Positions 1-41,500 of a stretch of DNA of 41,500 bases are shown one piece after another. The stretch comes from a virus (lineage: Duplodnaviria; Caudoviricetes). Under the pieces are notes generated by a model. That model saw nothing but the letters and a program-made list of their open reading frames with translations. It searched no databases and was not told where the DNA came from. Each line of letters starts with the position of its first letter. Positions within the stretch are counted from its first letter, which is position 1. Position numbers and translations under genes: made by a program. The DNA is taken from IMG/VR virus record IMGVR_UViG_3300030095_006592, positions 1-41,500 of that record. One strand, written 5' to 3'.

Positions 1-197
1 TACAGGATAGAGAAAAAAAATCTCCTCACGCTGTTTCTAAGACTGAAATTAAAGAAAAGATTTGGCCGGTTTATAATGATAAAAAAAAGCTTGAGACAGA
101 AAAAGTCGATGATACTGCTGTAGATTTGCCAGACAATTCTTTAGATAATATTGAAAAGCCTATTAAAATAGAAAAGGGCGGATTTAGTAGAAAATAA
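1..197 (+). CDS. 3' end of hypothetical protein (partial)
   Basis: Open frame from position 3 (QDREKKSPH...GGFSRK) to TAA at 195-197; the start lies outside the window. Confidence 0.6.
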   Translation, partial: QDREKKSPHAVSKTEIKEKIWPVYNDKKKLETEKVDDTAVDLPDNSLDNIEKPIKIEKGGFSRK

Positions 198-200
198 ATA

Positions 201-240
201 AAAAAAAAGCTTGACACATATTGCATTTCTTTTGTATATT
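201..240 (+). promoter_or_regulatory. sigma70-type early promoter
   Basis: A-tract, TTGACA (211-216), 18-nt spacer, TATATT (235-240); the same architecture recurs 5 times in the window. Confidence 0.8.
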
Positions 241-266
241 AAGGTATAGATAATAAAGGAAAAACA

Positions 267-626
267 ATGAACTTAGAAAAACAATTAAGTAAAGAATCAG
301 CTACCGAATTTCAAAGCGGTATTGATAGGCTGGTTGAAGGTATAAAAAAACATTATGCTAGTTGGACAGATTGGGAAGAAGGTATTGAAAGATTCAATAA
401 AGGTGTTGCTATTAAAAGCGGTAGGAAATATACTAAGGTAATGCATGGTAGTTCTGTTTGGGGATTTATCGCCAATGGTGATGGAATACTAAAAGGTATC
501 CCTTACTTCAAAGGTGATGTATTTAAAGCAGCTAGTTGGGCTGCTCCAGCAAAGCATGTTAGAGGTTCAATCTTCGATACGAATACTGATTGGTATCAAT
601 GGACAGGACCTAAATATAGATTTTAA
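267..626 (+). CDS. conserved phage early hypothetical protein
   Basis: 119-aa ORF with AAGGA RBS; the GRKYTKV...SVWGF...GDVFKAASWAAPAK..RGSI pattern is typical of small proteins of T4-like phages. Confidence 0.8.
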   Translation: MNLEKQLSKESATEFQSGIDRLVEGIKKHYASWTDWEEGIERFNKGVAIKSGRKYTKVMHGSSVWGFIANGDGILKGIPYFKGDVFKAASWAAPAKHVRGSIFDTNTDWYQWTGPKYRF

Positions 627-654
627 TTAAATTAATAAATATAGGTAAAATTAA

Positions 655-1095
655 ATGATTAATAAAAAATGGGTTGAACATAATAAAAAAGAGTATGGTG
701 TTCAGATTATTGAATTAAAAAAAATCATTGAAAGTCAGGTGAAAGATGGTGGTAAGGCTAATGAGTTTACTTCTGATATGTTGGTAGCAATAGTTAGTGG
801 TCGTAAGATTACCGAAAAGATGCAGAATGCTATTAATGGTATCATTAAAAAAGAAAGTCCAGATTTAAAGTTTAAGAGGGAGAGTTGGTTACATAGTGTT
901 ATGCCTAAACTGATGATGGTTAAGGAACAGATTAATAACACAGATTGGAGCGAACAATATAGGCTTGGTTCAATAAATTTTATGGAGAGTATTATTGCAC
1001 AAGCACAAAATCGTAAGACACTTACCAAAAAACAAATGGAAGCGGTTTCTAATATGTATGTGAGAATTAAAAAAAATATTGAAAAAAAGTCTTGA
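655..1095 (+). CDS. hypothetical protein
   Basis: 146-aa ORF; its stop codon overlaps the next promoter. Confidence 0.75.
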   Translation: MINKKWVEHNKKEYGVQIIELKKIIESQVKDGGKANEFTSDMLVAIVSGRKITEKMQNAINGIIKKESPDLKFKRESWLHSVMPKLMMVKEQINNTDWSEQYRLGSINFMESIIAQAQNRKTLTKKQMEAVSNMYVRIKKNIEKKS

Positions 1096-1121
1096 CTTGT
1101 ATTGCAATTCTTTTGTAACTT
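1082..1121 (+). promoter_or_regulatory. sigma70-type early promoter
   Basis: A-tract, TTGACT (1092-1097), 18-nt spacer containing TATTGCA, TAACTT (1116-1121). Confidence 0.75.
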
Positions 1122-1144
1122 AACATATGAATAAGGAGACAATA

Positions 1145-1675
1145 ATGATAACTAAAGAAAAAGCATTGGCTGCTGTAATAGCGGTAACAATAGTTAATGG
1201 TTTTTTCTCTACCAATTTTATAGAAAAATACAAATCAATGTATTCGTCTAAGATTAATAAATTGGAATCTGAGAATGTGTTATTAAAAAACGAACTATCA
1301 AAGATATATAGGTATGGTGTAAATGTTGATGTAACAATGTATCAAGCAAATACCATACAATGTGATGATACACCTAACATTACAGCAGATGGAACAAAAA
1401 TACGAATAAGTAAAGCATCGGATTATAAGTTTGTTGCTTTATCTCGTAACCTATTAAAAAGATGGGGTGGTCCGTTTGACTATGGTGATTTTATATTGCT
1501 TGAAAATGCTGAACATAAAAGTGGTGTTTATCAGGTAAGGGATACTATGAATCCTAAATGGGTTAATGTAGTAGATATTTTGGAATCAGATCATGTAGTA
1601 CCGTATAAGTTTACGAATGCTCAGATCTATAAACTACCTTGGGTAGATAAAATAAAGGAAACAACGAATGGCTAA
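1145..1675 (+). CDS. 3D (Asp-Asp-Asp) domain protein, putative peptidoglycan lytic transglycosylase-like, with N-terminal membrane anchor
   Basis: VTMY...CDDTPNITADG...VALSRNLL...VRDTM...VDIL motifs and a hydrophobic N-terminus. Start moved to ATG 1145 after AAGGAG (1133-1138). Confidence 0.75.
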   Translation: MITKEKALAAVIAVTIVNGFFSTNFIEKYKSMYSSKINKLESENVLLKNELSKIYRYGVNVDVTMYQANTIQCDDTPNITADGTKIRISKASDYKFVALSRNLLKRWGGPFDYGDFILLENAEHKSGVYQVRDTMNPKWVNVVDILESDHVVPYKFTNAQIYKLPWVDKIKETTNG

Positions 1676-2096
1676 AAGTACATTTGAAAAAAATGGTGGT
1701 TACTTCATCGGTGGAGTAGCGTATATGGATTGTAAAATAACAGGCGAACCTGTTGCTAATGTGAGTACAGATATAGTGTCTGTAATAGGTAGTAGGGCTG
1801 TACAGAAAAAGGTGGGAATACCAAAGGAGAAATCAAGACCACAACCAAGCGGTAGGCCGGCTGGTTGGCATTTTATGGGTGAGTTTGTGGATAAGGATGG
1901 AACTGTTTATCATAGGGGTGTAGAACAACCTAAGTTGAAAGGTACTCTTAAACCTACAAAAGTAGTGGCTAAGAAAAAAACTAAACGAAGAACAAAAGAA
2001 GAGATACTTATTGCCAGAGAGGCTGATAAGAAAGCGGCTCTTAAAAAGGCTGTTAAGAAACAAAAAGACTTTCTTAATCATAAGTTCGGAGGCTAA
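1668..2096 (+). CDS. basic hypothetical protein
   Basis: 142-aa ORF overlapping the upstream stop; Lys-rich C-terminus; GRPAGWHFM..FVDKDG.VYH.G.EQP.LKGTL.PT core. Confidence 0.8.
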   Translation: MAKSTFEKNGGYFIGGVAYMDCKITGEPVANVSTDIVSVIGSRAVQKKVGIPKEKSRPQPSGRPAGWHFMGEFVDKDGTVYHRGVEQPKLKGTLKPTKVVAKKKTKRRTKEEILIAREADKKAALKKAVKKQKDFLNHKFGG

Positions 2097-2411
2097 GTGA
2101 GTAAATTTAACAGACCAATTAATCGGGATTACTTCAAACTAAAGGAGGATCCCGATGCCCTAAAGGGTGATAAGTTTATGAAGTGTTGTGGTAGTGAGAA
2201 GGATCATGAAGTTCTAAATGTAAAGAAGAAGTATGATTGGGAGTTAATTGAAGAATATATTGAACGACATCTTTTTAATTATCCAAGCACAGAATCAATT
2301 ACTCCTGTATCTTGTAAAAAGTGTGGTAGGTTATTGGAATATGTTTCTACATTAAATGAACAATCTTGGATACCAGGTTACTTGAAGAGGGGAACTAAGA
2401 TTGAAAAATAA
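2097..2411 (+). CDS. hypothetical protein, possible zinc ribbon
   Basis: GTG start abutting the previous stop; CC and CKKC motifs. Confidence 0.7.
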   Translation: MSKFNRPINRDYFKLKEDPDALKGDKFMKCCGSEKDHEVLNVKKKYDWELIEEYIERHLFNYPSTESITPVSCKKCGRLLEYVSTLNEQSWIPGYLKRGTKIEK

Positions 2412-2637
2412 CTTCGGAGATAGATTTACTAAACTAAGAACTAGAATGATGGGTTGGGCTGAAAAATGGAAATACCAAACATCAGAAAATAGTGATTTTG
2501 TAATACCGGATCATCCTGATAGAAATAAGTCTTGGAAAGAGGATTTAAAATTAGTTTGTAAATTTGAAAATCATATGGAACTAACCAGAGTTCAAAAACT
2601 ATTTCTAAACCAATTATGGAGAATGTATAAGGTATGA
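2401..2637 (+). CDS. hypothetical protein
   Basis: TTG start after GAGGGG; ATGA overlap with the downstream gene. Confidence 0.65.
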   Translation: MKNNFGDRFTKLRTRMMGWAEKWKYQTSENSDFVIPDHPDRNKSWKEDLKLVCKFENHMELTRVQKLFLNQLWRMYKV

Positions 2638-3317
2638 GAGAAATTTCTAAGTCAGGCAATCCAAAAGGTAAAATGCAAAAATTTCCATGGAAAAATAAAG
2701 TAATTGATTGTTTTAAAGAAGAAAATCCATTAATACAAAAAAAACTAAGAGAGGTTTCAGTTGAAGAAGGAAACATTATTGCCGCAGAATTATTTCAGAT
2801 ACTTAACGAAAGAAAAGACGGTATTGGGCTGGCAGCTAATCAAGTGGGAATTGATGCACAGGTGGCCGTTGTCAATGTTCGTGAACCTGTGGTACTCATC
2901 AACCCTAAGATTATTGATAAGAGTGGCGAGATTAATTATTACGAGGGGTGTTTAAGTTTTCCGAAGAAAGGTTGCCATACTAAGAGATATGAAACTATTG
3001 AGGTTAAAACTGAACAAATTGAGGGTAGTTGGATATTTAGTGGTGTCGATAGTGGAGAATCTGGTAAGGGTAGTTGGGAAGATAGTGAAGTTAAAGAGGA
3101 TAAAGAAGTAAGGCTTTTAGAGGCTGTGTGTGTTCAACACGAAATAGATCACTTAAATGGAATGAGGATTATGGATAGAATGATAGATACTACAATTAGA
3201 GTTGAAAAGAAACCAGGCAGAAATCAGTTGGTTACAATTAAAAGAAATGATGCAATTAAGGTATTGAAGTACAAAAAAGCAGAAAAGTTTTTAAATGATG
3301 GTTGGGTAATTAGTTGA
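2634..3317 (+). CDS. def: peptide deformylase
   Basis: All three PDF motifs: GIGLAANQVG, EGCLS, QHEIDHLNG. Confidence 0.95.
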   Translation: MREISKSGNPKGKMQKFPWKNKVIDCFKEENPLIQKKLREVSVEEGNIIAAELFQILNERKDGIGLAANQVGIDAQVAVVNVREPVVLINPKIIDKSGEINYYEGCLSFPKKGCHTKRYETIEVKTEQIEGSWIFSGVDSGESGKGSWEDSEVKEDKEVRLLEAVCVQHEIDHLNGMRIMDRMIDTTIRVEKKPGRNQLVTIKRNDAIKVLKYKKAEKFLNDGWVIS

Positions 3318-3526
3318 AAAAAGATATAATTAATTTTACATTTGGTTTTGTATGTGGTGTTGTATTGTTATACATAATGGTACAAACCACATTAGAACAG
3401 ATGGAAATGGTTATTGATAAAGCGTACAAATTAACTATTGAGATGGAAACAAGAATACAACAAGATAAAATTGATAAGGGTGAAGATTTAATAATTAAAC
3501 CAAAAAAAGAAAAGGGAGTAATATAA
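3314..3526 (+). CDS. small membrane-anchored protein
   Basis: TTGA overlap with the def stop; N-terminal hydrophobic stretch. Confidence 0.65.
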   Translation: MKKDIINFTFGFVCGVVLLYIMVQTTLEQMEMVIDKAYKLTIEMETRIQQDKIDKGEDLIIKPKKEKGVI

Positions 3527-3627
3527 TGGCTATGTTTGCAATAATGTTTATGATGTTTGTGAGTATTTTATTTATGATTGAGGCTGCTGATATTAAGAAA
3601 GAAAAAGATAGAAGATTTAAGAAATGA
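3526..3627 (+). CDS. 33-aa membrane peptide (not in ORF track)
   Basis: MAMFAIMFMMFVSILFMIEAADIKKEKDRRFKK; GGGAG RBS; TAATG and ATGA coupling at the two ends. Confidence 0.55.
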   Translation: MAMFAIMFMMFVSILFMIEAADIKKEKDRRFKK

Positions 3628-3749
3628 TAAAACAACTAATAAATAAATTTAGAGAATGGCAAATCACAAGGCAATCTGCTAAGTTTGCTAAGGAATTGAA
3701 GAAGAAAAACTATAAGCCATTTCAACCGTGGAATAATGGAGTTTGGTAA
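3624..3749 (+). CDS. 41-aa basic peptide (not in ORF track)
   Basis: MIKQLINKFREWQITRQ...PWNNGVW; exactly fills the gap with overlapping stop/start codons. Confidence 0.55.
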   Translation: MIKQLINKFREWQITRQSAKFAKELKKKNYKPFQPWNNGVW

Positions 3750-4153
3750 TGAAAATTAGGGATATAATCAGACCATTATTACAGGAGATATATCAACCTG
3801 ATGGTTGGAAGATGTTAACCTGTTGTATGTTATTGAATCTAACAAACAGAAAGCAGGTAGATGGAATCAGAGATGAGTTGTTCAAACGATATCCGACACC
3901 AAAAAAAATGATGAAGGCTAATCAATCAGAACTGGCAGAGTTACTGAAACCATTAGGTTTGTATAACAGAAGAGCCAAGTCGCTAAAGAAAATGAGTGAA
4001 GGTTATGTCAAGGGATTTAAATCTGTTGATGAGTTGTATGGAATAGGTCAGTATGCTAAAGATTCTTGGGAGATATTTCAGAACAATAACAGGAAAATAA
4101 ATCCAACGGATAAGGTTTTGCAGGAATATTTAAGGGTAGAATATGGAAAATGA
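3749..4153 (+). CDS. MBD4-like HhH-GPD DNA glycosylase
   Basis: WKML..MLLNLT, LLKPLGLY..RA, HhH LYGIGQYAKDS and PTDKVL parallel the MBD4 catalytic domain (LLKPLGLY, LHGIGKYG.DS, PEDHKL). Start ATG 3749 is coupled to the upstream TAA. Confidence 0.85.
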   Translation: MKIRDIIRPLLQEIYQPDGWKMLTCCMLLNLTNRKQVDGIRDELFKRYPTPKKMMKANQSELAELLKPLGLYNRRAKSLKKMSEGYVKGFKSVDELYGIGQYAKDSWEIFQNNNRKINPTDKVLQEYLRVEYGK

Positions 4154-4313
4154 TTTAACAGATCCAGCGTTTAGTAACACACCACAGGCTCCACAGAAAT
4201 GGCAAGTCATAGTTTGGTGTTTGTGTATTGTTGTGGCTGTAACAACAGAGGTGGTAAGGCATAAAATAGAAAAAAATAAAAAGGAGATAATAAATGAAAA
4301 AATCAACGATTAG
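4143..4313 (+). CDS. 56-aa single-pass membrane protein (not in ORF track)
   Basis: MENDLTDP...WQVIVWCLCIVVAVTTEVV...; fills the gap between neighbours. Confidence 0.5.
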   Translation: MENDLTDPAFSNTPQAPQKWQVIVWCLCIVVAVTTEVVRHKIEKNKKEIINEKIND

Positions 4314-4644
4314 TTTATTAAGAATATTAGTGGTATTTATAACTTTTATTGCTGTATTAAGAGGGAATCAGTTACCTGAGTTAGTACCGTATCATATAGT
4401 GCCATTAGATCCTATACCTGATTGTAGGTTGGAGCTTGGTATCGAACTGATACACCCGTATAAGATTGAAGAAATGCCAGAACCACAGAGAGAAGAGACA
4501 TTGGAAATTATATATAAAAGAATAGCTTATGAGGTTTCTAATCCAAACAGACAAGCTGGTATGTTTGAGATTGATGGGAAGATGTATCATCTTATTAGAA
4601 TACCTTATACAGGTGCTTCTACAAACTTTTGGGGTTGGGAATGA
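4294..4644 (+). CDS. hypothetical exported protein
   Basis: AAGGAG RBS; signal-peptide-like N-terminus (MKKSTISLLRILVVFITFIAVL). Confidence 0.7.
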   Translation: MKKSTISLLRILVVFITFIAVLRGNQLPELVPYHIVPLDPIPDCRLELGIELIHPYKIEEMPEPQREETLEIIYKRIAYEVSNPNRQAGMFEIDGKMYHLIRIPYTGASTNFWGWE

Positions 4645-4775
4645 AAAAAAATAAAAAAATGGAATTATTAAAAAAAGCCGAAAAGGTAAAATTTGTTTTT
4701 GATAAAATGGATAAAGAAACACAAGATGCGATAAAAAGTCTAATCACACATCTACAAATGGCGAGGTTAAAATGA
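4641..4775 (+). CDS. 44-aa hypothetical peptide (not in ORF track)
   Basis: ATGA overlaps at both ends. Confidence 0.5.
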   Translation: MKKNKKMELLKKAEKVKFVFDKMDKETQDAIKSLITHLQMARLK

Positions 4776-4912
4776 ATAATTGGAATAAAGTAGAAAAATC
4801 AAAAAAAATTGCCACCGACCAAGACATCCAATGGGAATATGTTAAGATGGTATTGTGGTTGTTATCTGGTATGGCTTATGCATATTTTGTAATTTTAGGA
4901 AAAACATTATGA
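4772..4912 (+). CDS. 46-aa membrane peptide (not in ORF track)
   Basis: GAGG RBS; MNNWNK...WEYVKMVLWLLSGMAYAYFVILGKTL; ATGA overlaps at both ends. Confidence 0.55.
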   Translation: MNNWNKVEKSKKIATDQDIQWEYVKMVLWLLSGMAYAYFVILGKTL

Positions 4913-5349
4913 GTAATAAAGACAAAGAATATTTACTGATATTAGGAATTATATTTTCGTTAGTTTATGTATTTTGGCCAATATCGGAATTAGAAGAAAC
5001 GATACCTGTGGTATCTGTTGAAGAAGAACCAATACAGGTCTGGAAAGAAACTCATAAAAAATTAAATGGTGATATGGGGGATATATTAAAGATAAAATAT
5101 AAAATTGATAAGGATAACACAAAATTATGGATTAGAGATTTGAATACTGGTAGGATGGTGCATGAACAACCATTTTCTATGAGTCCATATCCTGATAGTC
5201 ATAATAAACAAAGTAGGGTGAATATTTACATTTGGAAACTATATGATGGTGAACACGGAAATAAATATGTTCCACCAGGCGATTATGAAATCTGTGTTGG
5301 AACAAGCATCAACTCATCAGAAAATTATTATTTGGAGATTGTAATATGA
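4909..5349 (+). CDS. membrane-anchored protein with FlgD-Ig-like domain
   Basis: N-terminal TM segment; LWIRDLNTGRMV...YIWKLYD..GNKYVPPGDY resembles the FlgD Ig-like pattern. Start moved to ATG 4909. Confidence 0.6.
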   Translation: MSNKDKEYLLILGIIFSLVYVFWPISELEETIPVVSVEEEPIQVWKETHKKLNGDMGDILKIKYKIDKDNTKLWIRDLNTGRMVHEQPFSMSPYPDSHNKQSRVNIYIWKLYDGEHGNKYVPPGDYEICVGTSINSSENYYLEIVI

Positions 5350-5633
5350 TAAAAATTTATTGGGAAATTATTAAGATAGGATTAATTGGATTAGGCACAT
5401 TTCTTATGATTGGTATGATACTAAGCATACCTTTGTGTTTACTTTGGAATTGGTTAATGCCAGATATATTTGGTTTACCAACAATAAATGTTTTACAGGC
5501 ATTTGGATTATCAGCCATAGTAACATTTTTAAGTCCAACAAAATTAGATTTAAAAAATAAAAAACAAAATGTAAATGTAGATAAACATTTAGAAAAAGCT
5601 TTTAAAGATATTACAACAGAATTTAAAGCTTAA
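5346..5633 (+). CDS. membrane protein
   Basis: Two hydrophobic segments around LWNWLMPDIFGLPTI..LQAFGL. Confidence 0.75.
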   Translation: MIKIYWEIIKIGLIGLGTFLMIGMILSIPLCLLWNWLMPDIFGLPTINVLQAFGLSAIVTFLSPTKLDLKNKKQNVNVDKHLEKAFKDITTEFKA

Positions 5634-5636
5634 CAC

Positions 5637-5644
5637 TATTTATA
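5637..5644 (+). promoter_or_regulatory. TATTTATA motif, putative phage-sigma promoter
   Basis: Intergenic, upstream of the GGAGGT RBS of the 5665 ORF and of the tmRNA; recurs upstream of structural operons. Confidence 0.5.
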
Positions 5645-5664
5645 TCAAATAATCGGAGGTAGTT

Positions 5665-5808
5665 ATGTTAGATTTAGATTGGGTAATAAGTACTTTAAAG
5701 GAAGCAAGGGATAATGAAGATTGGGAATTAGTAAAGGAGATTATATCCTATTTAGAAAACCAAGACGATTTTGATTCCGATTGGTTAGATAGTATAGGAG
5801 ATATGTAA
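5665..5808 (+). CDS. 47-aa acidic protein (not in ORF track)
   Basis: Strong GGAGGT RBS; 15 D/E versus 3 K/R. Confidence 0.7.
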   Translation: MLDLDWVISTLKEARDNEDWELVKEIISYLENQDDFDSDWLDSIGDM

Positions 5809-5813
5809 AATAT

Positions 5814-6237
5814 GGGGCTGAAATGGTATCGACAGATGTTATTTGAGAACTAAGTGCAGCAGAGATTGAGTATGTCTCGTAACAAAAGACTCACCAAACC
5901 TAAATGGCGATAATTCGCTCGAAGGGTTGGATATTGATTGGCATTTAGCTGAGTATGATTACCCAGCTGCTCCAATCAGCCGTAAGGCAGATGTTCAGCC
6001 AACTTACGCTTTCGCATAAGTTACTGAGTTGTCTAACACTCGGTCGTAAAATAAGTTAGACGAACTCTCTTTAGCCAGTAGGAAGTTAGAGATTAAAGAA
6101 ACTGCCAGTTCAATCTACTCTGGATAAAGTAGTGGGCATGTTGTAGGTACAGTCTCCGAGGGTCAGAACCTAACTAAGCTGTGAATGACTTAATTGAGAA
6201 TGCAGACTGGACGGGGGTTCGACTCCCCCCAGCTCCA
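5814..6237 (+). ncRNA. ssrA: tmRNA, one-piece, about 424 nt
   Basis: 5' GGGGCTG pairs with 3' CAGCTCC-A including the G3:U70 Ala determinant. TCGAC/GGAC D-region and T-arm GGGGG-TTCGACT-CCCCC are present. PK1 (GAGA/TCTC plus TGAGT/ACTCA) and PK2 (CTGAGT/ACTCGG plus GTCTAAC/GTTAGAC) can form. Tag frame present. CCA is not encoded (CAA follows). Confidence 0.95.
5906..6019 (+). other. tmRNA tag reading frame (A)GDNSLEGLDIDWHLAEYDYPAAPISRKADVQPTYAFA*
   Basis: Resume context TAAAT-GGC 12 nt after PK1; 37 sense codons, then TAA within the AACTTA/TAAGTT hairpin. Confidence 0.85.
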
Positions 6238-6255
6238 CAATATAGGAGAATATGT

Positions 6256-6792
6256 ATGGCAAGTATATTATTACCACCAGCATTAAGCGCTGTAGGTGCT
6301 TTGAGTGAGGCTCTTTTAATAGCTCAATCCTCAATAGCAACAGGTATAACATACGGTAATTCTATGATAAACATAGTGGATCCATTTAGTAGAACCACCG
6401 CTCCAATAACAGCCATATTAACCGCAATAACACCAGCCAAACCAATGGGTCCTCCCGCTTTATTAACAATACCAAATTGTCTAGCGGTAACTGGTGAGAT
6501 AGAACAAATAAGCGGTTATATTAATGCTGCTCAAATTCAATCCATAGCAGGTCCTCCAACTCCTGCAGGAGCTCCGACACCATCGCCAATATTCTTAGCT
6601 CCGCCTGTTCCACAATCAGCAGGTGCCATAAATTCAAAAACACCTATTTTATCTATAAGAACCAACCGTAATACAAATTATATAAATCAACCAATATTTA
6701 ATCCGATTGGTAGCCCTTGGTTTGTTGTTCAACAGATAACGGAGTTGATTAAGTTTATAGATAAAAACTTTGTAAAACCTCAACAAAATTAA
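6256..6792 (+). CDS. Pro/Ala/Ile-rich hypothetical protein (178 aa)
   Basis: GGAG RBS at 6245-6248, ATG 6256; the track start at 6181 lies inside the tmRNA. Confidence 0.7.
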   Translation: MASILLPPALSAVGALSEALLIAQSSIATGITYGNSMINIVDPFSRTTAPITAILTAITPAKPMGPPALLTIPNCLAVTGEIEQISGYINAAQIQSIAGPPTPAGAPTPSPIFLAPPVPQSAGAINSKTPILSIRTNRNTNYINQPIFNPIGSPWFVVQQITELIKFIDKNFVKPQQN

Positions 6793-6831
6793 AGAAAAGG
6801 CTTGACTTGTATTGCATTTTAGTGTTATATT
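6793..6831 (+). promoter_or_regulatory. sigma70-type early promoter
   Basis: TTGACT (6802-6807), 18-nt spacer with TATTGCA, TATATT (6826-6831). Confidence 0.8.
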
Positions 6832-6857
6832 TACATCAACAATAAAAGGAAAATATA

Positions 6858-7073
6858 ATGAAAAAGTGGAAAACTAAAAAAGCTATTGCGAGTCAGAAGA
6901 AGATAGATAAGGCATGTGCCGCTTACGGTAAGGCTTATACTACCAGCGGTAAACCTTTCTCCGTGGCTCAGACATTTGACGATAAGACAGGTACTTGGAA
7001 GATATGCCCTTGCTGTGGTGGAGATAGTATCATCGATTGGTACGATGGTGGTCAAAAAGATATTTACGGTTAA
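6858..7073 (+). CDS. small hypothetical protein with CPCC motif
   Basis: AAGGA RBS; single gene between two promoters. Confidence 0.75.
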   Translation: MKKWKTKKAIASQKKIDKACAAYGKAYTTSGKPFSVAQTFDDKTGTWKICPCCGGDSIIDWYDGGQKDIYG

Positions 7074-7080
7074 AATAATT

Positions 7081-7120
7081 AAAAAAAAGTCTTGACATTA
7101 ATCGAAATTCTGTGTATATT
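7081..7120 (+). promoter_or_regulatory. sigma70-type early promoter
   Basis: A-tract, TTGACA (7092-7097), 17-nt spacer, TATATT (7115-7120). Confidence 0.8.
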
Positions 7121-7146
7121 AAGGGGTAAGAAAAAGGGAAAAAACA

Positions 7147-7317
7147 ATGAAAACAATTTTTAAAGAAATACAAAATGATATGGAAGATTTTTTTGAAGAA
7201 ATGGATAAAGTAATTTACACTTACGAAGTAGATGGTGAGGTAGTTTCCGAACCTGTTGAGGATGTTCTTGAAAGAGAACAATTGGAAATGGAAGCTGAAC
7301 TAGCGATGGGGATATAG
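7147..7317 (+). CDS. 56-aa highly acidic protein (not in ORF track)
   Basis: MKTIFKEIQNDMEDFFEEMD...ELAMGI; 18 D/E versus 4 K/R; leader GGAAAAAACAATG nearly identical to that of the 267 gene. Confidence 0.75.
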   Translation: MKTIFKEIQNDMEDFFEEMDKVIYTYEVDGEVVSEPVEDVLEREQLEMEAELAMGI

Positions 7318-7847
7318 TGGAAAAGAAAACAATAATCTTTGACTTAGATGGCACTCTTGCTCTTGTAGATAAGAGGGTTCAGAAGTCTTTGATACCAACT
7401 GAATCTTCAACTGATGGTGAGGGTATGGATTGGGATATATTCTTTGATGGTCATAATGTATTGACATTAGATGAGCCAAATTATCCTGTGATTTCTATGG
7501 CTCAGATGTATTATGAAAAAGGTTTTAATATAGTTATATTTAGTGGTAGAAATGATAGGTCTTATGAGGAGACTCAACAATGGTTAGAGGAATATGAAGT
7601 TCCTTATAACTTATTGGTTTTAAGACCTGATAAGTTTCAGAGTGATTCTTATCCTATCGCTAGAGGAAATCCAGCGACACCTGAGATGAGACATATGCCA
7701 GATGAGATATTAAAGAAGGCTATGATTGATAAGTTTGTCGATATTGATGATGTCTTTATGACAGTTGATGACAGACAGAAGGTTGTGGATATGTGGAGAA
7801 GTTTAGGTTTAACCTGTTTTCAGGTTGCACCAGGAGATTTTAAGTAA
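7317..7847 (+). CDS. HAD-family phosphatase, T4 PseT (polynucleotide 3'-phosphatase) C-terminal-domain-like
   Basis: FDLDGTLA, FSGR, DDRQKVVDMWRSLGLTCFQVAPGDF. Confidence 0.88.
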   Translation: MEKKTIIFDLDGTLALVDKRVQKSLIPTESSTDGEGMDWDIFFDGHNVLTLDEPNYPVISMAQMYYEKGFNIVIFSGRNDRSYEETQQWLEEYEVPYNLLVLRPDKFQSDSYPIARGNPATPEMRHMPDEILKKAMIDKFVDIDDVFMTVDDRQKVVDMWRSLGLTCFQVAPGDFK

Positions 7848-7964
7848 TTTGAGTGTTCACTAATGGTTCTCGAGCGCCAGCCGGTAGAAGTCCGGTTTCC
7901 ACATTGGTTAATAATTGCCGTCCATGGAATGTGGGTTAAGTTAGTGACACTCGAATTATTTTTT
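7845..7964 (+). ncRNA. candidate structured RNA of unknown class
   Basis: 19-bp closing stem (7845-7864 with 7940-7958; one bulge, two G:U) enclosing GCCGG-TAGAAGT-CCGGT and CCACATT/AATGTGG helices, followed by T6; 48% GC over 7851-7950. Confidence 0.6.
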
Positions 7965-8015
7965 AAAAATTAAAAATAAAATTGTATTTGAGAAATTATA
8001 TACATATATATTATT

Positions 8016-8087
8016 GCGAGTGAAGTGTTATAGGAAACACACTTCCTTTCCAAGGAAGAGATGGGAGTTCGACTCTCCCCACTCGCT
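8016..8087 (+). tRNA. tRNA-Gly(TCC)
   Basis: Cloverleaf: GCGAGTG/CACTCGC, GTGT/ACAC, CTTCC-TTTCCAA-GGAAG (anticodon 8049-8051), GGGAG-TTCGACT-CTCCC; U73 discriminator; no encoded CCA. Confidence 0.95.
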
Positions 8088-8145
8088 CAACATTTGGCCA
8101 GCTAGGCTATTTACTAATTGATAATTAAATAAAGAGAGTAACAAT

Positions 8146-9339
8146 ATGGGATTCGGAGATTTTTTTGACGAACCAAAATTCGACTTTGAGAAAGAGCGCA
8201 AAGCTTTTGTAGACAACCTCAATTTATTAAAAACAATGTCAGTACAGGAACAGACACTTTATAAGAAGTGGCAAGAGTTTAATGCTGATGTTTATTCTAT
8301 GACACAAAAAGCATCTAAGTTCAATAGGATTAATAATTCTATTTGGGTGCCTACCGATATTAACAATAAAGAACAAACCATTAAAGAGATTGAAGCATTA
8401 GAACCTATCGTTGAGATGTTAGAACAGGGTAATACTAAGGATAATGAGACTTGGACTTTGGTTCGTAGGCTCATTCACACTATGGAATTTACTGCTAATC
8501 CAGGCAGAAATATTAAATTTTTTATTAAGGATAAGATAACCAATAAACTATTAGGTGTTGTATGTTTAGGTTCTGATGTAACCTCATTAGGAGCTAGGGA
8601 TAACTTCATCGGTTGGACTAAGGATAATAAATTTAAAGATGGTAAGCTCAAGCATACATCTATCGGTACAACCATATGTTGCGCTCAACCATTAGGTTAT
8701 AACTTCTTAGGTGGTAAGTTGGTAGCCGCTTTGGTTACAACATCTGTGGTTAGGGATGCTTGGAAGAAACTATATGGTCAGACATTGGTTGGGCTATCTA
8801 CCACTTCCTTATATGGTATTCATTCTATGTATAACTCTATTCCACTTTGGAAAACTTTAGGTTCTTCTAAGGGTAGGATTGCATTAAAGCCCGATGACGC
8901 AACCTATGAGATATGGCATGATTGGTTAAAAGAAAACCAAAAGGATGAGTATCTAAGACAGACCACACAGAAGGATGGTGTAGCAGGTCCTCCAACAGGT
9001 GTAAAACAAAAGACAATCAATATGATTTTTAGAGCAGTTGGTGTAAAGGCTTCTAACTATATGCACGGATTTAAGCGTGGTATCTTCTATGCTGATATCT
9101 ATGAGAATGGTAAGGAGTTTTTACGTGGTGAGATAGAAGAGAAAGATTTGAAGATGAGAGCTAAGTATAATGATGATAGTGATTACGTTATGAGGTGGTG
9201 GAAACCAAAGGCTATCAGAAGATATACTAAGTTATTTGATGAAGGCAGACTTAAACCAGAGAAGTTATTTTACGGCGATATCGTAGGTAAGACTTGGGAA
9301 GAAACAAAACAACAATATTTAGGAGAAGTTGGGAGATAA
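8146..9339 (+). CDS. DUF4338 / DruA-like protein
   Basis: NPGRNIKFFIKD..T.KLLGVVCLGSD...ARD.FIGW, QPLGYNFLGGKLVA and TTSLYG..SMYN motifs. Confidence 0.75.
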   Translation: MGFGDFFDEPKFDFEKERKAFVDNLNLLKTMSVQEQTLYKKWQEFNADVYSMTQKASKFNRINNSIWVPTDINNKEQTIKEIEALEPIVEMLEQGNTKDNETWTLVRRLIHTMEFTANPGRNIKFFIKDKITNKLLGVVCLGSDVTSLGARDNFIGWTKDNKFKDGKLKHTSIGTTICCAQPLGYNFLGGKLVAALVTTSVVRDAWKKLYGQTLVGLSTTSLYGIHSMYNSIPLWKTLGSSKGRIALKPDDATYEIWHDWLKENQKDEYLRQTTQKDGVAGPPTGVKQKTINMIFRAVGVKASNYMHGFKRGIFYADIYENGKEFLRGEIEEKDLKMRAKYNDDSDYVMRWWKPKAIRRYTKLFDEGRLKPEKLFYGDIVGKTWEETKQQYLGEVGR

Positions 9340-9340
9340 T

Positions 9341-10885
9341 ATGGCATATAAAAATGAAACAATAGCAGCAAGTTTAATATTTAAAAAATGGAAAGAATTT
9401 CAAAATAATAATTTAAAAATTAAAGTGCTCAATTTAATTGGGAAGTTGCAGGCTGGTAAAACAGGAACAGTAAAAGTTGCTTTAAGACTAATATCTGATG
9501 TATGGGATGAACAAACAAATTCACAGGAATTTGGAATTACTGTATTGACAACATACCCACTAAAAGATTTGAATAGTCAAATTGCAAGAGATTATGGAGA
9601 GTTAGATGATATTGTAGATATTAAAAGAATAACAATCATTGATAATGCAATAAAAAAAGACTATTTAGGTAAAAACAAAAAAGTTTTAGACTCAATAAAA
9701 GGTGGTATAGTAGTAATAGATGAGGCTGAATATGGTGTTGGCAACGAAGGTAGAGTTCAAAGATTGCTTGATTATTTAGTAAGCTCTAACAATTCATTCT
9801 TTTTTATATTCGTAGGTGCTACAAACTATAGTTTACAGGACTCAGTAGAAACATCAAATTGTACATTTCAAGTAAGTAATGTTATAATAGAACCTGGCGA
9901 AAATTACAGAGGAATTGAAAAATTTTGGGAATCGGATAAATTTATTAATCTCGATGGTAAATCACATAAATTTAATGGACCTTTACCTCAGTTTGTTTTA
10001 GAAGCTTTAGATAAGGAAATAAAAACTAATAGTAATGGAGTTTATTTTTTAAGAGCTAATCAGACACAATGGGCGGATGAATGGGAAGGTCAATTAAAGA
10101 AAGTGTATGAAGATGATGAATACAATGTTGTAGTAAGTTCTATTCACACAGGCGGAAAAGACAAAGACAAAAGGGAAAGTAATCTTACACCAGCAATTAA
10201 AAGTGCTTTAAAAGGTGGCAAGTTTAGAAATCAGATAATAATTGTAGTTGGTTCTCTGAGTGCTGGCTTTACAACTCATCCTAATATAAAAAAGTATTTT
10301 AGATTTGGACTTGAGCATAACCTAAGTTCAAAAGCAGGAGCAGTTCAAGGAATACCAGGTAGAATGTGTGGCTATAATTTACCCTATATGCCTACAATAA
10401 TAGCATCAAAATCGGCATTTGAAGAATACTTAAATTATCACAAATGTATAAGAAGTGGCGAAGATTACAAGCCAAATGGTAACGCATCAACACAACTTAA
10501 AGGAATGAATCAGATTCAAACGCATGTAGATTGTAAGTTAATAGAGGAATTTCATATAAGTAAAGATAAGGACATTATGAAAAAATATGGTCTTATAATA
10601 AGGGGTGATGGTGCAAATTGTAACACTAAAAAAGAAGATGTGAAAGGTGATAAGACAAAAAGAACTTGGAAAAAAGCTGTTAGTGAAACTAAAAAAGATA
10701 ATCCTAATTATACATACATTACTTGGCTTGCTCGATTTAAAGGAACTGGTAAAGAGTACATTATGAGAGATTTCACAATATTAAAATGGAAGAGTGGAAA
10801 GTGTCAGCTTTGGAAAAAGACTGGAGTGGAAGAGTCTGTAATAGTTCATACAACAAAAAACAGTTCAGTTTTTGCTCAAGCATAA
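9341..10885 (+). CDS. SF2 (DExx-box) helicase-like ATPase
   Basis: Walker A GKLQAGKTG, Walker B IDEAE, motif III VGAT, motif V SLSAG, motif VI QGIPGRMCGY; ATG 9341 after GGAG. Confidence 0.8.
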   Translation: MAYKNETIAASLIFKKWKEFQNNNLKIKVLNLIGKLQAGKTGTVKVALRLISDVWDEQTNSQEFGITVLTTYPLKDLNSQIARDYGELDDIVDIKRITIIDNAIKKDYLGKNKKVLDSIKGGIVVIDEAEYGVGNEGRVQRLLDYLVSSNNSFFFIFVGATNYSLQDSVETSNCTFQVSNVIIEPGENYRGIEKFWESDKFINLDGKSHKFNGPLPQFVLEALDKEIKTNSNGVYFLRANQTQWADEWEGQLKKVYEDDEYNVVVSSIHTGGKDKDKRESNLTPAIKSALKGGKFRNQIIIVVGSLSAGFTTHPNIKKYFRFGLEHNLSSKAGAVQGIPGRMCGYNLPYMPTIIASKSAFEEYLNYHKCIRSGEDYKPNGNASTQLKGMNQIQTHVDCKLIEEFHISKDKDIMKKYGLIIRGDGANCNTKKEDVKGDKTKRTWKKAVSETKKDNPNYTYITWLARFKGTGKEYIMRDFTILKWKSGKCQLWKKTGVEESVIVHTTKNSSVFAQA

Positions 10886-10921
10886 AAAAGTCTTGACTTG
10901 TATTAAAATATTGTGTATATT
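10884..10921 (+). promoter_or_regulatory. sigma70-type early promoter of the R-M pair
   Basis: A-tract, TTGACT (10893-10898), 17-nt spacer, TATATT (10916-10921). Confidence 0.8.
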
Positions 10922-10958
10922 AAGTTACAAAAAAACAATACTTAGGGGAAGTGGGGAG

Positions 10959-11675
10959 ATGACACAATCAGATAGTTTAAGAAATCGAAAAGAACAGCAT
11001 GGTTTAAAAAATACGACATCTAAATTTCAAGAAAAAGATATGACGATTGCTATTGACTCTACTTTATTTTGGTTGAAATCAGAATACCCAAATTATGAGT
11101 TTGGTTGGCAAAAGAAACTCATGATAAAAACACTTTATAGTATTCTTAGGAATCAATATGGTCTTAAAAATGTTTACTTAGAAGGTGTTAAAGAGAATAC
11201 ATTTCTTACACCAGATAGTGGTTTTATTTATGTAATCATAGGTGGGGTTAAGTATTTTTTATTGATAGGTGAACAAAAAACACAAGGTACTAATGATAAG
11301 AGATTATCGGAAGGGAAGAAAAGACAAGCACTGGGAAACGCTGTGGAAAGAGTTGCTAAAAATTTAAATGCTTTAGATTTACTTTTCAAAAAAGAGGATA
11401 TATTACCTTTTGTAGCATTTTTTCAAGGTTGTGACTTTAATGATTTTGAAACAATTCCTGATAGAGTAATTATGTGTTTTAAAGGATTAAAGAAGAACAA
11501 TGTCAATTTATTTAAAGATGAATTGGATAGGGCAGGTTCGTATTATATGAGAGGACACAAATGGGATGAAGGTACTTATGGTGAAAGTGATTGGTCAATT
11601 AAAGAAATGCGTAATATATTCATCAATATTTCTAAAACAAGTTTAAAATATTATAAGGATAAATATGGTAAATAA
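10959..11675 (+). CDS. EcoRI-family type II restriction endonuclease
   Basis: PD...EQK catalytic motif (TPDSG...GEQKTQG), GNAVER (EcoRI GNAIER), PFVAFFQGCDF, C-terminal W...EM..I...IS.TSL. Start moved to ATG 10959 downstream of the promoter. Confidence 0.85.
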   Translation: MTQSDSLRNRKEQHGLKNTTSKFQEKDMTIAIDSTLFWLKSEYPNYEFGWQKKLMIKTLYSILRNQYGLKNVYLEGVKENTFLTPDSGFIYVIIGGVKYFLLIGEQKTQGTNDKRLSEGKKRQALGNAVERVAKNLNALDLLFKKEDILPFVAFFQGCDFNDFETIPDRVIMCFKGLKKNNVNLFKDELDRAGSYYMRGHKWDEGTYGESDWSIKEMRNIFINISKTSLKYYKDKYGK

Positions 11676-12783
11676 TCAACTAATACTTCCCTTTATGGAA
11701 AATAAGTATTATTTAACTAAACAACTCATAACTTACATAGGTAATAAACGAAAATTATTAAGTTTCATAGGGAGTTCCGTACTTGATATACAAACTGAAT
11801 TAGGTCGAAAATTAACTATGTTTGATGGATTCGCTGGTTCAGGATGTGTTAGTAGATTATTCAAACAACATTCAACTAAGGTTATTTCCAATGATTTAGA
11901 ATCTTATTCGTGTATTATAAACAAGACATTTCTTAAAAATAGTGATACTATAGATTATAAAGAACTACAAGATATTATTGATGAACTCAATAGGAATAAG
12001 TTTACGGACAAATATGGTATTGGTATCATAGAGAAATTTTACGCACCAAAGGATACTAACAATATTCAGCTTGGTGAAAGATGTTTTTACACTAATGAAA
12101 ATGCTAAAATCATCGATAATATTAGAAGGTCTATTGATGATTATCCTAAATATAAAGATGTTTTACTTTCACTTTTATTATTAAAGGCTTCGGTACATAC
12201 CAATACCTCAGGTGTATTCAAAGGATTTTACAAATCAAGTAAAACCAATAAAGGTCAGTTTGGTGGTAATGGAAGAAATGCTCTTGAACGGATTATGGGA
12301 GAAATTAATCTTGAAAACATAGTTTTATCAAACTATGATTGTGATTCCGAAGTACATCAATCTGATACAAATGAGTTGGTTAAGGAATTGAAAGGATTGG
12401 ATGTTGCATATTATGATCCACCTTACAATCAACACCCGTATGGTTCAAATTATCATATGTTGAATACAATTGTGAATTATAAAGAACCTGTGGAAACTTC
12501 TAAGGTTTCAGGTATACCTACCGATTGGAATAAATCTCATTACAATAAAAGAGATTCTGCCATTAAATCATTGAATGAATTAATAAAAAACACAGACTCT
12601 AAGTATGTTTTATTAAGTTATAATAATGAAGGATTAATTACATCAGATGAGATACGAGACATATTGAGTAAATATGGAGAGGTTACTTTAAAAAAACAAA
12701 ACTACAATACTTTTCGTGGTAGTAGAAATCTCAAAAATAGAAATTTAAAAGTTAAAGAATTACTTTGGGTGTTAAAAAAATGA
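11665..12783 (+). CDS. N6-adenine DNA methyltransferase (D12/alpha class)
   Basis: TYIGNKRKLL, DGFAGSG (SAM binding), YYDPPYNQHPYGSNY (catalytic), LLSYNNEG; overlaps the endonuclease gene. Confidence 0.93.
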   Translation: MVNNQLILPFMENKYYLTKQLITYIGNKRKLLSFIGSSVLDIQTELGRKLTMFDGFAGSGCVSRLFKQHSTKVISNDLESYSCIINKTFLKNSDTIDYKELQDIIDELNRNKFTDKYGIGIIEKFYAPKDTNNIQLGERCFYTNENAKIIDNIRRSIDDYPKYKDVLLSLLLLKASVHTNTSGVFKGFYKSSKTNKGQFGGNGRNALERIMGEINLENIVLSNYDCDSEVHQSDTNELVKELKGLDVAYYDPPYNQHPYGSNYHMLNTIVNYKEPVETSKVSGIPTDWNKSHYNKRDSAIKSLNELIKNTDSKYVLLSYNNEGLITSDEIRDILSKYGEVTLKKQNYNTFRGSRNLKNRNLKVKELLWVLKK

Positions 12784-14123
12784 ACATATTCGATTTTACA
12801 ACAGATAAAGATTCCGATAAAGAATATCAGTATAAAATACTTGTATATCCAAACATCACATATATGCGTGATTTAGAAAAGGATTCTTATGTCGTAGTCT
12901 TGCGTAATGTAATCAAAGAACTTAATAAAGTTCGTGATGATATTCATTGGACAATAATGTCACCAGGTGATATTAAGAGTTTGACATTTGAGAATACAAC
13001 ACAGATTCCGATTAACATGCCATCTTATCCAAATGCTATGAGATGTCATTTTAATTATACGGAAATCAAAAATAATCTAAGATGGAAACATACAGATTAT
13101 GATGTGGTGTATTCTCATTTGCCAGAACATACATTGAATATGAGTAACCTATTAGAAAATGACACTAATATATCTCCTAAGTATGTTGGGTATTGTCATT
13201 GGTATGAAGTAGATGAGAATACAAATTATACTCAGCGTATGCTTATGGATAATTACAATGGTATGTTACAAATGGAAGAGTGTGGTGTAAACAGTATATG
13301 GTTGAAGGAATTGGTTTTGAAGAAAGCTAAACAATGGTATAATAAAGATACGATTGATAAATTAGATAAAATCATTCAGCCACATTATCTTGGTATAGAT
13401 AAAATTAATAATACAAAAGTTCCAACCAAAAAGAAAACTATTATCTTTAATCATAGGGATAATTACTACACAGGTTGGACATGGTTTGTAGATAGAATGG
13501 ATGAGCTATATAAAGAACGACAAGACTTTACTGTCTATACCACACTCGCGGACTTAGATAGGCCTTACTCAAAAAGAGTGAAGATAAGTGATAGAAATGA
13601 ATACTTAGATTTTATTCGTTCAATGCATATCGGTGTCGGTACTTTTCAAAAGTACTCTGCTTGGTCTATAGCAACTACTGATTCACTTAGTATGGGTGTT
13701 CCTTATATTTTGCCAAATAAGCTATGTTACCCCGAAATGGTTGGAAAAGAATACCCACTACTATACGATGGTAAGGATGAATTTTTGAAGAAGATAAACG
13801 GAGCGTTAGACGGCGATGGTAGTGTAGATAAAGCTAAGACTTACCTAAAATCAAAGATACATGAGTTTCCGTGGGCCAGTAGAGTTCCTCAATGGTTTAA
13901 TGATTGGAACTTTTTACAACCCGATGCGTTTGATATTATAGGAGAAAAAAGTAAATCTTATCATAAGATAGTAGATTTCATTCACAAAAAAAAATCGGTT
14001 ACCAAAAAAGAAATATTGGATTTTCTTGGTTGGGGTGTTAGAATATCATTCAGTCCTTACAGAAATAGATTAAGAAAAGAAGATACAATTAGGTTTACAA
14101 AAAATAGATATGAGGTTATATAA
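12780..14123 (+). CDS. GT-B fold glycosyltransferase, possibly DNA-modifying
   Basis: YDVVYSHLPE, IIFNHR...YTG, WSIATTDSLSMGVPYILP...YPEM (GT4-like C-terminal motif); ATGA coupling to the MTase. Confidence 0.75.
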   Translation: MNIFDFTTDKDSDKEYQYKILVYPNITYMRDLEKDSYVVVLRNVIKELNKVRDDIHWTIMSPGDIKSLTFENTTQIPINMPSYPNAMRCHFNYTEIKNNLRWKHTDYDVVYSHLPEHTLNMSNLLENDTNISPKYVGYCHWYEVDENTNYTQRMLMDNYNGMLQMEECGVNSIWLKELVLKKAKQWYNKDTIDKLDKIIQPHYLGIDKINNTKVPTKKKTIIFNHRDNYYTGWTWFVDRMDELYKERQDFTVYTTLADLDRPYSKRVKISDRNEYLDFIRSMHIGVGTFQKYSAWSIATTDSLSMGVPYILPNKLCYPEMVGKEYPLLYDGKDEFLKKINGALDGDGSVDKAKTYLKSKIHEFPWASRVPQWFNDWNFLQPDAFDIIGEKSKSYHKIVDFIHKKKSVTKKEILDFLGWGVRISFSPYRNRLRKEDTIRFTKNRYEVI

Positions 14124-14909
14124 ATGAAACAACTTACAGAACAACAGATATTGGATAATTGGAACAATCTAATGCAACTTATAAGGGATACATTCACAGG
14201 TGATCGTAGGGATAACCTATTGAATATGTATAAGTACTTTGAGGATAGGATGTCGGTGGCACCTGCTAGTGGTAAAGCCGCTTATCATAACGCTATGGTC
14301 GGTGGTTATGTCGAACACGTATTGCATGTAACAAATTGTGCTTTGAAGATTAAGAAGTTATGGGAAGAGGATGGTGCTAAAATTAATTTTACAGATGAAG
14401 AATTAATATTTGCTGCTATGCACCATGACTTAGGTAAGGTAGGGGATTTAACAGAGGATTACTATATACCACAGGATTCGGAATGGCATCGTAAGAATAG
14501 GGGCGAGATATTTAAACATAATCCTAAGTTACAATATATGTCCGTAACGGATAGAGCGATTTATCTGCTTAATCATTTCGGTATTCAGATGTCGGAGTGG
14601 GAGTATATCGGATTAAGATTAACAGATGGATTGTATGAGGAAGCTAATAAGTCTTATCTGATGTCTTACAATCCGGATTGGTCTCTGAAATCTAACATAG
14701 CTTACATATTACATCAAGCAGATATGATGGCTACACACATTGAGTTTGATGAGTGGAATAGACTTGATGAGGAGACTAACACTAAGATAAGCGATAATAT
14801 TAAGAAAGCGGTTGGCTCTAAGGAAGAGACACCTAAACAGAATCCATCACCAAAGCTTAGTCAAAAATCAAATGATTTATTTGAAGAACTATTTGGAGAT
14901 AAGAAATGA
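14124..14909 (+). CDS. HD-domain phosphohydrolase (YhaM-like HD domain)
   Basis: APAS...YHNA..GGYVEH, HHDLGKVG, LHQAD. Confidence 0.85.
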   Translation: MKQLTEQQILDNWNNLMQLIRDTFTGDRRDNLLNMYKYFEDRMSVAPASGKAAYHNAMVGGYVEHVLHVTNCALKIKKLWEEDGAKINFTDEELIFAAMHHDLGKVGDLTEDYYIPQDSEWHRKNRGEIFKHNPKLQYMSVTDRAIYLLNHFGIQMSEWEYIGLRLTDGLYEEANKSYLMSYNPDWSLKSNIAYILHQADMMATHIEFDEWNRLDEETNTKISDNIKKAVGSKEETPKQNPSPKLSQKSNDLFEELFGDKK

Positions 14910-15166
14910 TATTAGAAATAATCCTTGTATTAATATCTCTTTTATTCGTAACTTCTTGTTATGTAATTTGGAATTTAACAACCAAAATAGAATTGTTAGA
15001 GGATTGGATAGAGGATTTTATAAATACAGTTGAAAAGGTAAATTCTGATTTAAAAAAGGCTGATTACAGGGGTTCGTTTGAGGCTGATGATGAGGTAGGA
15101 TTTATATTTAAGGAAATTAAAAACACAATAAAACAACTAGATAAGTTCAAAGGAGAACAACAATAA
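14906..15166 (+). CDS. small membrane-anchored protein
   Basis: N-terminal TM segment, then FEADDEVG..FKEIK; coupled on both sides. Confidence 0.75.
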   Translation: MILEIILVLISLLFVTSCYVIWNLTTKIELLEDWIEDFINTVEKVNSDLKKADYRGSFEADDEVGFIFKEIKNTIKQLDKFKGEQQ

Positions 15167-15948
15167 TGGCAACAGCAGTATCATCATCTAAAAATGAAAA
15201 AGTGGTACAAGTAAAACCTAAGAAGAAGAGGGCTAAAAAGAAAAAGAATTATTATTTCCATCAAGGCACAGAGGATGCTATAATTTTATATAACAAATCA
15301 ACAGATTATCATGAGAGGAATAAGATATATAATGAACATATCCGAGCCGCTTTTGATAAGTTGGCTGAGAATATCATTCATACATTTAAGTTTTATTACT
15401 TCGATAGTAATTCTATTGAGGTTAAAAATGAGGTGGTTGCTTTCTTAGTTATGAATATTCATAAGTTTAAAGAGGGTAAGGGTAAAGCATTCTCATACTT
15501 TAGCATTGTGGCAAAAAACTATCTGATTCTTAATAACAATAAGAATTATAAGATGGGAAAGATTCATGATAAGATAGATGTTATCGATTATAAGAGAAAT
15601 ATAGTTGGTGAGGAGAGCGCCAAAAAGCGTTCAGAGGTAAACTCCCTTTATACAGATGAGTTGGTTAGATTTTGGGAACATAACCTAACTAACATATTCC
15701 GTAGAAATAAGGATATAAAGGTTGCTGATTCAGTTTTACATTTGTTTCGTATAAAGCAGAACTTAGAAAACTTTAATAAGAAAGCCCTATACATTTTAAT
15801 CCGTGAGATGACGGGATCTAATACCCAACATATAACTCGCATTGTAAATGTTATGAAAAAGTATAATAACAGATTGTATAATGAGTTTGATAAAAAAGGT
15901 ATAGTAGATATTGAATATACCGGCTCTTTAATTAGAGAAGAAAACTAA
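15166..15948 (+). CDS. phage sigma factor, T4 gp55-like
   Basis: KLAENIIH.FKFYY...E...FL...IHKF...KGKAFSYFSIVAKNYLI resembles sigma region 2 of gp55-type factors; helical C-terminus. Confidence 0.65.
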   Translation: MATAVSSSKNEKVVQVKPKKKRAKKKKNYYFHQGTEDAIILYNKSTDYHERNKIYNEHIRAAFDKLAENIIHTFKFYYFDSNSIEVKNEVVAFLVMNIHKFKEGKGKAFSYFSIVAKNYLILNNNKNYKMGKIHDKIDVIDYKRNIVGEESAKKRSEVNSLYTDELVRFWEHNLTNIFRRNKDIKVADSVLHLFRIKQNLENFNKKALYILIREMTGSNTQHITRIVNVMKKYNNRLYNEFDKKGIVDIEYTGSLIREEN

Positions 15949-15979
15949 AAAAAAAGGGGAGCAAAAGCTCCCCCTTTTT
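15947..15979. terminator. bidirectional intrinsic terminator
   Basis: A-tract, GGGGAGC-AAAA-GCTCCCC, T-tract between convergent genes. Confidence 0.9.
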
Positions 15980-15990
15980 GTTTTTTAGAA

Positions 15991-16212
15991 CTATTTACGG
16001 AATAAACCCACCAACACCAATAAGGCAACAAGCCCTGCAAATCCGGACTGGCCGAATTGGTTTACAATTGATGTCAGGTTACCAATAACATTAACGCCAA
16101 AGACACCAGTTCCAAAAATTACTTCTGAAATTGCGCCTATAGCTATAAAAGACATCATCAGATGAGCTAGGTCATCGATGTAGCCTTTTACCATTGTTAT
16201 TATTTCCTTCAT
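15991..16212 (-). CDS. small two-helix membrane protein (73 aa)
   Basis: AGGAG RBS on the minus strand; MKEIITMVKGYIDD...GVNVIGNLTSIV..FG.SGFAGLVALLVL. Confidence 0.8.
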   Translation of the reverse strand: MKEIITMVKGYIDDLAHLMMSFIAIGAISEVIFGTGVFGVNVIGNLTSIVNQFGQSGFAGLVALLVLVGLFRK

Positions 16213-16257
16213 GTTTAGTCTCCTATTAGTTATTAAAAAAGGGATTTTCACCCTATA

Positions 16258-16306
16258 TATAAATATAATATATATTTGTCAAAAGTTAAGAATGTAGATA
16301 TTTATA
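16258..16306. promoter_or_regulatory. divergent pair of TATTTATA motifs
   Basis: Minus-strand copy at 16258-16265 faces the 16212 gene; plus-strand copy at 16299-16306 faces the 16342 operon. Confidence 0.6.
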
Positions 16307-16341
16307 TATGTAACTATTCCCTAATTAATAAGAGGTAAATA

Positions 16342-16734
16342 ATGGCTAGCGATTTTGAAGTGTTTGAGGGTAAGTCATTATCGGACTTATTCAAAGACAT
16401 ATACGATAATACAAAAACAAATAAAAAACAATTAGAAGTTCTTATGAAAGAGGTAACATCATTTATTAAGGATGGCGATACCGCTGTGCAGATTATTCCT
16501 ATGCTCAAAGAGTATTTAGAAATCAATGTAAAGAATGACGATCAATTGGTAAAGGTGGCTGGTATAGTACAACGTATGGTTGCTAATGAGTCTAAAGCAA
16601 ATGATAGTTCGGAATTTGGTTTGAGTGATGCGGAGAAGGAACAGTTAATGTCCGCTGTTGAGGATGTAGCTAACGATGCACAAAAGTATTCAGATAAAAT
16701 TACTAAAGAGTCGGATAATCTATTTGAGGAATAA
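16342..16734 (+). CDS. conserved phage protein heading the baseplate operon
   Basis: GAGG RBS; helical 130-aa ORF. Confidence 0.8.
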   Translation: MASDFEVFEGKSLSDLFKDIYDNTKTNKKQLEVLMKEVTSFIKDGDTAVQIIPMLKEYLEINVKNDDQLVKVAGIVQRMVANESKANDSSEFGLSDAEKEQLMSAVEDVANDAQKYSDKITKESDNLFEE

Positions 16735-16736
16735 TT

Positions 16737-18038
16737 ATGGAACCCGGATATAGAAAAAATACTAAATTTATAATTTCTGATAGAAGCAGTACGGGATTTA
16801 TTAATAAAAATGAAGCTTTAGATTTAATATTACAACATGCTAACTCAGATGAATTTTATGAGATAGAACCAGCAATAGTTAAAAAAGTTTATTTAGATCC
16901 CGAATCCGATGGATTTCCTACTATTTCTAAAGGTAATAATATAATTCCTAATTTAAAACTTTTAGGTTCTATAAGAGTTAGCTTACTACACTCACAATCA
17001 GGTGGAGAAACTTTGAATGAATATATTAGGCCTATTTCTCCACATATAGTTCAATATCCATTGAAAGGAGAAATTGTAAATGTTGCTAATTATGGTGGCA
17101 ACCTTTACTATTATAATCCATTAAATCTTAAAAGTAAAGTAAATATGAATAGAATTGATGGTTTAGCTGGTGAGGGGAAGGTTTTTCCTGAATTGACAAA
17201 GTATAATAGACCTGTTTTATCAGAACAAGGAGACACTTTAATTCAAGGTAGATTTGGTCAATCATTACATTTTGGAAGTGATATAAATTTTACAAAACCA
17301 TTTTTAAAACTAACTGTCGGGCAGGGTAGAAATGAAGCTCTTGTAAACGCAAAAGCAGATGATATTAATTATCCACACATAACCGAAATAAATTCAGATG
17401 AAGCTAGTATTCATATAACAACCAACGAACATGTACCTTTAAAAACTGCTGCTAAAAGTAAAATGAAAACTGCTAAATTAGGAGGAGCTCAACACTCCGT
17501 TATAGCTATGAATTCAGATTCTATAGCTATAAATGCAAAAGATGGCCATATTCACTCTCACGCAAAACAGAATATTAATATAGCAGCCGGTTCTAGTATA
17601 AATTTAGAAACAGAATTTGGAGAGATAAAATTAGGTGATGTAGACACTAATAATCCGGTAGTTAAAGGTCATGAGTTGAGAGATTTTTTAACAGACTTTG
17701 TTGGTGCTATAGAAAATTATGTTGATGCGATGAAAGTAGCAGAGAAACCTGATGACAAAATTCTAGCATCGGATAATTTACTACAAGACATATCAGATTT
17801 AAAGGATGATTTAGGTCAAAGTGCTATATTTTTTAGTAAAAAAGTTTTTGTTATGAACGATCATAATCCGCCGAACATTAATGCTGAGGGAACTGATAAT
17901 GCTATATCGAATGGCGGCGGTGATGATTTAGATTTAGAAAGTATGTGGGATGATGTGAGTTGGAATGAAATTCAAAATGTCGAAACCGAAGAATATGAAG
18001 TTGAAAAAATAACACCAACAGCAGGAGTAAGGGGATAA
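16737..18038 (+). CDS. baseplate hub/spike protein (gp5/gpV-like)
   Basis: OB-like P......YPLKGEIV, GDTLIQGRFGQSLHFG, beta-repeat segment, IKLG...PVVKG; upstream of gp25. Confidence 0.6.
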   Translation: MEPGYRKNTKFIISDRSSTGFINKNEALDLILQHANSDEFYEIEPAIVKKVYLDPESDGFPTISKGNNIIPNLKLLGSIRVSLLHSQSGGETLNEYIRPISPHIVQYPLKGEIVNVANYGGNLYYYNPLNLKSKVNMNRIDGLAGEGKVFPELTKYNRPVLSEQGDTLIQGRFGQSLHFGSDINFTKPFLKLTVGQGRNEALVNAKADDINYPHITEINSDEASIHITTNEHVPLKTAAKSKMKTAKLGGAQHSVIAMNSDSIAINAKDGHIHSHAKQNINIAAGSSINLETEFGEIKLGDVDTNNPVVKGHELRDFLTDFVGAIENYVDAMKVAEKPDDKILASDNLLQDISDLKDDLGQSAIFFSKKVFVMNDHNPPNINAEGTDNAISNGGGDDLDLESMWDDVSWNEIQNVETEEYEVEKITPTAGVRG

Positions 18039-18547
18039 TGGGATTAGGTAAAGTTGTTAGAGATTTAATAAATGATAAAATAAATGCTCCAGTAAATTCG
18101 CAAAAGAATGAGGTAAAAAAAGTAGTGCAATCTATTAGAGAGGGGGGCGATTCAACTGATGTGGACAAAGCTAGAGATACATTAGAAAAGATAAACAAAT
18201 TAGAAGAAGTTCAAGTGCAATTTGAAAATTATTTTAATCAAGCTAAAAGTTTAATATCAGCCTCCACAGCTTTACAAAAAACTGCTCAGGCTTTAAAAGA
18301 AGCTAATAGCATAGGATCCGCTCTAAATCCCGCAGCCGCAGCCATAGCTATAGTGCAAGAAAAATTAGTAGCTAAATTTAAAGAAGAAATAGAAGATGTA
18401 AAAAGTGCGGCAGATAGTATAAAACCAGCACTAAATAAATTAAAAAAATCAATATTTGAAATGAAAGACAAACTAAATCAAGCCTTAAAGAACAAAGAAA
18501 GATCTGATAAGGTAAAGGCTGAAAGAGATGCTCAGCTTGGTAAATAA
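18038..18547 (+). CDS. coiled-coil hypothetical virion-associated protein
   Basis: Helical K/E/A-rich ORF coupled to the upstream gene. Confidence 0.7.
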   Translation: MGLGKVVRDLINDKINAPVNSQKNEVKKVVQSIREGGDSTDVDKARDTLEKINKLEEVQVQFENYFNQAKSLISASTALQKTAQALKEANSIGSALNPAAAAIAIVQEKLVAKFKEEIEDVKSAADSIKPALNKLKKSIFEMKDKLNQALKNKERSDKVKAERDAQLGK

Positions 18548-18559
18548 ATTAAAGTATTA

Positions 18560-18567
18560 TATTTATA
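18560..18567 (+). promoter_or_regulatory. TATTTATA motif, putative late promoter
   Basis: Intergenic, just before the AGGAG RBS of the 18585 gene. Confidence 0.55.
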
Positions 18568-18584
18568 TAAAATAGGAGTTAGGT

Positions 18585-19067
18585 ATGGCAAAAACATCAA
18601 AATTATTATCATTAATAAAAGAAATAGTCAGACAAGAAGTTAAAAAAGAAGTCCAACAGATATTTATTAATGAGGGTATAAAATCTATGGCAAAAAATAT
18701 TTCTCTTAAAGAAGAGAGTGTTATGGAAGTTTTACCTAAAAGAAAACCTATACCAAAAAAAGAAACTCAGTACACTAAAAATCCTATGTTGAATAATATC
18801 CTAAATGAAACTGCTAATGGTAGTGAAATGGAGGAATATCCAACAATGGGTGGTGGAACATTTGATAGTACAAAAATGGCACAAGCTATGGGATATGGTA
18901 ATATGTTGGGTAGTGCTGAAGAAAAAAGAAAAATGGCAGCTATACAAACAGCACAAAAAGTTGGTGCTGATACTTCAAACAAAGCTGTTCAAGATGTAAT
19001 GAGTGATTTAACAAAAGATTATAGGGGAGTAATGAAAGCTTTAGATAAAAAGGATGGTAAAATATAA
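18585..19067 (+). CDS. hypothetical virion-associated protein
   Basis: AGGAG RBS; LIKEIVRQEVKKEV, NPMLN.ILNETA, TKDYRGVMKA. Confidence 0.75.
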   Translation: MAKTSKLLSLIKEIVRQEVKKEVQQIFINEGIKSMAKNISLKEESVMEVLPKRKPIPKKETQYTKNPMLNNILNETANGSEMEEYPTMGGGTFDSTKMAQAMGYGNMLGSAEEKRKMAAIQTAQKVGADTSNKAVQDVMSDLTKDYRGVMKALDKKDGKI

Positions 19068-19516
19068 TGGCTTCGAGAATAGAAAAAGATTTAAATCCTG
19101 ATGTTTTTATTGGTATATCATTACCATTAAATTATAATAGTCAAGGATTTTTTAAAAAAACAAAAACTACTTTAGAGCAGACTAAAAGTAATATTAAAAA
19201 TCTTTTAATGACTATGAAAGGAGAAAGGTTAGGCAATCCTACATTTGGTAGCGATTTGATGAGAATCCTTTTTGAACCAAATACAGAGGATTTACAATCA
19301 AAAATAGAGGAATCTATTAGATCTTCTATGGATGAATTTTTACCATTTGTAAATGTTAAGGATATAAAAGCTATTCCATCAAATAGACAGCCAAATGTTC
19401 TAAATATAAGACTACAATTTTCTATAAATGTAGATCAGACTGTAGAAACTGTAAGCTTAGATTTAGCGGCTGCCGATGAAATTTACGCTGATCCTACTAT
19501 TACAGAGGGCACATAA
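19067..19516 (+). CDS. baseplate wedge protein gp25-like (GPW/gp25)
   Basis: KSNIKNLLMT.KGERL.NPTFGSDL...LFEP...IR.S...FLPFV.V. Confidence 0.9.
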   Translation: MASRIEKDLNPDVFIGISLPLNYNSQGFFKKTKTTLEQTKSNIKNLLMTMKGERLGNPTFGSDLMRILFEPNTEDLQSKIEESIRSSMDEFLPFVNVKDIKAIPSNRQPNVLNIRLQFSINVDQTVETVSLDLAAADEIYADPTITEGT

Positions 19517-19527
19517 CGGAGAAAATA

Positions 19528-21513
19528 ATGCCGTATTCAGTTTCTAAAAAATCAGTAAAGGAAGTTAGATATTTAAATAAAGATTTTTCTTCATTTAAAG
19601 CTAATCTAATTGAATTTGCTAAAGTATATTTTCCAAATACATATAATGATTTTAATGAGGCATCACCTGGTATGATGTTTATTGAGATGGCATCTTATGT
19701 AGGTGACGTTTTATCTTATTACATAGATAATCAATTTAAGGAAAGTTTATTATCTTTTGCTGAAGAAAAAAGAACTGTGTATAATATGGCACAGTCCTTT
19801 GGTTATACACCAAGATTAGCTTCACCATCATTGGGAAGATTAGATGTTTTTCAAACTGTTCCCGCTATAGCATCAGGAACAGGCGGTAGTTACACAACTA
19901 AAGCTGATTTATCATATGCTATGAAATTAAATGCGGGTATGCGAATATCATCTAATAGTGGGATAAACTTTAGAACTGTGGATGATGTTAATTTTAAATT
20001 TTCAAGCTCATATGACTCAATGAGAATAAGTGTATATGAGAGTGCTGCTAATGTTCCTATAACATATTTATTAAAAAAATCTGTAAAAATAGAGAGCGGT
20101 GAAACAGCAACGGAACGCTTTTCATTTGGGGATGCAGAAAAGTTTTCTAGAATTGCATTAGCCAATTCAAATGTAACTGAAATAATTTCTTGTACAGATG
20201 ATGATGGTAATAATTGGTATGAGGTTGATTATTTAGCTCAAGATAGTGTATTCCAAGATATGGAAAATACACCAGATAATGATCCAGATTTAGCAACTTT
20301 TTCAGATCAGTCTCCGTATTTATTAAAATTATTAAAAACCTCAAGAAGATTTACAACCTTTATACGAACTGATAATAGAACAGAATTAAGATTTGGCGCA
20401 GGCATATCAGATTCTCCTGATGAGGAGATAGTTCCTAATCCGGATTCCGTTGGTTCTACTCTACCCGGTTCCCCTACATATCTCAATACAGCTTTTGATC
20501 CCGCTAACTTTTTAAAAACAAGAACATATGGTCAAGCGCCGTCTAATACAACATTGGTAATTACTTATAGATATGGGGGCGGTGTAGATCATAATGTGAC
20601 AGCAAACTCAGTTAAAAATATAACTTCTTTAACTAGAGTTTTAAATGAAACTGGATTAAATGCGGGTTTAGTTTCTACAACAAAAAGTTCATTGACAGTT
20701 TCAAATCCAAATCCAACATCGGGTGGTAGAGGAGCAGAGAGTGTTATTGAGGTTAAAGAAAATACTTTAGGATATTTTCAAGCCCAACAAAGAGCTGTGA
20801 CGAAAGAGGATTATATTACCAGAGTTTATGCTTTACCTCCAAAATATGGTAACATAGCAAAAGCTTATATAGTTCAAGATTCACAAATAGATCCTGAAGC
20901 AAGCATAGCTGATGCAAGCGCTGGTAAAATTTTTAATCCGTTAGCTATGAATTTGTATTTGTTAGGATTTAATGCTTCTAAAAAATTAATGAAAGTTAAT
21001 CAAGCGGTTAAGGAAAATGTTCAAACATACTTAACTCAATTTAGAATGATTACTGATGCTATAAATATAAAGGATGCATTTGTTATTAATATAGGTGTTA
21101 AATTTAATTTAATAACAAGAGCAGGATATAATAAAGAACAGGTAGTTTTACAAGCTATAGATATTGTAAAAGATTATTTTGAAATAGATAAGTGGCAGAT
21201 AGGACAACCAATTGTGTTATCCGATTTAGCTTATCAGATATCATTGGTTGATGGTGTAACTGCTGTGGTGTCTCCTGAGGATCCGGAAGAGGATTCAAGC
21301 ACAAATAACAGACCACCTATTCAAATTGTAAATAAATTTAATACAGGAAATGGTTACTCAGGTAATCTTTATGATATAAAAACCGCTACAGTAGAGGGTG
21401 TTGTTTATCCATCAGCTGATCCAAGCTGCTTTGAACTTAAATTTCCTACAGTTGATATTGAGGGAAAGGTTGTTGGGGATTCTATGGGCGGTGCTAATGG
21501 AGGATCTTACTAA
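19528..21513 (+). CDS. baseplate wedge protein gp6-like (baseplate J family)
   Basis: YL.KDF..FK.NLI, DFNEASPG.MFIE..SYVGDVLSYY.D, GGRGAES..E, QQRAVTKEDY. Confidence 0.9.
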   Translation: MPYSVSKKSVKEVRYLNKDFSSFKANLIEFAKVYFPNTYNDFNEASPGMMFIEMASYVGDVLSYYIDNQFKESLLSFAEEKRTVYNMAQSFGYTPRLASPSLGRLDVFQTVPAIASGTGGSYTTKADLSYAMKLNAGMRISSNSGINFRTVDDVNFKFSSSYDSMRISVYESAANVPITYLLKKSVKIESGETATERFSFGDAEKFSRIALANSNVTEIISCTDDDGNNWYEVDYLAQDSVFQDMENTPDNDPDLATFSDQSPYLLKLLKTSRRFTTFIRTDNRTELRFGAGISDSPDEEIVPNPDSVGSTLPGSPTYLNTAFDPANFLKTRTYGQAPSNTTLVITYRYGGGVDHNVTANSVKNITSLTRVLNETGLNAGLVSTTKSSLTVSNPNPTSGGRGAESVIEVKENTLGYFQAQQRAVTKEDYITRVYALPPKYGNIAKAYIVQDSQIDPEASIADASAGKIFNPLAMNLYLLGFNASKKLMKVNQAVKENVQTYLTQFRMITDAINIKDAFVINIGVKFNLITRAGYNKEQVVLQAIDIVKDYFEIDKWQIGQPIVLSDLAYQISLVDGVTAVVSPEDPEEDSSTNNRPPIQIVNKFNTGNGYSGNLYDIKTATVEGVVYPSADPSCFELKFPTVDIEGKVVGDSMGGANGGSY

Positions 21514-22652
21514 TGCATTATTTTATTTTTCCCGACACCGACACAACTTTATATTCCGCTTCAAGTAGTAAAAATTCAGGTTTAGATGAAATTTTAGAAA
21601 TAAGAAAAGACCAAAAACGCAGAGGTGAATTTATGGGCGCCTCACGTATTCTTATGAAATTTGATTTATCATATATTTCACAATCTATAGTTCGTGGTTT
21701 AATAACCAATCCTAAATATTATTTAAATTTATATGACGCAAATTCAGTCGAACTTTCATATAGCCAATCTATATATGCTTATCCTGTAAGTCAGAGCTGG
21801 GTTAGTGGTGAAGGATTTAGTTCTGATGATCCTATAACAAGTGAAGGTGCTAGTTGGGATTTTAGAACAGGAGCTAATGAGAATGATATTTGGCTTAGTG
21901 GTTCGGTATCATATCAGAGAGGTGGAACTTTTTTTGGTGAGGTATATGCTTCACAATCTTTTGAATATAAAACATCTGATATGAGAATGGATGTTACTCC
22001 TATAGTAAATAAATGGTTTGATGGAACTTATCCGAATCAGGGATTTTTACTAAAAAGAAGTGGTAGTATAGGATTAAGTCCAACCATAAGTGGATCGGGA
22101 GAAGAGGGAGATTCGACAAGAAGAGGAAACTTTGCTTTCTTTTCCAGCCAAACAAATACTATTTATCCGCCTAAATTAGAGGTTGAGTGGTATGATACAA
22201 AATGGAATACAGGTAGTTTAGAAGCACTATCATCAACGGAGTTGGAAGATTTAACATTTTATATGAAAAATCTAAGAAGTGAGTATAAAGAAACATCTAA
22301 AATTAAATTTAGAGTAGTTGGAAAGGGTAGATATCCAACAAAGTCTTACTCAAATACCGCTTCAGAGTATTTAACAGTTAAATACTTACCAAGCGGTAGT
22401 ATCACAAACATAGGTGGAGATGGTGTTTACTACTCTGTAAAGGATTCGGACACCGGTGAGGTTATAGTACCATTTGGATCCGGTTCATTAGTGAGTTGTG
22501 ATTCTACAGGTAACTACTTTAATCTTTGGTTAAACGCTTTTCAATCGGAAAGGTTTTATGATTTTGAATTTAAAGTGATTAGTGGAAGTAATACTGATGA
22601 AGAAACTATTCAGTATTTTGATGATGGATTTACATTTAAAGTTGTTAAATAG
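21513..22652 (+). CDS. virion structural protein (DNRLRE-like beta domain)
   Basis: DTTLYS...N.G.DEILEI...SRILMKFDL, DVTPIV.KW, N.GFLLK, PPKLEV.W. Confidence 0.6.
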   Translation: MHYFIFPDTDTTLYSASSSKNSGLDEILEIRKDQKRRGEFMGASRILMKFDLSYISQSIVRGLITNPKYYLNLYDANSVELSYSQSIYAYPVSQSWVSGEGFSSDDPITSEGASWDFRTGANENDIWLSGSVSYQRGGTFFGEVYASQSFEYKTSDMRMDVTPIVNKWFDGTYPNQGFLLKRSGSIGLSPTISGSGEEGDSTRRGNFAFFSSQTNTIYPPKLEVEWYDTKWNTGSLEALSSTELEDLTFYMKNLRSEYKETSKIKFRVVGKGRYPTKSYSNTASEYLTVKYLPSGSITNIGGDGVYYSVKDSDTGEVIVPFGSGSLVSCDSTGNYFNLWLNAFQSERFYDFEFKVISGSNTDEETIQYFDDGFTFKVVK

Positions 22653-22654
22653 AA

Positions 22655-22960
22655 ATGCCGTATACACCAGAAGAATTACAAGAATTATCTTTTTATCAAA
22701 ATTTAGTTGATGAGGAAGAACAAAAATACTTAGTAGAAAGAGAAAGATTGCAGGGATTAGTAGGAATTTCAGGATCTGCTTATGATGGAGGCTTGCTAGT
22801 TAGAGGACCAGGAGGTGTAATAAGACTTTTTGAAGATCCTTATACAGGTGAATTATATGATGATGAAACTACAACTCTTTTTGTTACTAGAGATGTGGAT
22901 AGGCTAAAAGATGATGATTCAATAAATAAAGTAATAAATAGAGATATATTAGAACTATAA
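22655..22960 (+). CDS. hypothetical structural-module protein
   Basis: 101-aa acidic ORF coupled to the next gene. Confidence 0.7.
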   Translation: MPYTPEELQELSFYQNLVDEEEQKYLVERERLQGLVGISGSAYDGGLLVRGPGGVIRLFEDPYTGELYDDETTTLFVTRDVDRLKDDDSINKVINRDILEL

Positions 22961-25900
22961 TGTCAAGTCAATTAAAAATAGAAGATAAAGATAAAATACT
23001 AAGAGGTATTATAAAAAAAGTTGGTGATAAACCTTATGAAAATGGTTATTGGGGTGAACAGCCTTCAAGAGATATTGTTTTAGTAGAATTATACGATCAA
23101 AATAATAATTTAATAGATTATAAAAATTTAACATTTGGAGAATCATTAGCTACAATTGAAAATGATTATGTAGCATTAAAACCTGGTTTACATTTAAAAT
23201 TGTTTGGTTATGATTCAGGTAAATTTAATATAAGATACAGATTTTTAAGAAATTTAGCTGGAAACGATAACCCAATTTTAATATACGGCAGCTCCGCTGA
23301 AGGTACAATGGAAAATGTGGTTTACCCACTAATAGATCAATCTGATTATGATAACCTTTTTATTGACGCAGATGGTAAAATATTTACATCATCTCAACGC
23401 ACCCAACAATTATTGCTTACAAATTATATGTATGATATTGATAAAATTTCATCTTCTAGAACTGAGGTTAGATTAAAAGCTAAAAAGATTGATGATTTTG
23501 CTGAATTATTTAATTTTGAGAGGGTGCCTGGATACAGATATGTAGATGATTTTGTAAAATTACAAGAGAGTGTAAAAAAGGATATTATTGAAACTCCTAT
23601 AGAATTTATTGGACAAGAGGTAACTGATTTTACAAATGCAGGACCAACAGATCCACCGACAATAACTTATGTTTATAATACTTCAAACACAATACAAATA
23701 ACACCTCAAGAAAACGGATTAGTGTTTACACCAAATATGATTGGTGGAACTATAAACATACCTAATTTCTTTTTTTATAAAAATATAACAGAGCAGGTTA
23801 AAACACAAACTAATATTTTTAATAATCCTGGATTTGAAGATATTGAAATAGATGCTAATACAGGACAACCAACAATTATAAATACCGGTTGGGATTCAAG
23901 CATACACAATGATGCTATAAAAGTAAATAACTGGACTAGTGGATTTAATTCTTTTGATGAAGGAGAATTTGCTGGAAGCACAGGGATTGGATATCATGCA
24001 AAGTTTGTAAGAAATGAAGGTAAGAGTGGTGGTAACTGTATAAAATTTATAGATCAAAATGAGGTATATATTGATTATGATAGCTGGCCCTCTTTAAGCG
24101 GACATAGAGAATTATCTGTAAAACAACAAATGTTAGAATTACAATCTTTAGGTCCTTCATTAGGAGATGTAATAAACATTACATTTGATATGAAAAGCAC
24201 CGTGGTGGGAAAGGGTGTAGAGATAGAAATTCAGTATCCTAATGATATATTTGTAGAGGAAGTTCCATCTTCACCGCCTCCTGGATATTATGATCCTAAT
24301 AATCCTGGACCTACGGAGGAAATACCAGACACTCCACCGGATGGGTATATAGCTAATACCGATTCTAATGCTACTAATGTAGAGGCTAAACCACCACAGT
24401 ATGCAGCAAATATAATGTCAACATATGGATTACCATCATTTAACGGACAGATTGGTGATGATACAGAAGAACTTTGGAATGGAGCCGGAGCTTGGAAAAT
24501 AACAGACGTACTATCTTCTCCTACCAGATATGTTTGGAGTCCAAATTTAGGAGTGAATTATACACAGGCTGGTACTTTAAGTACAGCACAAGATTGGATT
24601 TGGAACGTATCAGGACCTGATGGTGCTTGGGGAGAAAATAATCCTAGTTCACCTGAAGCATTGGCTGGAACTGTAAATTCAGGTGAGTTTCCAACTGCAG
24701 TTAATGGAAGCCCATATCAATTTTTTGGACAAGGAACTCCAAAGTTTTCTAGGGATATATTTCCAGGGGAAAACACCGGATGGCAAACAGGAACAGTTGT
24801 TGGGAGTAATGGATTAATATTACTGAAAGATGATTTAATATGGGAGTTAGATGAGCCTGAGTATACAACTAATGCTAGTAAGGTAACCTTACATAAGTTT
24901 GCTGATTATTTTCCAGGAACATTAACCTTTATAATGCCTAATGGTAAAACCTTATATGAGGATATATTTGAAAATGGATACATACAGAGCATAACGAGAA
25001 CTAAAGAAACCGGCGGCGGTAGCGGTAATATGGGAATACGAGACGATTGGTTTGTAGTATTTTACTCTGATGGTTCTGGTGAATTTAATCAAAATAAAGG
25101 ATTTTTAGCTAAAAAGGGAGAGAATGTTATAGGTAGTGGTTATGGTGATAATGCGGGTGTTAAGGTTATGGCTGAGATTGACGGTAACTTTAATAATGTT
25201 GTGAATGAAAATGGTGGAAAGTTTGAAACCTGTTTTGCTAGAAGAACCTCAGGAGATTATGATAACAAATGGCAACATTACTTTTCTGTTCCAGGTAGCG
25301 GCATAATATTTAGAATGACGGATGGTGATGGTGACTTTTTTGAATTAGCACAGGGTGGAGAATTTTTTGACGATTTAACCGATAACAGTTTTGCTAACGC
25401 TTTCGGTGGTGGTGAATTGCCTGGTGAGTGGGAAGTTGCTTTTTCTAAAAATAGAAGTAGTGGTCATTGGTCAAACTATAGGTGTATAATAGAGAATCAA
25501 GTTTATAATATGAAAAGTAATGCTGGTGAAGGTATTTCAGAAACATTAAATATTGGTGCTTTTGCTTATGGTGCTGGACAATTTGGTACAGATGGTGCAG
25601 AGATAACATTTGGTAGTAGAAATCCAGCGGCTGCTAATTTTGGTATATTAGATGATGTAACAGATAGTGGTTTTAAAGAAGATGGTGAGGGTAATAGGAT
25701 AGAACCATTGTATGATGATGGTAGTTCTGAGTTTAACTTTCCAACAGCCACCCTTTTAGATGGATTTTTAAGTCCAGCCGAACAATGGAAATGGGATGGT
25801 GGTTTGGCTGAATGGGTTTCGATAGAGGGTGCCCCAGCTTATAATTACGAATCAACCACTCAACAAGTATACGCAACAAATGCTGGTCAATGGGCAAAAA

Positions 25901-28900
25901 TTAATATGGTTATGGATTTACCTGACAATTGGGATGTAACCGCTCCGTGGTATATAAAATTTAATGGTCATAATGCTTTTAATGAGGAAGCGGGTGCTGG
26001 ATATGGAATAGTGTGGGTTGATAATGTTTTTGCTGATTTTACATTAGTAAATCAGACAACAGAAACACCTTTATACAAAGACTTTACTGCTCAAATTGAT
26101 TCCATAACAGCAAATGGAACTATAGCCACCTTAAATAGAAATATAGAACAAGCTGCTCTAGCTCTTAGTGATGAAAATCCAGAGGTGATAGATTATGTTA
26201 CAGGTGACAATCCAGGAACATTTGACTCATTTAGTGTTTCTTATTTGGTTTACAATCCATATGATTTAAGAACATATCTTAAAATGGGAAATAGATTATT
26301 TTTAACAACTAATTTTAAGAAAGATGTGGTAAGTAATGAATATCCCTTTTCGGTGGTATATAAACTATATGAACCGTTACCAATTGATATAGAGGAATTA
26401 GATGAGGTTTCGGTTGTAAAGGAAATGATGGATCCTACAAATGAATCCGTTGAGATAGTAGAATTTGTAGATAATGATGTACCAACAACAGTTCTTAAAT
26501 CTCCTGATATTATGAATGTTGAAAGTCCAATTCAGAGAAGAACAATAAACTACAAAAATCAGACAGATATATTATCTTCTGATGCTTTTATATCTGATGA
26601 GATTAAAAATGAATTTTTAAGTCAGAGTATGGATAGTGTCGAAATAAATGTCGATCATTCGGATTTTAAAAATTTTGTGAATTTCAGTTCAGCTGAAAAA
26701 AGAATTAGCAATTTTAAATACAAAGCAGAGTTAATAGAATCATACAAAGTTACAAGCGCTTCTTATATTGGAGTTAGTGGTTCAGCTGATGATTTATCTT
26801 TATATCATAACAATATAAAAGAGGTTAAAAATAACTTTGATCCGTTTGAAAAGTATATGTATTTTCAAAGTTCTTCTTATATTAGCAGCTCCATTGGAGT
26901 TTTTCACGACAATGCATGGCCTAAGACAGGAGGGAGCGGTGCTGTAAATGATGATTATATTTTAGCTCATACAACATCATCGTTAGCAACAACTTGGTAT
27001 AATAATCAAATATCAAGCGCATCTCTGTATGACACAGAAAATTTAAATAAATTAAGCAATATACTTCCAAATCACATAAAAATAGATTCCCAAAATCAAA
27101 CCTATTTGACAATGACAGATATGATGGGACATCACTTTGATAATATTTGGGTTTACATAAAAGCGATGGGAGATACTTACGATAGACGTGAAAAATTAAA
27201 TGAGGGAATATCAAAAGATTTATTGATGAGTGTCGGAAAGTCATTGGGATGGCAATTAAATGATGGTAAGGATACTGTATCCCTTGCTAGGTATGCTTTA
27301 GGAAAAGAGGTTACAGGCTCAGCATTCTCAAACTACTCATCTATTTCAGAAAGAGATGCTTCTAGAGAGGTTTGGAGCAGAATTATAAATAACATGCCTT
27401 ACTTCTTAAAAAACAAAGGAACTATCAGAGCTATAAAGGGATTAATAAGTGCTTATGGTATTCCGTCAACTATTTTAAGGGTTAAGGAATATGGTGGTCC
27501 TGATTTGCCTGATGATGCTACTCCACAATTTGAGATAAAAAGAAAGTTTACAAAGTCTTTAGATTTCAGAAGCTCTCAATATATACAAACTACTTGGTCT
27601 GATGATTCTTCAACAAATAGAAAACCTGATACGATTGAGTTTAGATTTAAATCTCCAATTAGCAGAAATCAAGTATTGGTTGAAAAAACATCATTAAATA
27701 CATCCTCTAGCTTTTACATAAACTTAAAGGATAATGGATCTACAGATGATTATGGTTATGTAGCATTTCAGATAAGTGGATCTGATGGAATGAAGGAAAT
27801 ATCATCTTCTAATTTTCCTGTATATGATAATGAATTTCACTCAGTTATGGTTCGTAGAACATCTGGCAGTGATAATAGAAATGTTTCACAATCTTTTGAA
27901 TTATCGGTTGGTAAGTACGATGCTAGTAGGAGTAAGATACACTTATATTCAACATCCACATTACATACTGATATAGTCGCCTCCTCATCATATAATCAAA
28001 ATTGGGAAAATGATGGAACAATTTTCATAGGGGGAACTGGAACTGTTGGTGGTTACATTCAATTTAGCGGTTCATTAATGGAATATAGACATTGGACTGA
28101 GGTTTTAAATACAGGTTCATTTAAAAATCATATAGGTAATCCAAAAGCTTTTGATGGAAATACAATTTCATCATCTTATAATAATTTAGTTTTAAGATAT
28201 TCTTTTGATGACAACAAAGATTTAAGTTCGGATACGGATGGTATCCGTGATGTTAGCGCAAATACAACAAATGCTTATTCTGGCTCACATCATAATTTTA
28301 GTGGTAATTTTTTTAAAAATGTAGAGGATGAAACCAAAACTAACATACCAAGCATCGGTGGATTGCGTAGGGTTACAAATAAGGTTAGGATAGAAGAAAA
28401 TAAAATGTTTCCATTAGCTAATTTAAGTCGTGTAAATAGAGCGACAATTAGTGCTTATGACCAAGCTCCTACCGATTCTAACAAAGTTGGAGTATTTTTT
28501 GCCCCAACAGATGTAATTAATAATGACATAATAGAATCGGTTGCTAATTTAAATTTTGATCAGTATTTAGGTGATCCGAGAGATTTACAAAAATTAAGTT
28601 ATCGTGGATTAAAAGGTATATCCGATAAATATTGGCAAAAATATACATCACCCAATAATTTTTGGGATTATATAAGGTTGATAAAATACTACGATCAATC
28701 TTTATTTCCACAGGTTAGAAAAATGATACCTGCTAGAGCAAAACCAAATTTAGGTATTTTAATAGAACCGAATATATTTGAAAGACCAAAAGCAGTTATT
28801 GGTAAAACTCCTCAGGCTACCGAACATCATTATAGTGCTTCAATAGATGTTTCGACAGATTTTATAGTCATTACCGGATCTTATAATCACGGCAGACATA

Positions 28901-29811
28901 AAGTAACTAAGTTTACATCATATGATGCTACAATTGATATGTATAGTTATGATACCGGATCTTCTTTTGTTTCTGCTAGTGGAGAGTTTTCTCAATTTAA
29001 TCTTACAGCAAGCATAACCGAAATAGCTGATAGGCAAGTTGGAAAATCAATATGGACTAGGTTAGAAAAAGATGGTGATTATTCTGATGTTACAATGTCA
29101 TTTGGAGATTTTCATTATACTGAAGCATTACAACCGATTATTAGTGGTTCTAGAATCAGAGGCAATAATCAAAAAATGATGAAGTTTTATAATAGCTTTA
29201 GCCAATCTGCTGTTGGTGATTATCATTCATCTTCATTTTACAATGTTGATATTGACAATTTAGCCTTTGAAAATCAAGCTTTTACAAATTTATTTTATGA
29301 AGGATGTAAACAGACTATAAAAACAACTACAGATAAGTTACCACCGGTTCAGTTTAGATTGACATCTCCAACGAGACTTGTCAAAAAAGACACCGGTGAT
29401 TCTACATTAGATACAGGTGAAGGAACTGTAGCAAAATTTAAAACTAAAAATAAAAAGGTAAAGGGTGGTAAGAGTAAAGCTGATGACATAGCTAAGAAGG
29501 CTGTTTCTAAAGATGATGCAGTTCAAAAGGCTGTTGATATGAAGGGTGGTCCTTTAACAAAGGAAGAATCTGAAAAGGTTATTGGGGCATATGAAAAGGA
29601 GTCAGGAACTAAACCAACAACCAGTAAAGGTGGTTATGGTGGAGGAACTTCTCCTAAAACCTCAGAAAATGTAGAGCCGGCTGGTAATAAGGATTACTCA
29701 GGAAAATCCGGAGTAGATAATGAGGGTGGTGGAAAAGAAACCAAAAAAGGTACAGGTGGTACAAAAGGTGGTGATGAAGATAAAGGTGGAAACAAAGGTG
29801 GTGGAAAGTAA
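22960..29811 (+). CDS. 2283-aa baseplate/tail structural protein
   Basis: In the baseplate operon. K.KGT.RAI..LI..YG motif (P2 gpI/T4 gp7-like), LamG-like segment (TIEFRF...FHSVMVRR...IFIGG...FSGSLMEYRHW), carbohydrate-binding-like NPGFE...W insert, Gly/Lys-rich tail. Confidence 0.75.
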   Translation: MSSQLKIEDKDKILRGIIKKVGDKPYENGYWGEQPSRDIVLVELYDQNNNLIDYKNLTFGESLATIENDYVALKPGLHLKLFGYDSGKFNIRYRFLRNLAGNDNPILIYGSSAEGTMENVVYPLIDQSDYDNLFIDADGKIFTSSQRTQQLLLTNYMYDIDKISSSRTEVRLKAKKIDDFAELFNFERVPGYRYVDDFVKLQESVKKDIIETPIEFIGQEVTDFTNAGPTDPPTITYVYNTSNTIQITPQENGLVFTPNMIGGTINIPNFFFYKNITEQVKTQTNIFNNPGFEDIEIDANTGQPTIINTGWDSSIHNDAIKVNNWTSGFNSFDEGEFAGSTGIGYHAKFVRNEGKSGGNCIKFIDQNEVYIDYDSWPSLSGHRELSVKQQMLELQSLGPSLGDVINITFDMKSTVVGKGVEIEIQYPNDIFVEEVPSSPPPGYYDPNNPGPTEEIPDTPPDGYIANTDSNATNVEAKPPQYAANIMSTYGLPSFNGQIGDDTEELWNGAGAWKITDVLSSPTRYVWSPNLGVNYTQAGTLSTAQDWIWNVSGPDGAWGENNPSSPEALAGTVNSGEFPTAVNGSPYQFFGQGTPKFSRDIFPGENTGWQTGTVVGSNGLILLKDDLIWELDEPEYTTNASKVTLHKFADYFPGTLTFIMPNGKTLYEDIFENGYIQSITRTKETGGGSGNMGIRDDWFVVFYSDGSGEFNQNKGFLAKKGENVIGSGYGDNAGVKVMAEIDGNFNNVVNENGGKFETCFARRTSGDYDNKWQHYFSVPGSGIIFRMTDGDGDFFELAQGGEFFDDLTDNSFANAFGGGELPGEWEVAFSKNRSSGHWSNYRCIIENQVYNMKSNAGEGISETLNIGAFAYGAGQFGTDGAEITFGSRNPAAANFGILDDVTDSGFKEDGEGNRIEPLYDDGSSEFNFPTATLLDGFLSPAEQWKWDGGLAEWVSIEGAPAYNYESTTQQVYATNAGQWAKINMVMDLPDNWDVTAPWYIKFNGHNAFNEEAGAGYGIVWVDNVFADFTLVNQTTETPLYKDFTAQIDSITANGTIATLNRNIEQAALALSDENPEVIDYVTGDNPGTFDSFSVSYLVYNPYDLRTYLKMGNRLFLTTNFKKDVVSNEYPFSVVYKLYEPLPIDIEELDEVSVVKEMMDPTNESVEIVEFVDNDVPTTVLKSPDIMNVESPIQRRTINYKNQTDILSSDAFISDEIKNEFLSQSMDSVEINVDHSDFKNFVNFSSAEKRISNFKYKAELIESYKVTSASYIGVSGSADDLSLYHNNIKEVKNNFDPFEKYMYFQSSSYISSSIGVFHDNAWPKTGGSGAVNDDYILAHTTSSLATTWYNNQISSASLYDTENLNKLSNILPNHIKIDSQNQTYLTMTDMMGHHFDNIWVYIKAMGDTYDRREKLNEGISKDLLMSVGKSLGWQLNDGKDTVSLARYALGKEVTGSAFSNYSSISERDASREVWSRIINNMPYFLKNKGTIRAIKGLISAYGIPSTILRVKEYGGPDLPDDATPQFEIKRKFTKSLDFRSSQYIQTTWSDDSSTNRKPDTIEFRFKSPISRNQVLVEKTSLNTSSSFYINLKDNGSTDDYGYVAFQISGSDGMKEISSSNFPVYDNEFHSVMVRRTSGSDNRNVSQSFELSVGKYDASRSKIHLYSTSTLHTDIVASSSYNQNWENDGTIFIGGTGTVGGYIQFSGSLMEYRHWTEVLNTGSFKNHIGNPKAFDGNTISSSYNNLVLRYSFDDNKDLSSDTDGIRDVSANTTNAYSGSHHNFSGNFFKNVEDETKTNIPSIGGLRRVTNKVRIEENKMFPLANLSRVNRATISAYDQAPTDSNKVGVFFAPTDVINNDIIESVANLNFDQYLGDPRDLQKLSYRGLKGISDKYWQKYTSPNNFWDYIRLIKYYDQSLFPQVRKMIPARAKPNLGILIEPNIFERPKAVIGKTPQATEHHYSASIDVSTDFIVITGSYNHGRHKVTKFTSYDATIDMYSYDTGSSFVSASGEFSQFNLTASITEIADRQVGKSIWTRLEKDGDYSDVTMSFGDFHYTEALQPIISGSRIRGNNQKMMKFYNSFSQSAVGDYHSSSFYNVDIDNLAFENQAFTNLFYEGCKQTIKTTTDKLPPVQFRLTSPTRLVKKDTGDSTLDTGEGTVAKFKTKNKKVKGGKSKADDIAKKAVSKDDAVQKAVDMKGGPLTKEESEKVIGAYEKESGTKPTTSKGGYGGGTSPKTSENVEPAGNKDYSGKSGVDNEGGGKETKKGTGGTKGGDEDKGGNKGGGK

Positions 29812-29841
29812 GAATATTTTAATAAAAATTTGATTATTCTA

Positions 29842-29849
29842 TATTTATA
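29842..29849 (+). promoter_or_regulatory. TATTTATA motif, putative late promoter
   Basis: Intergenic, upstream of the 29897 operon. Confidence 0.55.
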
Positions 29850-29896
29850 TATGAATCAAATTATAAAATCCAAAAACATTAATTAGGAGTTATCTT

Positions 29897-30583
29897 ATGG
29901 GATTTCTAAATAACACAACAGTAACCGTTGATGCTATTTTGACTAAAAAGGGTCGAGAGTTATTAGCACAGGGCACTAACGCATTTAATATAACAAAATT
30001 TGCACTAGCTGATGACGAAATAGATTATAGATTATATGATACATCACATCCAAATGGTACTGATTTTTATGGGGCAGTTTTAGAAAATATGCCTTTGTTA
30101 GAAGCTTTTCCTGATGAAAATCATATCATGAGATACAAATTAATTACTCTTCCAAAGAGTACACAAAAAATGCCTGTTCTTACAGTACAACCAGAATCGG
30201 TAACTTTTTCAGCAGGCGGTGGATTGAATCAACCAAATGTTACGATAAATCCAACAACTGCTAATGTATCGGATACGTCTTATACATTTATATTACATAA
30301 TCAAAGCGTCGCAACAATGACTGTAGCTACCCCAGCAGGTGGTGGTGGAAGCACAGGTGCTACAACACCATTCTTTTTAGGTGAGGATGATGTTCCGAAT
30401 AGTAAAACATTGGTAGCTGCAAGTGTTAGTGTGGGAGTAATTCCATTAGCAGCTAGTGCTACAAGCACAGGAGCTGCCACATCATTAACCATAGTAGGAA
30501 ATGATACAGGTGCTACGATATCTATAACAGTAACAAACAATGTAGTTCTTACAGGATCTTCCGGTGCTGGAAGTAATTTTTAG
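29897..30583 (+). CDS. virion structural protein
   Basis: AGGAG RBS; VDAILTKKGRELLA....FNITKFALADDEIDY; beta-rich C-terminus. Confidence 0.7.
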   Translation: MGFLNNTTVTVDAILTKKGRELLAQGTNAFNITKFALADDEIDYRLYDTSHPNGTDFYGAVLENMPLLEAFPDENHIMRYKLITLPKSTQKMPVLTVQPESVTFSAGGGLNQPNVTINPTTANVSDTSYTFILHNQSVATMTVATPAGGGGSTGATTPFFLGEDDVPNSKTLVAASVSVGVIPLAASATSTGAATSLTIVGNDTGATISITVTNNVVLTGSSGAGSNF

Positions 30584-30595
30584 GAGTAAAATAAT

Positions 30596-31741
30596 ATGGC
30601 AATATATAAGCAATTTAACATAGTAGGTCCCGAAAGTCCGGAGTCTAGCGATGTTATATCCAACGTAAAGGATATAGTTTCCGCTGGAATGTGGGAAAAT
30701 GGAAATGCTTCTTTAACTTCATTTTTTACTTCATCAGTTCAATCTGCTAGTAGCGCTGCTCACTATTTAGATATATATGGAACTGATCCTCAAGTCGATA
30801 CAACTGCAAGACCACAATTTTCAATAACATACGCTCACTTTTTTGGTAGTGGATCAGCAGGTAAAAAGGGTGTATCTGGCAATAGAGCTTCTGCAACTAT
30901 GTATAGACAATTATCACAGACATTATTAGGTCCTAATGAAGATAGATTTACATTTGAAGGTAGTGGAGATCATATTAAGCCAGATTATGTTTATGCTATA
31001 TCAGTAGCTAGGCAGCAGCTCAGAGAAAAAATGGATCCGGGTAACTGGGAGATACATTTGAGTGGAAGTGCATTAAGCGCTGCTAACGCAGCTGGTAATG
31101 TGATAAAATTAATAGATGATAGCCAATCAACCACAAATCCTAAAGTAAATCAAGGTGGTAGAGTTTTCAATATTGTAAGTGGTTCTATTAGCGCAGGAGT
31201 AAGTAACATAAAAACAACAGCAGCTGCTCAACCAGGTGGTGCTTATGGATTATTTTATCCAGATTTGGGTATGTTAATATTTAATGGTGAAATTTTAAAT
31301 GCGTCTGCTTCATTGGGAATAAAAAGAGATGGACCAAAGCACGATTTTTCTTCAGGTACTATTACAAATTCAAATGAAGAAGGTGGTAATGTAGGTAAAT
31401 TTTATGGTGCTATTAGTGGTTCTGGTGCTTCCGGTATAGAAAATGGTGATACAGCAAAAACACCTTACTTCGCTGCACGTAGAGAAGAAGTAATTACATC
31501 TCAACATTACTTTTGTAGAGTTCCAAATAAAGAATTTAATTTTAGTTCCAATCCATCGTTTGCTACTTCTTCTGATGGTTCTTTTAGTCAACCCACATTC
31601 TTTAAAAACCCAAAAACATTTATAACTCAAGTTGGTTTATATAATGAAGGTGGAGAGTTGTTAGCTATTGCTAAATTAAGTAAACCATTACTTAAATCTT
31701 ATTCGAGAGAAGCGATTATCAAAGTCAAATTAGACTTCTAA
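30596..31741 (+). CDS. virion structural protein (baseplate/fibre attachment)
   Basis: C-terminal FITQVGLYN..GELLAIAKLSKPL.K...IKVKLDF. Confidence 0.7.
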   Translation: MAIYKQFNIVGPESPESSDVISNVKDIVSAGMWENGNASLTSFFTSSVQSASSAAHYLDIYGTDPQVDTTARPQFSITYAHFFGSGSAGKKGVSGNRASATMYRQLSQTLLGPNEDRFTFEGSGDHIKPDYVYAISVARQQLREKMDPGNWEIHLSGSALSAANAAGNVIKLIDDSQSTTNPKVNQGGRVFNIVSGSISAGVSNIKTTAAAQPGGAYGLFYPDLGMLIFNGEILNASASLGIKRDGPKHDFSSGTITNSNEEGGNVGKFYGAISGSGASGIENGDTAKTPYFAARREEVITSQHYFCRVPNKEFNFSSNPSFATSSDGSFSQPTFFKNPKTFITQVGLYNEGGELLAIAKLSKPLLKSYSREAIIKVKLDF

Positions 31742-31759
31742 CTTTGGGAGATAAAGGTC

Positions 31760-32866
31760 ATGTTTAAAAGGCTAGACCCAAGTGATGTAGATAAAACACC
31801 CTTTAAGGTATATAAGGAATTTACTGTTACTAATATAGACAGCGGTAGTGGTATTTATAATTTTAGAGCTATAAGCGGAAGTCATAGAAATTATGACAAA
31901 TCAAAAGATGGTGCTTCTATATTTGAATCTGCTAGCTTTTATCATAGACCAGCATGGTTTTTATTAAATCACAGATATTATAGACAAGCAGGATCGGATG
32001 ATGTCAGACCTACTGTGCAAGCTCAAGCTGAAAGAGCTTCAAATACAGGTCCGTTGGGTATGTCTGGAGAAACTGATACTAGAGGTATGGTAGGTTCTGG
32101 TAATATGAATGTTAACGCTCCGGTAAATCCTTATAATAATTTTGCTTCAAACTCACCAAATCAATATAGAAACTTACATCAATCAGCATCCATAATATCA
32201 GTTTCTAAAAATATGTATGGTGAGAGAATAAAACCAAATTCTATACGAATAAAAGATGATAGCACCTCTACCACTGTAAATATAGTAGATGATGGAAATG
32301 GTAATTTATATGATTCCGAATTATCTTCTAGCTTTGCTCAGTTTGCTGCTAGTGATTTTAATAATTCCCAATTTGCTAAATCAACAGGAAGTTTTGCTGG
32401 AAATGTATTTTATGAACAAGGTATATTAGTTTTTACAAATACAGGCTCAAAATTTATAGATGTTGGAACAGGAAAGGGTTCTGATGGTTTTTCATTGACA
32501 TATAAAGCGCAGGTTACATTGAATGAATACTCATACTTTTGTGTTATAGGAGAAAATGAATATAATGCTACCACAAACATATCAGCTACATTTGAAAAAA
32601 GTGGAAGCATAACTGTTTCGGGCTCAAATTCATGGAGGTTTTTTCCTCCAGGAGACGCATTATATAAATCTGGTTCATATAAGCATTATTATCAACAAGC
32701 ATCTAAATATGCTGATTTTGTAAATGATGCCGATTTTTCACCTTATGTGACAAAGATTGGTTTGTATAACGATTTTAACGAATTATTAGCTATAGGTCAG
32801 TTATCATCTCCTATTAAAAATGATAAAGATTTAGCATTAGGATTTGTAGTGAGGTTTGACGCATAA
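31760..32866 (+). CDS. virion structural protein, paralogue of the upstream gene
   Basis: C-terminal YVTKIGLYND.NELLAIGQLSSPI.N...VVRFD; shared G..FY..G...F motif. Confidence 0.7.
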   Translation: MFKRLDPSDVDKTPFKVYKEFTVTNIDSGSGIYNFRAISGSHRNYDKSKDGASIFESASFYHRPAWFLLNHRYYRQAGSDDVRPTVQAQAERASNTGPLGMSGETDTRGMVGSGNMNVNAPVNPYNNFASNSPNQYRNLHQSASIISVSKNMYGERIKPNSIRIKDDSTSTTVNIVDDGNGNLYDSELSSSFAQFAASDFNNSQFAKSTGSFAGNVFYEQGILVFTNTGSKFIDVGTGKGSDGFSLTYKAQVTLNEYSYFCVIGENEYNATTNISATFEKSGSITVSGSNSWRFFPPGDALYKSGSYKHYYQQASKYADFVNDADFSPYVTKIGLYNDFNELLAIGQLSSPIKNDKDLALGFVVRFDA

Positions 32867-33564
32867 TGGGTAAATTTAAAAAAATGATGGAAGTTACTTC
32901 TAATGCTGGTTACATCGGAGATGAGGGAGAACCGGATACAGGATTTATCAAAGGAAATAAAAAAAGAATTTTAAATAGACACAGAGGCAGTAAGCCTGAG
33001 AATTGGTATCAAAGGGGTGGTTATACCCAAGTAGATTTTCCTAAAGCTGATTACATTTATGGAAAGGGTGAGGATGAAGAATATTCTGTTAAAAAGAGAG
33101 CTTATATAACTAAAATAGATAAACAATTTGAAGTTGAGTTTGAAAAATGGGAAGATTGGACACCTGAAAGTAGTTTAAAAGAATCAAGTTATAAAAAAGT
33201 TATGAATAATATTGTATTAGAAAGAATTGATTACTACGAAATTGCTTTTAATTTAGTTAGAAAATATAAATTAAATTCTAAGATTCAGATGGGAAGTGGT
33301 AAAAATTTTGGAGAGTATATTCCTGAAAAGGATATCATAACATTAAGACCATCTTATAAAACCTACAAAGAGTTTTTACTAACCATACTGCATGAAATTA
33401 AACACGCATTGGATGCTAAAAGATTAGGTAAAAGAAAATTTATGAAAAAGTATACACAAGCAGGAACAATGGCTCAATACCAAGGACTTGATCCTCACGA
33501 TGATAATAAGTGGGAAGAAAGTGCTGAAAGATGGGCTAGAAAAGAAATAAAAAAATATATTTGA
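32866..33564 (+). CDS. protein with C-terminal zincin-like metallopeptidase motif
   Basis: TILHEIKHALD (HExxH) followed by N.WE..AE..A. Confidence 0.65.
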   Translation: MGKFKKMMEVTSNAGYIGDEGEPDTGFIKGNKKRILNRHRGSKPENWYQRGGYTQVDFPKADYIYGKGEDEEYSVKKRAYITKIDKQFEVEFEKWEDWTPESSLKESSYKKVMNNIVLERIDYYEIAFNLVRKYKLNSKIQMGSGKNFGEYIPEKDIITLRPSYKTYKEFLLTILHEIKHALDAKRLGKRKFMKKYTQAGTMAQYQGLDPHDDNKWEESAERWARKEIKKYI

Positions 33565-33675
33565 ATAACAGGTTTTAACCTTATATATATTAACAATGTT
33601 AACATTAAATTCCATTAAAAAATTCTGATAGATTTTTAATAAAATCTTTATGCCTTGAATTTTTAATATGTAATT

Positions 33676-33733
33676 AAGTATTAACAAGTAACAAGTACAA
33701 GTATTAATTAACAAGTATTAAGTATTATAAGTA
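33676..33733 (+). repeat. cluster of seven AAGTA (mostly ACAAGTA) direct repeats
   Basis: AAGTA at 33676, 33686, 33693, 33699, 33713, 33720 and 33729 in an AT-rich spacer. Confidence 0.75.
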
Positions 33734-33738
33734 AAAAT

Positions 33739-34074
33739 ATGAAATCAAGAAGTGCCAAAAACAAAGGCAAGAGACTTCAAAACAAAGTCAGAGACCTTTT
33801 ACTAGAATCCTTTACAGACTTAGAGCCCGATGATGTAAAATCAGCTATTATGGGTGAATCAGGTGAAGATATCAAACTATCTCCAGCGGCTCGAAAACTA
33901 ATTCCATATTCGTTTGAATGTAAGAACCAAGAATCATTAAATATATGGGCATCATTACAGCAAGCAGAAGAAAATAGTGGTGATTACGATCCTGTTCTGA
34001 TATTTAAAAGAAACAGAACTAAAACTTATGCTGTTATTAACATAGAGAAATTTATAGAACTAATAAATGAGTAA
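33739..34074 (+). CDS. PD-(D/E)xK nuclease, Holliday junction resolvase-like
   Basis: K.KGKRLQ..V, MGESGEDI, FECKNQE.LNIW...QA, PVLIFKRNR. Confidence 0.8.
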   Translation: MKSRSAKNKGKRLQNKVRDLLLESFTDLEPDDVKSAIMGESGEDIKLSPAARKLIPYSFECKNQESLNIWASLQQAEENSGDYDPVLIFKRNRTKTYAVINIEKFIELINE

Positions 34075-35008
34075 TATTGTAAATCTACTGAATAGGGTAA
34101 TTGGGAACAGAGGCAAACTCTTAAAGAAAGCCAATGAATATATGTATTGGTCTCCATTTACTTCACATCACAAGCCTAAACTTCAAATAAACGTACAAAC
34201 TCAAAAATGGCATTGTTGGATATCTAATCAAGGTGGTCATAAACTATATCAGCTATTTAAAAAATTAAAAGCTACCAAAGAACAATATGATGAGCTTAGA
34301 GATATTGTCGGAGAGTCAAAATCACTATCATCATTTAAGTCAAAAGTCAAGGAAAAAACATTACATTTACCAAAAGAATTTCATCCACTTTGGAATGGTG
34401 GTAATAACATCATTAAACGCCATGCATTGAGTTATATAGCGAAGAGGGGTATGGGTATGGCTGACATTATCAGATACAATATAGGGTATTGTTCTGAGGG
34501 TTTATACACTAATCGTATCATAGTGCCATCGTATGATTGTGACGGCAATATTAATTATTTTGTCGGTAGAGATATTTACAGCGGTGGAATGAAATATAAA
34601 AATCCCCCGATATCAAAAGATGTTATTGGATTTGATCTATTTATCAATTGGGATGAACCTATTGTATTATGTGAGGGTGTTTTTGATGCGATGGCTATAA
34701 AAAGAAATGCCATTCCATTATTTGGTAAAACAATACCTAAAAAATTAATGAAAAAAATATACGAAAAACAGGTTAAGACTATATATATATTATTAGATAG
34801 TGATGCTATTAAGGATGCAATAAAATTAACGGATAAGTTAATGAAAAATGGTATCAATGTCTATTTTGTAAAGCTTAAAGATGAGGATCCGTCTGATATG
34901 GGATTTAAGAAAGTAATCAATCTTATAAAAAAATCAGAGGAAACCTCTTTTTCTGATTTAATAAGGATGAGATTAAATGGTAAACAAAGAAAATATTTGG
35001 AAATTTAA
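34067..35008 (+). CDS. DNA primase (DnaG/Toprim type)
   Basis: NRIIVP, YFVGR, KYKNP, LCEGVFDA, LLDSDA, DPSDMG; degenerate N-terminal zinc ribbon. Confidence 0.9.
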   Translation: MSNIVNLLNRVIGNRGKLLKKANEYMYWSPFTSHHKPKLQINVQTQKWHCWISNQGGHKLYQLFKKLKATKEQYDELRDIVGESKSLSSFKSKVKEKTLHLPKEFHPLWNGGNNIIKRHALSYIAKRGMGMADIIRYNIGYCSEGLYTNRIIVPSYDCDGNINYFVGRDIYSGGMKYKNPPISKDVIGFDLFINWDEPIVLCEGVFDAMAIKRNAIPLFGKTIPKKLMKKIYEKQVKTIYILLDSDAIKDAIKLTDKLMKNGINVYFVKLKDEDPSDMGFKKVINLIKKSEETSFSDLIRMRLNGKQRKYLEI

Positions 35009-35195
35009 CGATGAAGAATGGAAGGTTCATGTCGATAATATCTCACTCAGCAAAAAACTTAGTAGTAACTTCGGTTTGGTACGCTCTACTATATACTATG
35101 AAAATGGTAGATTGGATGAGGAAACGGCCTGGGATTACATTGTTCCAAATAAACAAATAGACAAAGTTAAACAATTCTTAAAGGATAATACTTGA
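34977..35195 (+). CDS. hypothetical protein
   Basis: 72-aa ORF bridging the primase and nuclease genes with overlaps. Confidence 0.65.
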   Translation: MVNKENIWKFNDEEWKVHVDNISLSKKLSSNFGLVRSTIYYENGRLDEETAWDYIVPNKQIDKVKQFLKDNT

Positions 35196-38100
35196 TAAAA
35201 GAAAATGTTGTAAAAGTACCTTTTCGTAAACTTAAACACATACATCATATTTCTGATATACAAATCAGAAACCTAAAGCGACACGTAGAATATGAAGAAG
35301 TGTTTGAGAGAACTTACGAAGAAGTAAAAAAACATAAAGACAATGCTGTAGCATATATTGGTGGAGATATTGCTCATTCAAAAACTGAGATGTCGCCTGA
35401 ATTAGTCGATCAGTTGTCTCGCTTATTTAAGAATCTGGCGGATATATGCCCTACGATAATTATTGCAGGTAATCACGATTGTAACCTAAATAATCTTTCT
35501 CGTATGGATGTTCTTACTCCTATCGTAAATAACTTAAAGCACCCTAATTTACATTATCTAAAGAATAGTGGGATATATAAGTGCGCTGATGTAAAGTTTG
35601 TTGTTTGGGATGTGTGGGAAAAGGAAGATGACTATATCGAAGCCAAAGATTTTGAAGGTGATACAAAGATAGTTCTCTTTCACGGAACTGTTGATAAATC
35701 AGAAACAGATTTAGGTTTCTTTTTGCCATCCGATGTTAAGATATCTAAGTTCGGCGGATATGACTTAGGCTTGTTAGGAGATATCCACAAAAGACAACAT
35801 TTAAATAAGAAAGAGACCATATCCTATTGTGGTTCGTTGGTTCAACAAAATCACGGAGAAGGACTTTCGCATGGTTATCTATTATGGGATGTTCCAAAAA
35901 GAAAATCTAAGTATATAGAAATCAAAAACGATTATGGTTACTACACATTAGACATAAACAAAGGTGAGTTTCCAGATTGTCCTGATATGCCAAGCAAAGC
36001 TCGTTTAAGGGTAAGGGTTTCAGACACAACTCCATCTCAACTTAAAAAAGCTATGAGCGTAATTCATAGTAAGTATAATTTAAAAGAGGTATCCGTAACC
36101 AAAACAGATTCATTTGGTTCTATCGAAAAGGTTAGAGGACAGAGAATAGCTGTTGGTAATGTAATGGATACGGGCTATCAGTATGGGCTCATAGAAGAAT
36201 ATCTAAAGACTAACCATTTTGTAGATGAGAACACTCTTATAGATATTAAGAAAATAAACGAAGAACTTAATGACAGATTGCCCGAAGATAACATCAACAG
36301 AGGTGTAACTTGGAAGGTTAAGAAGTTAGAGTTTGACAATATGTTTTCTTACGGAGAAGATAATGTAGTTGACTTCACTAAGCTAACAGGCATTGTGGGT
36401 ATATTTGCACCGAACGCAAGTGGAAAATCATCCCTATTAGATGCTCTCTCATTCTGTTTATTTGATAGATCCTCTCGAGCATATAAAGCTATAAATGTTC
36501 TTAATAATAAAAAGAATAATTTTAGTTGTAAGGCTACGATAGAGGTTCAAGGTAAAGAGTATATTATTGAAAGAAGAGGTAAGAAAGGTAGGGGCGGTCA
36601 TGTAAAGGTAAATGTAGATTTCTATACATTTGCTGACGATGGTGAAAAGATATCCCTCAATGGAGATCAAAGAAGAACTACTGATGTAAATATTCGTAAG
36701 GTTATTGGAACTTATGATGATTTTATTATGACAGCGCTTTCTCTACAAACCAACTCAACTGTTTTTATCGATAAGACTCAGAAAGAAAGAAAAGACTTAC
36801 TTGCTCAATTTATGGGTATTGGTGTTTTCGACCAACTCTATACTTTAGCTGCTGAAGAGATACATGATGTAAGTTCCCTTTTAAAGTCATTTAAGAAAAC
36901 TAATTATGATGTTCAGTTAGCAGACATAAAGGATAGTCTTGAAGAGAATAAATCAGATTTTAAAAATCTTAGTAGTGTGAAAAGAGAGTTCGTTAGAGAT
37001 AAGAAAGAAGAAGATAAGAGAATAATAGACTTAACCAAACAACTCAGAAAAGTAGATGAAACTGCTGATAGCATAAGCGAATTAGAAGAAAGAAAAGCTG
37101 AACTAACAAACTCATTAGATAGCATCGATGAAAGGGTTGGTGAGATAGCAACTCTATCCAAGCAATTCTCAGTAGAAGAAACCGAACTAAATGAGAAAAT
37201 AAACATCTTTATTGAAAATGAAGTGGATAAAAAATTTGCTCAATTAGAACAATACAGTAATGAAAAATCCGATAACCAAATTGAAATCGATAAACTTAAA
37301 ATACAGGTTAAAAATAAGTTAGATAAGATTGAAAAGCTTGGTGATTTAGAATACGATCCTAATTGTAATTATTGTATGAAAAATCCATTTACCATAGATG
37401 CTATGGAAACTAAAAAGAAACTAAATGATGATAAGCTATTAGCTAATGAATTCGTAAAAAAGTCTGATAGTTTGGATACCATAATAAAAGGTTTATCTCA
37501 TATAAAATCACATAAGAATCAAATGGATGAATCAATTCAAAGTCTTAGCTTGCTCGCAACCAATGTTAGTAAATTAGATAGCGAACAAAAACTAACCACA
37601 GAAAAAAGAAAAAATTTAATAAGTCAATTAGCTATAATTGAGGATAAAATTAATATCTACCACGAACAAAAGAAAGATATTATTTTTAATAAAGTTACTC
37701 AAAAAGAAATAGACGATGCACAGAGAGATTCTGGTGATTTAGAAACTAAAATTGATGAGCTTGATTTAAAGATAAATTCTTTAAATGGTGCGATTAAGGT
37801 ATTAGAAACCAATCGTGAAAACATAATGGCTAGTATAGATAAGGTTGAGGAATTAGAAGATAAGCATGCAGCTTATCAATATTATATGGATGCTATCAAA
37901 AGAGATGGTGTTCCGTATGAATTGATATCTAAAGCACTTCCAACAATTGAGGGTGCTATAAATGATATACTTGCTCAGATAGTAGATTTCTCTATGATAC
38001 TAGAAATGGATGGTAAGAACATTAATTGTTATATAGTATATGATGATGATAATGTCTGGCCTCTTGAACTGAGTAGTGGAATGGAAAGGTTCATATCTTC

Positions 38101-38347
38101 ATTAGCTATGAGAGTAGGATTGATAAATGTCTCTAACTTACCAGCTGCTAACTTCTTAGCTATTGATGAGGGTTGGGGAACTATGGATTCGGATAACCTT
38201 AATTCTGTCTATAACCTATTTCAGTATCTAAAGTCACAATTTCAATTTACAATGATTGTATCTCATATAGATTCTATGAGAGATGCTGTAGATACTCTGT
38301 TAGAAATTAAGAAAGAGGATAACTTTAGTAATGTCTCTTTTGACTAG
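35192..38347 (+). CDS. fused SbcD/Mre11 nuclease and SbcC/Rad50 ATPase (T4 gp47-gp46-like)
   Basis: Metallophosphoesterase motifs SDIQ, GGD, GNHD, FHG, GDIH; Walker A APNASGKS, coiled coil with CNYC hook, signature SSGME, Walker B AIDEG, VSH. Confidence 0.92.
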   Translation: MIKENVVKVPFRKLKHIHHISDIQIRNLKRHVEYEEVFERTYEEVKKHKDNAVAYIGGDIAHSKTEMSPELVDQLSRLFKNLADICPTIIIAGNHDCNLNNLSRMDVLTPIVNNLKHPNLHYLKNSGIYKCADVKFVVWDVWEKEDDYIEAKDFEGDTKIVLFHGTVDKSETDLGFFLPSDVKISKFGGYDLGLLGDIHKRQHLNKKETISYCGSLVQQNHGEGLSHGYLLWDVPKRKSKYIEIKNDYGYYTLDINKGEFPDCPDMPSKARLRVRVSDTTPSQLKKAMSVIHSKYNLKEVSVTKTDSFGSIEKVRGQRIAVGNVMDTGYQYGLIEEYLKTNHFVDENTLIDIKKINEELNDRLPEDNINRGVTWKVKKLEFDNMFSYGEDNVVDFTKLTGIVGIFAPNASGKSSLLDALSFCLFDRSSRAYKAINVLNNKKNNFSCKATIEVQGKEYIIERRGKKGRGGHVKVNVDFYTFADDGEKISLNGDQRRTTDVNIRKVIGTYDDFIMTALSLQTNSTVFIDKTQKERKDLLAQFMGIGVFDQLYTLAAEEIHDVSSLLKSFKKTNYDVQLADIKDSLEENKSDFKNLSSVKREFVRDKKEEDKRIIDLTKQLRKVDETADSISELEERKAELTNSLDSIDERVGEIATLSKQFSVEETELNEKINIFIENEVDKKFAQLEQYSNEKSDNQIEIDKLKIQVKNKLDKIEKLGDLEYDPNCNYCMKNPFTIDAMETKKKLNDDKLLANEFVKKSDSLDTIIKGLSHIKSHKNQMDESIQSLSLLATNVSKLDSEQKLTTEKRKNLISQLAIIEDKINIYHEQKKDIIFNKVTQKEIDDAQRDSGDLETKIDELDLKINSLNGAIKVLETNRENIMASIDKVEELEDKHAAYQYYMDAIKRDGVPYELISKALPTIEGAINDILAQIVDFSMILEMDGKNINCYIVYDDDNVWPLELSSGMERFISSLAMRVGLINVSNLPAANFLAIDEGWGTMDSDNLNSVYNLFQYLKSQFQFTMIVSHIDSMRDAVDTLLEIKKEDNFSNVSFD

Positions 38348-38498
38348 AAAGTAAATTTTTAGGTTTTCTAACCTCCCTTTTTAATTTTAAAATGTGTTGA
38401 TTAAGCACCGCCGACATGGTGGTGCTTTCTTCACTTACATAACTTCTAAACCATTCCATTAATTTTTCATCAATTGTGAAAGAAACTTTCTTTTTCAT
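38325..38498 (-). CDS. ribbon-helix-helix (CopG/Arc-like) DNA-binding protein
   Basis: MKKKVSFTIDEKLMEWFRSY......TMSAVLNQHI; GGAG RBS precedes the ATG at 38498. Confidence 0.75.
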   Translation of the reverse strand: MKKKVSFTIDEKLMEWFRSYVSEESTTMSAVLNQHILKLKREVRKPKNLLSSQKRHY

Positions 38499-38554
38499 AC
38501 CGATAATCTCCATACATTATATATATTAAATATACAAAAAATGTTATTTTTTAA

Positions 38555-38562
38555 TATTTATT
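38555..38562 (+). promoter_or_regulatory. TATTTATT variant of the putative late promoter
   Basis: Intergenic, before the AAGGA RBS of the 38586 ORF. Confidence 0.5.
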
Positions 38563-38585
38563 AAAGAATAATCCAAAGGAAAATT

Positions 38586-41500
38586 ATGGGTGTCGTCAAA
38601 AAATTTAATGATTTATTAGACTTAGAAGAAATAGATGTTCTGATTGATGAAACAGGTGAATCCAGGCATATAATAATATCCGATTTACCTGAAAGTGTTC
38701 CTCAAGGAAGAAGTTCGTTTTTAGTAGAAACTTCTCCCTATATGAAAGAGGGAACAGAACTTCAAATGGATTTCATAGATTCAGAGGGTGAAAGCATATA
38801 TTTAGAACCTGTTTCAGATTATTTAGAAGGTTCTGCTAGAAGAGTTTCAATGGAAGTGTATGATGATGTTGCTGCTGGTGTAGCTACATTAATTATAGTC
38901 GGTGAGTTAGAAAGTGTACCTGATGGTCCTAGTATATTTTCTGATTCTGTACCTGTTCCTGAAGAATTTGAAGGTCATTATAATGTAAGATTAACTAAAC
39001 AGGTTATCATAAATACAACTTCTGTAAATACACAGCCAATTAAATTCTTTACCCAACCTAAAATAAAGGTTTTTGAAACTAGAAAAGGAACTATGGTAAG
39101 AACTGAGGTAGTCGGTTCTGTTACAAGTTCTAAATTTAATGTCGAAGGGATACCCACAGATCAAAATTTACTGTTTCAACCGTATGGTGAAATAGATGAA
39201 GAGCTTACGCAAGGAAGCCTTTCAGATGATGGTCAAGAAGCACCTAAACCATCAAAAAAGAAAAATGTACAAGCCTATGTTGAAAGTAAAAAGGTAAAAA
39301 ATAAAAAAGGATTAAGAAAAAATACTGCACAAAAAAGATCGGGAATTGTAACTAAAAAAAATTCTCCAATATCATTTCCATATCAATTAAGAATTGGAAA
39401 TTTTGATGGTGAAGAAACTTTTAGATTTAACACTAAACACATAGGTGGAACAGTTCATTTTCATACATCATCTGCTGCGGGAAATTTTTCAGGAGCTAAT
39501 CTCTTTGAAAATTCTAATTTTTATCCCACAGAAGCCTTAAATTTAGTTGGTTTAAGTGAAACTCCAACATTTGATACTTCAAAGGAAATAGGACTTGATA
39601 ATCAATTTCCTACTCATTATACCGCTTCAATTGTAGATTTAGTAAATAGTGAAACAGCTTTAGTAGAGTTACCATTTACCAATAAAAATGAAGCTGGTGA
39701 TAACATTATTCTTCCGATATTTGGTCAAGGAGAAATATTTTTTGAAGCTCTACCAACAGGCTCTTATTCAGGTAATAACCTAATATCATATGCTGATGTT
39801 AGATTAAGTTTAATGAGAACTTTTTCAGGTGATGTTCATAAGGTAAAGGTTTATGCAAAAAGTGAGGGTGGATTTGATGATTATTCTTTACTAGCAGAAG
39901 TTCCTTTAGAGGGAAAAGAATTGTTAGTTGATGATGCTTCAGTTGGAATGGGAGAAAGAATAGGTTATGTAGTAAAACAATCGGAGATAGATACATATTG
40001 GACTGTATCCGGAAGTGTTAATGGTTTAGTTGGAGGCGCCACCGTATCTGATGCATCTTTGACAGCATCATATAATAACGATGTTTTGTTAGATGCCATA
40101 AGATTATCCGGAAGTAATTCTGATAATTCACATCATGTTAGATTTCAATTAAAAGATGATTATAGATTTGATATGAAACCTGGAATTGACTATACTCTAT
40201 CTGCTAATATAGTTGGTAATGTTGGTTCTTCAAATGGTGGATTGTTAATGGTTTATGTTTCTGGTTCATCTATGTATCAACAAAGCGATTTACATCACAA
40301 TAGATTTACAAATTCTGATATTGAAGAACCAAATGCTTATGGAAAAAGGTTAGGAATATTAGAAGTTGATTCAGCTGATGAAGCTCAGACTGATTTTGGA
40401 TTAGTTACATCTAATTTTACTCCAAATGTTAGCGGCAGTGGAATTTTACAATTTAGAGTTGTCTCTGGAAAATGGTATATTTCAGATATATCAATTCAAC
40501 CTGCTAGTGATACAGGATTTTCTCCTAACTTTTTTGAATTTAAACAAGAGATGCCTTCTCATTTACAGCAAAAAAGACCTGATAAGTTTGAATTTTTAGT
40601 AGAATTTTATGATATAAACAATAACATATCTGATACTGTAGTTTACTCACCACCAATTCCTTTTGATGGAACTAATTTAACAATAACTGGTGCTGATAAT
40701 AACCTATCAGGCGATATGTTTATAGGTGGAGAATCAACTTCTAGTGGAATACATATTGGTGGAGTCGATTCGACATTACCTGAAACCGGAGAAGCTGGAG
40801 CAGAGGGCTCGGGCTTTTTAAGGTCAGTGGGTTATATGGGATTTACGAGCGCTTCATCTTCACCCATAAGCGGCTCACCTGGCTTTATGTTCTTTAGTGG
40901 TTCTGTTTTACCCAATAGTGGAGATGATTATAAAGGTATAGGATTTGAGATAGCAGGCCCTAGCGGTTCATTTAGATTTAGAACAGATCCAAATATTTTT
41001 GAAGTAAAAGCAGATTCATTTTTTGTTGGTAAAAAAGCAGAAAATAGTAGTACAGGTATAGGACAATTTATAAGCGGTTCAACAGGAAACATAGAAATAA
41101 GTTCATCTTTATTTCACTTAGATCCTGGTTTTAACAGTGGCGCAGGTAGATTAATAATTGGTGCTGGAACCACAATAAATGCTGACCTGTCTGTAAATCA
41201 ATTATTCACACCTGCTCAAATTGATGGTGAACAATCAACAATTTTAAATGCTTCATCATCAATAACATCAGATGGATTAGCTAAATTCGTATCTGCTTCA
41301 TTAGGTGGTTGGGATGTAGATGAAACAGCTATAAAAAGTCCTGGTGGAAATTTACAACTACAATCCAATAACAAAAGACTTTCCGTTTTTGATACCGCCG
41401 GCACTCCGGTTGAAAGAATTCGCATAGGTGAGGTTGATGGTGGAACTGTTCATGGAATTAAAATATTTGACGGAACAGGCACTGCTGATAGTGATATACT
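38586..41500 (+). CDS. large tail-fibre/structural protein (partial, more than 970 aa; absent from ORF track)
   Basis: ATG 38586 (MGVVKKFNDL...) after AAGGA; the same frame reads ...KIFDGTGTADSDI at the window end. Ser/Gly-rich with SGS motifs and LGGWDVDETAI. The frame was checked at both ends, not codon by codon. Confidence 0.75.
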   Translation, partial: MGVVKKFNDLLDLEEIDVLIDETGESRHIIISDLPESVPQGRSSFLVETSPYMKEGTELQMDFIDSEGESIYLEPVSDYLEGSARRVSMEVYDDVAAGVATLIIVGELESVPDGPSIFSDSVPVPEEFEGHYNVRLTKQVIINTTSVNTQPIKFFTQPKIKVFETRKGTMVRTEVVGSVTSSKFNVEGIPTDQNLLFQPYGEIDEELTQGSLSDDGQEAPKPSKKKNVQAYVESKKVKNKKGLRKNTAQKRSGIVTKKNSPISFPYQLRIGNFDGEETFRFNTKHIGGTVHFHTSSAAGNFSGANLFENSNFYPTEALNLVGLSETPTFDTSKEIGLDNQFPTHYTASIVDLVNSETALVELPFTNKNEAGDNIILPIFGQGEIFFEALPTGSYSGNNLISYADVRLSLMRTFSGDVHKVKVYAKSEGGFDDYSLLAEVPLEGKELLVDDASVGMGERIGYVVKQSEIDTYWTVSGSVNGLVGGATVSDASLTASYNNDVLLDAIRLSGSNSDNSHHVRFQLKDDYRFDMKPGIDYTLSANIVGNVGSSNGGLLMVYVSGSSMYQQSDLHHNRFTNSDIEEPNAYGKRLGILEVDSADEAQTDFGLVTSNFTPNVSGSGILQFRVVSGKWYISDISIQPASDTGFSPNFFEFKQEMPSHLQQKRPDKFEFLVEFYDINNNISDTVVYSPPIPFDGTNLTITGADNNLSGDMFIGGESTSSGIHIGGVDSTLPETGEAGAEGSGFLRSVGYMGFTSASSSPISGSPGFMFFSGSVLPNSGDDYKGIGFEIAGPSGSFRFRTDPNIFEVKADSFFVGKKAENSSTGIGQFISGSTGNIEISSSLFHLDPGFNSGAGRLIIGAGTTINADLSVNQLFTPAQIDGEQSTILNASSSITSDGLAKFVSASLGGWDVDETAIKSPGGNLQLQSNNKRLSVFDTAGTPVERIRIGEVDGGTVHGIKIFDGTGTADSDI

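Follow-up and report, generated by a model that had tools for sequence, protein, structure and literature searches.

The DNA analysed here (the window), a 41,500-nt contig belonging to a large marine T4-like myovirus (21% complete, with baseplate, primase, and Mre11-Rad50 genes), carries what is likely a real and functional phage tmRNA with a cassette-extended tag. Resumption of translation at GGC 5906 is well supported, the full 37-codon tag is very probably translated, and a role of the tag as a degron is probable. Our tentative reading, which we hold at a little under even likelihood, is that the extended tmRNA adds a 38-residue, two-part degradation signal to rescued proteins, to be read by a host protease that is not ClpX, with Lon as the leading candidate.

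The tmRNA gene and its reading frame

The intact tmRNA anatomy that an earlier note had recognized from the sequence alone was confirmed with a covariance model, the check that note had proposed. Positions 5814–6240 (+) matched RF00023 over the full model (Rfam; 93.5 bits, gathering score 47, E 2.7e-35), with G3-U70, the pseudoknots, and helix H5 all present. ARAGORN, the other program proposed, reported a tRNA-Gly only in the window and missed the tmRNA. The features of the gene and its immediate upstream neighbour are as follows.

5665–5808 (+): acidic 47-aa ORF ending 5 nt before the tmRNA; homologue in 74/87 family loci with upstream DNA
5814–6240 (+): one-piece tmRNA gene, 427 nt; RF00023 match, conserved anatomy
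5814–5820 with 6230–6236 (+): acceptor pairing of the tRNA-like domain, G3-U70 included
5862–5893 (+): pseudoknot 1 (5862–5866/5874–5878 and 5867–5871/5889–5893); 88.6% and 96.9% of alignment cells paired
5901–5908 (+): resume signal, A5902 (−4), U5905 (−1), and GGC 5906; A(−4) and T(−1) in 98/98
5906–6019 (+): tag reading frame, 37 codons and TAA; translation GDNSLEGLDIDWHLAEYDYPAAPISRKADVQPTYAFA
6001–6022 (+): helix H5 with the last codons and the stop; 96.8% paired, YAFA at 6005–6016
6023–6175 (+; ends approximate): pseudoknot 2 (about 6023–6062) and the pseudoknot 3/4 region; covarying pairs
6213–6229 (+): T-arm
A6237 (+): discriminator A

The alanine identity elements (G3-U70 and the discriminator A) occur in the window and in 88/88 family genes. 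After the discriminator, the window DNA reads CAA instead of CCA, and CCA is encoded in two of the 88 family genes. The folding of the window tmRNA beat 100/100 shuffles (z −2.96), the second stem of pseudoknot 1 shows two-sided changes at 4/5 pairs, and further covarying pairs lie downstream (6023-6044, 6024-6043, 6027-6040, 6033-6059, 6034-6058, and 6144-6172), where pseudoknots 3 and 4 are variable in the family and partly resolved. Metatranscriptome contigs from 4/4 runs, picked for containing the stretch, span 5815–6240 with almost empty flanks (one of the four runs also spans other phage genes); as contigs cannot show transcription, we take this coverage as a weak hint that the tmRNA is transcribed. 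A promoter scan stayed at chance level (9 vs. 6.5).

The proposal that translation resumes at a GGC 12 nt after pseudoknot 1 held up well. The distance from the end of pseudoknot 1 (5893) to GGC 5906 is 12 nt (10–12 nt across the family), A(−4) and T(−1) are both invariant in the 98 unique family sequences while the sites around them vary, and GGC 5906 is the sole in-frame site with an invariant A(−4) among codons 1–17. The homologous GGC also opens the 9-codon tags of three short-tag sister genes (L337, L365, and L445), and three relatives carry an in-frame stop two codons upstream of the resume codon. The E. coli equivalent of the −4 A, A86, is described as the main frame determinant in PMC2481249, and in the supplement of PMC11915505 a member from a TMED198 assembly stands in the new RF00023 alignment with its GGC aligned to the resume position of a neighbouring row.

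Likewise, the 37-codon length first read from the window alone is matched by its relatives. The tag frame is open in 98/98 unique family frames, with the two alternative frames stopped in 97/98 and 98/98, and the relatives encode 34–43 residues, compared with the 8–35 residues given for bacteria in a review (PMC8012679). The window's tail comes to 38 residues when the charged Ala is counted, and its tag frame is roughly fourfold longer than usual. ARAGORN misses the family genes or gives them shortened tags, picking the equivalent of 5951 as the start in several relatives.

An inserted cassette with a conserved peptide core

Family loci were collected by a neighbour-gene search, an end pattern, and motif patterns, giving 222 loci, 159 of which match a family profile. 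Two of these were dropped because they were cut off, and nine because the anchor is missing from them (they are truncated genes, remnants, or tmRNAs of other kinds). The 149 tags, including that of the window, collapse to 98 distinct coding sequences, which encode 94 different peptides: 93 tags of 34–43 residues and one of 49 residues which has lost its stop. A scan for the 3′ end in 6/64 parts of the collection supplied the short-tag sisters, a divergent 40-residue tag (L330, L380), and one typical long tag (L434). Outside the tag, the sister L445 matches the window at 56/64 and 137/179 positions, and all three sisters share the aromatic-Ala pattern at the tag end seen in the long tags. Given that these sister genes carry 9-codon tags on the same scaffold, sequence comparison identifies the long tag as a cassette, about 84 nt in length, which some genes of the group have and others lack; the conserved peptide block described below was present in 16/16 of the neighbour-gene loci reaching the region. 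The features of the cassette are as follows.

5906–5919 (+): 5-bp hairpin including the resume codon; 99.2% of alignment cells paired, one double change
5913–5996 (+; ends approximate): inserted cassette, about 84 nt; missing from the short-tag sisters L337, L365, and L445
5925–6000 (+): 8-bp helix (5925–5932/5993–6000) by which the cassette forms a stem-loop immediately ahead of H5; 88.9% paired, double changes at 4/8 pairs
5933–5950 (+): conserved peptide core IDWHLA, codons 10–15; pN/pS 0.08

The three sisters have a different H5/pseudoknot 2 module from that of the long-tag genes, which suggests that the tag and pseudoknot 2 have been swapped as a unit. In two other loci (L012:5770-5880 and L024), only a pseudoknot 3/4 remnant of the tmRNA is left between the usual neighbours.

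Across 26 family genes, pseudoknot 1, the resume hairpin, the 8-bp helix, and H5 together have 93.7% of alignment cells paired and 13 two-sided pair changes, compared with ≤49% pairing in slid controls, a comparison which favours the structure given that it was drawn from the same 26 genes. All of the 97 tag frames compared fold better than codon-usage recodings of themselves (mean z −4.3); against uniform recoding, the mean z is −2.1, and 63/97 tag frames fall below −1.64. The cassette folds on itself just ahead of H5, 19 nt past the resume codon, and H5 of the E. coli tmRNA begins at about that distance after its resume codon; the ring geometry of the tmRNA is therefore probably kept despite the cassette.

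At the peptide level, the family tags share the motif G-L-x-[IV]-D-W-H-L-A, followed by a spacer of variable length (15–24 residues) before the last four residues. The extra binding motif previously read from the window, LDIDW..EYDY, thus survives in its first half, and EYDY is not conserved. Because motif-based scans bias conservation, the selection test was repeated on 17 distinct blocks from loci collected independently of the motif, in which pN/pS was 0.41 in the tag frame vs. 1.21 and 1.01 out of frame. Codons 10–15 (IDWHLA) gave 0.08 in these 17 members (0.04 in the motif-selected set), with third positions and Leu codon families varying and the residues hardly at all, while codons 1–5, which carry the conserved hairpin, gave 0.84–0.88. 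The codon comparisons show the IDWHLA residues to be under peptide selection. The codons for G-L, for D-W, and for the last Tyr take part in RNA helices as well, which accounts for some of their conservation; codons 1–9 are in part RNA-constrained, and codons 10–15 peptide-constrained. In the divergent L330 tag, the resume hairpin is formed in a shifted register, and G-L-V-I-D-W-H is kept. The family tags carry a strong negative charge (mean net charge −6.4); among the 37 residues of the window tag, 7 are acidic and 2 are basic.

The tag peptide matched no Pfam family, gave no significant PDB match, and had no Atlas match. Three likenesses were considered and dropped. The resemblance of the tag to the start of the upstream 47-aa ORF (MLDLDW) was abandoned, given that this start is not conserved in the ORF's own family. 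A resemblance to the SulA Lon degron (the short pattern L-x-G-L-x-I) was set aside, as G-L is held here by an RNA helix; binding of SulA to Lon is assigned to its last two residues in bioRxiv 2020.12.17.423354. A ribosome arrest peptide was ruled out, as the variable spacer from motif to end leaves no fixed distance to a stall site.

Tag ends, the likely host, and its proteases

The YAFA end from which the earlier note drew a special link to Mycoplasma occurs in 1/94 distinct family peptides, that of the window; the family ends are YAYA or YAYAA, which resemble ends found in the likely host phylum, and leave a special link unsupported. The window tag ends in TYAFA (Phe-Ala) and lacks the C-terminal Ala-Ala of the ClpXP-type degron, which ranks first among the ClpX determinants of E. 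coli according to PMC7652416. Evasion of ClpXP, also suggested from the window, does not extend to the family as a general trait, with 41/93 tags ending in Ala-Ala. A Tyr or Phe precedes the last Ala in 40/93, the final residue is Ala in 92/93, and an aromatic or His residue lies within the last six in 93/93. On a 93-row tree built without the tag end, the Ala-Ala trait changes 20 times (a count which recombination between genes may inflate), with eight changes forced by supported branches, and it is clustered nonetheless (31 changes when shuffled). Loss this frequent would not be expected of a degron under ClpX selection, indicating that Ala-Ala is dispensable in the phage tags.

To place the phage, we draw on a residue-level pattern scan of GTDB, which gave nine matches, three of them this tmRNA and none a tag of this kind outside phage contigs. 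The contigs bearing these three copies look like phage or are very short: L103 shows synteny with the phage genes of the window, L102 has a number of those genes, and L101 measures 736 bp. An ordinary tmRNA is present in addition in every one of the three genomes. Two of the genomes (G002 and G003) belong to one phylum, probably Marinisomatota (Marinimicrobia), and the third looks like a mis-bin. The TonB-dependent receptor of a 165-kb relative (G124) shows 64% identity to proteins of the G002/G003 phylum (61 genomes) and 51% at best in the phylum of a Bacteroidetes genome (151 genomes). Taken together, the G002/G003 phylum is likely the host phylum of these phages, though Bacteroidota may be instead. 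The peptide deformylase comparison was uninformative on the host, and a phage protein search of 401 genomes of the likely host phylum matched G003 alone.

In that phylum, tmRNAs scored above the cut-off in 88/121 genomes and tags were read for 50. Most are of 8–11 residues and five are of 21 residues, and the tmRNAs measure 348–386 nt compared with 400–450 nt in the phage family. A host lineage with an equally long YAFA tag, which would have made the phage tag simply host-derived, was looked for in the likely host phylum, and none of this kind was found. The gene lon was found in 114/121 genomes and clpX in 75/121. In a tally made by eye over the 50 tags, in which the MAGs are incomplete, clpX was present in 24/29 genomes with Ala-Ala tags and in 1/21 with other ends. 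Non-Ala-Ala ends thus track clpX loss in the host phylum (20/21), which favours a ClpX-independent reader, although 14 of the 21 genomes come from one order, that of G100, and the correlation rests on few lineages. In this order, clpX was found in 1/42 genomes and clpP in 38/42. A clade in this order (loci L265–L269) has the 21-residue tags, which resemble the Mesoplasma florum Lon tag in internal motif and end, a possible convergent switch of protease; two of the five have the window's last four residues.

Four genomes of ~1 Mb (G027, G038, G046, and G082) have lon and lack clpX and clpP, a Mollicute-like protease set, and the three of them whose tags were read have short tags without Ala-Ala, indicating that Lon does not need a long tag. 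A phage (L074) has a short tag ending like one from these genomes. Both genomes co-binned with the long-tag phages (G002 and G003) have clpX, with clpP in G003 and a ClpC-like ATPase in G002. Such an ATPase was found in 4/5 host-phylum genomes checked, including two of the clpX-less order, and SspB was absent from 5/5 host-phylum genomes searched. We also noted a different short-tag tmRNA in a host-phylum genome, where it lies on a phage-like contig of 197 kb (G093:C208:176162-176529, L263).

Candidate readers of the tag and related systems

In the mechanism that we tentatively favour, host enzymes would process the tmRNA, add CCA, and charge it, and the ribosome, assisted by host SmpB, would melt the resume hairpin and the cassette helix while translating. 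The need for host SmpB was anticipated from its absence in the window and stands after a wider search, which found no smpB in the window and 10 related phage contigs (11 contigs, 21–79% complete). The aromatic-Ala end (YAFA in the window; YAYA or YAYAA in relatives) would, in long tags and short-tag sisters alike, act as the basic degron, and IDWHLA, held on an acidic spacer of 15–24 residues, would make capture stronger or redirect it through a second hydrophobic contact. Lon is described as recognizing aromatic and hydrophobic patches (bioRxiv 2020.12.17.423354), and the multipartite tags of Mollicutes, described as read by Lon (PMC9382460, PMC7246954, PMC9097571), would be the parallel for such two-contact capture. 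The phage would gain ribosome rescue and amino-acid recycling independent of host ClpXP. The association of non-Ala-Ala ends with clpX loss in the host phylum lends Lon indirect support. Several points count against Lon as the reader: G002 and G003 have clpX, 41/93 phage tags keep Ala-Ala, and IDWHLA differs from the internal motif of the Mollicute tags. When a Lon N-domain from the host phylum and the tag were modelled as a complex, the score was 0.09, which is evidence neither way. ClpCP could also read the tag, as the clpX-less order keeps clpP (38/42) and a ClpC-like ATPase in the two genomes checked.

A different use of IDWHLA, which we judge unlikely, is as a docking site for an adaptor or the N-domain of a Clp protease (ClpCP or ClpXP), in the manner of the SspB-binding first half of the E. 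coli tag. The clpX and clpP genes of the co-binned genomes, the ClpC-like ATPase in G002, and the Ala-Ala tags would suit it, as would a short motif on a variable spacer, which is typical of tethering; against this, Ala-Ala is absent from over half of the tags and no SspB was found in the five host-phylum genomes. Such an adaptor might be encoded by the host, or it might be a small phage protein; one candidate is the acidic 47-aa neighbour, whose presence in 74/87 loci fits and whose occurrence in loci without this tmRNA (L028, L029) and beside a short-tag sister does not. Less likely again, and in our view rather improbable, is a tail that is not mainly a degron, in which IDWHLA would sequester or block a host factor, either a protease or a defence sensor; the tmRNA would then be a stall-triggered effector gene, its swappable module on each rescued protein coupling the number of stalled ribosomes to rewired host proteolysis during infection. 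Strong peptide selection on the block while the classical ClpX end drifts and the acidity of the tags are consistent with this, yet the near-universal final Ala (92 tags), the presence in every tag of an aromatic residue or His among the six final positions, and an end shared with short sisters and host tags point to degradation, and no partner was identified.

The remaining explanations concern the RNA and its origin. Retention of the cassette for the sake of its RNA fold, which could add stability or nuclease resistance or pace resumption, with the peptide tolerated as a by-product, would explain the relaxed codons 1–5 under a conserved hairpin and the 97 frames that outfold their codon-usage recodings. 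However, the residues of codons 10–15 hardly change while their third positions do, and L330 shifts the hairpin yet keeps G-L-V-I-D-W-H, leaving this account very unlikely. Resumption at GAG 5951 (22 residues) or GCA 5987 (10 residues), the latter raised in the earlier note as a possible later start, is even harder to credit. While TAGCT before 5951 is near the E. coli context, ARAGORN usually picks its equivalent in relatives, and GGC 5906 sits in a hairpin, the 5951-equivalent has A(−4) in 75/98 (vs. 98/98 at 5906), 5951 lies 57 nt from pseudoknot 1, the codons upstream of it are under peptide selection, and the short sisters open at the 5906-equivalent GGC. Position 5987 has T at −4 and is not conserved, and the tenth-from-last site has A(−4) in 10/97, so a start there is unsupported. 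Largely refuted is an unchanged copy from a host lineage having such a tag. One host-phylum clade does have 21-residue tags, two of five sharing the window's last four residues, and the motif occurs in three GTDB genomes, but those three are this tmRNA itself on contigs that are syntenic with the window's phage genes (L103), share some of them (L102), or are very short (L101), each genome has its own ordinary tmRNA, and host tmRNAs are shorter than those of the family.

Compared with the canonical tmRNA (SsrA, RF00023), the window shares the tRNA-like domain, G3-U70, the pseudoknots, the A(−4) signal, and a stop inside H5, and differs in the 37-codon frame, the hairpin over the resume codon, the helix that loops out the cassette, and the missing Ala-Ala end. 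The most frequent tag length is given as 10 in the 2025 tmRNA database, which includes 79 phage sequences (PMC11915505); the portions of that article consulted make no mention of long phage tags. With the Mollicute Lon tags (Mycoplasma, Mesoplasma florum), the family shares length, acidity, and an aromatic-Ala end, together with an internal hydrophobic patch that may or may not bind Lon, and the window's last four residues match. The phage family differs in its internal motif, longer spacer, mostly YAYA(A) end, and phage-borne location; the window has TYAFA instead of the conserved NYAFA, and its internal patch is conserved in the family with a sequence unlike that of M. florum. Mollicute cells lack ClpXP, whereas the co-binned candidate hosts have it and other lineages of their phylum are without clpX.

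Phage-encoded trans-translation RNAs are likewise known from mycobacteriophages, Bacillus phage G, Streptomyces phages, and huge phages (listed in PMC4131195 and PMC7162821), and the annotated Streptomyces phage tags have 11–13 residues ending in ALAA, unlike the window tag. A blastn search of the tmRNA against 50,697 phage records gave no match beyond the 3′ end, and our literature search, which lay mostly outside subscription journals, found no paper on this tmRNA family. The nearest cultured phage is Immutovirus (Flavobacterium phage vB_FspM_immuto), with two proteins at 42–43% identity and a shared gene order; no tmRNA was found in its genome, and the window's phage group likely infects another phylum.

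While the tmRNA system itself is known, the short-tag sisters, the self-folding cassette, the likely host phylum, and the clpX correlation are new here. The family is a natural experiment, with one scaffold bearing a tag of 9 or 34–43 residues, with or without Ala-Ala. If the long tag is indeed a Lon-type two-part degron, it would be an independent viral invention of the Mollicute solution, by which the phage chooses the fate of rescued proteins. Tag ends that track clpX loss across a marine phylum predict protease-tag pairs and offer candidate orthogonal degrons.

No clpP was found in five phage contigs and no lon in five (all incomplete), and a Pfam scan of 105/145 ORFs of G124 gave the prohead protease as the sole protease. 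The 47-aa protein family is acidic and probably a helical hairpin, with an invariant Trp and no Pfam match. In the window, positions 2634–3317 encode a peptide deformylase with a C-terminal extension, which over residues 187–225 shows 46% identity to part of a larger G002 ORF; the G124 counterpart has SEC-C at that place. Positions 8146–12783 hold a DruA-like gene, an unknown 518-aa ORF, an EcoRI-like nuclease, and a D12 adenine methyltransferase, the latter two forming a phage-borne restriction-modification-like pair. The G124 genome (L316–L324) has a bS21 gene beside its capsid genes, the TonB-dependent receptor, an Hsp20, three Mom-family genes, and a long sugar-modification cluster; the main text of a paper on bS21-encoding phages does not mention tmRNA (PMC9723584). 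Among other tmRNAs encountered, L001:2863-3214 is a permuted form, and an unrelated 133-kb phage contig (L003) carries a GOLLD RNA together with a tmRNA whose acidic tag has 21 residues (725–1122, 3001–3309).
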